Shown: one piece after another, positions 1 through 64,000 of the stretch
Layout of the letters: each line of letters opens with the position of its first letter
Numbering within the stretch: position 1 is the first letter of the stretch
Assembly: GCA_951406725.2 (NCBI GenBank)
Contig: OX597814.1
Coordinates: 99,014,001 to 99,078,000 of the forward strand
Direction of reading: 5' to 3'
Length of the DNA: 64,000 nucleotides
Origin: Octopus vulgaris
Lineage: Eukaryota
The notes under the pieces: model-generated
What the model saw: the letters and a program-made list of their open reading frames with translations, nothing else
Database searches by the model: none
What the model was told of the DNA's origin: nothing
Program-made: the position numbers and the translations under genes

Positions 1-221
1 CACACACACACACAAACGCGTGCATGCACAGACGGTTAGGAGAAAAGATTTAAGACTATAAATTTAATCAACGCAATACACATAAGAACTAAAAGTGAGC
101 TGCACACATAACGGAGAAGCAGCTTTGCCCTTAGGTGAGATCTTGATATCAACTATTACAATTTCTGATACACGCGAAACAAACATGTTGTTTCCATTCT
201 TGATTTAAAAAGCAAAATATA

Positions 222-1250
222 CGAATGGTTACCCAAAAGAAATCGGCATTTCGCAATGTTATTATATTCACTTAGATTTACATGTTTACACTTTTATTGC
301 CTTCAAAGTCTTCCCCATTTGAAACAGTGCATCGGTCCAGACAAGACAGTGTGCGAAGGTGCATTGTCGTGATGAAACCACCTCCATTTTGCGACCGGTC
401 GGGGTGTTTTCGTCTCGCCGTCTCTTGCAAACGCTTCAGAACTGTTAAATAAAATGGCTGGTTAACAGTTTGACCAAGAGGAACAAATACTGTGTAGATA
501 ATTCCTTTCGCGTCGATGAAACAAATCAGCATCGTCTTGACATTGGACTTCAGTTGACGCAGTCTTGGGGAAAGTGGTTTCCTTGAATGCTTCCATTGAC
601 TTGTTTCCTACTTCGTTTCCGGGCCGTAGCCGTAGCACCAGCTTTCGTCACCAGTGAAGACCTTCGAAAAAAGGTTCGGATCAATTTTCAACTGTTCTTT
701 CAGTTCACGACGCGCATTCAGTCGTGACTGCTTTTGATCTTCCGTGAGCAAGTGAGGCACAAATTTTGCTGCAACTCTTTTCATTCGCAATTCCTCGCTC
801 AAAATTCGTTGGGAGGAGCTCCAAGACATACCAGTCATATCAACAAGTTCGTCAATTGTGCAACGACAGTTCTCCAAGATCAGGACATGAACTTTCGGGA
901 TGTTTCCATTCGTTCGGGAGGTGGACAGTCGCCCTGAACGAAGTAGGTCGTTAAGCGACAAGTGACCATTCCTAAAGTATGAAAACCACTCATAAACTTA
1001 TGTTTTGCTCATGGCAGTGTCCTTGTAAACTGCTCGAAGCATGACAACTTCTTCGGTCTCCTGTTTTCCTAGCATGAAACAGAATTTGCTCCTTCGTTTC
1101 AGCCATCGCAAAAGTCAACGACTCAAGACGACGCCGTTCGGCAGACTGATGCCAGAGAGTCGCATCAAGTCGTTGCTAGCGACGTGAACCTGAACTACAG
1201 CGGGCTTGTCTCACAGAGAACGTTTCCGGTTACTTTTGAGTATCCCCTAG
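222..1250 (-). mobile_element. Decayed mariner (Tc1/mariner) DNA transposon with internal deletion
   Basis: ORF 608..961 has an HTH-like region, KFVPHLL (WVPHEL motif) and TGDESW (first catalytic D). ORF 278..532 continues with CFIDAKGII..GQTVN..Y..VLKRL. The YSPDLAP region is missing. Degenerate TIRs: cgaatggttacccaaaagaaatcgg (222-) and ccggttacttttgagtatcccctag (-1250), each flanked by TA. Confidence 0.9.
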
Positions 1251-1349
1251 TAAAGGTACAATAGAATACAAATACTAAACTAACAATCCTTTTACAACAA
1301 AACTAGGAGTTATGTAACAATTGAATACGCAAGAATCTTTTACCTTCTT

Positions 1350-1712
1350 TATTTTTGACTTGTTTCAGTCATTAGAGTACGGCTGGGGCCACAGTCTTGA
1401 AGAATTTTTCAGTCAAATATATCGTCCTAGTACCTATTTTTTAAAAGCTAGTACTTATTCTATCGCTTGAGTTTGCTGAACCGCTAGATACGGGGACGTA
1501 AACACACCAGTACAGCTATCAAGCGGTGCTAGTAGGGGAGAAACAGAGACTCAAAGACACATACACTTATACACATACATACACACAGCCATACGACGGG
1601 CCTCTAGTTGTCCCTGCCAAATACACTCAAAAGGCTTTGGTCAAAGACACTTGCCCAAGGCTATGGTAGAAAATACTTGCCCAACGCTATGGTAGAAGAC
1701 ACTTGCCCAAGG
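1350..1712 (-). mobile_element. tRNA-derived SINE, family A (internal microsatellite), degraded
   Basis: Reverse complement of the family seen at 50748-51150 (cttgtttcagtcatt..., gacacttgcccaagg repeated three times). Confidence 0.8.
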
Positions 1713-2261
1713 CACGAAACACACACACATACACACACACATTCCACCTCGTTTACATATATTTACATATATCTGTAGGAGGAGAAGCCATAAAATAGGG
1801 AGTGAAAATGCAGAGTAAAAAAAAAAGTAGGATGTAAAGCAAAAAAAAAAGAAAAAGAAAAAACAATTTAAAAGAAAAATAGAAAGGATTTCCGTCCTTA
1901 GTCTTTGCTAGAGATCAATGAGATCACTTCTTTAGCCATTTGTCAGAGAACGAAGAGATCAAGAACTGACCATAGCATCACTTTTCCCTGCAGCATTAGT
2001 AGCATAAACCACCATGGAAGATGTAGAAAAGAGGGTAAAGTGAAAAATATTGGAGACTGTCACACAGAGAGCGTTTTCGGTTAGTTTTGAGTATCCCCTA
2101 GTAAAGGTAGAATACAATACAAACACTACACTAACAACCATTTTATGGCAAAACTAGGAGTTATGTAACAATGGAATACGCAAGATAAAAACAAAAACGG
2201 AACAGGAACGAAGTGGGAAGAGAATGAGGATACCGTAAAAATGTACTGGAATAAGTACACA

Positions 2262-2648
2262 TATAACTCTTCCCCCTGGAGTGTAGGCGGGAGAGATATG
2301 CAGTGATATACATGGAAAATCCTGGAGAGCCTTGTCCCGAATTTTGGCATTGAAAGTTACCCCAGCAGCAGAACGGGGTGCCACTGCATGGTGCCAAAGA
2401 TCTCAACATCAACATCACAATACAGGACCAGATACTGCAACAGCTTGGGTTTCAGGGGACCACAGCTCTTCAATATCTTTTCTAAATGCCTGAGAGACCT
2501 GTATGGTGTGGATGTGGGTTTCTTTAAAACTAAACTGGATCTCTTCTTGTCAGGGGTTCCAGATGAACCTACCTCTCGGCTGGAAACACAGATGCGGGCA
2601 GCGGCGTCGAACTCCCTTGTTGACCAAGTGCCACGTATCAGCGGTGGT
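2262..2648 (+). mobile_element. CR1-group LINE ORF2 C-terminal fragment
   Basis: Translation, with one frameshift: LECRRERYAVIY/WKILESLVPNFG...YCNSLGFRGPQLFN...FKTKLDLFLSGVPDEP...RAAASNSLVDQ. This is the typical post-RT tail of invertebrate CR1-like LINEs. Confidence 0.8.
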
Positions 2649-3377
2649 TTCATATACTATTGTAGCACATTCAAACAATCAACGGTGGTGCGACAGCATG
2701 GCCGCAGCTTTCGGGCTGAAATATTTTTAAAGATTTTAAGGATTTATAAAGAAAACACTAAAGACGAAATTCCCTTCATCTGTTTTCGTTGGTTATCAAA
2801 GTAATTTCGGCATCTGTCGATATTTTCTTTACAACCAATAATGTCAGTGCCGCGAACTTCTATGGAATGATAGTCTTTAGACGCATACGCACGTACATAC
2901 AGACATATATACATATGTATACATACAAACACACATACATGCACAAATATAAAAGAGATTTGTTGTTTGAGGCAGGAACAATGCGCGAAGGTACGAAGTA
3001 ACTTGTAAAAGGAACACTTAATACATATACATACATATTATACACCAATGTACACACACACACATATATACACACGTACACACATTAATATACACCTACA
3101 AATATATGTCTATTTACATGTCCATATCTATCTAGTTTTCTCTATACACGTATCACGCACACTCAAACTCACACACACACACACACACACACACATGCAT
3201 ATGTATATATGATGACCATACATAGAATCACATGCGCATACATACATGACGGACACATACTCACGTAGGATATGACATTGACATTATGACAAAAGGTAAC
3301 TAACGGTGAAATAAACACGGAAACTATATTACAAACAAATATACATTCACGATGAGCAAATGTACGAGTGTGCGTAA

Positions 3378-3625
<248 letters not shown>

Positions 3626-5994
3626 TAAATATCTATGTATTTGTGCGCGTGCAAGCCTCGTGTGTGTTTATGTGTTTATGTGTATATGTGTGGGTTTGTG
3701 TGTGTAGATGCTTAATGCATTAAATTACTCTGGAATGTTTATTAGTTTCGTTCTTCCTATTTCTATGTCCAATCATCGTTTCTATTTCTTCCTTGCTCAT
3801 TCCACGCAATATTTATTTCATCTCACTAATACCTTCATTTCGCAAATGTCCGTGCGTGTAAGATTCAGTTTCTTCTTTCTCGTTTCTCGTTCTCTGCCAT
3901 CCGCGCCTCCGCCCCAAGCATCCACCACCACTACTGCTACTACCATCTCATGCCCATCACCGCTTTCTCGCTAGCAACAACCTCGCCATCCTCTCTGTCT
4001 TGACCTGAGCTATTCATATCAACGTCTCAATAGCCGTCCGGACAGATTGGAAACAGGCATATAGAACAATTATAAATATGACAATATATAATGATAAATA
4101 TGTCATCATTTCACTTGTGTTGAATATTTATCGAAACTTACATTGAACACGATTTGGTTTTGTGGTATTTCTTTGTGTTAGCGTTGACGCTGATGTTGGT
4201 GTTGGCACTGGCGTTGGTGCTGGTGTTGGCGGTGGTAGTGTTAATCATGATTCTTATAGTTGTGGTAAAGGTGTTGGTATTTTTGTTGTTCGTGCTGGTG
4301 TTTAGCCACTGGTCAACCTTGATCAAGAAGACCGATAATTCGTAAGCTTTCCAACGTTTCTTCATGGCTACGTAAGACAATAACTAATGTGATTTTCCCC
4401 TTACTTAAGACGGTATGGTGTGTATGCTATAAGGGAGATTTGACTGCTATTTCTATCAGGGTGTCTGATCACTTAGAGGCTTCTTGGAGTTTATGTGGTG
4501 GAGACGGTGCCTTTTGATATTATGAGTCTTGTATTGAGGTAGTGCTGGCGTTGGTACGATTGATATTGATGTTGCATCGATAACATTATCTCTGCACGAC
4601 TGAGAAGGCAAAGTCAATACTTGAAACTTACTATTGCTGCTGTTGTCGAATCCCATATCAGTCATGATTTAAAGACACTACAACAGTGACCTCCCTGTCT
4701 TTTTGCCAGTCATAATGTATCTATTACTACATAATGCAATGTTTTTGTATGTACTTTTTAAAAGAAAGTATGAGTATGGCTTGACGAAATTTAATAATTG
4801 TTTATACCAGCTAATGATAGTGCCACTACGTATATAATTAGAAACAGCAGTTACGTCTCTTTCAAATCTTTTTTAAAATGATGCAATATGGATGAAACAA
4901 AAGAAGAATCATGATTTGTGGAGACATGACTGTTATCTCTAGCGGTAACGCTGAAAGGTTTGTATCTAGAATTATTAAAACAATTCATGGCTATTCATGA
5001 TATAGGCTTCAAAATTTTGCACAAGGCCAGCAAGGTCGGGGAAAGGGGGCTAGTCGATTACATCGAATCCAGTGTTCAACTTTATCGACCCCTAAAGGAT
5101 AAAAGGCAAACTCGACCCCGGTGGCATGCGCGTTCATTTTATTTGGTAACACTTTAAGTGATGTATGGGTTTGATTGATCGTCACTTTGGCTGTTAAAAG
5201 CATTTTTTCAGAAAAAAATATTTTAGTTGGGGTAAGATATTTTAGTTTAATATTCTAGTGCCGATAAGATATTAACATACTGCTCATAATTCCTGGTACC
5301 AGTGACAGCTTTTGCAAAACTAAAGCCTTTTTCTAAAATGAGTGTGTCTCGTTGTGAAATTATTTTATCATCACCATCTAGCGGACATAGCCAACAGGTA
5401 TCGATGACATTCGGCTTTAGTACGATGTGGTGGTTAATAGCCTGGTTAGGCATTCCCAACAGACTTGTTTAGCCAATTCTCGCCTCCTTCAATGTGCCCA
5501 ATGCCTCAAATCATTAAAACCCCAATCATTACTCCCCCATAACATTGGCCTGCAGGAATGAATACTTGCCATCTGTACCTTTCATGTATGTGTTGTCTTG
5601 TTGCAGTTTAAATCGAGAATCATCGATATCAGGCTCAACGGTCTCAGAAGCTGCCGCAAACATCATGAACCTTGTTCCTTCCTCCACACTCAGAAAGTTA
5701 TTAATACATACAAATACATACATACATACATACATACACACACACATATATATAGCTAGATAGATATATGCAATACGTATATATATAAACGTACATATAT
5801 ATATATATGCATACATATATATATATACATACATACATACATACATACATACATACATACATACATACATACAGAGTGCTTGCTAAGAAAAAAAGAGAGT
5901 TCGTGTATATGTGTTTGTGTGTGTATCTGTGTGTGAATGTGTCTGTGTGTATGCGTTTGTGTGTGTGTGTGTGTGTATGTGTATATTTGTGTGC

Positions 5995-6045
<51 letters not shown>

Positions 6046-7013
6046 AGTGAGAAAGAGAGAGAGAGAAAGAGGGGAGAAGGAGTGAGAAAGAGAGAGAGAG
6101 AGAGACAGACAGAGAGAGACAGAGAGACAGAGACAGAATGAAGTTTGGTAAAAGGAAAGTGGAACAAATCGCAGTTATTCTGCTCGGCTCTTTTCGAACA
6201 CGTCTCGTCTCTTTCTGTTTCACTTCTCACCGTTTCATCCAGAACATTACATACGATTTGCCAGCTGTTCGTCAGGAAAAAGCGCTGGATTTGGATCTCT
6301 TTGCACTAACTATCGTCCGAATGCTTTTAGCCTTGCAGGCATGAACAGTAAAGTTTATCAGATTGTCATGTTGACACAGGTCACCTCTCCAAGTTAATGC
6401 CTTTTAGAAATGGGCTATTTCTATTCAACTCAGCGACTGCAGTTCCTGTATTTAAAGGCTAGATTTAGTGACATTTAATATATTAATTTTATTTGCCTGT
6501 TATTTTAGTTTTATTGATAAAGAAAATAAAATAAAATTATACTATACTTTTATTTTAGATCTTTCAATTCTCGTAAATCTTCTGTCCAGATACCAGAACT
6601 CATTGTTATGCTTTTAGTTGATTGGAATTTATTATATTTATTTATTTTTATTTTACTCTTTTTTTTTTTTACTATTATCTTTATTTCCTTATCTTATTTT
6701 TTCGTAAACATACGAATACATATACAAACACATGTGTGCGTACACACACACACACACACACGTACGCACGTTATATTTCTTTGCTTAATCTAAACAGTAA
6801 TAATTTCTTTATTCTTGCAAGTGATTTACGACTGAAAATAGAAAAAATATTTTAAATAAAAGCTAGCGAGTATATATATATATATTGAGCCAACACACGC
6901 GCACACATGCATATGAGTAGATGTAGCACACACACTCACACATACGCGCACACATACGAATATAAAGAAAAAGCGTATTTGATTGGATGAATTCATGATC
7001 ATATGTATGCATT

Positions 7014-7063
<50 letters not shown>

Positions 7064-7129
7064 CATATATATACGCATACATATACAGGCATGTATATAT
7101 ATATATATATATCCATATATATATATATA

Positions 7130-7234
<105 letters not shown>

Positions 7235-10200
7235 ATATTTATGTGCATATACGCACTCCTATGTATGATCGGAGATTACGAAATTTGATACATGTATTTT
7301 GTTTATAAAACTCAGAATTTGGTAATAAACTATCGACAACGATTCTTAATTTTTAACTAAATTTAGCTTTACTAATAATGGATTATTAAGAAAAAATTTA
7401 TTTTAGCGTTTCTAGTCTTAACAATTTTTTTTGTACGAAATTTTCGACATATTTACATACCGTATTGTTACTTATCATAGTGATAATTTCCAAATGGTTT
7501 CTTAGATCTTTCTGTAGTGCGTTATTTGGCATGCACTGATTCTGGTATGTGAAAAAATGGATCGAGGTTTTATCTATCTATCACCCATAATATTACATAT
7601 GATAGCGGATTCCTGAAGCTTAATGGCACGTATTCACAATGAAAATAATTTAATCACCTCACTCCACCCTTTTCTCTGCTCCTGCTGAATCTACTGTAGT
7701 TGTATCATAAATATTATACTTAAATTATTATTTCTTTATTCCCATAACAGAAAAATATTGCAGTTTAGTATTATTTTTTATATACTTTTTATCTTTTACT
7801 CATGTCAGTCATTGGACTGTAGCCGTTCCTGGGGTATTCCATATTGTAAAGTGTTTTGTTGAATAAATCAATCCTAGTACTTATTATTTTGCCTTTAATT
7901 TTGTTATTTATTCTACTGGTTCCTTTGCCGAACCTCAAATTACCGTAAACGAGGCAACACCGATTGTCAAGTGATTAGTGATGGTGGTGGGAAAATACTC
8001 ATAGACACATACATATAGAGCGCGCGGTATTACTTAACCGTGTTGTTATCTAACAACAGTTTTTAATACCCAGTACGAAGCCGATTGGTAAGCTCGGCCG
8101 TATTGGTTATATGATATTGTATATTTTGATTCGTCTTCTTTGTAGTGTATGTGATAGTAATGATTATTCGTTAAAAATTCTGATGCTTGCCGTCATGTTT
8201 TTCCTTGGAGAAAAGTATAAAAAACAGGAAGCCCATTGTAGACCAAAAAGCACGACCTACATCGATTTTTTTCTATGGATAGTTAATTCCGTAGTAATTT
8301 TATAAAGCTGCTGTTGACTGTTGAAAAACTGCATAAATTTTGTGCATAGAAATATTGAGGTGGCCTATTTCATGAAATCCCTTAATAGCATGATCTCAAA
8401 TAAGTTTCAACCAATAACTCAAATAACGTTGAATTATAACGTCCAGAATATCCCGAATTAATTTAAAATATATTGAAGATTTTCGTACAAGACTTTTGTC
8501 TTGCTCCTTCAGAATGAAATGAAATCCAATTTTTCTTTAAATACTCCCGCGTCAAATTTTGCATCATTTAAGGGGGGTCGTAACGCATAAATATTTTCTG
8601 TTATTCTTGGTTCTAATTCTTCAAACTTTTTGGGGAACAATCATCTAATTCATATTTTAGAAAAAATTACAAGCCAAGCTTCATCAGCGATAATATATAT
8701 AATTTTACAATATTTTGATAATTTCTTGTTAATTGAATTAACTACTCTATAACAAAAAAGTTATAGAGAAAATCACAATACCAAATCCCTTCTTAAATAG
8801 ATTTCATTACTTACAATTTACTGTAGGTACATTAACTGACAGAATCATTACCGCACTGGACAAACTACTTAGCCGGGCTTGACTTACCTTTAATCTTCCG
8901 GGATCGATAAAATAAGTTCCAGTTGAGTCAATACAATCGATTGCTCCCTCCCTCAAAATTGCTGGTCTTGTACTATAATTTGAAAGAATTATTAATTTAC
9001 TCTCCCTGTCTGATATTGGCTGATGCTGTTCAGCAAAGCTGAAAATCTATACTAAAAATTGGAATGGACATCTCAATTAATGTTTCATTAGTTATGAAAA
9101 TTTGTGAGCTGTTGATTATATCGTATATCATGGCTCCTTATTTAAATTAATTGTAAAGATGACCTTCGGAGGATGTGAACTAAAGAAAGGTTATAAATTA
9201 AAAGATACATTTTACAAGGAATTATATGCGTTTTATCCGGCTGCCTACCGATTCAATCATCAACCTCAATCTACTCGTCTAATATCAATATGTTTGCTTT
9301 TTTAACATAGACACACGTTTTAGTGCATAATCGATAGAGTTGATTAAATTAACTTTAATGATTCCTTCGTAATTATTTTAATGACCCAAAGAAATGGAAA
9401 GTCTACCTCCAAGGGATTTGAAATTTAAACACTGCAATTGATTTTATCTATCGCTTTTACTGATTCCCGGAATTTAGTAATCTACTACCATGAAAAAGAA
9501 TGTGTGACCACTCTACATGATTCATGATCGGTGAGACAAACGATTCCACTTAGCAATAATAATATTTATTTCTTTTTTATATATAGGCAACAGACCAGGA
9601 GAAAACATCCGACTATTTCAAACCCAGAACTTAACTGTTACTTCTTTCATCGGCAGCCACACCACTCACATGGATGAAAAACAAAAATGTCCCTGGCGTG
9701 ATCTGAACTCAGACCTTAAAGACATGTAATGGCATACAACAAGGCAGTAAAGCATTTTAAACACTTGATTTTTCTCTTGTGACATCGCACATCCTCTACA
9801 ATAATTATGATAATTGCTTCAAAGTTTGACACAAGGTCAAGTTTAAAGTAGGTGAATAGTCGTTTCTATCAACACTGAAGTTCACTGGTAGAAAATTTTA
9901 TTGAAGCAATGAAAGGCGTAGTTAACTTTCTCGTGATTTGAATTCAAAATGCATGAAGCTGGAATAGATATTGTTAGGTATCTTTTCCTATGCCCTAACA
10001 ATTAATTAATAATAGATAATGATGATTTCTTTATTGGCTATAAGATTCCGTGCTTACATAGAGAACGTTATACATAATCATGATAAATAAATAAATTAAT
10101 TAAATATTCTTACCCAACCATCTGTATAAGCGGCCTTGTTTAGTCTGTTTCGACGGACACCGACTTTCAACAGTCACCCCGTACCTTCAGATACAACAAT

Positions 10201-11129
10201 CCAAAACAAGGACGGTCAGTGCAGCCGATGTTCGAGAAAGTAACACAGGTAATATGTGTACTGCATGACCTGTGATCTGGTTGACATGGGTCACAGTGGG
10301 TGGGCAGTTCGGAGGGGTGCAATTTATGATTGATCGCGTTAACTAGCGAATTAAATACAATTCATCAAGGACCGTTATTAGCGATTCTCTTGTTACCATG
10401 GCGGTAGCATTCAGTACATTGTAAATAATAATAATAATGATAATAATAATAATAATAATAATGATGATGATGATGATGATGATGATAATAATAAAAATAA
10501 AGAAAATGCGTAAGGATATGTAAATCAGTTAAAGGGAACACGTCAAAAGAAGAATGAACATGAGGTGTTGAGAGAGTAAGAGCAGAATGTGTGTCTGTGT
10601 GTGCGTACATGCATACATCTAGGGGAATGTAGGAGAAAGAGAGAGAGAGAGGGAGAGAGAGAAGTAGAGAAAGAGAAAGAGAGAGAGATAAAGACAGAGA
10701 TAGAGAGAGAGACACACAGAGAGATAAACGGTGAGAGAGAGAGAGAGAGTAAGAGAGAGAATGTGTGTGTATATAAGGAGAAAACGAGGTAAAAAACATT
10801 GAATAGCTCATCATGAGCTGATGTCGCATCCTGCCTGCTGCTATATAGTATTTTAACATTAAAGTTACCATAGATACAATGTAAATAATGGCTAAGAAAG
10901 TTAATATAACCACCAAAATCAGCAGCAAAGTATGTTTTGTTTTTGCAGTTTAGTTTAGAGTCTTTTTCTGTAATTAAATTTTTTCTGAAGATGCATTTAT
11001 TTTGAACTTCATTGAGATTATTCATTATTTATATTCTATATGAAGTCTTTGTGAAAGGTAAATTAAGTAGTGTGGGTGGATGGAATGGGTGGGAATAAAT
11101 TTGCATTTTATTATGACATGTTAAGTAAT

Positions 11130-11520
11130 CTGATAAGAAAAAAAATTAAAGAAATATAATGGTTTCTTTCTAACAAACGTAAAGCCAGAAATTTGGGAGG
11201 CTACAGTAATTGGCAGGTACTTTATTTTATCTACTCCGGAGGGATGGAAAGCAAAGTTAACCTCGGCGGAATTTGAACTCAGAACAACTAAACTAAATCC
11301 CGCAAGGAATTTTATCCTACCCTCTGAATATTCTGCAACTCCTCCACTAATAATAAGTATTTCTGATTTTGCCACAAGGCCAGTAATTTTGAAGGCAGGG
11401 TTGAATCGATCTCTGCATTTGATCTTGTATTCCATTTCATCGGTAAAGTTGACCTCAGTGAAATTTGAAATCAGGACGTAAAGAGCCGGAAGAAATGTAA
11501 TGATAACGGCGGCAGGTACT
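11130..11520 (-). mobile_element. Two degraded tandem family-B SINEs
   Basis: Contains ggatggaaagcaaagttaacctcggcggaatttgaactcagaac, matching the family at 12455-12683. Confidence 0.7.
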
Positions 11521-11640
11521 GAAAAGAAGAGTCGTTTGTAATATCACTACGGAAAAAGAAAAAGAACTGAAAATGGAATTAGGAATAAGACGGCAGTTAG
11601 TCATTTTTTTAGTGAAAAAAATCTTCATACAATTTATTGG

Positions 11641-12038
11641 GGATCTTTTCGGTTTGAACGCCAGTTTTTCTAGCGGTGTCATATGAAATTGTCACCCATA
11701 ATTATGACCCCTAGTATCGATTTATTGGATTTCAATCTGTTTTAGGGTTAGGGTTAGGGGTGGGGGGAAGGATTAAATAAACCCAATCTGTTTCTTAAAC
11801 GAGGGACATATTCATACGGCACAGAATGTTTTTTTTTACCTCAATAGACGTCAGTGATTGGTTGAACTTGCAGAAATTGAAGAAAAAAACAAGAAATATC
11901 TTACAAACTATAGAATTTTCTCAATAAAGCCAAGAGAAAAAGATGTTTTATAAACACATTCTACCAGTATACGAAGTTTAAAATTTTTTAGTTACCTAGA
12001 AATTATGTTAAAAACTGCCGTTCAAACCGAAAAGATCC
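11641..12038. mobile_element. MITE with 29 bp TIRs and internal (TTAGGG)3
   Basis: ggatcttttcggtttgaacgccagttttt (11641-11669) against aaaaactgccgttcaaaccgaaaagatcc (12010-12038), one mismatch. ttaggg x3 at 11742-11759. Confidence 0.9.
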
Positions 12039-12454
12039 TTTTTTTTGTTTTGTGAATACGTGAGAAGCAACAACAACGTGGTGAATGCTAGTTGAAGTAA
12101 GGGTAATTAGTGTTTAGGTATTTTCCCATAGTTCATATATATCGTGAACCATGCTATATCCTTTACTCACTCTCTCCCACGTTTTTTTCCATTGTACCAA
12201 TGTTGACGCTTTCCAGAAGATATACATATTTATATTACATTCCATTATATTATTAATGAATATGTGAGTCTCGGGATTTAAATATGCCTTTTCTAATGCA
12301 AATTGTCATCAAAGCGTTAGTATTACCAGCTTTTATGCAATTCAGTATAAAATAGCAAGTATATAGGCTTTGTAAAAAAAATGTCACTTTTACCAGCCGG
12401 ATAGAAAGAGTGGCAGATAATGGATCAATGACGATAAGCGCTTAACTTAACATC

Positions 12455-12683
12455 GTTTACTACCCACAAGGGGCTAAATATAGAGGGGGCAAACAAGGAC
12501 AGACAAACGGTTTAAGTCGATTATATCGATCCCAGTGCGTAACTGGTACTTAATTTATCGACCCCGAAAGGATGAAAGGCAAAGTCGACCTCGGCGGAAT
12601 TTGAAATCAGAACATAACGGCAGACGAAAAAACGGCTACGTATTTCGCCCGCTATTCTAACGTTTCTGCCAGCTCGCCGCCTT
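12455..12683 (-). mobile_element. tRNA-derived SINE, family B, near full length
   Basis: Minus-strand head aaggcggcgagctggcagaaacgttag with a B-box-like ttcaaattcc. Central gcctttcatcctttcggggtcgataaa resembles the Nin/Deu domain. Many copies in the window. Confidence 0.88.
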
Positions 12684-12726
12684 CTAACATCTCTTACTAC
12701 CGGTTGTATATAAATCTTTCTCTGCG

Positions 12727-13065
12727 AAGGCGCATGGCTCAGTGGTTAGAGCGCCGGACTCATAATCAGGAGGTAGTGAATTCGATTCCCAAAGCGGGCT
12801 GTGCGTTGTGTTGTGCGTTGTGTTCTTGAGCAAGACATTTTATTTCACTTTGCTCAAGTTCACTCAGCTGTAAAAATGAGTTGCGATGTCACTGGTGCTA
12901 AGCTGTATCGGCCTTTGCCTTTCTCTCGGATAACATCAGTGGCGTGGAGAAGGAAGACTGGTATGCATCGGCAACTGCTGGACAACATTGTCCGAACTTG
13001 TGCCTCGGAAGGGAACTTTCTAGGTGTAATCCCATGATCATTCATGACCAAAAGGGGTCTTTAAT
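12727..13065 (+). mobile_element. tRNA-derived SINE, family C
   Basis: A box tggctcagtgg and B box ttcgattccc, then gtgttcttgagcaagaca. Reverse-strand relative at 19950-20142. Confidence 0.85.
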
Positions 13066-13784
13066 CTTCATAAATCTTTCACAATTATGCCTCAGGTCTG
13101 CTTTATGAGTTTTCAGGAAAAGAGTAAATCTAGTTTCCAGGTTAATCAGGCACTAAATATGAGCAAAGAGAGGTCAGTGTTTTTAGCAATAAGATGTGTT
13201 ATTATAGGAAATTGGATATTGCTCCTCATTAGATAAACAGATAAAGAACTTTAGCAATACAAAAAGAAAATTGCAAGATTACAATCTAATTGTCATTTAT
13301 ATTTGAAGGAATTTTACTGTTTTTAACAGGACACTGTAGTATGTATTAAATAGGACGAATCAGTTTAGGAGATAAAAAGGGTTTCAGTAGAGACAAACTC
13401 TGTCATCTTAAAGGTGTTTCAGTGAAGATTTTAGGTCTTTAAATCGTCAGAGATTCAATCAACATGAGCTTCCGACAATTTGAAGCCATACAAAAACATT
13501 CCTAGTTCGGCAGGTTTCTTTTATTATTCTATGTGTACTTCGTGACCTTAAGTATCTAGAACATTGAAAGGAAAATTGAATTGCATGTTGTCTTCGCAAT
13601 TTTCTCTTTAAATTTATAAGAATGCACTTGGAATTCTAAATACTGATCATACCTCATGCAATTTGAATTTTTAATCATGTTATACAATTACATATACATA
13701 TACATACACACACACACAGATATAATTATGTATATATAATATATATAATTGGAAGTATGTATATTCATATATATATATGTGTGT

Positions 13785-13861
<77 letters not shown>

Positions 13862-14676
13862 TATATATATACATATGTGTGTGTGTATGTACATATATAT
13901 CCAGAAATGTATATGTATGTACGTATATATGTATATACATTTGTTAGTGGTTAAAGAAAGAAGTATTTTGATTCGATCCAATCTACGACCATATAATAAG
14001 GTCAGCAATGAAGGAAAGGAAATATATATATGTACGTGTTTTCCTTTTCTTTTGAGTCTAATTTAAGTTTGTCGTAAGACAGTTCAAGCCGGTCACTAAC
14101 AAAGCGACATGACTTTTTGAGTTAAGAGAGTTACCAGTGTATGTATGCATGCATGGATTGATGGGTAGTTGTATATACATACATACATATTATATGTATG
14201 TATGCATGTATCTATGTGTATGTATGTATGACAGAATAAAAAAAAAAGAGAAAGGAGTAACTTTTTGGAAAACCAAATAATGTAAATCTCGTGTGTTGCA
14301 CGGAATGACATCAGTCTGTTGCTAAAATTCAGCCTGGTCGAGAGTGTCTGTCAGTGGTTGTTTTATTTTCTTGGCTTGACTGAACTGTTGTGACTAGAAG
14401 AAACGGCTGATTGTATTCTGCATCTTTTCTCAACATATATATGAATGTGTGTGTATGTATGTATATATGTATGTATGTTTCTATGTATGTATGTATGTAT
14501 GTATGTATGTATATAGTATGTACGTATGTATGTATACACACAAGCATATATATACACATATATATATATTTATTTATGTGTGTGTATACATGTATATACA
14601 TATATATGTATCTATATATGTAGATATATACATATATAGATAGATAGATATAGATATATATATATATACATACACG

Positions 14677-14708
<32 letters not shown>

Positions 14709-14750
14709 CATACATTTGTACGTATATAGATATATATATGTATATGTATG

Positions 14751-14782
<32 letters not shown>

Positions 14783-15617
14783 GATAGATATATAGATAGA
14801 TAGATAGATAGATAGATATATGTACGTACAGATATAAATATGTGTATATAATATGTATATATACATGCATAACTATTTATATATACATATATCTATATAC
14901 ATACATACATATGTATATATATACAAATATATACACACACACACATATATATATATACACGCGCGCACGCACACACCCTTACACACATACACACCCATAT
15001 ATGTATACCTACATCGCTAGCTGGTGCTTGCAATGTTGCTGTTGTTGTCATCGCCATTACAGTTGTTGTTGTTGCTGTTTCCGTGGTTTGTGATGGACAT
15101 GGCGCTGTTGTTTTTGTTTGTTGCTGTGGTGTGGGTGGTGGTATTGTCGTCGATGGTGAAACTGGTCTATTGTGGCGGCAGCGGCAGTGATAGCTGTAGT
15201 GAATGTAGTGTGTTTTTTTTTTTTTTTTCATTATATTCTTTCTTTTATTTATTTACTTACTTCATCTATTATATTATTATTTGTTTTGTTTTTTGTTATT
15301 GTTTTCCACTTGCTTTCTGGTGTTGTCAACTACCTGATGCCATCAATGTGTCCGTCGTTTAAATAGAAGCAGACGCAATAATGAAACTTCCATTGGTTAG
15401 GTCACAGAAGTCACCTGAACGATAACTCAAGAAAACACGTCTAAGGACATTCTCGACAGGTAAACATACCTGAGAGAAGAATAAGGAAAAGGACGAGAAG
15501 GAGGCGGGTGTCCGGGGAGATTAAAGGGTGGAGTGGGTTTATAGGTGGCGAGGAGGAAGGACAAGAAGACAAGGCGTAGGTTTTTAAGGAGGTGTGTGGG
15601 ATGGAGAGAGAGAGAGG

Positions 15618-15661
<44 letters not shown>

Positions 15662-16499
15662 CTGAGAAAAGGAAGGGGACAGGAAAGTCTAGTGTGTCAG
15701 AGATGGAACAAGTGAGAAAGCACTCATTGAACTCAGGGTAGATTGTATTCATGTCATTCATAACACACACGTACACACACACGCACACATACACAGACAC
15801 AATCTTGCGCACAGATTAATACATACACATATACACGTATGACCACGCACACCTGCACATACATGGGCACAGACACATATATGTATATGTATTTATATGT
15901 ATATATATATATATATTTGTGTGTGAGTGTGTGTGTGTGGGTGTGTGTGCTGCTTGTATTATGTGTATGTATACATAAGTATATATTATATATATTCGAA
16001 GGGGTTTGTAGCTGTGTGCATATTCAAGCTTATTAATATTCATTTTCCGAGTGAAATGGATACCATCCTGACGTGCTTGATTACACACAGACATACATGT
16101 ACAAACATATATATGTGTATGTGTATATGTATATATATATATATATATATATACGTGTGCACACTCGCATAAACATACGCATAAATATATATACAACGTG
16201 TGTAATTATATGAAATTATATGGTATATGTATCTGCTCGTGCATGAACTGAAATATATGAGATGCGTATATATGTGAATATATGTGTTCGCGTTCGTTTC
16301 TGTATTTATGAATTCATATATAAATGGATACATACACACATACACACACACACACGCACTTGCGCGCGCACATACACACATACATACAAATGCATGATAT
16401 GTTGTCTGTATACGTGTGTGTATGCGTGCATGATTTTAAACTCAAGTGTTTACCTCTGGACACATATACACGCATATAAGTATATGTATCTATTCATAC

Positions 16500-16547
<48 letters not shown>

Positions 16548-16548
<1 letters not shown>

Positions 16549-16846
16549 AACGTCGCCGTTTTCAAGCCTAGTCAGACTCATGGGCCCGGTTTCCTGGTTT
16601 CTGTGGCGTATGTGTTCCCCTCAGCTGGACGGAACGCCAGTCGATCGCAGCGTTACTCAAGAAACAGGAAAAGAGAGTGAGAGAGTTGTGGTGAAAGAGT
16701 ACGACAGTGGTCGCCACCATTCCTTGCCGGCGTCTCGTGGAGCTTTTAGGTCGTTTTGCTCAATAAACACACACAACGCCCGGTCTGGGAATCGAAACCG
16801 CGATCTTCCGAGAGTCCGCTGCCCTAACCACTGGGCCATTGCGCCT
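16548..16846 (-). mobile_element. tRNA-derived SINE
   Basis: Minus strand begins aggcgcaatggcccagtggttagggcagcgg...gtttcgattcccag (A and B boxes). Confidence 0.85.
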
Positions 16847-16951
16847 CTCTCTCTCACACACATACATACACACATATATATACATATATATGTGTGTGTG
16901 TATATATGTATGTATATGTATATGCCTATTTGTCTATGTGTCTATGTATGA

Positions 16952-16989
<38 letters not shown>

Positions 16990-17200
16990 ATATAGGGTGG
17001 CAAAAGATTTCGTAGAATTTATTTGCCACCAGCGGCCTAGTGGGAAAAAATTAAATAGTCATAGACCATTTATAAGTTCAACATCACAATCAAGGAATGG
17101 CCATAATAGGCCATTCACCCACTAGAAATAACAGCCAAAGCTTCAACCGCAAAATAACATTAATTCCGCAAACCAGGAGAAAATTAAAAAAACATTTACC

Positions 17201-17313
17201 CTGTAATTTCTTATACGATGCACCGTTTCATCTATTGTTTAATGGTAAACTAACCTGATTAAATTAAATCAAGCCAATCTTCCATAGGCCGATAGATTCG
17301 TCAGTAAGAACAG
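17201..17313 (-). ncRNA. Type I hammerhead ribozyme, copy 1
   Basis: Minus strand: ctg-ttctta CTGACGA atctat..atagat GAAA cggtgcatcg TA taagaa-atta-cag. Core intact and stems I, II and III all pair. Confidence 0.88.
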
Positions 17314-17685
17314 CCAGATCCGAGCAGATATTATCACGAGGCACCTCTATCCCTGCCTCGGCAATATCTGACCTAAAATTTTCAAATCATCGCACTCGCG
17401 CCAAATTTATCGGCAGCAAATATAAGCCGCTAATTCCATTACGGAATTAACCAGAAAATTCATAATTAATCAATATAGGGTGGCAAAAAATTTCGTAGAA
17501 TTTATTTGCCACCAGCGGCCTAGTGGGAAAAAAATTAAATAGTCATAGACCATTTATAAGTTCAACATCACAATCAAGGAATGGCCATAATAGGCCATTC
17601 ACCCACTAGAAATAACAGCCAAAGCTTCAACCGCAAAATAACATTAATTCCGCAAACCAGGAGAAAATTAAAAAAAACATTTACC

Positions 17686-17798
17686 CTGTAATTTCTTATA
17701 CGATGCACCGTTTCATCTATTGTTTAATGGTAAACTAACCTGATTAAATTAAATCAAGCCAATCTTCCATAGGCCGATAGATTCGTCAGTAAGAACAG
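17686..17798 (-). ncRNA. Type I hammerhead ribozyme, copy 2
   Basis: Same motif as copy 1. Confidence 0.88.
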
Positions 17799-18168
17799 CC
17801 AGATCCGAGCAGATATTATCACGAGGCACCTCTATCCCTGCCTCGGCAATATCTGACCTAAAATTTTCAAATCATCGCACTCGCGCCAAATTTATCGGCA
17901 GCAAATATAAGCCGCTGATTCCATTACGGAATTAACCAGAAAATTCATAATTAATCAATATAGGGTGGCAAAAAATTTCGTAGAATTTATTTGCCACCAG
18001 CGGCCTAGTGGGAAAAAATTAAATAGTCATAGACCATTTATAAGTTCAACATCACAATCAAGGAATGGCCATAATAGGCCATTCACCCACTAGAAATAAC
18101 AGCCAAAGCTTCAACCGCAAAATAACATTAATTCCGCAAACCAGGAGAAAATTAAAAAAACATTTACC

Positions 18169-18281
18169 CTGTAATTTCTTATACGATGCACCGTTTCATC
18201 TATTGTTTAATGGTAAACTAACCTGATTAAATTAAATCAAGCCAATCTTCCATAGGCCGATAGATTCGTCAGTAAGAACAG
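18169..18281 (-). ncRNA. Type I hammerhead ribozyme, copy 3
   Basis: Same motif as copy 1. Confidence 0.88.
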
Positions 18282-18750
18282 CCAGATCCGAGCAGATATT
18301 ATCACGAGGCACCTCTATCCCTGCCTCGGCAATATCTGACCTAAAATTTTCAAATCATCGCACTCGTGCCAAATTTATCGGCAGCAAATATAAGCCGCTG
18401 ATTCCATTACGGAATTAACCAGAAAATTCATAATTAATCAATATAGGGTGGCAAAAAATTTCGTAGAATTTATTTGCCACCAGCGGCCTAGTGGGAAAAA
18501 ATTAAATAGTCATAGACCATTTATAAGTTCAACATCACAATCAAGGCCGCTGGTGGCAAATAAATTCTACGAAATTTTTTGTCACCCTATATTGATTAAT
18601 TATGAATTTTCTGGTTAATTCGTAATGGAATCAGCGGCTTATATTTGCTGCCGATAAATTTGGCGCGAGTGCGATGATTTGAAAATTTTAGGTCAGATAT
18701 TGCCGAGGCAGGGATAGAGGTGCCTCGTGATAATATCTGCTCGGATCTGG

Positions 18751-18863
18751 CTGTTCTTACTGACGAATCTATCGGCCTATGGAAGATTGGCTTGATTTAA
18801 TTTAATCAGGTTAGTTTACCATTAAACAATAGATGAAACGGTGCATCGTATAAGAAATTACAG
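18751..18863 (+). ncRNA. Type I hammerhead ribozyme, inverted copy (predicted cleavage after GUA at 18850)
   Basis: Plus strand: ctgttctta CTGACGA atctat...atagat GAAA cggtgcatcg TA taagaa attacag. Confidence 0.88.
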
Positions 18864-18889
18864 GGTAAATGTTTTTTTAATTTTCTCCA

Positions 18890-18948
<59 letters not shown>

Positions 18949-19736
18949 AGTGAATGTATGTATGTATACACACACACGCATAATACCAGTTTCATTCAGG
19001 TTTTAATGCAGCAACACTCTTTAGTTCGAAAGCCGGTAAAAGAATTACAAATTTATATAATAAAATGATTTGCTCACTTTGCTCTCCTTGTTAATAATTA
19101 TAAGCAGAACCCAAATGCAGTGCCTGCATATATATAGCGGCAGTGGATGTGTAAACGTTATTGTTTCAAGGGCTAGGTTTGTCAGCCAACTAAAGTCACA
19201 TGAGGCCGAGGTAAATCCAGCTCCTTGCGAGATGGTTGCACCGTCACGCGAACTACGGTGGGTTTGTACTGAAAAGAGAAATAAATGTCACATCTGTGAA
19301 ATTTTCCGCAGAATGAAAGCTAGGCTGCAAAGCCACCTGCATCTACTTGTTTGTGCAATGTTCATTGAGGACATGGCTCTTTTCTGATAAGTAGTTGCAA
19401 TCAGAACACACACATATATGTGTGTGTTTGTGTGTGTTTGTGTGTGTGTGTGTGTGCGCGTGTAGTGTGTTTGTGTGTGTGTGTATGTGGATGCATGTTT
19501 GTTTGTCAATACATGCAATACAGCAATTCCGTTTTTGTATCAAACAATATATTACTTATCATTGCGTTACTATCAGTTTCGCGTAGAATATTATCATTAA
19601 ACAATTTTGAATTTCCTTCAATATAATTTATTGGCAATATTCGATAAGGAACTCAATGTGCCACGCTGATCAGTCATATGTCCTCACTAATTTGACAATA
19701 TAAATACACACAGACAAACCAGTTTTTATATATTTA

Positions 19737-19821
<85 letters not shown>

Positions 19822-19890
19822 GTATCAGTGCGTGTATATATACACATGCACACATGTATATATACATGTATACATATGTATATATGTATG

Positions 19891-19949
<59 letters not shown>

Positions 19950-19951
<2 letters not shown>

Positions 19952-20142
19952 CGATATTATCCAATGGAAAGGTAAAGACCGATAAAGCTTGGTACCAGTG
20001 ACGTTGCAACTTAATTCTACAGCTGAGTGAACTGGAGCAACGTGAAATAAAATATCTTGCTCAAGAACACGACACAGCCCGATCGAACTTACTACCTTAT
20101 GATTGTGAGCCCGACGCTCTAACCACTGAGCCATACATCTTC
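19950..20142 (-). mobile_element. tRNA-derived SINE, family C, partial
   Basis: Reverse complement of the 12727 head (ctctaaccactgagccat; tcttgctcaagaacac). Confidence 0.8.
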
Positions 20143-20764
20143 AATTGCTTTAAATACAGAATGCCAAATTGAATAACATAGTTTCTGATAAACAGAAAGA
20201 TGAGATAATCATGAGTGTAACGCCTCTGATCATATACTAAATAACAAACGGATTTAGTTTTAATTTTAGGGTTGAGTCATCTTGACACAAACCAGCAATT
20301 ATTGTAGCTATAATTTATTAATATCATATCCAATGTATCTCAACATATATTTAGAAAATGTAATAGCTTTTATAGAAATTCTGCGAATCATCTACGACAA
20401 ATACACATCAAAAATTACTTTGCATCTATCAATTCCAGCATCAATAACGATGTAGCAGTAATACGGTTCCCTTGTATAAGTACAAACAACGATTTTTATA
20501 CGTCTCAAATACAATGGCAACTGGATTTGAACGTAGATGGCAAGGAGTTGTAACCAATCACTGTAAGGTATTTTGTACCTTGCTTTATTAATCGAAAACG
20601 CTCGCAGCCATACAAATAAGAATTTCACACGATGATACAAACGTAAAAGGTTATCATTCTTGATTTTATTATGCCTATAATAATGACACAGACATTCGTG
20701 TCATCATCTGCTTCAGTGGTTCTCAACCGAAGTCTATATGGCCCCTGAGGATCCATATACTCCT

Positions 20765-21788
20765 TGAGAAGATGCTCAAGCTTTATCAACAGTGCAAAAG
20801 TAAGCAGCTGAATTTAGGAGGGAAAGGGAGAGGTTTGAAGATGACTCTAGATCTGGACGTCCAACAACTGCCACCACCAAGGAAAACATTGATTGTACTC
20901 ACCACATGACAACAGATGACAGGCGATTGACTATAAATCAAATAGCCAATACTATAAGCATATCCCGTGAGAAAGTTGAGAATATTACACACAATGAACT
21001 TTTATCAAGAAGGATTCTGCTCGGTGGGTGCCGTATCTTCTGATACCTGATCAAAAGCGCACAACGCTGATCACATCACGGAAAAATCTGACATTGTTTC
21101 AAGCAGATCAAGCTAGTTTCCTTGAATGTTTCCTAAACCAGGATGAGTGTTGGGGGTCGTCCCTTTGACCCAGAGATAAAGGAACAATCCATGAAGTTAA
21201 AATACCCATCCTCACCTCCTCCAAAAGAAGGTCAAGGTCGTCTCATCAGTAGTGAAGGTGATAACCTCAGTTTTTGGGATGCAAGACGCATAGTATTTAT
21301 TGACTATCTTCAAAAGGGCCACACCATTAATGGATAGTAATATACCAACTTGCTGAGGTAGTTATGAAAGGATAATAAAAGCAAATGGCCGGAAAAACTG
21401 ACGGAAGGAGTTGTGTTTCATCAGGACAATACTTCAGCACACCGGACCTTGGTTTTAGTGGCTGCTGTTCGCGACTTTGGATTTGAACTGTTTATCGTCT
21501 ATCTATTCTCCTGATTTAGCCCCATCTGACTATCATCTGTTCGCCAACATGAAGGAACACTTCGCTGGGAACCAGTATCGCGGTGATGACGATGTCATAT
21601 CTGCTATTGATGACTTTTTTTTATATATCAACAAAATGAAAGCTTCTCCACCAATGGGATCCAAGCACTGCAACACTTATAGCAGAAATGTGTGGGCCAC
21701 AAAGGGAACTGTTTTGGAAAATAAACCTCGTATGATCATATTCCATGAGAGTATTTTGGTGAGCCTGTTAACTTTCAGCCAACCCTCG
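20765..21788 (+). pseudogene. 5'-truncated, frameshifted mariner transposase with right TIR
   Basis: Across frames: EDDSRSGRPTT..DRRLTI..IA, SARWVPYLL, FWDARRIVFIDYLQKGHTING, FHQDN, YSPDLAPSDYHLF. Ends aactttcagccaaccctcg followed by TA. Confidence 0.92.
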
Positions 21789-21984
21789 TAAAACATGATG
21801 AGATTTGAAATGTTAGAAGTAAATATACTTCAGCTGTCAGTCCTTACTTAGTTTTCTACAGTTTACAGGCAGTGTCTCCCGAGCCCTTGAACATAACTCA
21901 CTACTCATCTATAAATGTATCTCGTTGTCGTTGCTCTTATTGTTTAGCCTCATCTCTACCCTGATTTGATTGGGTATACATACC

Positions 21985-22212
21985 TATTTCTTTATTACCC
22001 ACAAGGGGCTAAACACAAAGAGGACAGACAAACGGATTAAGTCGATTATATCGACTCCAGTGCGTAACTGGTACTTATTTAATCGACCCCGAAAGGATGA
22101 AAGGCAAAGTCGACCTCTGCGGAGTGAATTTGAACTCAGTACGTAGCGGCAGGCGAAATATCGCAAAGCATTTCGCCCGGCGTGCTAACGTTTCTGCCAG
22201 CTCGCCGCCTTA
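21985..22212 (-). mobile_element. Family-B SINE
   Basis: Closely matches 12455-12683. Confidence 0.88.
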
Positions 22213-23142
22213 TATACATACAAGAAGATGGGTTTCAGTTGTAACGATCCTGTATTTACGAACATTAAGAAATGCTCTTTCAAAGAATGCCATGTCTTTT
22301 CTTTGGTTTTGTTTTTGAAATAGAATGGAAATAGGAAAGGTAATTTCGTTGGTATTTCTAGCATGTTAGGTGACTGCGTAGAAACTCTTCCGTTGATATG
22401 CATTAATTTTATTGTCGTTGTTAATATCATCGTTCTATTGCCGTTGTTGTTGTTGTTCTTGATATTGATACTTTTGTTACTGATGTGGTGTGTATTGTAG
22501 TTAATGTTCTATTACCATAGCGTTTTAAAGAATATAACTGTTTGCAAAAATAGCCTCGTAGACGCCTCTTTAATCGACGGAACTCCATTTAATCAAAAAG
22601 AGGCACTTGATTAAACATGATGAACTTAACAAACGTAATAGTAAATTACTGCAAACAGGGTTAAAAAAAACATAAATAAGAATATAAATAAACAACTAAA
22701 ATAATACTAACACCTTTTCTCGCCAACAAGCATCAGTATCGTTAGAGGTAAAAAAAAAAAAGAAGTCCCCACCATTATCACCGTCAGTAAGAGATTATAA
22801 ACAACTATTAAAAAGCAAAGTCAACATCGACAACAACTTACAATGATGTAAACATATACAAACAGTAAGAAAACAAACAAACATATGTTAAAAATCAGTT
22901 ATATTGGAAAGACGTTATCTCTATGGCACCTTCTTGTCTTTGAGCAAAACTGAAATGAAAAGTAACAACAACGTAATTATTTTTTCAAAAAAAAAAAATT
23001 AATTAAAAACAAATTAAACGGAAAAAAGAAATCTCGGCGTTTTAATAATACTTTTACTTCATCTTTTCGTTTATTTGTTTATAAATGAAGGCAAATGTAT
23101 GTGTATATCTGTACGTGTGTGTGTGTGTGTATATATATCTAT

Positions 23143-23194
<52 letters not shown>

Positions 23195-23436
23195 AGATGT
23201 GCCTATATATATTTTCATATATACGTACATATACATATACATATATCATATACACAAACGTGTTTGTGTGTGTGTGTGTGTATGTGTGTGTGTGTGTGTG
23301 TGTGTGCATTCACTTTTAATTTAAATTGAAAATTTTAATTTTAACGAGTTGGGGAGGGAAATTATAACATTCTTTAAGTTAAAAGTCAAATTAGAAGAGA
23401 CCGAGAGGGCAAGAACTGATGAATATCGTGTGTGTA

Positions 23437-23479
<43 letters not shown>

Positions 23480-23515
23480 ACGTACATACATACATACATA
23501 CATACACACACACAC

Positions 23516-23556
<41 letters not shown>

Positions 23557-24147
23557 CATACATACAATATATATGCATATATACATACATAGACGCAGAC
23601 ATATATATGAATGTGTGTGTGTAGAAAGACAAAGAGAGGGAGCATAATTGACAAATATTTGTGTAATTGTATTAGTATTAGTAGTATCTCTATTAGTCTT
23701 GTTAGTGGAGTTGATGATGATGATGATGGTGGTGATGGTAGTGGTAGTAGTAGGGGTGTTACTGTTGGCGGTGTTGGCGGTGTTAGTAGTGCCTGCGTGT
23801 GATGGTGTCGGTGATAGAGAGATGATAAATGAATGAAACTAATTTGAAAAGCTGTAGTGATTTCGGGCAGACATAATTTGCTAGTTGGTTAAATCACTAC
23901 TAACAATTTCGAAATGACTTGATACTGTTAAGATATCAACAGATCTTATCTTCCCTAAGCTGCCATACACAATAAATTGATCAACAATAGATTTTTTTTT
24001 GTATTATTTTATTCAAAAACGAAAACAATAACAAAATTCTTTTGCTTCTACTGCGTCTATTGTTTTTGTATTTTTTAAAAAATTTTATGTAGTGCTGTTT
24101 CTTTATTTTTAGTGATAACAATTATAATGATGATGATGATAATAATA

Positions 24148-25500
24148 TTCCTTTCTACTAAAAGCACAAGTCCTGAAATTTATGGGGAGGTAACTAGTCA
24201 TTTACACCGATCCCAGTATTTCCCTGCCCCTCGTTTATCGAACCCGAAAGGATGAAAGGCAAAGCTGACCTCGGCGGAATTTGAACTCAGAACGTATAAA
24301 CAGGCGAAATGCCGCTAAGCATTTTGTCTGGCGTGCTAACGATTCTGCCAGCTCGACGCCTTAATAATAATAATGATTTAAAATTTTAGCACGAGGCCAG
24401 TACGTGTGCGGGGAGGGGAAGTCGATTGCAACCACCCCAGTGTTCACATGGTACTTATTTTATCGATCCCAAAAGGATCAAAATCAAAGTCGTCCTCGGT
24501 GGAATTATAATGGCTTCAAATGTTGATACGGGGCTAGTAGTTTTTGAGGAGAGGAGGAAGCCGATTACATCGACCCCACTACTTGACTGGTACTTATTTT
24601 ATCGAACCCAAAAGGATGACAGGCAATATCGAATTCGGCGGAATTTGAAGTCAGAACGTAAAGTAAGTGTGGTAAGTAGCTTGCTTACCAACCACATGGT
24701 TCCGGGTTCATTCCCTCTGCGTGGCACCTTGGGCAAGTGTCTTTTACTATAACCTCGGGCCAGCTAAAGCCTTGTAACTGGATTTGGTAGACGGAAACTG
24801 AAAGAAGCCCGTCGTATATATGTATATATATGTGTGCGTGTGTATATATATGTTTGTGTGTCTGTGCTTTTGTCCCCCAACATCGCTTGACAACCGATGT
24901 TAACTTAGCGGTTCGGCAAAAGAGACCGATAGAATAAGTACTAGGCTTCCAAAGAATAAGTTCTGGGGTCGATTTGCTCGACTAAAGGCGGTGCTCCAGC
25001 ATGGCCGCAGTCAAATGACTGAAACAAGTAAAAGAGGAAAAGAGTAAAAGGACGAAATGCCTAGCAGCATTTTGCCCGGCGTACTGACGATTCTATTATT
25101 TCGCTACACCAGTACCCATAACAATAGTTTCTGATTTAAGCACAAGTTTAGCATATGTTAGGCGATAGCATCGATCTCACTATTTGACCGAAAGTTCAAT
25201 TTATCGACTCTGAAAGGATGAAGTGCAAAACTAATTCTGGCAGGACTTGAACAGAGAATGTAAAAAGCTGGAACATATACTTCAAGACATTTTGTCTGAT
25301 GCTCTAACAAGTGTACCAATCAACCACCTTACTGGACTTTCTCATTTAGGTATAAGGCCTGCAACTTTTGGTCGAGCAGGGTTCAGTATTGGATTAGTCT
25401 TGCTAGGATTTGAACTCAGAATGTAAAGTGCAGGAACAAATAACACAAAACATATTTTTCTGACGCGCTAACAATTCTGCCAATCCGCCGTACTTATGTA
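24148..25500. mobile_element. SINE cluster: several head-to-tail minus-strand family-B copies with a plus-strand family-A copy (about 24664-25050) nested inside one
   Basis: A family-B copy breaks at cagaacgtaaag (about 24663) and resumes at gacgaaatgcc (25051) around a family-A SINE. Confidence 0.82.
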
Positions 25501-25734
25501 ATTTCTAACATAGGCACCAATCCATGCATGGTGGGGGGATGGTTGGGTAACTATTCGATTATACTTACTCCGATATTTGACGGGTACATTGTTTTTTTTA
25601 CCGATATCATACAAATGAAATATTAGTTCATTTGAAATATTAGTTCATTTGAACTTGAAAAATAAAAAAAGGAAAAAATTCAATACCATAGCACAAATTA
25701 AGCAATATACTTTATACGTGCAGATGTGAATATA

Positions 25735-26082
25735 TGATAAGAAGGTTGCTTCCATACTACATGATTCCAGGTTGAATCCCACTGCGTGGCTATTTAGGCA
25801 CCTTTTACTATAACCTTGAGTCAAAGCCTGGTGAATGAATTTAATAGATGAAATTAAGAGAAACCCGTCGTATATATTTGTATTTATGTGTACATGTCTT
25901 TGCGCTGTGTTTGTACCTCCCATCGCTTGACAACCCGCGTTGGCGTGTGTACGTCGCCGTAACTTAGATGTTCGGCAAAAGACCCCGACAGAATAAATAC
26001 TAGGCTTTAAAAAACGTTTTCAATGCAGTGCTCCAGCATGGCCACAATCTAATGACTGAAACAAGTAAAAAGGTAAAAGAAA
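25735..26082 (+). mobile_element. Family-A SINE, diverged
   Basis: Contains cccactgcgtgg...catcgcttgacaacc...gtgctccagcatggcc..aatgactgaaacaagtaaaa. Confidence 0.8.
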
Positions 26083-26156
26083 AGATACTGTCTGCGCACA
26101 GTACATATTTTATATAAGAACTGAGTCTTGCACTCTCAGGTGTTTTAAATATGTAC

Positions 26157-26198
<42 letters not shown>

Positions 26199-26270
26199 GT
26201 CTGTCTGTCTGCCTGTGTATGTATGTATGTATGTATGTATGTATGTATGTATGTATGTATGTATGTATGA

Positions 26271-26334
<64 letters not shown>

Positions 26335-26369
26335 GATATATATATATATAGGTATGTATATATTATATA

Positions 26370-26447
<78 letters not shown>

Positions 26448-26468
26448 CCTATATACATACATACTCAC

Positions 26469-26545
<77 letters not shown>

Positions 26546-26901
26546 CCTATCTATCTATCTATCTATCCATCTACACACACACATACACGCAGGTGATCAC
26601 TTCGACATATTAATCTGGCACACCGTACACCTGTATGGTTTGATGGAGGAAGTGTACGATTGATGGGGGAAGTGAACTACTGCGCAGCACAACCATGTGA
26701 TTGCTATAAAGAAATCGTCTGGGTGGCTGTTCAGCAAGAAATTGCGTAACTGTTTTTCTCGGACTCGAGTGACCATCATTAGTGTATACGATTGAGTAAA
26801 CAACACATATGACACTTGCCCCTCTCGATATATATATAAATATATAAGCAAAATAGTTAAAAAGTTTCTCTAAGAAATCAAAAATAGTTACTATATTGAG
26901 A

Positions 26902-27142
26902 AGTAATGTTTATCGCCACATCAAAATGGCTGTTCCATAGGAATCAACGTTACTACCGCCTCAGGAGGACCCTCCTCCAGCTGGTTATCAATGCAATCTG
27001 CACCCGATATATATTGCAAGCAGGGGAGCGAACCCCTACCATCTTTCAACAACCTGTTGGAGGAGGCTCCACTTGTGGTTAAAAGCGATAGTAATGTCAG
27101 TTCCTATGGAATAGCCATATTGATGTGACGATGAACATTACT
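26902..27142. repeat. About 240 bp fold-back (long imperfect inverted repeat, MITE-like or inverted element termini)
   Basis: agtaatgtttatcgccacatcaaaatggctgttccataggaa pairs with ttcctatggaatagccatattgatgtgacgatgaacattact, plus inner stems. Confidence 0.85.
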
Positions 27143-27152
27143 CACACACACA

Positions 27153-27235
<83 letters not shown>

Positions 27236-28180
27236 ACACACATATATATATACACACATGTAATTTGCATGTTTTATGGTGCTTTCAGTGACTGGCAATG
27301 CAAAGATATTGATCAGAGCCGTAGTATGGTGAATGTAATCTATGATAATTCGTGTCTGAACCACAAAAGTCCATATGGATGATGATTATCTCTGATTTAT
27401 TTCACATTTATTATGAAGCAGATGAGAAACAAACACCTCCTTCAAACTTGGATCTACACATCTAGACAGTGACACGGCTATTAAAATATACTTTGAAGAG
27501 TTGAATAAACAACAAATTGGTTAAAGCATAGCCTAGTGCATAATTTAGTTGAGATGTTTCAAATTATAATTTATGCTGATAACTGATACCCTAATCTTCA
27601 TTTACATACCTATAACCCTTACTAAAGCACTATTGTTTAGGATTATTTCTATTCCCAGATTATTCTATTAACTTCTAAATGAATCTGGTGACGTTTCAAA
27701 TTTTGACAGCACATCCTATACTAAAAAGGGCATAAAAGCTATTTCGCTTTAATTCTAAATTTTTATTTTTCAAACACTACGTCAAGCATTTCTTATCAGA
27801 TACGTTGTACTAACTGTTTGTTATTAATTCTTATTAAATCAAACTTTGGTATACTTCATTAGTGCAATACTGAAATATATTAATAAATATTATGAAATGT
27901 AGACAGATATCTTGCAAAACAAATGGTAGTAAATAGAAAGAGTCTCTTCCTAAAGTCGTTAAAATTAGAAGAAAAGAAAGAACTAAACAGAAAATAATTA
28001 AATAATTTCTAGATAATAAAAAAAAATTTCTAAAAACGGAGAGAGAAAAACATGTGTAGGCATCAACGTGATGAAATAACTCATATATATATATGTATAT
28101 ATATCGTCTATCTGGATGTTTTGTTGTTTCTTTTTGTATCACCTAGTTGTCCGACTGTTTTGCGTTCTTGTCCCATTTTG

Positions 28181-28216
<36 letters not shown>

Positions 28217-29451
28217 CAAAATGTGTTCATTGTGTATATTTATCGTTAGTATGTGCCGGCAGATGCCAACCTATGCAAGTCATCGTTCTTAATTCTCGCT
28301 CTTCGCCGTGCATATCACGATTTATTATCGGTCGGTAAATATGAGCACCCGTCAGCAAACAGTTTCTTTGTTAAAGATACAAACAAGATCTTCGAGCTCT
28401 TGAAGATGAATTAATCCGGGTCACCTTTGGCTGACGCGATACAATGAATTCGAAACATTAGGGGTCACGAAGTCCCCTGCGCTAATGAATTGAGTTTGTT
28501 ATGAACACAAATTCATGTTTGCGTATATACACATACATATTTAATATAATACATATACATATGCATGCATACGCGCGCACACACACACACATGCAAAGAG
28601 ATGAATAAGACAGCATGGATTGAACGATAGTCTTTATTTCAGATCACTGCAATTTGAACTCAGAACGTAACAGCAGACGAAATACCGCTAAGCATTATGC
28701 CCGGCGTGCTAACGTTTCTACCAGCTCACCAATATTCCACCAATATTCTTTTGACCCATTGGTCTCAGTATGGTCAGCTTCGTTTGTAGGTATTTTTCTT
28801 TGTATGTAATTATGCATTTATGTATGCATGTATGCATGTATGCACATGAAAAAGACTGAAACACCGAAATCTCAATTGATTAAAAGTTGTAATAAATAAA
28901 TATCCAAGTTATACAGAAAATATTGTATTACACTGAAGGTGAAAAATTAACACACAGGGAAGTTTTTGCAACAGAATAGATGCTGCACAAAATTTATGTG
29001 ATTTGCTATGGCAATACTTCAAATTTAGATGACAAGCTTAAATCACTAATGCCCTTTTAGCACGATTCTTTTATTGAAACATATTTTTGCATCATATAAT
29101 TATAATTATACCAGTGTTAGAAAAAAAAATGTTATATTCACTCACGTGAACTCATGCATGCAAAACCGTACATATAAAGCCACTCAAACAAATACACACA
29201 AACTCAGTCACATATATGAGTGTGTAAATGTGTGTATATGTGAATGTATATCTATACATATAAGTATATATAAGTTTTCTTCGTGAATTACTCAATATTT
29301 TGTGCGCTTATTGAGAAGAGAAGAGGCTAGAAACATAAGTGCATGTTCTCTATGTATAATAGCTTGGGTTATCGTACTTGTTTATTTCTCTTGTAAATCG
29401 CTGGAATGAATCAAGCGGAAAAACACACATACACGCACACATTAGCATGCA

Positions 29452-29490
29452 TTGGTAGAAGGAAACTGAAAGAAGCCCGTCGTATATATG

Positions 29491-29556
<66 letters not shown>

Positions 29557-29786
29557 TATATGTTTGTGTGTCTGTGTTTGTCCTCCCCCCCAACATCGCT
29601 TGACTACCGATGCTGGTGCGTTTACGTCCCTGTAACTTAGCGGTTCGGCAAAAGAGACCGATAGAATAAGTACTAGGCTTACAAAGAATAAGTCCAGGGG
29701 TCGATTTGCTCGATCGACTAAAGGCGGTGCTCCAGCATGGCCACAATCAAATGACTGAAACAAGTAAAAGAGAGTAAAAGAGAGAG
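29452..29786 (+). mobile_element. Family-A SINE, 5' truncated
   Basis: Runs from ggaaactgaaagaagcccgtcg to aatgactgaaacaagtaaaagag. Confidence 0.85.
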
Positions 29787-29952
29787 TTATAACAATGATT
29801 TAACATTAAACTGAATACTTTTTTGGAGTACATATGTACTACACATTTAAAAGAAGGGTAGCTGTACCTTCGAAGATTCGAACTGCTATCCTTCGTCGAA
29901 CTGCATGTTTATACACATATACACGCACTCACGCACGCATGCACGCATACAT

Positions 29953-29996
<44 letters not shown>

Positions 29997-30016
29997 TATG
30001 TATGGGTGAGTGTGCG

Positions 30017-30066
<50 letters not shown>

Positions 30067-30067
<1 letters not shown>

Positions 30068-30433
30068 GAGCAAAACGCCCCCCGTCCAATGGACGGTACT
30101 GAGTTGTCAAACATTTAAACCAAATTTTCTCAAAACAACTTGTTCGATCGTCCCATAGGCCTCCCCTTGAGAAACACTGATTTAACCTAAAATTTAGACA
30201 CCAGCAAAAGAAGAAATATAGACATTTTTTGATGTACTTGTGCGTACAAATGCACGTTTCCACGGCTTTATCGATCGCATTCTCACCTGGAATCGATTTT
30301 TGTAATTTTTTCAAGATTTATACACGCCCTCATACCGTTGGTATCTACATATCAAATTTGAGCGCAATCGGATGGAGATTGCCCGAGATCCTAGAAGCTA
30401 CACACACAGACAGAACAGATTTTATATAACAGA
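30067..30433 (-). mobile_element. Non-autonomous Helitron-like element
   Basis: The minus-strand 5' end is a|tctgttatataaaatctg. A subterminal hairpin ccgtcc-aat-ggacgg (30082-30096) lies about 15 bp from a CTAG-like end (ctcg|t). Confidence 0.6.
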
Positions 30434-31072
30434 TACAGCGAGAGAGACCAGAATGAAAGAAAGAGAAAAAATATATATATAAACATATAATGTATATATT
30501 GAAAAAAATATTTGTACATATATTCTTTTATTGTATTATTCGTTTCAGTCATTTGACTACGGCAATGCTGGAGCACCGCCTTAAAGGGATTCCCACGAAC
30601 GAATTGACAACATAACTTATTTTTTAAGCCTAGGGCTTATTCTATCGATCTATTTTGCCGAACTATTATGTTACGTAGGTGTAAACACTTTAACACCAGT
30701 TGTCATGCAGTGATTGGAAACAAACACGGACAGAAACACACACACACACAAACATAAACACGGACAGAAACACACAAGATCCCAAACGCACGCGAATACA
30801 GAGATATAACATATTTTAAAGTTAGGGCTTGTTAAGCGTCAAATAACAAAAAAAAGCATTTACCTGATGAAAGAACTCGACACGAGCGATAGAGCATAAT
30901 TTATTGCATATAGGAGTTGAACGTGACGTCAATCTACGCCTCTCGCAGTTCATTTAGTCTTGTATAAAATATGTGTGTGAGTAAGTGCACGTATGTTATG
31001 CTTATACATCCATATATATATATATATATATACACATACATACATATATGTGTGTGTATGTATGTATATATG

Positions 31073-31110
<38 letters not shown>

Positions 31111-31312
31111 CATATCTCTCTATATGTATATACATATATATATTTATACGTATATATGTGTGTGTATATATATATATATATGTACATGTATATATATAAA
31201 CAAATATATATATATGTGTATATATATGTATATATATACATATATGTATGTATATAAGTATATAAATATATATATACGTATGTAAGTGTTTATGTACATA
31301 TATGTGTGTGTG

Positions 31313-31393
<81 letters not shown>

Positions 31394-31449
31394 GTGCATG
31401 TATATATATATATATATATATATACCTACACAAATATAGATATATTCCT

Positions 31450-31668
31450 GTATTTGTTTCAGCCATTTGACTGCGGCCATGATGGAGCACCGTGTTTAGT
31501 CGAACAAATCGACCCCAGGACTTATTCTTTGTAAGCTTCGTACTTATTCTATATGTCCCTTTTGCCGAACCACCAAATTACAGGGACATAAACACACCAA
31601 CATCGGTTGTAAAGCGATTGTTGGGGGACAAACACAGACACACAAACACAGACACACACACACACACT

Positions 31669-31706
<38 letters not shown>

Positions 31707-31867
31707 GGTGCAGGAGTGGATGTGTCATAAGTAGCTTGCTTACCAACCACATGGTCCCGGGTTCAGTCTTACTGCGTGGAATCTTGGGCAAGTGTCTTCT
31801 CCTATAGCCTCGGACTGACCAAAGCCTTGTGAGTGGATTTGGTGACGAAAACTGAAAGAAGCCCGTC

Positions 31868-31921
<54 letters not shown>

Positions 31922-32335
31922 GACGGGCTTGTTCTAGTTTCCGTCTACTAAATCCACGCACAAGGCTTTGGTTGGCCCCGGACTATAGTAGAAGACACTA
32001 GCCTAAGGTGCCACGCAGTGGGACGGAACCCGGAATCATGTGGTTTGGAAGCAAGCCTCTTAGCACACAGCCACAAATATATGTGCGTAAATATAAGCCT
32101 CCCACCAATACTATGGGCTCTTTTGTCGAACCGCTAAGTTACGGGAATGTAAATACACCAACATCGGTTGTCAAGCGATAGTGGGGAACAAACACAGACA
32201 CACAAACATATACAATGGGCTTCTTTCAGTTTCCATCTACCAAATCCAGTCACAAGGATTTGGTCGGCAAGACTTGCTGTGGGACTGAACCCGGAACCAT
32301 GTGGTTAGGATCAAGTTTCATACCACACAGCTACA
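31450..32335. mobile_element. Nested and inverted family-A SINE cluster
   Basis: A minus copy (31450-32075) is split at its internal microsatellite by a plus-strand 5' half (about 31708-31870). A further minus copy lies at about 32115-32333. Confidence 0.82.
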
Positions 32336-32336
32336 A

Positions 32337-32404
<68 letters not shown>

Positions 32405-33278
32405 AATATATATAAATGTTTTATACAGATACACATACGTACACACTTGCGCATACACACGATTTTCGTATCTTGTATGTGTGTCCCAAGAAGCACGTGA
32501 ATATTTGGTAAAGAAACTTCTATAAAAATTACTATGAAAATTGCGTCCAATATAAAGCAGTGATAATGGGAATATAACATACGGGTACGTATACTTCTTT
32601 GTAGATAGAGATATGCGTGTGAATGTGTGCGCATGTCAGCTTGTGTGTGTGGGCGCGTGTGTGTATGTGGGTGTATGTGTGTGTATGCGTGTGTGTAACT
32701 GTGCATGTGCACGTCTGTTTACACGTGCGTCCCTCTGTGTGCGCATGTATGTGTGTGTGTGAGTGTGTTTGCATTTGTGTGTGTTTGTTTATGGTTGATT
32801 TAAAGTTTAGGGAGGAATATTAAGTTTTCAATGAATTCCACCCACTGATTTTCCGATAAATTGGGGTAAACGTACGACTTTGCACTGGTTGACACGAGCA
32901 CTGTTATCGATCTTGCTCCCTCTCTCGTCAAGGCCAGCATTTATGATATCCGTCTGCATTGAAACTGTTGATCGCTGGTTAGGAATCAGCTTGCGAAGTG
33001 AATTAATGTGACTTGGGTATCAATATATAACCGTAATACGAAAGCGTAGATGTAACAGCATACGACAACGAACGGAAACGATTACTTGTGAAAGGCTTTC
33101 TGACGCGTATATGATGCATATACCTTAACATGCATACAAATATATACACAAACACACACATAAGTATTCGCACAGAAGCTCACACAAACACACACACACA
33201 CATATATATATATATCTGTCTAGAGGAAACAAGATACAAACATATACATCGATATGTGTATGTGTGCGCGCGTCTGTG

Positions 33279-33327
<49 letters not shown>

Positions 33328-33337
33328 CTGTGTGTGT

Positions 33338-33740
33338 CTGTGTGGTAAGAAGCTCGCTTCCCCATATGGTTCCGGGTTCAGTACCACTGCGCGGCATCTT
33401 GGGCAAGTATCTCCTCCCATAGCCTCGAGCCGACCAAAGCTTTGTGAGTAGATCTGATAAGCGGAAACTGAAAGAAACCCGTCGTGTATATGTGTGTGTG
33501 TGTGTGCATATATCTATGGGTGCGTGTCTTTCTATTTTTCAGTGTCTCCTACCAACGCTTGACAACCGGTGTTGGTGTGTTTAAGTCCCTGTAATTTAAG
33601 AGTTCGGCAAAAGTGACTGACAGAATAAGAAATCGGCTTTAAAAAAAGTATAAGTCGTAGGGTCGTTTTGTTTGACTAAAAGACCCTTCAAGCGGTGCTC
33701 CAGCATGGCCGCAATCAAATGACTGAAACAAGTAAAAGAT
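33338..33740 (+). mobile_element. Family-A SINE
   Basis: Runs from ctgtgtggtaagaagctcgcttcccatatggttccgggttcag to aatgactgaaacaagtaaaag. Confidence 0.85.
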
Positions 33741-34625
33741 ATATTTCTTTATCGATCCACACAGGGCCGAACACAGAGTGGGATAATACAATGTAGAAAT
33801 TTTCTTTTTAAAACCGATCAATAGGGATCGAAAATGTTTTAGGACTTGTACACAAAAGATACCAAGGTAACGTTTGAAGAACAGAAATTCCCAAAAGGGG
33901 GAGAGAAAATAACACTGACTAGGGTTATCCGTAGAAAGAAAAACCTACGAAAAACCCACGGTAACTTCGGAAAAAACCACGAGAGCAAAGCACCTTTTCT
34001 CTTTTTTGTTTTATAGGTTCATGCTCAAAGTGGGTCCGTCAATTATGCATACCATCTTTGCTACATTCACCCACCTTTTATTAAACTTTTCATGCGACAA
34101 AACTTCCCCCTTTATATACGTATATGTATATATGTAGGAATGTATATATATGTGTGCGCTTGCATGTGTTAGTACATACATACATAATACATACATACCT
34201 ACATACATGCATACATACATACATAGACATAAATATTTATAAATATTTATACATGCACGTACATGCATATTAATAACGGCAGGTATTTTATACAACGGCA
34301 ATTGCGTTACCGATTTAAATACAATTATAATGTGCAAGCTGATATGCTTATTATGTATTTGGTCAAAACTTTAGTTATAAATTTGAAGATTTAAAAAATT
34401 AGTCGTTTGTAACGTAAAGCTGAAGATTCAAGATATTTAATATAAGGCAGAAGTGAATGATTTATAGTTATAAGGATTAAAATAAGACAAACATGAAACA
34501 TAAAAGCATACATACATACATACATATATACGTACATATATACTACATACATACATACACATATACATACATATAATATATATATGGAGAGAGATAGAGA
34601 GAAATAAATAGATAGATAGATAGAA

Positions 34626-34706
<81 letters not shown>

Positions 34707-35581
34707 CTCTCATATTTATGTACGTAGACGTGGAAGAATACAAGAATAAGAAGCATGAAAGAGAGATGAAGTAAAAGATATAAAAGAAGGGAATGAATAA
34801 CGAAAGAGTAAAGATGATGAAGAAACAAAAAATAAAAGGGAAAGATGGAAGATGGATAAACGGGCAGGTCGCACAAAACAGCAAAAGAAGAGTGAGAAAG
34901 AGAAGTGGATGGAATTAGTGTGTATGTCATTACAATAATACGTTGACTAACATAAGTTACAATGGCGTAATAGAGAAACCCTATAATTATGAAGGAGGAG
35001 GAAGTAAATTAATAAGAAAATATAAGGAATAAAAATATACATATATGAATGTCAGACTAAGAAGGAAAGAAGTGAAAGTCAAACAGACAGAGGGATGTAA
35101 GAGAAAGGAGGTAGATGTATTTATAGCTTACGGGGAAGGAAAGAATTAAGTTCACTCATTTTGTGTTGATCAGTCATTTATGGTTAAATACTCCTCACGA
35201 TTAAAAAGCCAAGCAATTGACTCTAATTATGCGCACTAGTGCGTAGATTAAATCAATAGTAACAATAATATGTAAGTATACAAACAGATACATCGTTTAT
35301 TCAGAAACAACGGTGGTTCGTTTGTTTTATGGCTTAGTCAGAGGATGAAAGGTGGCGCCATCGATATTTTGCAGAGCCAATGAGAATAATAGAAAGAGAG
35401 GAAGAAAATTCACAATAGAAACTTGAACCACGACGAATAATTGCAACAGCGTGTTTAGACCAGGTGTTGCTCTGAATCTTGGGGTCAGATTAGCTCTGCC
35501 GTACAAATACAGTGCTTGTCCACCGTATTTGTACGTATTCGTTGAATGAGAATGAAAATCAACATATATGCATGTGCAGTT

Positions 35582-36160
<579 letters not shown>

Positions 36161-36634
36161 AGACGTATATGAAATCATCCTTCGCTAAATTAGTGGTTGC
36201 GTTGGAAACCTTGCTCCTGTTTCAGCCATATTTATGCACGCAGACGTGGAAGAATAGAAGAACAAGAAACATGAAAGGGACATGAAAGAAAATATCTAAG
36301 AGAAGCGAATGAGTAATGAAGGAGTAAGATGATGAGAGAAAAGGGAAAAGTTTGAGGAGGGAGAGACGGGCAGGTCGTAGAAAACGGATTATACTCTTTC
36401 AAGAACTACATTTTAGCGGTTAGCATTGTTGGTCATTTCCCCTTCATAGCTGGGCCTCGACAGACACATCTCTGCTGCATTCCTGGAATAACCCTTCGTT
36501 CTGTAAGAATTACATTCTCATCTGACGATTACGGTCTTTTATAATGATGTAATGTTTCTAATTCTTCATTAAGGGTTACGCAAGAAACAGCTGTAATGAG
36601 CTGACAATTATCCATCGTAGGCGAGATATGACCT

Positions 36635-36976
36635 TCATCATCATCATCATCATCATCATTTAACGTCCGCTTTCCATGCTAGCATGGGTTGGGACGGTTC
36701 AACTGGGGTCTGGGGAGCCCGAAGGCTGCACCAGGCCAGTCAGATCTGGCAGTGTTTCTACAGCTGGATGCCCTTCCTAACGCCAACCACTCCGAGAGTG
36801 TAGTGGGTGATTTTATGTGCCACCGATACAGGTGCCAGACGAGGCTGGCGAACGGCCACGCTCGGATTTGTTTTTTTTATGTGCCATCGACACAGCACGC
36901 TCGGATGGTGCTTTTTTATGTGCCACCGACACAGGTACCAGACGAGGCTGGCAGACGGCCACGCTCGGATGGTGTT
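36635..36976 (-). mobile_element. RTE LINE 3' UTR fragment with (TGA)n tail
   Basis: Matches 42819-43090 (tcatcatcat...ttccatgctagcatgggttgg...gatgcccttcctaacgccaaccactccg). Contains internal repeats. Confidence 0.8.
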
Positions 36977-37661
36977 GCTATATATTGCTAGTTTATATAA
37001 GAAATTTTAGTCGTAGCATCAGATTTTTGGAAAAGCTAAAACGATACCTTATGAGCAACGATTTTGTTCCCAACCTGATCCGAATCGAATCTATCGCAAG
37101 TCACGTTTACGAGAACCGCTGATTAGATTCCCAGGTGACACGATGGGGGGAAAACAAAAGAAAAATATAAATAAAGCCCTACAGTCAGGAACTTGATATA
37201 TGCAGATATTTCCACCCCACAAAATAAATAGATAAATACAAAATTTGAAACAAAACTCACACAACTCAAGGGTTTATTATGCCACATCCCATAGAAAAAA
37301 AACCTTTAATAAGTAAACTCTGTCTTGCCACAAACTATTTGCATACATGCACATCTACATCTATATGTGTAAGTATACACTCCAATCAATATATGTACAT
37401 ACACGTGTGTGTGCATGTGTGTGTGCGTGTGTGTGTACATGTGTGTGTGTACATGTGTGTGTGTGCATGTGTGTGTGTGCGTGTGTGTGCATGTGTGTGC
37501 GTGCGTGTATCTGCACGTGTATGTGCGTGTTTACTTCTTATGTACATATGTACACTTATACACATATCTCTACTTCTATGTATATGTGTCTTTTTAAGTT
37601 TGCATAGCTTGCTATGTGTATAACTATGCTATGCTTGCATTTACGTATGAGTATGTATGTA

Positions 37662-37751
<90 letters not shown>

Positions 37752-37754
37752 CAT

Positions 37755-37851
<97 letters not shown>

Positions 37852-37999
37852 CAGAAAGATACTGCGCAAAGTTTGAAATACATACATATATACACAAGAA
37901 GGCATATCGTGTTCAAACACGTTATAAATGTTCAGATATACATGTGTGCATGATTGTGTGCGTGAATCTGGGCGTGAGTGTGTGCGTGTGTGTGCGTGT

Positions 38000-38037
<38 letters not shown>

Positions 38038-38951
38038 GTGTGTGTGTGCATTCGTTTATATGTGTTTGTGTGTTTCATATAAGTTTCAATGATTCATTCA
38101 TTAATAAATAATTATCCATTGAAATAAATGAACATGATGAAAACAATAACAAAAAACAATAACAACAAAGACAACTAAAAAAGTAATAAAAACAGAACAG
38201 AGAGAAAATTTTTTTTATAAAACAACATAGCTTAAAAACATCAAAATATACAATGAGTTAGCCCATATCTTTCAGTTACCCCCGAAACTGAAAATGTCTT
38301 CCAACATTCTTAATAGAAAGGAATTTACTGACAGGAACCCCCCAAACTGACATTGAACCAAAATAATGGAACTTAAAATGTAAAACAATGAACAAAAATA
38401 TCGAAAAATCATGGTAAAATAAAAGAAAGTATTGACTTTAGGAGTAAATATTTGCATATTAATAAAGTTGTGGGGTGAATTTGGAGATGTCAAAAGAGAA
38501 GAAGAAAATAAAAGAGATTACCCACGCACGCAAGCACGGATGCACACACACACACACACAAATACACACACAAACACACACACATACACACACATACTAA
38601 CACACACATGCACGCGTAAACACACACATATGTATAAAACGCAAACATATACAACAAGGTAATAGTAGAGAGGCCATGTCATTGATGAGATCGTGATGAG
38701 CAACGAAAGGACATTGACATAACTTGCTTCGTAGATTGATTAATCAAACAGTCGAGTATTAATTAGTTAAGTCTCAAACAACTGACTAATGACAATAATA
38801 ATATAAGAAGTGAAACAGAACAATTATCTAAGTTTGTTATTGACGCAATGATCCTCACGAGATAAAACAATATTTATGTATGTTTATATATATATACATA
38901 TATAAACACACACGCACACATACAAACAAACACACACACAGACACACATTG

Positions 38952-39100
38952 GCGCAGGCATGGCTGTGTGGTAAGAAGTTTGCTTCCCAACCACATGATT
39001 CCCGGTTCAGTCCTACTGCGTGGTATCTTGGACAAGTGTCTTTTCAGCAGCGTTGGCTGAGCAAAGTCCTGTGAATGAATTTGGTAGACGGAAACTGAAG
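38952..39100 (+). mobile_element. Family-A SINE, 5' half
   Basis: ggcgcaggcatggctgtgtggtaagaagtttgcttcccaaccacatg...gacggaaactgaag. Confidence 0.82.
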
Positions 39101-39118
39101 GTACACGTTCTATGTTTG

Positions 39119-39207
<89 letters not shown>

Positions 39208-39807
39208 ATGTATGCATGTAAATATGTGTATGTGTCTACTGTGCGTGTGTCTGTGTGTGAGTGTGTATGGTAGAGCTGAAATTGATCTCTGTCGCTACTC
39301 TGAGCTTTAGGAGGATTTTTGATCACGTAACTTAATATGAAATGTAATGCTCTTCAGAGTCATTTTTATCCGCTGATGATAGTGTGTGTGGCTATATTAT
39401 CTTCGAAAGACTGATTACCAGAAGCATGAATTCTACCTCTGGAGGAGTTATGCAATATTTTATATAATGTAGTTATACCAACAAATATATCTATTTCTTA
39501 TTTGTAAATACATCCCCGCCTCTCTCTCTGTCTCTCTCTTTCTCTCTTTTTCTTTCTCTGTTGGTGTGTGTGTGTGAGTATGCATTTTGAAGCGTAAGTT
39601 GGCTGGACATTCAAGTTTCTTCTATCATCTTGTTCAACCAGACTGGCTGGACAAGCCGAAGGGAAAACCTCGAAGTCCCAGTCAACTGAGCAACATCATT
39701 TTTATGATGTATTTGACAGTTTTCTCAGTTCCGTTGCTACTTTTAAACTTACTTTAAAGTAAGAAGCATACCTTCAAACAAACGAGTACACATACACATA
39801 AGGATAC

Positions 39808-39867
<60 letters not shown>

Positions 39868-39928
39868 GTATATATGTACAAGTACAATCGATATCAATTT
39901 ATATATCTACTTCTCTCTCTCTCTGCAT

Positions 39929-39966
<38 letters not shown>

Positions 39967-40513
39967 ATATACATCGATACTAAAATCTTTTTGATTTTAT
40001 CTTTATCTACATATTTCTATATATCTTTAGAATTTATCTATTTCTTTTGACTGTCAGTTCCGAAGGTACACATATGATATCTTTTCACTTAAGGGAAAGG
40101 TTATAGAATTCGTAGAACACATGATATTATCTGAAGATGATGATGATGATGACGACGATGACGACGTTGATGTTGATGATGGTGATGATAATAATGATGG
40201 TGCAGGTGGTGGTGGTGTTAGTGGTGATGGTGATGATGATGATGGACTCTCGTAGTTCGAGAAAGTTAGTTCTACAGTTTTCTTGTTGAACAACCTACGC
40301 AGTTGATTTTGTTTATAGTGATCAAATAATTCTGCTGTACATTTGCTCGCTCCCTTCATCAAATTGACGTTATCTGACCAGGTGTACAGTGTGCCATACA
40401 TCAGGTGCCAAACTAGTCGCAGAGCAACGTGTGTTTGGAGTGTTTTGCTCGAGAGCACAGCATGGCACACGAGCCAGGAACTGAAATCACGATCTTCGCG
40501 ATCGTGATTGCGG

Positions 40514-41006
40514 TAGGTCGTTCGCCCTCATTAGGTCATTCGCCCTCATTAGGTCATTCGCCCTCATTAGGTCATTCGCCCTCATTAGGTCATTCGCTCT
40601 CATTAGGTCATTCGCCCTCAGGTCATTCGCCCTCAGGTCATTCGCCCCCGTTACATCATTCGCCCTCATTAGGCCATTCGCCCTCATTAGGCCATTCGCC
40701 CTCAGGTCATTCGCCCCCGTTACATCATTCGCCCTCATTAGGTCATTCGCCCCCGTTACATCATTCGCCCTCATTAGGTCATTCGCCCTCATTAGGTCAT
40801 TCGCTCTAATTAGGTCATTCGCCCTCATTAGGTCATTCTCTCTCATTAGGTCATTCGCCCCGTTACATGATTCGCCCTCATTAGGTCATTCGCCCTCATT
40901 AGGTCATTCACCTCCGTTACGTCATTCGCCATTATTAGGCCATTCGCCCTCATTAGGTCATTCGCTCTCATTAGGTCATTCGCCTTCATTAGGCCATTCG
41001 CCCTCA
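40514..41006. repeat. 18 bp minisatellite (ttaggtcattcgccctca), about 28 units, fused to a minus-strand SINE at about 40295-40513
   Basis: Units directly visible, with 15 bp and ttacatcatt variants. Confidence 0.95.
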
Positions 41007-41258
41007 CATGATAATATCTAAAAGTTATTTAATTAGTCAAACTAAAGACCTATAAATAATTATAAATAATAACAAGGTCTGCATCAAAGCACAGCTTACT
41101 CTCTTAAAGAGAGAATGCAGTGAAGATGTAGTGTTAGTTGCACATTAAGATTATCAAGCTCAGGACTTCCATGTCATTCCCTCAATATGTATAGCGTCAT
41201 CTTGAGGCAACTAAATGCTGGGTAATTACCCAAGAGTCCCAGAATTATAGTGGTCTAA

Positions 41259-41310
<52 letters not shown>

Positions 41311-41525
41311 ATCATTATAGATATAGGGTAAAAAATTATTAATTTATAATTAATAAATTTTACTAAGTAGTTTCGGCATGGAAAAGAACCATATTCGGTA
41401 AAAACTTATACAAGAAGTTTTATATATAATTATAACAATAATTAAGGGTTTAGCAACAAGTTGCTTCACCACATACCGAAAATTTAGAAATAGCAGCCAA
41501 AATTTGCTAAGCCCTTAATTATTGT

Positions 41526-41564
<39 letters not shown>

Positions 41565-41591
41565 GTGTATATATATATATATGTATGTATG

Positions 41592-41636
<45 letters not shown>

Positions 41637-42818
41637 GTATATAGTGTATTTGTATTTACGGAGATAGAATGCTCTAAGTGAATTGCTTTTCTTATTGGTC
41701 TCTAATGCCATTAACTTGGCTTAAGTTTGAATTGATCAGAGGCCCAAGCAGGGAAACAACGACATCCAAGCGATGATATTCGAACTGAACACATGGAATA
41801 AGCTATAGAGACCTATACATCAGAGCTGTAATACTCAGCTCGTTTCCACCATTCTAGAACTGTGTGTGTGTGTGTGTGTACACTACAGTCGTAAAAACGT
41901 TTGTGTTTTTCTAGGTTTCTTAGGGAAACAATAGTTTTATTGTTAAGTGCGATAAATCTCTTTTGAGAAGGCGAGAAAGAAAAGTGCTACAAAGGGATAA
42001 ACAGTTAAAATAGACTAAATATAAATACACATCATGATAGGGCATCCGATTCTAAAATCATTTTTTTTTTCCTATTATCATTGTTTATCTTTTGACGTCG
42101 TTTGTTTATTTTGAAATTTAGTTTTTCTGGGTTTTTTTTTTAATTTATCATTTTACATTCTTAAGGCTAAAAGTAGTTTCTTTTACACGGGCTTGTTTTG
42201 CTTAAATGTTCAAACACACAAAATACATTAATACCGCTATAGCTAAGCATTCACAAATGAACAAAAGCAAGTATGTGTCTTAATATATATATATATATAT
42301 ATATATATGTAAGTATTTTTGTATGAATGTCGGTATGTATGTCTATATCAGTATATTTGTTTGTATGTGTGAGGACATGAATGTATGCTCATATATATAC
42401 GTATATCTACATAAGTTCGTATATATATGCATTTGTGTGTACGTCTATAAATATATATTACATACACGCATTATCTATCTATCTCTCTCTCCCTCTCTCC
42501 CCCTCTCTCTCTGTATATATATATATATATATGTACGAATGTCTACATACATAATGGGGGCATATATATGCATGCAAATATGTATGTGTGTGTGTAAAGA
42601 TATATATAAGTATATATACTAGCAGTATAGCCCGGCGTTGCCCAGGATTAAGTTAGGATTATTAAGCTAATAAAGCGCTTTGTTGCAAACCAAACTAAGT
42701 AACACCGACGTCAAATTTGAGCGAAATCTGTTGAAATTGGTAAACGTTTGGCTGAAAATAGGTTGCAGACAATTTGATTGGGAAATCCACGAGGAATCGT
42801 TTTATTAATTTTTCCACT

Positions 42819-43630
42819 CATCATCATCATTATCATCATCGTCATCGTGTAACATCCGTTTTCCATGCTAGCATGGGTTGGACGCTTCGATCTGGGTCAA
42901 GGGAACCAGGAGTGTGCACCAGGCTCCAGTCTGATGTAGCAGTGTTTCTACAGCTTGATGCCCTTCCTAACGCCAACCACTCCGTGAGTGTAATGGGTGC
43001 TTTTTACGTGCCACCGGCATGGAAACCAGTCTAGGCGGCACTGGCATCGGCCACGTTCGGATGGTGCTTTTTACGTCCCACTGGCACAGGTATCATAACT
43101 ACAATTTCCATCTGATTTTCATTTTGATGTTGAAGTACTTGACTCAATAGGTCTCCTCAAACACAGCAGATCGCCCTACGATCCAAGTTACTTTTGAATG
43201 GGCAGAGGATGGTTATGCGAAACCGGTGTAGGATACAGTCGTGAACTCACCTTATTTGTCGGGTCTTCGCAGTCACAGCATATCTCCAGAGGTCTCGGTC
43301 TTTCATCATTACCTCTGTGAGGCCCAACATCATGCTTGACCACCTCATCCCATGTCTTCCTGGGTTTACCTCTACTCCAGATTCCTTCAACTGTTTGGGA
43401 GTGGCACGTCTTCACACAGTTCTCCTCATCCATCCATAGTAGATGACCATACCAGCGCAAACGTCTCTCTTGCACGCCACAGCCGATTCTTCTTATGTCC
43501 AACATTTCTCTCTGGGCGCTTACACTCTGTCGTGTTTGCACACTGACATTACACATCCAGCGGATCATGCTAGATTCATTTCTTTCAAGCCTACGTATGT
43601 CTTCCGCAGTCATGGCCCATGTTTCACATC
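42819..43630 (-). mobile_element. RTE-clade LINE, 5'-truncated (ORF C-terminus, 3' UTR and (TGA)n tail)
   Basis: ORF 43188..43700: CETWAMT...RLERNE..MIRWMCNV...RRLRWYGHL...RGKPRKTW. Confidence 0.92.
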
Positions 43631-44837
43631 GTTCGTTTTTAATTTTGGAGAATTTAAAGCATTCAAAGATCCCATAAGTTCTAAGTAACGCTGGCATCAA
43701 GTTTGAACAAAATACGTCAAAAATGGTAAAAATTATGGTTGAAAATGGGGTGTAGCCAATTTTAGTGGGAAATCCTATAAGGAATCGGTTTATCGATTTT
43801 TCATCCTGATTGAATGGAAAACCCCATTAGGAATCGGTTTATTGATTTTCACCCCAAATAGGACTTAACCGAACACAACAAAAATCTATATTTATACGTT
43901 AAAGTTGGTTTTCATACCCAACCCAATTCTGCAGAATCATTGTCACGACGGGAACGCACGGGTTGGAAGTTTGACCAGCAAAGGTGAATAGGTTGCCCAT
44001 GCCGGCCTTTTCACAGACCAGTAGGGATAGTTTGCCAAATAACTGCAGTGGACGTTAATCAACAATTGAGACATACGCAACTGACTCAGGCTATTGTTTT
44101 GGCTGTTTGTCGACTCAGTGACCGATTCCTCGAAGTCATTTACTCACTTAGAAATTGATATCTGTTAACATTCCAAAGATTTCCTTTAATTTTCCAGTAA
44201 ATCCATATAGATTAGACTCTTGTGGAGAGGATGGGTAAATTGAAGTTCAAATTGTTTGGATCATCTGATGGAAGGTTTTATGAGATAGTTTTAGCAAAGA
44301 CCTGAAATGTAGCTGCCTCCAGATTGCCATAAAGTGATACAGAGATAAGATCCTTTTAGTATTTATCGTATCTGCCACCATGTATCAAGAAATATAAAAA
44401 TTACCTTGAGAGAATATTTTCTTTTCTCTATCCAGGTAACTACTTTCTTACTCAAATAGATGCTGATGCATGACAATGCCCCTAAACAAAGTACTCGTTT
44501 ATTCAAGCAGTTCATTTTTGAAAGAATAATATAAATAAATAAAAACTTAAGCTGCTATCGTAGCTAACTCAAACTTACGATCTCAAATCGATCAAAAAAC
44601 TCGGAGGAGATTGAACAAGACATAAATGTAAAGAAGCCACCGAATTTTAATAACATGAGCAGTGTCATTAAATATACCTGAAAACAGTTAATAATATTGA
44701 AGATGATGATGATGATGATGATAATAATAATAACAATAACTGCCCTGATGCAGTACCAGACAGTGGCCCTCGTGGCTTCTAATCTTAACTGATTGGAAGT
44801 GTTACCATGCACATTGTTTTGTCTTGGTATAAAAGAT

Positions 44838-45048
44838 GGGCTTAGGAACTATCCCTAAAAATTTGAACAGATGGACAGAGAAAAGCTCCAGAAAACAGTG
44901 TTATTAGGGGCAGTTAGGATTCTTAGGAGGGATCTTGGCATCTAAGGTTACTTGTAGCCCGATCGTAGGGAATTTTCTTTTCCAACAGTCTAATCTGTTA
45001 TGCGTATATGAACAACAACAACAACAACAACAACAATAATAATAATAA
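44838..45048 (+). mobile_element. R4/Dong-clade LINE 3' end
   Basis: LGTIPKNLNRW..(frameshift)..KLQKTVLLGAVRILRRDLGI*, then a short UTR and a (CAA/TAA)n tail. Confidence 0.72.
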
Positions 45049-45692
45049 AAGTAATCCCTATTTTTTACGATTTTCTGACTGCTGTGTCGCCATTTTTCGG
45101 TGTATTTCAACCAGAAAAATGTTCACTTAAAGAGAATAACAAGCTACACAATGAAAAAGTTTTACTTTTCAAAAATTCCAATTCTAAAGGGTCGAAAAGA
45201 AAACAAGCCCGTGCAACTTATAGCTGGGCTATACTGCTAGTATCTGTTAAGTGAAACTCAGATCATATAACGGATATCTAGATTCCTTTCTTCATGGAGC
45301 GTGATAATTTCATGAGGACATAAGAAGGTACGTTATAAACAATAGCATACATCGTAATACAACGACTACCTTTGTACGCATTTTATATAAGGTAAATTCG
45401 AAGCAATCCCAGAATTACCATAGATTCAGTACCTGTGTGAAGCCACTCCATTTCACTTATATTGCAGCCTTGTATCCTGAGCTTGGCGATCTTTGTGCCT
45501 ACATACTAGAACACATTGCTTTCCACATAGAACGTTTCAAGTAGCTTTAAATTAAATTAGGAGTCGTTATGAACTAGATGACTGGATTTCTTCTCCTGCA
45601 GGTGAAAGATAATTTTTATCATCAGCTTAATTTGCCTTTACGGTCTTGTGAAGTATATGCATACTTGTGTGAATACATCTATACACACATAC

Positions 45693-45749
<57 letters not shown>

Positions 45750-45894
45750 TGAATGAGTGTATGTGTGTGCCTGCGTCTGTGTGTCTGTGTCGTAGAGAAG
45801 CGTGCGCTCTGCTAACCTTAACATAGTCAAGATACGACAACGCTCCCATATTTGACCATAAAAATGGAGATATGAAAACTTTTAAAAAGTTTAG

Positions 45895-47050
45895 CAATTT
45901 CGGTTTGAGCATTAGTAATGATCAAGGAGAGCGTCTTGTTAAATTCTGTAAACCAAACAATTTTGTATTTCTAAAAATATGGTTTAACCAACACCACAGA
46001 CGAATTTACACTTAGAATTCTCGTGATAGTAAGATTCTTAACGAAAGAGAAGTTGAAGAGGAAAGAAAAAAATAGTTTCAAGAAATATCCATGTGCTGAC
46101 CATCAGCTTATTGCAAAGTTAAATTGCGTCTTAATAGCTATAACACAATTTTTTAAAAAACAACAAAATGAAAAACCCAAAAGCGATACGATCGTGTAAA
46201 CATTCCAAATGAATATAATGTTGAAATAAAAACAGATTTCAGTAACTTTGGCAAAGTAATAAACAAAGCCACCTAGAAGAGATGTGGAATCTAGCTAAAA
46301 ATGTGGTTTTGGAAATAGCAGAAAAAAATATTAACAAAGAAAAGACAAAAAAATGCTATCGAAGTAGAAAACAGACGAGACAGTAGATAAAATTGAAGAT
46401 AGATGAGCTGTACAAACCTGTGGTACGCCATCATCTGAATCTCGAGAACGATATCATCAGATGAGCCATGAAATTTAAACCATTATGAAAAAAGATAAGC
46501 ATTAAAACAACAAAAACATTTGTGATCAGATTGAAAAATTCAATAGCAAACACTATTAAATATATTTACAAAACAGTGAATCTATAACAAGAAAATTTGC
46601 ACCCAGAAATGATGCTATCAAAAACAAAATGGTTATATGTTTTATGAAGGGTAAGATATAAAAGAAAGAAGGAGAGGATATTGCTACATCTTATGCAAGA
46701 CAAAAAGCAGATGTTAATCAAAAGAAACTAATTATAATGATGGAAGTCAAAATTATGCTACATAAAGAGAAGCTAACTCCTATAATGTCTGAAGGAACAA
46801 AAAGTAGTTACGAAAAGTTGGAAAATGATCAAAAGTTGTGGTCTAAGTGATAAAAAGTCAGAACTTTAGAAAATGAAGAAGAAGCCATATTGATATTATT
46901 CAATTTGTGCACAAAAAGATGGAACTCAAATTTACGACAAAATGATTAGATTAAATAATTTTTCAGCTCTTATACAAAAACTGAGACATGGTATGATGTA
47001 CAAACAACAGAAAAATTGCACTAATAAACCATTTTAGTAAGATGTGAGCC
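45895..47050 (+). pseudogene. Heavily degraded RTE (BovB-like) LINE, from the endonuclease C-terminus to the RT start
   Basis: GLSISNDQGERLVKFC..NNFV...WFNQHHRRIYT; YPCADHQLIAKL; CTNNRKIALINHFSK. Many stops and frameshifts. Confidence 0.75.
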
Positions 47051-48518
47051 AAGGAACAAGTTGGAAAAGTATTGAGAGACGCTATTCATAACACTAAAAA
47101 TTATTATTAGCGATTGGGGAACACATCAAAATATGGTCGGTAAAATACATGTTACAGAGTTATTAAAATCACTTTGCTGTCAGGAAAATGGAAACAGGCA
47201 AAATTAATGCGGGCATCACAGAGTGATTTGAAAGAAGGTAGGAGACAATTCGCATATATCGTTTTTCCTTCAATATTTTGCATCGAAACCAAAACCGTAT
47301 TCAGCACAGCTCTTGAAAGTTTTGAGGATATAGTGTGGAATAAAGGTAACTATCCTTAATTATACCTTTGACACTTTCCTTATTCCCGGTTACTTATGTG
47401 TATATACATATACATATACGTATACATGCACGCAGTATAAAATGCCTACACGTATGTGTATGTGAATAATATATATTCACATACGAAAAACACTCTCAAC
47501 AAGATTAACAATTGTGTATATCTATCTCTCTGTCTGTTTGTGTATATGTGTGTGTTTGTACACACAACTATATATACTCGGACATATTAGGAATTATATT
47601 GTTATTACTTCTTGTATCTATTTGTATATTACAAGTAAATGCTACTTGTATATATATATATATATATATGTTTGTTGCTGCGTTTGTAGCAGTGTGCATA
47701 CGTGTTTATATGCTTTTGTATACCTACTCACAAATCCTTATATATGCATGCACATATTTGTATTCATACAATAAATTCTCCATGATCGTCCTATATACGT
47801 AAGAATATGAGATTTTACACAAATTGTTTTATATAATTGTATGTTCCAATTCACATATTGGCTTTGATATATGCAAATGCATGTGTAGATATATAACTTC
47901 TCCTTTCCAACATGTGACTAAGAAGAAAGCTACCGAGTTAACATGCCATATCTGGTGCCCGAATGTCAACTACATACCACAAATCATCAAGTGGAGCATC
48001 GTGGAAGGATCCACGCTATACGTGAATAGATTAAAGAGATGTAGGCTTTGTTCAACCAAATTGTATCCTTTTTTAAATCTTAGAATTCTGCTAACCTGCT
48101 ACATTCAAGATCTGAGAATTTTATTAAATGCATGCATCAATACAAATTTCTTTTATTGAACTGGAAAACACCAATCTCTCAGGATTTAATCCTGCAGTCT
48201 AACAAACTTTGACACTTGGGCCATTTAATTAATTTCCACCAACCATATAAATTCTGATTCCAACTGGTGGAAGGGACGCAACTCTTAATTTCCTTTCTTC
48301 TCATTCCACTTATACCTTTTATCTGCCTCTCATCTTTTTTCATTCTGCTTTTTTCTCAAAGACCAACGTCATTTATGGTCCTTAATTTTTTTTTTTTCAT
48401 CAGAGACCAGTCATGCTGTAAATTTGAATCTGAAATACTTTACAAGACACATTCACATGAACTCGCAAATGCATACACCTCGCAATAATATTTGTAAGTA
48501 CATATGCATGTATAGATA

Positions 48519-48630
<112 letters not shown>

Positions 48631-49024
48631 GATATATAAAGTCAAAATAGAAGCTGGTAAAATAATTTTATAAAAAGCATTTCAGTACCGGTTTTAGTCA
48701 TTGATACTTTTTCAACTGTAACAATTAAACAATTAAATTTAGAAAACTTAAAAGAAAAGTTTTTGTAAAAGAATATTTGTATAGTGTTGAAATACAAGTG
48801 TCATTTCCTTGTTTCTGCCTTTCTCTGGCTTTGAAACATAAGGCACATTATACAAATCTGTCAGATTATCGTGCTTTAAAGGCATGAAAGTAATAACATA
48901 GCACAAATTTAAATCCTGTGTATAGTAAATGATATTTATCACTCCTTAGATGGACTGCATTTGCTGATCCCATCAGTAGTGGAACAGTATATTGTGTGTA
49001 TGTGTGCGTGTATAGCTATCCATA

Positions 49025-49081
<57 letters not shown>

Positions 49082-49133
49082 GTCTGCCTGTCTGTCTGCC
49101 CGTCTGTCACGGTGTCTATCTATCTATCAATCA

Positions 49134-49203
<70 letters not shown>

Positions 49204-49204
49204 G

Positions 49205-49273
<69 letters not shown>

Positions 49274-49274
49274 G

Positions 49275-49305
<31 letters not shown>

Positions 49306-49910
49306 GTCTGTCTGTCTGTCCGTCTGTCTGTCTCTCTGTCTTGTGGTTTCGATGCTTGAGGAAGCCCGAGGGGTAGTGAAAATAGCTTTGCTTCTTTGTC
49401 GAGGTTTCTCACGTAACTTATAACCAATATTCCTTAAATTCCTAGCTGTCACAGTCTTGGAGGTCACACAATCGGGTCGTTTCTTCCTTGGCTAAAGGTC
49501 CTTCAGGAATCGTCCATCCGTATCCACATGACGACCTAACTTCTCTCCGCAATGACATGAAGAGAAGTGCCTTTAGCACTATCTTTGAAAATGATAAACC
49601 TTTCTTCATCGTTAGGCTTTTCCACGTCCAATTGATCTTAGAGAGGAGAGATGCTATTAGCTTGGTTCACCCCCAAAATTGAAGAATCTGAAATATAAAA
49701 GAAAAGACGTTATACAGAATAATGCAAACATCGCAATGTTGTTGCCATAGGGTGCAAACCAGCTGGGAAATGTGTTATGAAAATCGATTCCTAACCTATA
49801 AACATACACACCCACACACACACATACATACATAAATATACGTACCATGTAAGCATGCATGTATCTCTGTGACTGTGGATATGTATTACATGGGCATGTA
49901 TAAGTGCGTC

Positions 49911-49962
<52 letters not shown>

Positions 49963-50147
49963 TATAAAAGTTTTCGAAAAAAATTCTATCAATGGCCAGC
50001 ATATTAAAAAATACCTTTAAAGGTTAAATTTATAAACAACTTTAAACAAGAGCAAAAGAAAAAAAAATTTCTAATGCGAAATATTTGTCTACTTTGAGTA
50101 TATTTGGCCATAGAATTCTTTTCTTTTGCCCTTGTTTACAAGTTGTT

Positions 50148-50187
<40 letters not shown>

Positions 50188-50191
<4 letters not shown>

Positions 50192-50742
50192 TAGTTATCG
50201 CCATACTAATATGGCAGTCTTATAAATATAAGACAAAAGCTGTCGTTGATTAGCTCCATGAGGCCATCGCCTCAAGCTAGCTATTTGACACACAACCTGC
50301 GTCCATTATAAACCTTCGAACAGGGGAGGTCAGCCGCTTCATCCTGCCAGTCAGACAGCTGCAGACATGTTTCAGGGTATTTGCCCTTTATCAATGCAGC
50401 GTAGTCAGGCACAGCAGGTGTCGCTACTGACTGTCACTGTTCGAAGAATCTATTTACCTAGTTTCAGTGGAATACATCCACTTGTTTTCAATAATAGAAA
50501 TATTAAAATTACTAAGTCTCTCTAACGGAGATTACGGCAGCGTTACTGGAAATTAATAGTTATCGCCATACTAATATGGCAGTCTTATAAATATAAGACT
50601 AAAGCTGTCGCTGATTAGCTCCATGAGACCATCGCCTCTAGCTAGCTATTTGACACACAACCTGCGTCCATTATAAACCTTCGAACAGGGGAGGTCAGCC
50701 GCTACATCCTGCCAGTCAGACAGCTGCAGACATGTTTCAGGG
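50188..50742 (-). mobile_element. Partial tandem (365 bp period) hammerhead-bearing element, retrozyme or Penelope-terminus-like
   Basis: 50188-50377 is repeated at 50553-50742 with few substitutions. It starts in a (TA)n and has many hairpins. Confidence 0.85.
50358..50400 (-). ncRNA. Minimal type I hammerhead ribozyme, U3-A8 variant
   Basis: Minus strand: gctgca TTGATAA aggg-caaata-ccct GAAA catg TC tgcagc. 6 bp stem I, 4 bp stem II, palindromic stem III and a GUC site. Confidence 0.8.
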
Positions 50743-50747
50743 ACAGT

Positions 50748-51149
50748 CAGGAGTGGCTGTGTGGTAAGTAGCTTGCTAACCAACCACATGGTTGCGGGTT
50801 CAGTCCCACTGCGTAGCATCTTGGGCAAGTGTCTTCTGCTATAGCCCCGGGCCGACCAATGCCTTGTGAGTGGATTTGGCAGACGGAAACTGAAAGAAGC
50901 CTGTCGTATATATGTATATATATATGTATGTGTGTGTTTGTGTGTCTGTGTTTGTCCCCCTAGCATTGCTTGACAACCGATGCTGGTGTGTTTACGTCCC
51001 CGTCACTTAGCGGTTCGGCAAAAGAGACCGATAGAATAAGTACTGGGCTTACAAAGAATAAGTCCCGGGGTCGATTTGCTCGACTAAAGGCGGTGCTCCA
51101 GCATGGCCGCAGTCAAATGACTGAAACAAGTAAAAGAGAGTAAAAAGAG

Positions 51150-51150
<1 letters not shown>
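50748..51150 (+). mobile_element. Family-A SINE, full length and young
   Basis: Runs from caggagtggctgtgtggtaagtagcttgct..gggttcagtccc to aatgactgaaacaagtaaaagagag. Confidence 0.9.
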
Positions 51151-51195
<45 letters not shown>

Positions 51196-51899
51196 AAAAC
51201 TTGATTTCGAAACGTACGTCCGTAGATAACTTAAAATTGTATGATAGATTGCCGTCAATTCATTCCCTCTTACCTGTTTGTGTCTGCCTTCCAATTGCTG
51301 TTTTTACTGAGATCTCCCTTTTTAGTAGAAGAAATAGCTATAACTCTTTGACTGCTATTTCTAAATTCGGTATGTGGTAAGGCAATTCGTTGCCAAACCC
51401 TTTATTGCTTAGTATTACTATATATATATATATATATATACACTCATACACACCCACTCACACACACATATATACATACACACACGCATGCACACAATTA
51501 TATATACATCTACATGCATATATATATATTTATATATATTATATGCATATAATATATTAAATATATGTATTATATTGAATGTACGTATAATATATTACGT
51601 TCACGTATATACATCTTGAAACCAAGTTGAATACAATAGCGAAAATTAATAATCTATAATCGATAATCAAATAAGTTTCAAGAATCAATATTGAATCAAA
51701 TATAGCAAATATTTGAACAATGCTTCCTGTGAGAAATTTTCTTTAATTTAAATTCATTTTATCTGCTGTCGCTATCGTTTTCTGACAGTTCTGCCGATTT
51801 CGTTGGTGGATGATTTTGGGGGAGTTAGCGGTGATTTTTGGTGGTAGTGAATTTTGTATTGTTGTTCTTGTTCGTGGTTGTAATGGCTTCGGCTGTGCT

Positions 51900-52395
51900 G
51901 GGGGCTGTGGTAGTGGTGGCGGTTGTGGTTGTTGTAGTAGTGATGGTCATGTCACTAGTATTGATGGTAGTTGCGGTGGTAGATATAGTAGTGGTGGTGG
52001 TAGTGGTAGCGGTGATGGTTTTTGTGATTGCAGTGGTGATGGTCGTGTCACTGATATTGATGGTGGTTGTGGTGATGTTGGCGTGTGACAATAGTATTGA
52101 TGGTGGTGGTGGTTGCGGTGTTTGCTGTGGTGTTGATTGTGGTGGCGGTGGGGGCTGTGGTAGTGGCGGCAATGGTGGTGGTGATTGTGGTTGTTGCAGG
52201 GGTGATGGTCATGTCACTGGTAGTGATGGTAGTTGCGGTGGTGGAGATGGTAGTGGTGGTAGTGGTGGTGGTATTGGTAGCGGTGATGGTTGTTGTGATT
52301 GCAGTGGTGATGGTCGTGTCACTGATATTGATGGTGGTTGTGGTGATGTTGATGTGTGACACTAGTATTTGATGGTGGTGGTGGTGGTGGTTGAA
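51900..52395. repeat. Tandem duplication of a (GGT/GAT)-rich low-complexity block
   Basis: ggggctgtggtagtgg...gatggtcatgtcact...gtgattgcagtggtgatggtcgtgtcactgatattgatgg occurs from about 51900 and again from about 52150. Confidence 0.85.
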
Positions 52396-52816
52396 GTGGT
52401 GATGGTAGTTTCACTGGTACTGACTGTGGTGATAATTGTGTTGATAGTGGTGTCGGTTGTTGTAGTGTCGAACATGATATGGATGCCCATATTCAAAATG
52501 GCTGCTCTTAGTGGTAGTGAGTGAGGGCATGAATGTTATTGTTTCGGTTACTCTGTGATTGTGTGGCAAGGCAGCGAGGAAAGAAAGCCCCCTCTCATGC
52601 CGATTCCTCTTTTGTTTTGTTAGAATAATGCTGTAAAGAATAACATGACTACGTGCTATCACCATGCCACCAACAACGAATCCGCCATTTTGTGCTCAGA
52701 TACAAACAGGACAAAGGGAGGGTGATGTGTGAGAGGACGAATGATGAGGTGTTGGAAAATATGAGATTGCTGTTGTGCTTTTGTTGTTATTGCCTGCTTC
52801 TGTCCTGGTTACTGTT

Positions 52817-52849
<33 letters not shown>

Positions 52850-53073
52850 GCTGGTTTAAGTGATGTTGGCACTCTAAAAACAACTGGCAACGTTAGGCAA
52901 GGGCAGAGAGCAGGTTTAACCGAGTGAAAACAAACCTTAAAAGTGATATTTTCTTTGATTGGTACGGTTGTTTCTAAACTTTAATAATGGCCTCTGCTCT
53001 TCTGCCGGTTAGCCACTTGGCTAGTTAATGGCAACTGAATGTAATAGGATGAAAGCAAAGGGTAAAGACAATA

Positions 53074-53121
<48 letters not shown>

Positions 53122-53218
53122 CAGACAGGCAGACAGGCAGACAGACACACATATATTACAATATATGTATATATCAGTATGTATGTACATATATATATAT
53201 ATATATGTAGGGAAGTGC

Positions 53219-53263
<45 letters not shown>

Positions 53264-53297
53264 TGTGTACGTATGTGCATATATATATGGGTGTATG

Positions 53298-53330
<33 letters not shown>

Positions 53331-54053
53331 ATATATCTATATCTATATATATATATGTATATATATACACGTACACACACACACACACATACACACACAT
53401 ATCTCTTTTAATTTTTGCCAGTGGGGAACAGCAAGCAATATTAGTTTGAAAGTAGCTTTTTAACTTAAAATGGACAGCTGCCCAGTCTGTATTTTATATA
53501 TATATTTTTTAACTTATAATATTTATTTATTTCATTTTTATATTTTTGTTTGTTGCTGAAGCATTTATCAAAAGTTTCGAGGTTAAGTGAATTTAAGTAG
53601 AAGGTAGCAAAGCGTATACATCGTGCGTTTCAATTTTTCTGTCCCATAACCCTTAAATATAATATGTATAGAATCAAACTTATTTGTTTGCAATGGCGGG
53701 TGGCTTCTTTATCTTTTACTTTACTTTGCCCATTATAAGGTGCTCTAAATAAAATCTCCGCCTACATGTGGAAGCTAAACATCCATCTCCATGGAAACAG
53801 CATATTTACCCATTGACTTTTTCTAAAACCTTAGTTTGTTTTACAATACCTTTACTCTTGTAAAAAGTTTGTCTTCAAGGTAATTTGATCAGAGTAAACT
53901 GCGGTGCTTTTTCTTTCATTTTTTTCTTGCGCGCTATAAACATATTATCAATGAGTGAATGATGATTAGCTAAAATAACAAAAGTTCACGTTTATGGATC
54001 GAGTGAAAGTTCTTGTACCTCTTTAATCTCACAAATTGGTGACTCACGCTCAA

Positions 54054-54148
<95 letters not shown>

Positions 54149-54777
54149 ATATATATTGCCACCCATAGATATGGAGAAGCTGACACAATCATATGCATAT
54201 ACTTTAGAAGACACATTCACACAAACTCGCAAATACATACACTTAGCAATAATATTTGTAAGTACATATGCATGTATAAATACGTATATATGCATATGCA
54301 TACATATATATACCTATGTACATATATATGTGTGTGTATGACTGTGGGTGTGTTTGAGTGTGTGTATGTCTGTGTATGCATGCATAATCAGTCACAATCG
54401 TCTGTTTTAAATCAACGCCACTATTACTCAAAAAGTTCCAGGTCCGAAATCTCTCTGAGACTCAAACGGTGGTGATTAGAGAAACGACACCTAGAAGTTA
54501 GCAAGACAAATCCAAAAAAGAAGCTGCTATTACAAAAACTAAGTACTGAAGTCAATTCGTTCAAATTCTGCAGTCCAGTGAATGAAAAAAGTAAAGGATT
54601 AAAATGTAGATACATGCATGTATACATACATACAAACACAGACACACACACACACACACATATATATGTATATATACATATATATATGTACATATATATA
54701 CACATATATATATACATATATAAATGGATCTATATATTTATATCTATCTATCTATTTATCTATATATATATATATTT

Positions 54778-54944
54778 ATGGATCAAAACAGTTTGATTCA
54801 AATTCGCTGGTACTCCGTGTTTCAAGCGTGATGTGTTAGTTTTTAACCATTTCGAATTTTATTCAAATTCAAAATGGCTGAAGACTAGTATCACGCTTGA
54901 AATTAGGAGTACCAACGAATTTGAATCAAACTGTTTTGATCCAT
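54778..54944. repeat. 167 bp palindrome
   Basis: atggatcaaaacagtttgattcaaattcg...cgaatttgaatcaaactgttttgatccat, with the arms pairing almost to the centre. Confidence 0.9.
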
Positions 54945-55029
54945 GCAGGTAATTCTCAATAAATATGTTTAGTGTCCTTCTTTCGAATGTCCACTCATTC
55001 GAATACAGACATATATACATACATACATG

Positions 55030-55084
<55 letters not shown>

Positions 55085-55087
<3 letters not shown>

Positions 55088-55462
55088 TACCGTCAGAAAT
55101 TAATTAGCACCCTTGATTTGCTCTTCACTCAAGGTATGTGCTGTCACCTAGTGGCCATATCTCGAACTATTGCTTTGTTGCGAGTTCACTGTTGCGCAGA
55201 ACGATGATGTAACTTTGTTTGCAGAGCAGTTTGAGAGTCTACAGCCTTATGATGTTGACATAGCAGTGCAACAACTTGGAGTGCGGATGCAGACAAATCT
55301 TCCTTTGTTTAATAGATATAGGTAGCGCCTCGCAAGGACCGAAATCACACCATACTAAGTTTTCTCATCGCGTAAGACGTTTTGAACAGCTCATAAGGTT
55401 AATTGATTTAACCTATTTAATGTAGAAATTTGAGAAGTGCTAATTAATTTCTGACGCAAGTG
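55085..55462. mobile_element. Tc1-like MITE in (TA)n
   Basis: TIRs cactaccgtcagaaattaattagcac and gtgctaattaatttctgacgcaagtg, in a TA context. Confidence 0.82.
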
Positions 55463-55515
<53 letters not shown>

Positions 55516-56212
55516 TGTATATATATGTATAGTTAGAGAGGCAGAGATGAAAGAAAACCACAGGGTCTGATACATTAGCCGAACAACTTAACTAAATTTG
55601 TCTTAGCAATTAAGTCTAAAAACAACAAAGAATGGAGATGAGATGAATTCTCTGGTCTATAAATATGCAATGCAGTAAGGAATGTTCTTTCTTTGGAAAG
55701 CCAACTTGCAAAACTAATGCGCTTGTTCTAATCTTTTTAGAACTCATCAGCGAAGATAACTGAACTCAGTTAAGCTTAGAAATGATTGAGTAAGCATACA
55801 AACAAAAGGGAACCGGTCGCACACACACACACACACACACTGATCATCTTTAAATCTAGTCATCTGATTATCGTTACTGTTAATCCCTATTATCGAACTA
55901 TCATACTGTAATTAAGGGTATAAATATTTTCCAATAGGTACGTTTCGTCTCTCTGTGTCTGATTTTCCTTTAAAAAGAATTATTCTCATAATTTACAATA
56001 CCTCATGCACTGAATAAAAAATATCTCCTTGTCTCTTGCTTTTCCTTATCTTTGCGTTTTGATACTTAAGTAATATTTGAAGTACTAATTATGTGTATAT
56101 ATTATGAAAGAAATGAGAAGAATTATAATGGAAATGGCTTGAAATTCTCATTACGAAGCATTTTCTTAGATCCCATTTTCCATAAAATCTTTTCGAAAAC
56201 CCGCATTATATT

Positions 56213-56428
56213 GATTTCAAATTTTAACACAAGGCCAGCAATTTCTTGGGGAGTGGGTAAGTCGATTAAATCTACTCCCAGTGCTCGTCTGGTACTCATT
56301 TTATCGACTCTGAAAGGATGAATGGCAGAGTTGAACTCCGAGGAATTTGAACTCAGATTGTGAGGACGGGCGAAATGCCGCCAAGCATTTTGCTCGGCGT
56401 GCAAATGATTCTGCCAGCTGGCCACCTT
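56213..56428 (-). mobile_element. Family-B SINE
   Basis: Contains ttatcgactctgaaaggatgaatggcagag...gaatttgaactcag...ttctgccagctggccacctt. Confidence 0.82.
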
Positions 56429-57167
56429 AAATACCTATATTAAAATTATATTGATTTTTACGTATTTGTTTTTTGGGTACTTTTTTTGTCGTACTAGTCT
56501 CTTCAGTTTGAAGTTTTAGGTACATATTCCATTAAAACAGCATAAAGGCATTGAAATAACCAAGTTAGTTGCATAAACTAAGCAATTATTTATTCTCGTT
56601 AAAACCCCATGAAAAGTTTATTATCGTTGATCTACTACCATGTCAGAAACATATCTAGGATTACATTATGCAATATATCCTTCTGTTATTGAGATGGTAG
56701 GATGTGCTTTAAAACACATTTAGCTGGGTATTTTAAGCAGGTCAGGTCGAGAAGAGCTTATCAGAAACAAGCAATCGTTTGTTAATTGAAATGACGTAAT
56801 ATTTGTGATTAAATACCAACATCGATTATGTAACGGAGTTGATGCAATTACACCATTCATTCAAGACCAAAAAAAGTATATACGCGTATTCTAATACTTT
56901 ACAAATACCGTTAGACTATGCTTCCTGAAGAGTCCTACAAAGACTGAAACAGGACTAGAATTCTTACACCACATTGAGGAAGATTAGATGCATGCCCAAT
57001 TGCATTTTGATGATTGATTAATTGTAATTAGATAAAATTGCAGGGCTGTTCCTTCATCATTTTTTGAATCAGTGTTTGTCATTTAGATAAAGATAGATCT
57101 CATCCTTGAGTGTGTAATTTTATTTAATCAAAATTCCCTAATTTGACATCATGCATGCAATTTAATA

Positions 57168-57385
57168 TTGGTTTCGAGTTGTGGCACAAGGTCCGCAAGT
57201 TCTTTGGAGGGGATAAGTCGATAACATCGACCCAATGCTCAATTTGTACTTATTTTGTCGATTCTGAAAGAATGGAAGACCGAGTCGATTTCGATGAAAT
57301 TTGAACTCCTAATGTAAAGACAGACGAAATGCTGCTATAAGAATTTTGCCAGGTGTGCTAACTATTCTACCAGCTCCCCGCCCTA
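57168..57385 (-). mobile_element. Family-B SINE, diverged
   Basis: Same motifs as 56213-56428. Confidence 0.75.
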
Positions 57386-59523
57386 ATTTATGCTAGGTAA
57401 TGCTAAATATTGATGAAGCAGGCGTTCATGGTATTTTCCATAAACATTCTTGCATGTTTGTTACGTCACACTATAATTGTTCACGAAAGCTTATACTAAT
57501 CCCTAGTCAGTCTAAAATCTGCCAAGCACATCAGTTGGTGAGGTTCATGACAAAATTTGTCCGGTGTTCTTACCGTACTGTTGAAACCATACTCACTTAA
57601 TACGAGTTTCTTTAATTAAATGATCTTAATCAATTAATATTTTGTGATTGTCACTTCTGCATTTTGTAGCCAGTAATTACCATTTAGATAATGATTTATC
57701 CTCGTCATTAAAGGTGTCATTTTAATAAATAAGAATATCCTGTTTCACTATATCAAATCCAAAAGCAGCTAATTTACAACAAATTTCGAGCATGTGCGTT
57801 GTCAAAGGCAATGATACTTTGTTGTTTTGCTTAATTTACAATAAAAAGTTTATATTTACTTAAATATTCCATTTACTTCTCCGTACGGTACTCTTGCTCT
57901 TGAGCAACATACATTAGATTGTTTAAAAACACAGAGCAGCCTCGAAACAAGCGCCCAAAGGGGAAAGGATTTAAAAGTAGCTGTTTTCTAACAATTCAGA
58001 AGTTGACAACAAAATTAAACAGACGTTAAACAAATGTTACTTTTTTTTCTCTATTCGTCTCTTTAAAATGTTACTCACGTTTAATTTCTCATTTACGTCA
58101 GCTTCCTCTCGTTGCTTGTAATTGAGTGGATAAAATCCGCAGTGTGTTTCAAGCAAACTAATGAAATATGGGACCCTGATGCAGAAATAAATTACAATTT
58201 ATAAAAGAAAGAAAAAAAATCATTTGCATTTTCTCACGTTTTCTGAAACCTTACGAGAAACTGCTTTGTAGAAAGTCAATCACACACCTGCAAAGCGCCC
58301 CCTTTCATCTCCAAAGATGTTCCTCAGATTTGGTGTGCTAACGCTGTCAAATGCGGCGAACATTTCAATCTCCCTGAAAAAAATAACTCAACTTTGGCCT
58401 CTATGGTGTAGGTTACTTTTCTTCAGAACCTTTAGATTTATTACTTTCACAAGATGCACAAATAGGTACTTACGTAATCAGGGAATCAAAATAAAGCTTC
58501 ATAAATCTATTAGCATGTCATGTCTCTTTTATCAAAGTACTTAACTGCCGCACCTCTAGCATAAAACGAAACCCATAATCTCCATTAATGAGGTGGCATC
58601 TAAGAAATTCTGTTTTCCGTCTTAAATAGAACGCTACGTCTACGCTCAATAATTTTCACCACAAGGTCATAGACAAGTAATAAACTCTAAAAAAAGCATA
58701 TAGGCAAACCAGTTATTTTTAGTTTGCATCCACTAAACACATATGCATACATATATACGTACATACATTCACTGTCAAACAATAAAGAAGTTTTGGGTTC
58801 TATTTTCTAAACAATTATTATGGTAATACTACCGTTCGTACCACAGGTTTTGTCATATCAGCTTTTCAGTTGCTTTCAGAAACAAAGTTTACATAAAACG
58901 TTTTTCTACTTTGTTTTATATATCAGACTACTAAATTGTATTCTAATTTATATTTTCCTTCGTCCAATTTATCGAATGAGATGAATCAATGTCTCATAGT
59001 AAAGTGGCGTCAGAATATAGCAGAAATCAACAGTATTTAAGATATATTAACCACTATTGTGTTTCGAGTCTGTTACATTGAATATAAAACAGAGCTAAGT
59101 AACACGTTCCAAAGATCATCTCACTGATTATTCAGAGACAACTGCTTACAATACATGAACATAGATACCAACAATTTATAAAGAGTTTACGACGACAGGC
59201 CGGGGATATGTAACTAATTCTAAACATAAAGACTTCAACATAAAAAGGGAACAACTGTTGACTTATAAAGGTTAGGACGCCAGGCAGGAAGTTCAAACAC
59301 AGGAAGTTGAGAAAAACATTTGAAGAAGTGAATCTTTATATATAGAGTAATATTACTTATTTTTAATAAAAAAAAATCAAGACCGTATTATTCTTTCCAA
59401 AGTCGAATTATTCATGTACCTCAAGTATGGTACAGATAGATCCAAAGGTTTGAACGTGCATTGAGGACACACACACAGACAAGGTATTTAATATATTAAG
59501 ATATATATATATATATATCTATA

Positions 59524-59618
<95 letters not shown>

Positions 59619-59969
59619 AATATAAAATATAAATTACAAAGTGGGACAAGAACGCAAAAACACACAAAGAGACGACACAAAAAAACAGACGGGTCACTCG
59701 AAGCCTCTAATCTTCAGTCGGAACTGGATCATCTTAGCAATTTCGGCTGTTTAATCTCGATATCACTCCGAACCGGCCAGCCCCAAGGACTAAGCCACAG
59801 GCATTAGATTTCTTAGAAAGAGGACGAATGTATACGAAACAAAGACAGGATGCCACACGAATATAAATACAAGAAACAAAAAATAGAAATAAAAACAAGA
59901 ATGGTTAGCAGGACAAACACAACGGGCGTCTTACGACTTTAGACAATTTTTAACTTATCTTGGCTGACG

Positions 59970-60009
<40 letters not shown>

Positions 60010-60181
60010 CGTATGTATGCATATACACACACACAACACAAATATATATACACATGTATGCGTGGGTGCATGTGTGACTTTGCTATTCAACATGCTGAAA
60101 TGTCGGTGCATATATACAAATGATAACTAATACTCCATCAGTTGGAAGAACATGAATATTAATATTATGTATGCAAAATAT

Positions 60182-60720
60182 AAGGTGACGTGCTGGCAGA
60201 ATCGCTAAACACGTTGGGGAAAATGATTGGTGGCATTTCGTTCGTCGACTTTGCCTTTCATACTTTCGGGGTCGAAAAATTAAGTACTAACTAAGCACTG
60301 GGGTCGATGTAATCAACGTACTCCCTTCCTGTGAAATTATTGGCCTTGTACCAAAATTTGAAACCAATATTATGAATACAAAATAAGACGACGAGCTGGC
60401 AGAATCGTTAGAAAGCTGAACATTTATACTTTATACTTTACAGTCTAAGTTTAAATTCCAACATCACCTTTGATCCATCGGGACTCGATAAAATAATGTG
60501 CTAGGGCCGATGTAATCGACGTTAATGACGGTGAAATAGCAGAATTGTTAGTGCGTCGGTTAAATGGCTTAGCGGCATTTCTTCCTCTTCTACGTTCTGT
60601 GTTCAAATCTTGCTGAGGTAGACTTCGCTTTTGTTCCTTTCAGGTTGTAAATTACCACTGTCGCTGTAATTGAGTTGCCTTTCTCTTCAAAACTGCTAGC
60701 ATTATGTCAAACTTAAGAAA
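60182..60720 (+). mobile_element. Three degraded tandem family-B SINEs
   Basis: Heads aaggtgacgtgctggcagaa (60182), aagacgacgagctggcagaa (60384) and gacggtgaaatagcagaa (about 60527). Confidence 0.75.
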
Positions 60721-61172
60721 ATATTATAAATGTAAAAAGACTGAAAATAAGGGAATTAGCAAAGCTGCAGCGCTGTCAGACAAGCTTTGAATCCAGTTCT
60801 CACCTAAGTGCATTTTGATGTCCGATGTTGGAAAACTTACAACAAAGCAGTTATTCTAATCGAGAAAAGTGCAACCATTTTTTTTTGTTTTTGCTGGAGC
60901 AGACAGCATTTAAACACTATCCGAAGCCTGCACAGTACCATCTAAATATGACCAACAATCAATGTTCTCGCGCAACATTAATTTAAAATATAAATGAATC
61001 GAAGGCAATAACCGTATATCGAGGCTAGAAATATCAACGGAAGTAAAATAGATAAAATATATAAAAAGAAGAATGAATAAATAATAGATTTTTTTTTTAA
61101 ATGAAAGGAAAATTGTGATAAACGGATCGTGAAAATTTCGCGATCAATATAGATGTGATGCTTATGTCATCT

Positions 61173-61343
61173 CTAGATATAGAACTAGACTGTAGAAATT
61201 ATAGCCAGCGCCTGATTTTTGTTTCGAGATTTCGTATCCGAGACGTCAGATGTAAACAAACGATGTGATCGAAGATGACGTCTCGGATACGAAACGTCGT
61301 AACAAATATCAGTGTTGCTATAATTTCTATACAATGTATCTAG
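61173..61343. repeat. About 170 bp imperfect palindrome
   Basis: tttcgtatccgagacgtca pairs with tgacgtctcggatacgaaa; tagaaattatagc pairs with gctataatttcta. Confidence 0.88.
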
Positions 61344-61914
61344 TGATAGCCTTAACAAGTAATGTAAAGCACACTGCTAACGCAGTAGAACGAGACATTG
61401 ACTTATAAAAGTGTTTAATATACTTTATAGTACATTATGGTTGCATAACAAAATACCGCGTGCCTACATGTCATTAATATAGATATTATAAGCCGCTATA
61501 TCCCACTAAATATTACCTGAGAGCTACTTCGGGATCAAATAGCACGCTTAATGCATAACTGTTCTAATAGAAGTAAAAATTCAGTAATAGTATGTTTTAA
61601 GGTTATTTCAAAGGTGTTCTATATCTCCAAATACATACTTAAGCATAAACGCGCGCGCACACAGACATACATATGTTCATACACACACACGCATTCATCC
61701 ATCCATCCATCCATATATACATACATGCACACACGCACAAACACACAAAAAAACATGCACGCGCGCACGCACTCACACACACACACACAAACACGTAAGA
61801 AAGAGAGAGACATAGAGAGAAATACATCCATATTTAAATAAATATTGCCCAATTCTGAAAATTTTTCATTTCTTGAATAACTTCGAGAGGCTGAATTTGA
61901 AGACATAGTTAACC

Positions 61915-62282
61915 TGGGTGAAATGCTTAGCGGTATTTCGTCTGTCTTTACGTTCTGAGTTCAAATTCCGCCGCGATCGACTTTGCCTTTCATCCTTTCG
62001 GGGTCGATAAATTAAGTACCAGTTACGGACTGGGGTCGATGTAATCTACTTAATCCGTTTGTCTGTCCTTGTTTGTCCCCTCTGTGTTTAGCTCCTTGTG
62101 GGTAGTAAAGAAATAGATATTTCATCTGTCTTTACGTTCTGAGTTCAAATTCCGCCGCGATCGACTTTGCCTTTCATCCTTTCGGGGTCGATAAATTAAG
62201 TACCATTTGCGTACTGAGGTCGGTCTAATCGACTGGCCCCATCCCGCCAAATTTCGGGCCTTGTGCCTAGAGTAGAAAAGAA
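61915..62282 (+). mobile_element. Dimeric family-B SINE
   Basis: tctgtctttacgttctgagttcaaattccgccgcgatcgactttgcctttcatcctttcggggtcgataaa occurs twice with different tails. Confidence 0.85.
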
Positions 62283-62609
62283 TACATACATATATAAATA
62301 TAGGAAAATTCTATAATTATAAGCATAATTATAATAAGGGTTCAGCAAAAATTGGTTCACCACATACCGAAATTTAGAAATAGCAGTTAAATACTATTCC
62401 ACCACCCAGACAGTAATACCCTCGATTCACGCAGATAAAGAGAAAAAAATAACGAATCAACCCGGCTTTGATTATATACGAGTTTCTGGGTTCTTTTAGC
62501 ATACCGAACTACTTAGTGAAATTATTAATTATTGATTGATTAATTTATTTTACCCTTTATTATTATATAAATATAGATATAGATATAAATAAAAAGATAG
62601 ATAGACAGA

Positions 62610-62852
62610 TATGTGTGTGGGTCTGTGTTTTTATTTGCTCCCCCCCCCACTGCCAATCAACGGATGTTGATCTCTTTTATGTCTCCGTAACTTAGCTGTT
62701 TGTCAAGAAGATCAATGGAATAAGTGCAAGACTTGAAAACAAAAACAAAAACAAATTAGTGTTAGGGTTGAGTTGATCGACTAAATCATCTAACTCATTG
62801 CTCCAGCATGGCCGCAGTCCAATGACCGAAACAATACAAATGATAAAAGATA
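62610..62852 (+). mobile_element. Family-A SINE 3' half, diverged
   Basis: Contains ccgtaacttagc...gctccagcatggccgcagtccaatgaccgaaac. Confidence 0.72.
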
Positions 62853-63938
62853 AGAAATTGTTAACAAATTAATTGCACCAGCAATTAAACTCTCACCCTT
62901 TTGTGTTAGTAAGCTATTACCTTGCCCTTAGTCAACAAACTGCTTGACTCTCCACTCATTTTTTTTTGTTTGTTTTTTTTTTTTCGAGAATAAAAATTAA
63001 GAACAACAGCAACATTAGTAACAACGACAATAACAATATATAAAAAAAAAACATAGTAAAAAATATCAACAACAACAAAAACGAAAAATAAAAACAAAAA
63101 AAAAACATTAACAGCAATAACAAATGCAACTCGACATTGAGTAACGGTAAAGCGCACATCTATTCGACTTTAAACGTCTGTCCGGAAACGGCTGAATGTC
63201 GCACACTTGCCCCTTTCACAGACTTAAATTTTCTCTTTCTTTATGTTTTTATTGTCTTCATATCCTGATGCACACTCTCGGTTGACATTATTTTGATGGG
63301 GCTTGAAGCTACTTCCGCTTAATATGCGCATTGCTACTTTTCTATTTATTTACTTTTCCAGTGATCCATCTCTCAAATCGTTATTCTATTTCGTAAAACA
63401 GATCTACTGCATCCCTTTTCTCGCTTACCACCCTCATTTTCGATTCATAATTTATTCCAATTTAAGCATTGCGTGCTCTTTTACTCTTCGCTTAATGTGC
63501 GTGTGTAGTTGTGCATTTACTTTTTACGTTTTTATATGTGTGTGCAACGCATAGTATCTGTATGTATATGTATGTATATATATGTATGTATATGTATGTA
63601 TATGTATATGTATATGTATATGTGTATGTATATGTATATGTATAGTATCTGTATGTATATGTATGTATATATGTATGTATGCATGCATGTTTTATGTATG
63701 CCTGTATATATATGCGTATGTATGTATGTATATATATATATGCATATATATATGTATGTGTGTGTGTATATATATATATGTATATGTGTGTGTATACATA
63801 TATATATGTGTGTGTATACATATATATATGTGTGTGTCTGTGTGTATATATATATATGTATATGATTATATATATATGTGTGTATATATATATATATAAA
63901 ATTATATACATATATGTGTATATATGTATGTATGTATG

Positions 63939-63972
<34 letters not shown>

Positions 63973-64000
63973 TAAATATAAATGTGTGTGTGCATATATA

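Follow-up and report, generated by a model that had tools for sequence, protein, structure and literature searches.

For the copying and insertion of animal retrozymes, only proposals exist so far. Penelope-like elements were called "a strong candidate" for their mobilisation in the accessible part of PMC7229834, and in the available text of Li 2026 (10.64898/2026.07.22.740005) the two are linked so far by co-occurrence and homology, with pLTR homology found in 24 of 57 Xenopus retrozyme families. The groups that this text names include no molluscs, and it reports further that eight of nine predicted retrozyme dimers failed to cleave in vitro. For Penelope-like elements themselves, the excerpted text of Craig et al. 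2021 (10.1101/2021.04.23.441226) describes inverted copies, a 30–40-bp tail at one end and TA targets. According to the portion of Frangieh 2024 (PMC11167929) at hand, a Penelope protein cuts and extends both DNA strands in vitro, two internal RNA start sites bound the tail and a dimer is predicted; in the same portion, insertion did not need cleavage and no reads ended at the cut. In cephalopods, the giant squid paper gives 235 "hammerhead 1" loci, without context. Here we describe a repeat in a 64,000-nt stretch of the Octopus vulgaris genome, referred to in the following as the window. We read it, with a probability of roughly 70%, as a protein-free hammerhead tandem repeat, i.e., a non-LTR retrozyme, that was inserted as two arms into (TA)n, likely by a Penelope-like RT-endonuclease.

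The original prediction placed about 3.2 nearly identical, ORF-less head-to-tail units at 16987–18546. Tandem Repeats Finder returned the same array (16986–18546, period 483, 3.2 copies, 99%), with units of 483, 485 and 483 nt plus a partial unit of 110 nt, differing from each other by only 1–3 substitutions and 0–2 gap columns. The longest stop-to-stop frame in the unit is just 60 aa, in agreement with the lack of an ORF, and its GC content is 37%. The predicted extent was correct for the tandem and too short for the insertion, since an inverted arm at 18544–18888 belongs to the same insertion. The long arm runs straight into this arm, which is followed by five bases and then a TA run. The whole insertion thus spans 16986–18893 and comprises 3.2 minus-strand head-to-tail units and an inverted arm of 345 nt, with four type I hammerhead motifs (Table 1). 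The two arms stand back to back, the sense 3′ end of each facing a (TA)n flank; because both flanks are (TA)n, a target-site duplication of more than 4 bp is unreadable. Both this two-armed layout and the fixing of the ends at two internal sites, not at the ribozyme cut, were missing from the earlier picture.

Table 1. Features of the insertion in window coordinates. Unit positions are numbered along window 17470–17954, minus strand.
Feature	Positions	Strand	Description
Left (TA)n target flank	16956–16985		Read from the sequence
Long arm	16986–18546	−	Units 16986–17468, 17469–17953, 17954–18436; partial 18437–18546
Long arm ends	16986–18546	−	Outer (3′) end = site A; 5′ start = unit position 376
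Type I hammerhead motif 1	17208–17310	−	Predicted cut after 17214
"Tail" (shown in unit 2)	17464–17566	−	About 100 nt, site B (unit position 388) to site A (about 486–491)
Type I hammerhead motif 2	17693–17795	−	Predicted cut after 17699
Type I hammerhead motif 3	18176–18278	−	Predicted cut after 18182
Inverted arm	18544–18888	+	Unit positions 434–485, then 1–295; 99% identity to units; 3-nt overlap with long arm
Type I hammerhead motif 4 (inverted arm)	18754–18856	+	Predicted cut after 18850
Five bases, inverted arm to TA run	18889–18893	+	4/5 agree with site B's end
Right (TA)n target flank	18892–18921		Read from the sequence; (TG)n comes after

Directly to the left of the insertion, at window positions 16550–16830, is a GC-richer dispersed repeat, probably a SINE. 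Elsewhere in the window there is an 18-nt minisatellite of 28 copies with several open frames (40514–41006), and short frames at 608–997, 2307–2804 and 43188–43826 are presumably a mariner-type transposase piece and LINE-type pieces.

A generic type I scan of the whole window returned exactly four hammerhead motifs, all inside the insertion, with CTGACGA starting at 17304, 17789 and 18272 on the minus strand and at 18760 on the plus strand. All four have helix I TTCTTA/TAAGAA, helix II ATCTAT/ATAGAT around a long hairpin, GAAA, CGGTGCATCG and the GUA site. The scan thereby bears out the complete minus-strand type I core, with its TTCTTA/TAAGAA stem, that had been predicted for each full unit. 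In unit numbering, the predicted cut falls after position 256, and the spacing of the cuts gives predicted monomers of 483 and 485 nt, matching the 483–485 nt foreseen earlier. The proposed ctg/cag extension over an AUUA bulge did not hold up: it is not conserved, with CTA in most subfamilies, and the predicted fold favours an outer helix, TCTG/CAGG, beyond an internal loop. The fold of the 131-nt motif beat 200 of 200 shuffles (z −2.8) and that of the full unit 100 of 100 (z −5.5).

Rfam gave no matches to the motif at gathering and no hammerhead among 32 weak matches, and the identification of the motif as a hammerhead therefore rests on its core letters, topology and covariation. Parsing recovered 206 motifs from 73 of 123 insertions; 204 of them kept the CUGANGA core, with all four letters seen at N7, a count conditioned on a parser that itself demanded core-like letters. 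Among 29 distinct motifs, helix I was 100% paired, with four of its six pairs compensatory across subfamilies, and helix II had one compensatory pair in 11 of the 29 rows. The helix III palindrome stayed self-complementary, its centre changing from GC to AU in 9 of 29. Controls in which the register was slid paired at 29–43% in the same motifs. The 29 rows are related, so that the covariation amounts to a few events, not 29, and shuffle counts for it are not to be taken as probabilities. Helix III by itself could form four pairs and a 4-nt loop, with a predicted energy of about −0.1 kcal/mol as a hairpin versus −17.5 as a self-duplex. A stable predicted self-duplex fits the dimer model for animal hammerheads.

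The original prediction had proposed searching the genome with the unit, and copies of it turned out to be numerous and dispersed. In the 2.8-Gb assembly, the unit gave 151 matches at 94–100% identity on many contigs when 40 of 1,694 candidate places were scored, and a 17-base family motif had 4,258 exact matches genome-wide, compared to 0 for the reversed control. The first 100 of these motif matches formed 35 insertions within 68.7 Mb; scaled up to the genome, this gives an estimate of about 1,400 insertions. The motif of the window's own subfamily had 150 matches; a sister subfamily, with a unit of 493 nt that is 88% identical, had 923. The longest arm observed was 6,982 nt. (TA)4 was found on both sides of 97 of 112 scored insertions, on one side of 13 and on neither side of 2. 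The units are dispersed in many copies, and there is no LTR pair around an internal region. Sequencing runs under four organism codes contained 62–91% of the words of the unit at best, and none of the runs listed is on record as RNA. We found no paper in the literature on an octopus retrozyme family, which may be listed in the supplementary material of PMC7229834 or the bioRxiv papers, in Repbase or in Dfam. Some family insertions are independent and lie only 500–800 nt apart (L335 at 392–848 and from 1340 onward; L018 at 3466). At L212 (1260–1385), the hammerhead region of the unit is replaced by a palindromic MITE-like repeat of about 140 nt that itself has 338 candidate places.

The ends of the insertions were mapped in a sample of 114, made up of the first 100 matches of each of three pattern searches (35 + 28 + 51) after removal of overlaps. 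This sample replaced an earlier one of 39 insertions that was biased toward full-length units; it requires unit positions 355–385 in an arm and consequently misses very short copies. Two arms were present in 79 of the 114 insertions and a single arm in 35, a few of which bear a 10–16-nt inverted piece of site A. The outer ends of the two-armed insertions fell at two places in the unit, site A at about position 486–491 and site B at about position 388, roughly 100 nt upstream of A. One end of each kind was found in 73 of 78 two-armed insertions, and A/A and B/B combinations did not occur at all (0 and 0). The script assigned A+B to 72 of the 79 and inspection by eye to one more (L335); one (L349) was dropped because it was truncated by a locus edge, and five had one non-standard end. 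The copy in the window is one of these five, and L252 is similar. Since four of the five bases at its right end match the end of site B, the inverted arm in the window likely represents a site-B arm that underwent an internal deletion or a jump.

By sequence, the combination of one A end and one B end is the "tail" signature of Penelope. The remaining anatomy is also of Penelope type: a 5′-truncated partial tandem together with an inverted 5′-truncated copy, and a tail bounded by two internal start sites, here about 100 nt long rather than 30–40. The tail contains a GGTGGC/GCCACC hairpin and the partner of a long-range stem predicted around site B, and this stem may bring A and B closer together than the 100 nt between them suggests. 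Neither of the routes in which a single priming event is followed by fold-back fits 39 of 67 simple A+B insertions; a fold-back that starts at A is compatible with 26, and one that starts at B with 2. Arm lengths are correlated within insertions (rho 0.73), and the arms meet at overlaps of 1–7 nt or at re-copied filler. We found no report of the A/B rule in the literature searched.

The inner ends of the arms were distributed unevenly. Arms stopped at unit positions 254–292 on 42 of 150 first passes, versus 5 of 79 later passes (Fisher p 6e-5, with the arms of one insertion not being independent). The lower edge of this interval was set by the predicted cut, but we chose its width with the data in view. 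In 10-nt bins, 39 stops fell in the 30 nt after the predicted cut versus 9 in the 30 nt before it. When counted by insertion, the interval had 25 and the flanking ones 6 and 5; both arms stopped inside it in 17 of 67 insertions and only one arm in 4. The effect was strong in the sister subfamily, with stops on 22 of 46 first passes, and amounted to 12 of 45 for the mixed sample; the window's own subfamily shows no significant pile-up (8/63 first passes versus 3/25 later). We read the first-pass pile-up as run-off at the 5′ end of ribozyme-cut RNA. A stall of the enzyme is disfavoured because it should recur on later passes, which are at the background rate: among long arms passing the interval again, 8 of 95 stopped there versus 7.6 expected. 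A transcription start site that coincides with the cut may instead be the source of the first-pass edge. We found no such pattern reported in the literature searched. An apparent second peak of stops at the site-A hairpin (455–482) was set aside as not significant (8 versus 5.5 expected).

All 161 crossings of the predicted cut that we detected were seamless, which indicates that the template of multi-unit arms was continuous, either circular or uncut. In most arrays the units are nearly alike; in L270, the seven units on the two arms together hardly differ from each other. Four arrays (L271–L274) have variants shared between units at periods of 2–4 units, and a fifth (L251) has shared variants in non-periodic blocks. 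These patterns would fit either multimeric circles or duplication after insertion, and array length by itself is therefore no proof of a circle. The earlier argument from near identity to recent copying from a circle is correspondingly weak, as shared variants fit block duplication equally well, although the near identity itself was confirmed. The case for RNA circles is by analogy with what is known of the retrozyme class and not from these data. The head-to-tail joint was present in one of two runs that we guessed to be RNA, both covering 29 of 29 bins, and was discarded as evidence of expression or circles, since DNA runs also have the joint.

We then turn to the presumptive helper. Among the best 150 of 6,136 candidates for GIY-YIG there were 148 matches, 16 of them in open frames of 781 aa that carry RT and GIY-YIG domains. 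The Penelope-type frames show the linker cysteine motif given for Neptune/Nematis in the accessible text of Craig et al. (10.1101/2021.04.23.441226). Two of the families, F1 and F2, each have a pair of sites at which copies end in (TA)n, separated by 40 and about 34 nt, respectively. F1 is a young, Neptune-like family, seen in L061 at 906–4590 and L064 at 768–4471 (G000:C16, C6), and has a 781-aa RT-GIY-YIG frame; ahead of it, and overlapping it, is a second frame, up to 479 aa long, for which Pfam gives no match. Its subfamilies vary in a terminal hammerhead-like motif, some having a degenerate core, with a canonical one alongside in L039. At L437 (1105–1504), a 37-nt piece around this motif is repeated in ten head-to-tail copies inside a TA run. 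The F2 terminal repeat at L070 (4790–4985) has a minimal hammerhead-like motif, identified by eye (CCGAAGA core, GTAC palindrome), and a tail of about 34 nt.

One insertion, L201 at 2005–2180 (G000:C11:53.258 Mb), joins the retrozyme family to F1. Here, a family arm ending at A is connected head-to-head, via re-copied filler and with no TA run, to a 170-nt F1 end with its tail that is 98% like other F1 copies. No second such chimera turned up in about 130 insertions of the family or in 30 of 36 F1 tail loci. It suggests that F1 is the helper, or could be a deletion that fused two neighbours. On the basis of this one chimeric insertion, F1 is the best helper candidate. Two of the 30 F1 tail loci pair a tail with no tail and one pairs a tail with a tail (L443), so that the rule of one end of each kind is not absolute in F1. 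Several other candidate contacts were rejected. L272 abuts an F1 end tail-to-tail with a TA run between them and was read as two insertions; a 53-nt match in L033 stems from a truncated sister-subfamily copy next to an unrelated old repeat; and L202 is a recombinant with an old repeat.

The original prediction had also called for a check of adjacency to Penelope RT/GIY-YIG ORFs, and in the sampled loci the units were not attached to one. A fragment of a Penelope ORF lies near 5 of 266 family loci (four places; 761 kb) and is never part of an intact element: two of these places are apart from the repeat, one is beyond the TA run and one (L085) abuts it. The abutting ORF was rejected as helper evidence, being old, frameshifted and at most 88% like its relatives, beside a family copy of 99%. 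The element contains no RT + GIY-YIG frame, which an autonomous Penelope-like element would have. We saw no terminal-repeat homology to the unit in the 127 Penelope-type loci sampled, which represent about 11 of the genome's families (L031–L078, L169–L188, F12 and the F1 tail loci included). A search with a variant A-end pattern gave 26 matches, all continuing into a unit, a TA run or a junction, and 0 into an ORF.

The sequence itself shows how the insertions are built, how many copies there are, that their outer ends are fixed at two sites and that short arms pile up at the predicted cut. For the process behind them we propose the following model. A tandem transcript would cut itself after GUA, probably aided by two motifs pairing via the self-complementary helix III. 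A pair of Penelope-type enzymes would break (TA)n on both strands, with one strand priming reverse transcription at internal site A and the other about 100 nt further upstream, at site B. Short microhomology or re-copied filler would then join the two cDNAs head-to-head. A linear, ribozyme-cut monomer would yield short copies in which both arms run off just past the cut, and a continuous template, likely a ligated circle, would yield multi-unit arms that cross the cut scar-free. Some long arrays were probably enlarged afterwards by unequal exchange. That the genome records the complete retrozyme life cycle, with a dimeric Neptune-like enzyme, one priming per site and strand, and both cut monomer and ligated circle as templates, is a tentative extension to which we give somewhat less than even odds. 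If true, the footprints would be in vivo evidence for cutting of the transposition template by the hammerhead, and F1 and the octopus family would constitute a concrete helper–parasite pair for reconstitution. The footprints are countable, namely two fixed start sites, of which each arm uses one, run-off at the ribozyme cut confined to the first pass and one chimera with a family that has an intact ORF, and they thereby define a direct reconstitution test of the mechanism.

The closest competing account keeps the Penelope-borne parasite and dispenses with the circle. Multi-unit arms would arise from uncut read-through transcripts of arrays already present and from unequal crossing-over following insertion; the hammerhead would cut just a fraction of the RNA, or the first-pass edge would reflect a transcription start or a stall of the enzyme at the folded motif. 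The periodic and block-like shared variants in five long arrays are as expected from such a process, and seamless crossings suit an uncut RNA as well as they suit a circle. In addition, junctions peak on short palindromes at 261–285, uncut RNA was the main substrate in the available portion of Frangieh 2024 (PMC11167929), and local tandem amplification is proposed in that of Li 2026 (10.64898/2026.07.22.740005). However, a stall should repeat on every pass, contrary to the background rate on later ones, and there is no 5′-end peak among long arms that would mark a promoter. The near-identical seven units on the two arms of L270 also speak against it, and copying from linear templates only should shrink arrays over the generations. 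We consider this account unlikely, although it has more in its favour than the two that follow.

The units could also be multimerised pLTRs of an autonomous Penelope element outside the sampled set. The anatomy is that of Penelope insertions, and scoring the best 150 of 6,136 GIY-YIG candidates would leave rare families unseen. Against this, Penelope ORF fragments are as scarce near the family as described above, with the abutting one decayed, and the variant A-end matches (26/26) lead elsewhere than into an ORF, making such an origin highly improbable. An ordinary minisatellite or an assembly artefact with a chance resemblance to a ribozyme might explain why Rfam does not recognise the motif. 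This idea is effectively refuted by the same anatomy at more than 100 places, the compensatory changes in the helices, the private differences between units and the presence of the head-to-tail joint in contigs from other sequencing runs. The preferred reading remains a retrozyme that was inserted in two arms, likely by a Penelope-like enzyme.

Judged from its sequence, the element is an apparently new family of a known class, the non-LTR retrozymes, with predicted cleavage. The original proposal of a retrozyme is sustained by the tandem units, the covarying type I hammerhead, the dispersal and the Penelope anatomy, although what emerges is an ordinary member of a described class. Like the metazoan non-LTR retrozymes in the accessible part of PMC7229834, the family is tandem, non-coding and low in GC, has one type I hammerhead per unit, is dispersed as anything from monomers to long multimers and coexists with Penelope-like elements. 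It differs in its unit of 483–493 nt, compared to 150–450 nt there, in the long hairpin inserted in helix II and in the two-armed insertions with fixed A/B ends, which are absent from that part of Cervera and de la Peña 2020 (PMC7229834). Known retrozymes are described there as linear and circular RNA, whereas such RNAs of the present family are putative. It also falls within the definition in the available text of Li 2026 (10.64898/2026.07.22.740005) of no fewer than two successive units carrying a complete hammerhead, where family lengths range from 51 to 972 bp, and co-occurs with intact Penelope-type ORFs as reported there.

With EN+ Penelope-like elements, as far as described in the excerpts of 10.1101/2021.04.23.441226 and PMC11167929, the family shares partial tandems, an inverted 5′-truncated copy, a tail at one end and the (TA)n target, and in the latter source Poseidon PAc likewise has ends at two internal sites distant from the ribozyme cut. 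Unlike those elements, it has no ORF, its tail is about 100 nt instead of 30–40 nt, and the rule of one A and one B end is almost strict. Genomic 5′ ends pile up at the predicted ribozyme cut here, in contrast to the PAc reads, which show no such pile-up in the portion of PMC11167929 at hand. The dimer hammerheads of Penelope in the accessible text of Cervera and de la Peña 2014 (PMC4209133) have the same self-complementary helix III/loop 3, although helix III of the octopus motif is predicted to form its four pairs and 4-nt loop alone, weakly. Finally, while the link between retrozymes and Penelope in the available text of Li 2026 (10.64898/2026.07.22.740005) consists of co-occurrence and of pLTR homology in Xenopus, the link in the octopus is made by the anatomy of the insertions and by one chimera.

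Follow-up and report, generated by a model that had tools for sequence, protein, structure and literature searches.

A putative pseudoknotted hammerhead with a rod-like stem II in a young non-coding tandem element of Octopus vulgaris with Penelope-type insertions

A hammerhead-like motif with an unusually long stem II lies in a 64,000-nt window of the Octopus vulgaris assembly (GCA_951406725.2, contig OX597814.1, positions 99,014,001 to 99,078,000 of the forward strand), raising the questions of whether it is kept by selection as an RNA, what its long arm does and by which kind of element it was brought there. The original prediction, made from the letters of the window alone, read the motif as a hammerhead of atypical architecture. 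Sequence inspection and folding bear out the hammerhead elements on the forward strand and define a type I motif at 18749-18856 (Table 1). From the sequences compared, we judge that this motif is a selected hammerhead variant within a known class of elements, with catalysis predicted. The reading that we consider probable is a type I hammerhead in a Penelope-mobilised (Neptune-type) non-coding tandem element, with a predicted cut after GUA and a bracing pseudoknot of 4-5 bp.

Table 1. Features of the hammerhead motif and of the surrounding insertion (positions in the window)
Feature	Position	Strand	Remark
5' tail GGCUG	18749..18753	+	predicted pseudoknot strand, partner 18773-18777
Stem I 5' strand UUCUUA	18754..18759	+	6 bp here; 7-8 bp in most family-A copies
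Catalytic core CUGACGA (C3-A9)	18760..18766	+	sequence
Stem II, 68 nt	18767..18834	+	proximal helix 6 bp, internal loop 6x6, then rod
Internal-loop strand CGGCC	18773..18777	+	predicted pseudoknot partner of 18749-18753
Stem II rod, 18 bp with 5 G-U, and apical loop UAAUUU	18779..18822	+	
GAAA core, quasi-palindromic stem III and GUA	18835..18850	+	GAAA = 18835-38
Stem I 3' strand UAAGAA	18851..18856	+	
Downstream hairpin (CAGG...CCUG in full units)	18861..18888	+	shortened here by arm end
Tandem arm, 3.2 copies of 483-bp non-coding unit	16986..18546	-	
Inverted 5'-truncated arm, 345 bp	18544..18888	+	unit 176-483 then 1-38
Second hammerhead copy	18176..18283	-	core at 18272
Third hammerhead copy	17693..17800	-	core at 17789
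Fourth hammerhead copy	17208..17315	-	core at 17304
(TA)n-rich target microsatellite, left	16874..16987	.	
(TA)n target microsatellite, right	18892..18921	.	

All conserved parts of a hammerhead, C3UGANGA9, G12AAA15 and U16H17, are present around three helices with helix I open. Stem II begins with AUCUAU/AUAGAU, continues through the internal loop CGGCCU/UAAACA and ends with AUGG-A-AGAUUGGCUUGAUU paired to AAUCAGGUUAGUUU-A-CCAU around UAAUUU; GAAA is followed by stem III, CGGUGCAUCG, and GUA, with the predicted cleavage site between 18850 and 18851. In a search with the core left free, 99 of 100 listed family-A copies (of 2,179) keep CUGANGA. Position 7 is the one free position of the hammerhead consensus, and it is the sole core position that varies among the listed copies, where A, C, G and U all occur, in spreading subfamilies. 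Pairing was tabulated over 28 subfamily representatives that we chose ourselves, one or a few per subfamily; 96% of the pair cells are paired and six pairs are changed on both sides, with such compensatory changes in each of stems I, II and III. The covariation looked for among genomic copies is therefore present over these representatives, although the rod of stem II contributes only one of its 18 pairs to it. Pair 10.1-11.1 beside the core is mismatched in 16 of the 28, which argues against a fast ribozyme. In a spreading subfamily (L219-L223 and similar), U-U flanks the core and the proximal helix of stem II has just three pairs; where these copies have U-U, many copies of family C show A-A or A-C. 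Stem I is 6 bp long in all four copies of the window insertion, which lack one U of the form most frequent in their subfamily (15 vs 52 occurrences). No Rfam hammerhead model matched at the gathering score over the whole window, nor even at E<=10 over 18550-18950, probably because of the long arm; the expectation that such a stem II escapes standard models thus holds for Rfam.

The motif is one of four hammerhead copies in a tandem-plus-inverted insertion, which had been missed at first, and the three cores on the reverse strand are identical to that at 18760. The 3' end of the tandem arm is of the 'long' kind (about 235), here 228 nt beyond the predicted cut, and the inverted arm, joined to it by a 3-nt overlap, ends at unit position 38, where the usual end is 131. 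The insertion abuts (TA)n on its two outer sides. Over the genome (2.8 Gb, 227 contigs), patterns for hammerheads with a stem II of 45-75 nt gave 834 matches vs 0 and 1,572 vs 3 for reversed-pattern controls, and a search anchored outside the core found 2,179 copies of this family (family A) vs 0 for controls. Family C (unit 470-475 bp) shares 72-76% identity with A across the unit, and its arm is a near-perfect palindrome. More distant from A is family B (L031-L080), with a unit of 583-586 bp and an arm of 59-61 nt, and family E (L207-L218; unit 545-547 bp, arm 25 nt) is 67% identical to B over about 200 nt. In both B and E, stem III is 2 bp with a GUAC loop, and the first 4 bp of stem II lead to a small internal loop, 2x2 or 3x3. 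A search for more distant families returned mostly known families or noise. No element-borne open reading frame was seen among the loci examined, and the non-coding tandem unit, the type I hammerhead in each unit and the many dispersed loci are those of a non-LTR retrozyme. The 483-bp element is young. Contigs from four presumed-RNA runs span most of two units, and contigs from four other such runs with four organism labels also cover the unit; contigs of this kind reveal neither ends nor strand nor circles, and they are not counted here as evidence of expression.

The rod of stem II is the most conspicuous feature of the motif. On the ribozyme strand stem II folds at -22.8 kcal/mol (z -5.0; none of 200 shuffles as good), against -12.3 kcal/mol (z -2.3) for the same arm on the opposite strand. 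A rod-like stem of about 69 nt with about five G-U pairs had been described from the sequence; the rod and its five G-U pairs stand, and the length is corrected to 68 nt. Over the 28 representatives the 18 rod pairs are paired at 98%, and the departures from Watson-Crick pairing comprise eight G-U pair types vs one A-C type (binomial p=0.04 if the types count as independent). This excess of G-U over A-C points to selection of the rod as RNA on the ribozyme strand, as had been supposed. Eight of the pairs never vary. Families A and C hardly differ in the apical UAAUUU region, and in a 25-nt bin across the distal rod their identity is 78%, like many other bins of the unit (55-87%). Genome-wide, the one short-arm match for the A/C type of stem III is a local duplication. 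Family E has a small internal loop like that of B, closed by just 3-4 bp. The helix that closes the internal loop therefore appears to be required, with no general need for the length of the rod, and the 25-nt arm of the related family E suggests that rod length may be dispensable for catalysis. The 18-bp rod would then mainly clamp the internal loop shut.

The internal loop closed by this rod has a partner in the 5' tail. The tail GGCUG is complementary to the loop strand CGGCC, and a pseudoknot of 4-5 bp is predicted, whose strands start right after the 6-8-bp stem I and the 5-6-bp stem II. With the register optimised, 4-6 contiguous pairs are found in all 22 subfamily representatives and in the window copy; with the loop register fixed, 320 of 335 occurrences, overlapping loci included, keep four contiguous pairs (87 distinct sequences), and the 15 exceptions are five junction-cut copies, one rearranged copy and nine single-locus variants. 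MAFFT aligned families A and C wrongly in the columns of the pseudoknot, so pairs across families were counted by script and the tool count was made on family A alone. Copies altered at the loop C's were sought after the pairing had been proposed. The outer loop C is altered in 211 of the 2,179 family-A copies; among 100 listed of these, 94 combine C-to-U with a corresponding G-to-A in the tail (by our own count, 30 loci on 10 contigs among the matches listed), two leave G-U, and four, at two loci, break the pair. The background of G-to-A in this subfamily is 5 of 101 G sites, and the swap of G-C to A-U is a single evolutionary event with a chance of about 0.05. The inner loop C differs in 5 of 2,179 copies, every one single-copy. 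At the third pair family A has C-G, and family C has U-A, U-G or C-G; at the fourth the states seen are U-G, C-G and U-A, and no C-A occurs at either of them in fixed-register occurrences with an intact flank; the fifth pair is open in 12 of 19 family-A representatives. These other changes represent few independent events, mostly transitions, which a G-U tolerant helix easily accepts. At least 4 bp with covariation link the regions of stems I and II, and the comparison of copies gives good support, from few independent events, to the predicted pairing of tail and loop.

This pairing revises the proposal that the internal loop docks on a bulge in stem I. The loop as the docking element stands, whereas the bulge does not, and the partner is the 5' tail. 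A distal extension of stem I by CUG/CAG was tried and rejected, being 77% paired with no covariation and with one of its three pairs broken in 12 of 19 family-A representatives; another distal extension, AUCU/GGGU, was rejected or weak. In full units the same strand pairs downstream, as CAGG with CCUG in A and as UUAGG/CCUAA in C. Base-paired contacts between stems I and II are common, being present in about 40% of hammerheads according to the relevant passages of Perreault et al. (2011; PMC3088659). A stem II of 60-70 nt with an internal-loop pseudoknot is not described in the passages of the literature covered by our search (including PMC6765202), and an earlier description may exist elsewhere.

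Stem III was thought to be a palindrome with a 2-nt loop, of the kind that is cleaved as a dimer. The palindrome is there, but a hairpin loop of 2 nt is sterically implausible, so the monomer stem III has 4 bp closed by a UGCA tetraloop, marginal in energy (-0.1 to -1.0 kcal/mol), and the dimer form is a 12-bp duplex. Unlike the dimer-type stems of 1-2 bp, which are too short for a monomer, a stem of 4 bp with a tetraloop makes dimer cleavage plausible, not obligatory. Self-complementarity is nevertheless kept through a double change, UGCA to UAUA, at bases that are unpaired in the monomer; GUAUAC and UUGCAA are further variants that preserve the palindrome, and an intermediate UACA form is present in one array. 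The minimum-energy fold of the monomer mis-pairs 3-5 core bases in 15 of 16 representatives. In 15 of 16 the active monomer lies 1.6-3.1 kcal/mol above the trapped fold, with the pseudoknot uncounted, and the swapped active dimer lies 9.6-13.5 kcal/mol below two trapped monomers, with no concentration term included. Conservation of the palindrome favours dimers without proving them, and dimer use is likely. Monomer cleavage is possible as well, because the active monomer is so little above the trapped fold.

The insertions themselves suggest how the element moves. Measured from the cut, the 3' ends of the arms fall at two fixed distances: about 131 and 235 nt in family A, 143 and 227 in C, and 196 and 300 in B. 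Wherever an inverted insertion showed both of its ends, a short end was matched by a long one, in 23/23 cases for A, 9/9 for C and 3/3 for B; the short end of one A case is at 71, the counts exclude one locus that had four end calls, and the pairs for B come from the listed values. In the passages on an anole element, such ends are explained by two internal start sites of the reverse transcriptase (PMC11167929). Tandem plus inverted 5'-truncated arms, two fixed 3' ends and (TA)n targets agree with the Penelope or retrozyme context that had been suggested, and because a non-coding tandem element combines these Penelope-type marks, it is taken as a retrozyme. It is best read as a non-LTR retrozyme moved by an enzyme that is presumably of the Penelope type. 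The 5' ends of the arms show no enrichment over the 20 nt that follow the cut (8 of 135 in A and C, expected 5.6, p=0.20; 0 of 27 in B); six of the eight fall at +7 to +15 and belong to arms about 600-1,090 nt long, a pattern noticed post hoc and uncounted. The whole unit (17699-18181, reverse strand) folds into many hairpins, at -148.5 kcal/mol on the ribozyme strand vs -111.1 on the other, and hairpins near the two 3' ends may be start signals for the reverse transcriptase.

A neighbouring fragment led to an autonomous element with an intact frame of 899 codons and the same tandem and inverted two-ended pattern, ending about 64 and 221 nt past a hammerhead of its own, which has a weaker arm of 55 nt without strand bias. 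We take this element to be a Neptune-type Penelope from its motifs; the label rests on them because its protein gave no significant match to Pfam or PDB. With the 483-bp unit the one autonomous family examined shares only a weak match of 13-23 nt. This young family (L193-L202; G000:C1:119512000-119530900 and others) has frames of 899-908 codons, a tandem period of about 3.6 kb and two 3' ends about 157 nt apart, and its endonuclease region returned 16,463 candidates. At L090 / L161, a family-C array occupies the (TA)n where an inverted autonomous Penelope-like insertion has its junction, a common target of both.

Taken together, the following course is proposed for the retrozyme. The RNA would be cut after GUA (18850), with the pseudoknot between tail and loop likely bracing stems I and II, presumably as an activating contact in place of the usual one between loop I and loop II. 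When only one copy is present, the 5' strand of the core is predicted to be caught in a false pairing with the 3' half of the palindromic stem III. Two tandem copies would exchange stem III into the 12-bp duplex and thereby release the core, so tandem arrays are probably where cleavage works best. Such cleavage would release monomers of about 483 nt, which may circularise as in other retrozymes, and the element would be mobilised by a Penelope-like (Neptune-type) reverse transcriptase. A bolder version, which we regard as possible but improbable, makes the motif a copy-number switch with a distinct architecture of tail-loop pseudoknot, rod and trapping palindrome, silent as a monomer or circle and active in tandem, whose UAAUUU loop would be a protein handle that links cleavage to two-site priming by a dimeric Penelope reverse transcriptase.

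The pseudoknot might instead be a brake or folding switch, which forms early and keeps the ribozyme off until a second copy or the protein of the element remodels it, leaving the tandem RNA as an uncut template. Both pseudoknot strands are transcribed before stem I can close, and many arms run through intact hammerheads, which means that uncut RNA was copied; in the anole element, as its description goes, uncut RNA is the dominant template and cleavage needs protein (PMC11167929). On the other hand, the strands adjoin stems I and II just where activating contacts lie, and such pseudoknots raised rates 20- to over 100-fold in the type II case tested in the relevant passages of PMC3088659, so that we find a brake unlikely. 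Weak catalysis would fit a different role, in which the ribozyme is slow or marginal and the rod and knotted fold persist chiefly because a Penelope protein or a host dsRNA-binding factor uses them as a signal for binding or packaging. The mismatch at 10.1-11.1, the spreading subfamily with U-U there and the nearly invariant apical region all suit this role, and the arm is never lost in A and C despite the short arm of the related family E. It is at odds with the strictly kept core, in which position 7 alone is free, and the identity of the distal rod between A and C is within the range of the other bins; we hold a binding signal as the main role to be quite unlikely. Against the main reading, dimers of Xenopus retrozymes failed to cleave in vitro in 8 of 9 cases, according to the relevant part of Li, Clavereau and Pollet (2026; 10.64898/2026.07.22.740005).

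Two further readings concern the geometry of the arm. In the version that follows the original prediction, stem I continues past a bulge through CUG/CAG, and the internal loop docks on that bulge by non-canonical contacts. RNAfold draws CUG/CAG for the window copy, in which the downstream partner of CAGG is partly lost, and a contact of this sort would be open to families B and E, which retain a U at position 1.7 together with a small internal loop. This version is very improbable for the broken and non-covarying CUG/CAG pairs given above, as their strand pairs downstream in full units and the matched G-to-A and C-to-U changes would be left unexplained. That the arm is a DNA palindrome or a chance hairpin carried along by amplification is hardly credible: the arm of family C is indeed nearly a perfect palindrome and young copies share their sequence by descent, yet folding differs between the strands, G-U types outnumber A-C types at the level stated, and pairing stays at 98% across families that are only 72-76% identical. 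We thus retain the braced, tandem-cleaved hammerhead as the probable reading.

Metazoan non-LTR retrozymes, as portrayed in the relevant parts of Cervera and de la Pena (2020; PMC7229834) and Li, Clavereau and Pollet (2026; 10.64898/2026.07.22.740005), are similar in their non-coding tandem units of a few hundred bases with one type I hammerhead each, their low GC, their palindromic stem III and their co-occurrence with Penelope-like elements. Their stem II is a short hairpin, in contrast to 64-69 nt here, and the octopus element, known here from genomic sequence, differs also in its Watson-Crick internal-loop pseudoknot, its 4-bp stem III and its regular inverted two-ended (TA)n insertions. 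Penelope-like elements, in the corresponding passages (PMC4209133, PMC11167929, PMC8557442), also insert into (TA)n as tandem arms with inverted, 5'-truncated ones, have two fixed 3' ends beyond the ribozyme and possess a stem III that is palindromic, whereas the octopus unit has no open reading frame. The spacing of 3' ends is about 85-105 nt here and about 157 nt in the autonomous element, against 30-40 bp in those reports. The hammerheads described there are minimal, with a helix II of 6-8 bp (PMC4209133), and the 'long helix II' in the passage of PMC13725137 also means 6-8 bp.

The nearest design is that of the atypical type III hammerheads in HDV-like RNAs of toad and termite and in Drosophila pseudoobscura (PMC7936874, in the part describing their structure), which also have a long arm, an internal loop, an extra hairpin cap and a 5' strand GCCR that pairs with GGC of the other arm. 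There helix I is extended and GCCR of its internal loop pairs with YGGC of loop II; the octopus motif is the mirror image, of type I, with helix II extended and an open 5' tail as the partner. The pseudoknotted hammerheads of Perreault et al. (2011), including human C10, have a short stem II and a knot that joins a loop with a tail or two loops, and the passages on them (PMC3088659) describe no internal loop under a rod of 18 bp. There is precedent for long arms with pseudoknots, for dimer hammerheads and for retrozymes, and nothing is overturned here.

Thousands of intact hammerhead motifs in one animal genome are invisible to Rfam, so genomic counts of ribozymes and retrozymes based on short-arm models are too low. 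The family also offers natural compensatory variants of a tertiary contact, which makes the question of activating versus braking directly testable, and the strict pairing of short and long ends in inverted insertions is a clean genomic read-out of two-site priming by Penelope. Elsewhere in the window, ARAGORN found no tRNA gene, and a tRNA-like head at about 16730-16845 (reverse strand), beyond the left microsatellite, suggests a SINE. An 18-bp tandem repeat of about 28 copies with 84% matches occupies 40514-41006.

What the first reader, a model, noticed from the sequence alone, without database searches (positions are those of the whole stretch)
50188..50742. Second ribozyme element of different sequence: 365-nt period with a U3-A8 compensatory hammerhead
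Seen: 1.5 tandem units. The minus-strand core is UUGAUAA rather than CUGAUGA, so both partners of the 3-8 pair have changed together. Stems are perfect and stem III is the palindrome CAUG. The unit is hairpin-rich (gccata/tatggc, gtcttat/ataagac, gaggc/gcctc, cttcgaacag/ctgttcgaag, cagtcag/ctgactg). The second copy ends inside the ribozyme, where a young SINE begins. Known: C3-G8 is a Watson-Crick tertiary pair, and U3-A8 variants occur naturally. Inference: a second retrozyme or pLTR family at the same locus.
Basis: partly seen in the sequence, partly recalled or inferred. Interest (0 to 1): 0.75.

Follow-up and report, generated by a model that had tools for sequence, protein, structure and literature searches.

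The report
Penelope-borne retrozyme with U3-A8 hammerhead
This is one copy of a dispersed, non-coding 365-base jumping-RNA family with a well-formed hammerhead ribozyme fold (predicted, not shown, to cut itself), likely moved by Penelope retrotransposon enzymes; it is a known kind of element, but its insertions follow a strict rule (the two back-to-back arms start at two different fixed points in 64 of 65 cases) that hints at how Penelope enzymes copy RNA.

Summary
Observation confirmed: 1.52 units of a 365-nt repeat (50187-50742) with a minus-strand type I hammerhead (50400-50358), core UUGAUAA, palindromic stem III ACAUGU. The U3-A8 pair is inherited, not local: 36 of 38 copies in 30 loci carry it, and a distant, whole-unit-homologous 355-nt sister family keeps C3-G8 while stems I, II, III covary (10 of 17 pairs). 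U3-A8 is already published for Penelope hammerheads and is the commonest core of this motif class in this genome, including an intact Neptune-type Penelope element. The family (3,717 exact hits of a 24-nt hairpin) shows the Penelope footprint: (TA)n targets, partial tandems up to 5.5 units, head-to-head arms, two fixed 3' ends 62 nt apart. New detail: 64 of 65 two-armed insertions have one arm from each start site, and arms of one insertion resemble each other most, suggesting one RNA copied twice by a dimeric enzyme. This copy has lost nearly all of its second arm to a SINE and holds only one whole ribozyme. Cleavage, circles and the partner enzyme are untested. Verdict: new member of the non-LTR retrozymes; modest interest.

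The parts
50154..50188 (.). (TA)n target microsatellite at the element's 3' end
   Evidence: 157 of 198 arms with a fixed 3' end abut TA-like repeats
50187..50742 (-). Retrozyme arm, 1.52 units of 365 nt; RNA sense is the minus strand; 3' end at the proximal start site (50187-50190)
50200..50234 (-). Two small hairpins just inside the proximal reverse-transcription start site (likely part of the enzyme recognition region; inferred)
   Evidence: 24-nt hairpin has 3,717 exact genome matches, control 0
50314..50446 (-). Long stem (50314-50323 with 50437-50446 and inner pairs) that presents the hammerhead at its tip
50354..50406 (-). Type I hammerhead with stem I extension: GAC/GUC helix, UAC/U internal loop, stem I 50400-50395/50363-50358, core UUGAUAA 50394-50388 (U3 50394, A8 50389), stem II 50387-50374 with loop CAAAUA, palindromic stem III ACAUGU 50370-50365, predicted cut 50364/50363
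50491..50552 (-). 62-nt 'tail' segment between the two fixed 3' ends of the family (distal site at unit position 302 = 50491), here internal to the tandem
50723..50742 (-). 3' half of a second hammerhead (CCCU GAAA CAUG UC UGCAGC) with an intact cut site 50729/50728 but no core
50738..50750 (+). Inversion junction: CAGGG microhomology plus 8-nt relic of the head-to-head second arm (RNA-sense CAGGGACAGTCAG, unit ~250-238), ending in CAG shared with the SINE
50748..51149 (+). Young SINE copy lacking its first ~5 bases; independent element that replaced the second arm

Best explanation
This is a 5'-truncated insertion of a non-coding, 365-nt non-LTR retrozyme family with a covarying U3-A8 type I hammerhead, likely cut by that ribozyme and likely copied into (TA)n repeats by a Penelope-like (Neptune-type) reverse transcriptase-endonuclease. 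Shown: the unit, the fold's covariation, dispersal, (TA)n targets, two fixed 3' ends, partial tandems, head-to-head arms, one arm per start site. Inferred steps: (1) tandem copies are transcribed; two ribozymes pair through the ACAUGU palindrome and cut, giving 365-nt monomers that are ligated to circles; (2) a dimeric Penelope protein cuts both strands of a (TA)n tract and primes cDNA from each 3' end on one RNA, one at the distal and one at the proximal internal site; (3) copying runs round the circle (or along an uncut tandem), past the cut site, for up to 5.5 units; (4) the two cDNAs join by 1-12 nt microhomology, giving head-to-head arms. Here the proximal arm (556 nt) survives and the distal arm was almost wholly lost at a CAG microhomology with a SINE. 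With one whole and one half ribozyme, this copy could cut only the upstream site in cis and would need another transcript to release a monomer. U3-A8 is likely derived from C3-G8 in this lineage.
For: Dispersal and youth: all 40 scored of 2,698 candidates hold 92-100% matches; sister subfamily B 98-99%. Core: UUGAUAA in 36 of 38 ribozyme copies from 30 loci. Homologous family D (355 nt; local score 126 against shuffle maximum 42; nhmmer E 1e-79 with a profile that included D copies) reads CUGAUGA in 20 of 22 core matches from 18 of 30 loci (two overlapping loci counted twice); a still more distant relic also has CUGAUGA (L128). Covariation on 12 sequences of four subfamilies: 96% of cells paired, 10 of 17 pairs changed on both sides, 3-8 is U-A in 7 and C-G in 5, palindrome AU to GC in B. 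Genome-wide pattern counts (control): U3-A8 5,217 (691), C3-G8 2,806 (360), C3-A8 686 (329), U3-G8 656 (395). Dimer fold -29.6 kcal/mol against -6.5 for the active monomer fold. Ends: 191 of 216 arms end at one of two sites; 64 of 65 classifiable head-to-head pairs are distal+proximal, 1 distal+distal (84 pairs after dropping 3 duplicates; 19 with an unclassifiable end); 57 of 84 junctions overlap by microhomology. Arms of one insertion differ by 1.0% against 2.6% between loci in B (36 pairs) and 3.9% against 7.4% in A/C (31 pairs). In 5 loci the arms share no sequence. 124 of 191 arms pass the cut site, 33 pass it twice or more, 2 end there. An intact pLTR-ORF(RT, Cys linker, GIY-YIG)-pLTR element exists in many copies with the same footprint: (TA)n, two ends 40 nt apart, one of each in 3 of 3 two-armed loci, core UUGAUAA + ACAUGU, distal end ...CUAUUAU as here. 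Literature: PMC11167929 (two internal start sites = tail, both strands extended, predicted dimer), PMC8557442 (tail at one end, (TA)n bias), PMC7229834, bioRxiv 2026.07.22.740005.
Against: No cleavage, transcript or circle was shown; laid runs were contigs of guessed kind and settle nothing. The Neptune pLTR does not align with the unit (score 33 against shuffle mean 31), so the partner is a candidate by footprint only; only 150 of 6,136 GIY-YIG candidates were scored and 50 loci examined. The minimum-energy folds of monomer, dimer and circle pair UUGA(U) with (C)AUGU instead of leaving the core open (-30.0 against -29.6 for the dimer). A10.1-U11.1 (C.A in family D) is a weaker base for stem II. 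In PMC11167929 ribozyme mutants did not affect insertion in vitro, and in the bioRxiv paper 8 of 9 tested elements did not cleave. Copies are related, so pattern counts and covariation cells are not independent events; part of the locus sample was chosen for a full unit or intact ribozyme (hairpin-chosen subset: 25 of 25 classifiable pairs distal+proximal). Arm similarity could also come from gene conversion or two RNAs of one source locus.
Confidence: 0.7

Rival explanations
1. Same Penelope-dependent element, but the template is an uncut linear tandem transcript; the hammerhead is slow or serves only to free the RNA from read-through transcripts or to dimerise it, and circles are not the intermediate.
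For: Arms pass the cut site freely and do not end there, which fits uncut RNA as well as circles. PMC11167929: unprocessed RNA was the main substrate and ribozyme mutants inserted normally. Inactive folds are about as stable as active ones.
Against: Stem and 3-8 covariation across deeply diverged lineages shows selection on the whole catalytic fold. Mussel and coral retrozymes of like size form abundant circles (PMC7229834). Repeated 5' truncation from linear templates would erode tandems unless something regenerates them.
Confidence: 0.2
2. The repeats are pLTR fragments of an autonomous Penelope element not yet sampled, i.e. ordinary 5'-truncated insertions.
For: Footprint identical to autonomous elements; most GIY-YIG candidates unexamined; bioRxiv 2026.07.22.740005 derives retrozymes from pLTRs.
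Against: Long arms run into further units, up to 5.5, not into an ORF; no homologous pLTR in 50 Penelope loci (the three distant hits were separate old insertions).
Confidence: 0.06
3. A DNA-level satellite or MITE-like repeat whose inverted arms arise by fold-back or recombination; the ribozyme is a relic.
For: Inverted termini and TA-rich targets resemble MITEs; PMC3846280 proposes self-priming for Penelope inversions; arms of a locus are alike.
Against: Ends are polar (fixed 3', scattered 5'); single-armed copies are common; in 5 loci the two arms share no sequence, which fold-back cannot make; the ribozyme covaries.
Confidence: 0.04

Closest known systems
Non-LTR retrozymes of animals (Cervera & de la Pena 2020, PMC7229834; mussel 350-390 bp and axolotl 330/350 bp units)
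   Same: Non-coding tandem unit of 355-365 nt, one type I hammerhead per unit with 6-bp stem I, 4-bp stem II, weak palindromic stem III, highly paired predicted circle, co-occurrence with Penelope elements.
   Different: U3-A8 core in the younger subfamilies; no sequence link tested; expression and circles not shown here; here the insertion footprint (two fixed ends, head-to-head arms, (TA)n) is mapped, which the passages read do not report.
Penelope-like element hammerheads, incl. the U3-A8 variant of Schistosoma mansoni Cercyon (Cervera & de la Pena 2014, PMC4209133)
   Same: U3-A8 instead of C3-G8 (about 1,300 hits there), palindromic helix III, predicted dimer cleavage.
   Different: Those are minimal ribozymes (long helix II, short helix I, extra base after A9) in pLTRs of coding elements; this one has canonical helix sizes, an extended stem I with internal loop, and sits in an ORF-less tandem.
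EN+ Penelope-like elements (Neptune, Poseidon; Frangieh et al. 2024 PMC11167929; Craig et al. 2021 PMC8557442; Arkhipova et al. 2013 PMC3846280)
   Same: Partial tandems, inverted 5'-truncated arm, two internal start sites giving a tail at one end, (TA)n bias, microhomology joints.
   Different: No ORF; tail 62 nt rather than 30-40; the papers say the tail is 'often' or 'optionally' at one end and found no strand difference in start site, whereas here one-of-each holds in 64 of 65.
Xenopus retrozymes as non-autonomous Penelope derivatives (Li et al., bioRxiv 10.64898/2026.07.22.740005)
   Same: Same conclusion on dependence on Penelope elements.
   Different: Their evidence is co-occurrence and pLTR homology in vertebrates; here homology to a pLTR was not found and the evidence is the insertion footprint in an invertebrate.

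Membership tests
Type I hammerhead ribozyme | Conserved core (3-9, GAAA, NUH) with three helices, helix I open | tested here: met
   only core change is the 3-8 pair
Type I hammerhead ribozyme | Watson-Crick 3-8 pair | tested here: met
   U-A here, C-G in homologous family D; paired combinations far outnumber mismatched ones genome-wide
Type I hammerhead ribozyme | Rfam hammerhead model match | tested here: not met
   no hammerhead family among 6 weak hits (models need not cover this variant)
Type I hammerhead ribozyme | Site-specific self-cleavage | not testable with these tools
   needs an assay
Non-LTR retrozyme | Short non-coding tandem unit with one type I hammerhead per unit | tested here: met
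   family level: arrays to 5.5 units; this copy has only one whole ribozyme, so it fails the two-ribozyme 'active' criterion of the bioRxiv paper
Non-LTR retrozyme | Dispersed multi-copy mobile family without LTR features | tested here: met
Non-LTR retrozyme | Expressed as monomeric linear and circular RNA | tested here: inconclusive
   no RNA holder on record; only contigs of guessed kind
Penelope-mobilised element | Two internal 3' ends (tail), partial tandem, inverted 5'-truncated arm | tested here: met
Penelope-mobilised element | AT-rich / (TA)n target | tested here: met
   157 of 198 arms
Penelope-mobilised element | Co-resident autonomous EN+ element | tested here: met
Penelope pLTR (part of an autonomous element) | Flanks an RT + GIY-YIG ORF or is homologous to such a pLTR | tested here: not met
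   50 loci of 6,136 candidates examined; not exhaustive

The most novel reading that the evidence does not exclude
Penelope insertion works by asymmetric twin priming: a protein dimer cuts both DNA strands and its two reverse transcriptases start on one retrozyme RNA (a circle) at two different fixed sites, one each, which explains the one-ended tail, the head-to-head arms and the more-than-unit copies in one step; this family is the first retrozyme tied to Penelope enzymes by footprint, and its U3-A8 and C3-G8 sister lineages give a natural test set for core covariation and palindrome-restricted dimer cleavage.
Probability: 0.45. Interest if true: 0.62.

Novelty: new member of a known kind. 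Interest (0 to 1): 0.4.

Why it matters
The ribozyme variant itself is known. What adds value is that the family answers, by insertion anatomy, a point the retrozyme papers leave as a suggestion (which enzyme moves animal retrozymes), and that the one-arm-per-start-site rule (64 of 65) is a sharp, countable constraint on the unresolved Penelope mechanism. A 363-nt young subfamily and an intact co-resident Neptune-type protein make both directly testable in the published in vitro priming assay.

Tried and rejected
Rfam: no hammerhead hit; the weak Hairpin-meta2 hit (E 0.11) rests on the shared CUGAAACA and is rejected. C3-G8 version with this family's stem II: 0 matches; the C3-G8 relatives have a different stem II. 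A 5'-end hotspot just upstream of stem I (unit 214-216), seen in ribozyme-selected loci and suggestive of a transcription start, is not supported in the hairpin-selected sample (5 of about 98 arms at 209-218); rejected as selection. Idea that the SINE was co-inserted as the second arm: disfavoured, since a relic of the true second arm precedes it and the SINE has its own repeat tail; not excluded. Descent of the unit from the U3-A8 Neptune pLTR: no alignment; shared U3-A8 is likely convergent because the outgroup families are C3-G8. Distant profile hits beside Penelope ORFs (L120, L123, L128) are separate insertions, not pLTRs. No RT remnant in the window; no tRNA gene called. Expression: no RNA holder listed; contigs of guessed-RNA runs cover parts of the unit but cannot show ends, strand or circles. 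Earlier scan notes: nothing found. Lunse et al. (PMC5785218) was not held.

Full report
Observation. The window holds 556 nt (50187-50742) of a 365-nt repeat, the two copies differing at 5 of 188 sites. The minus strand 50400-50358 is a type I hammerhead: GCUGCA UUGAUAA AGGG caaaua CCCU GAAA CAUG UC UGCAGC, predicted cut 50364/50363. The named hairpins exist and the unit folds at z = -6.0; the ribozyme stretch alone does not stand out (z = -1.3) and Rfam misses it.

Family. The unit has 2,698 first-look candidates, of which 40 were scored, all with 92-100% matches; the 36-nt core has 144 exact copies (control 0) and a 24-nt hairpin 3,717 (control 0). Subfamilies: A (window), B (362-363 nt, 84-87% to A, copies 98-99% alike), C (361 nt, 88%), and D (355 nt, aligned over the whole unit, score 126 against shuffle maximum 42). 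UUGAUAA is in 36 of 38 ribozyme copies of 30 A loci; D reads CUGAUGA in 20 of 22 core matches, found in 18 of 30 loci with one array counted twice; a more distant relic is also C3-G8. On 12 sequences of four subfamilies 96% of cells pair and 10 of 17 pairs change on both sides, including 3-8 (U-A 7, C-G 5), the stem III palindrome (ACAUGU to ACGCGU) and a 3-bp helix beyond a conserved UAC/U loop in stem I. That loop and the CAAAUA loop II resemble the Schistosoma tertiary-contact motif (recalled, untested). Related sequences inflate these scores, but the slid controls fall to 25-53% paired. So U3-A8 is a real, inherited compensatory change, likely derived from C3-G8.

How special is U3-A8? Not very. 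With one loose pattern the genome gives U3-A8 5,217 (control 691), C3-G8 2,806 (360), C3-A8 686 (329), U3-G8 656 (395); these count copies, not events. PMC4209133 (parts 1-2 of 4 read) reports about 1,300 U3-A8 motifs tied to Schistosoma Penelope elements. Searches for the term found only that paper and PMC3884650 (listing only).

Insertion anatomy. Of 216 distinct arms, 191 have their RNA 3' end at one of two sites 62 nt apart (unit 296-312: 92; unit 358-8: 99; other 25), and 157 of 198 such arms abut TA-like repeats (before the last removal of duplicates); 5' ends scatter. Of 84 head-to-head pairs (3 duplicates dropped), 65 have both ends classifiable: 64 distal+proximal, 1 distal+distal, none proximal+proximal (binomial 2e-18 if sites were chosen independently); in the subset chosen only by the hairpin, 25 of 25. 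57 of 84 junctions overlap by microhomology. In 5 loci the distal arm stops before the proximal one begins and the arms share no sequence. Arms of one insertion are more alike than arms of different loci (B 1.0% against 2.6%, 36 pairs, one duplicate kept; A/C 3.9% against 7.4%, 31 pairs, confounded by subfamily). 124 of 191 arms pass the cut site, 33 at least twice, 2 end there; the longest is 2,000 nt (part of the sample was selected for full units).

Partner. A GIY-YIG search (150 of 6,136 candidates scored) led to many intact copies of a pLTR-ORF479-ORF781-pLTR element with RT, a cysteine linker of the Neptune type and GIY-YIG (clade assigned from the linker as described in PMC8557442, no tree made). 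Its pLTR has UUGAUAA ... GAAACAUGU, two 3' ends about 40 nt apart into (TA)n, one of each in 3 of 3 two-armed loci, and a distal end ...CUAUUAU like this family's. Its pLTR does not align with the unit and no homologous pLTR appeared in 50 Penelope loci. It is a candidate partner, not a shown parent.

This copy. It starts at the proximal site in (TA)n. The break at 50742 is an inversion point: CAGGGACAGTCAG (50738-50750) is the family's opposite strand, so 8 nt of the second arm remain before a SINE that has 98-99% relatives and lacks its first bases. The rule predicts a lost distal arm of about 314 nt. One whole and one half ribozyme remain, both cut sites intact: cis pairing could cut only 50729/50728; a monomer needs a partner RNA (inference). 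The double hammerhead scores -29.6 kcal/mol against -6.5 for the active monomer, but a misfolded dimer scores -30.0.

Mechanism. Inferred: tandem transcript, dimer cleavage, circle, then priming by a Penelope dimer from both cut DNA strands at two internal sites of one RNA, and microhomology joining. PMC11167929 (parts 1-2 of 4) shows two internal start sites matching the genomic tail, extension of both strands and a predicted dimer, but also that ribozyme mutants insert normally. PMC8557442 and PMC3846280 (passages) describe the tail as often or optionally at one end, and the latter favours self-priming. PMC7229834 (passages and Discussion) defines animal retrozymes and names Penelope elements as a strong candidate; bioRxiv 10.64898/2026.07.22.740005 (parts 1-3 of 5) links them by pLTR homology and found cleavage in 1 of 9 elements. 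PMC6765202 was seen as passages. I found no report of this family or of a strict one-of-each rule in searches (listings); Lunse et al. 2017 was not held, and unread supplements of the 2014 and 2020 papers may list cephalopod motifs.

Expression could not be judged.

Verdict. New member of the non-LTR retrozymes with a known core variant; interest 0.4, resting on the Penelope footprint and the one-arm-per-site rule rather than on U3-A8.

Noticed in passing
window 16986-18890: Unrelated 483-nt ribozyme repeat: 3.2 units plus a head-to-head inverted arm between (TA)n tracts; core CUGACGA, long loop II, stem III ACGGUGCAUCGU. Its two outward ends appear about 190 nt apart in the unit.
   Followed up: partly
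window 26857-27142: Old, diverged relic of the same retrozyme superfamily (nhmmer E 5e-8).
   Followed up: no
L114:244-5460 (G000:C6:133343000-133350000): Young, intact Neptune-type Penelope element with a 479-codon upstream ORF overlapping the 781-codon RT-EN frame (possible frameshift or intron) and a U3-A8 hammerhead in its pLTR; many near-identical copies.
   Followed up: partly
G000:C1:19219672, C1:66782281, C2:85858310; L134, L177: Another hammerhead family occurs with C3-G8, U3-A8 and, in at least three identical copies, U3-G8: a possibly amplified wobble intermediate of the 3-8 switch.
   Followed up: no
family D, e.g. L192:1523-1677: Base of stem II (10.1-11.1) is mostly a C.A mismatch in D, A-U in A/C and G-C in B, a natural series for ribozyme strength; B, with G-C, has the longest arrays.
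   Followed up: partly
arms in L221-L286: 5' truncation points are somewhat enriched at unit 91-150 (21 of 68), the entry to the long stem that carries the ribozyme, as if reverse transcriptase stalls there.
   Followed up: partly
L120:750-943, L123:5776-6021, L128:5-463: Further distant lineages of the superfamily; those in L120 and L123 seem to lack the ribozyme core.
   Followed up: no
window 31451-32334: SINE pieces in inverted orientation around a (TA)n tract, giving a false microRNA-like hairpin hit.
   Followed up: no
window 40514-41006: 18-nt minisatellite, 27.9 copies.
   Followed up: no
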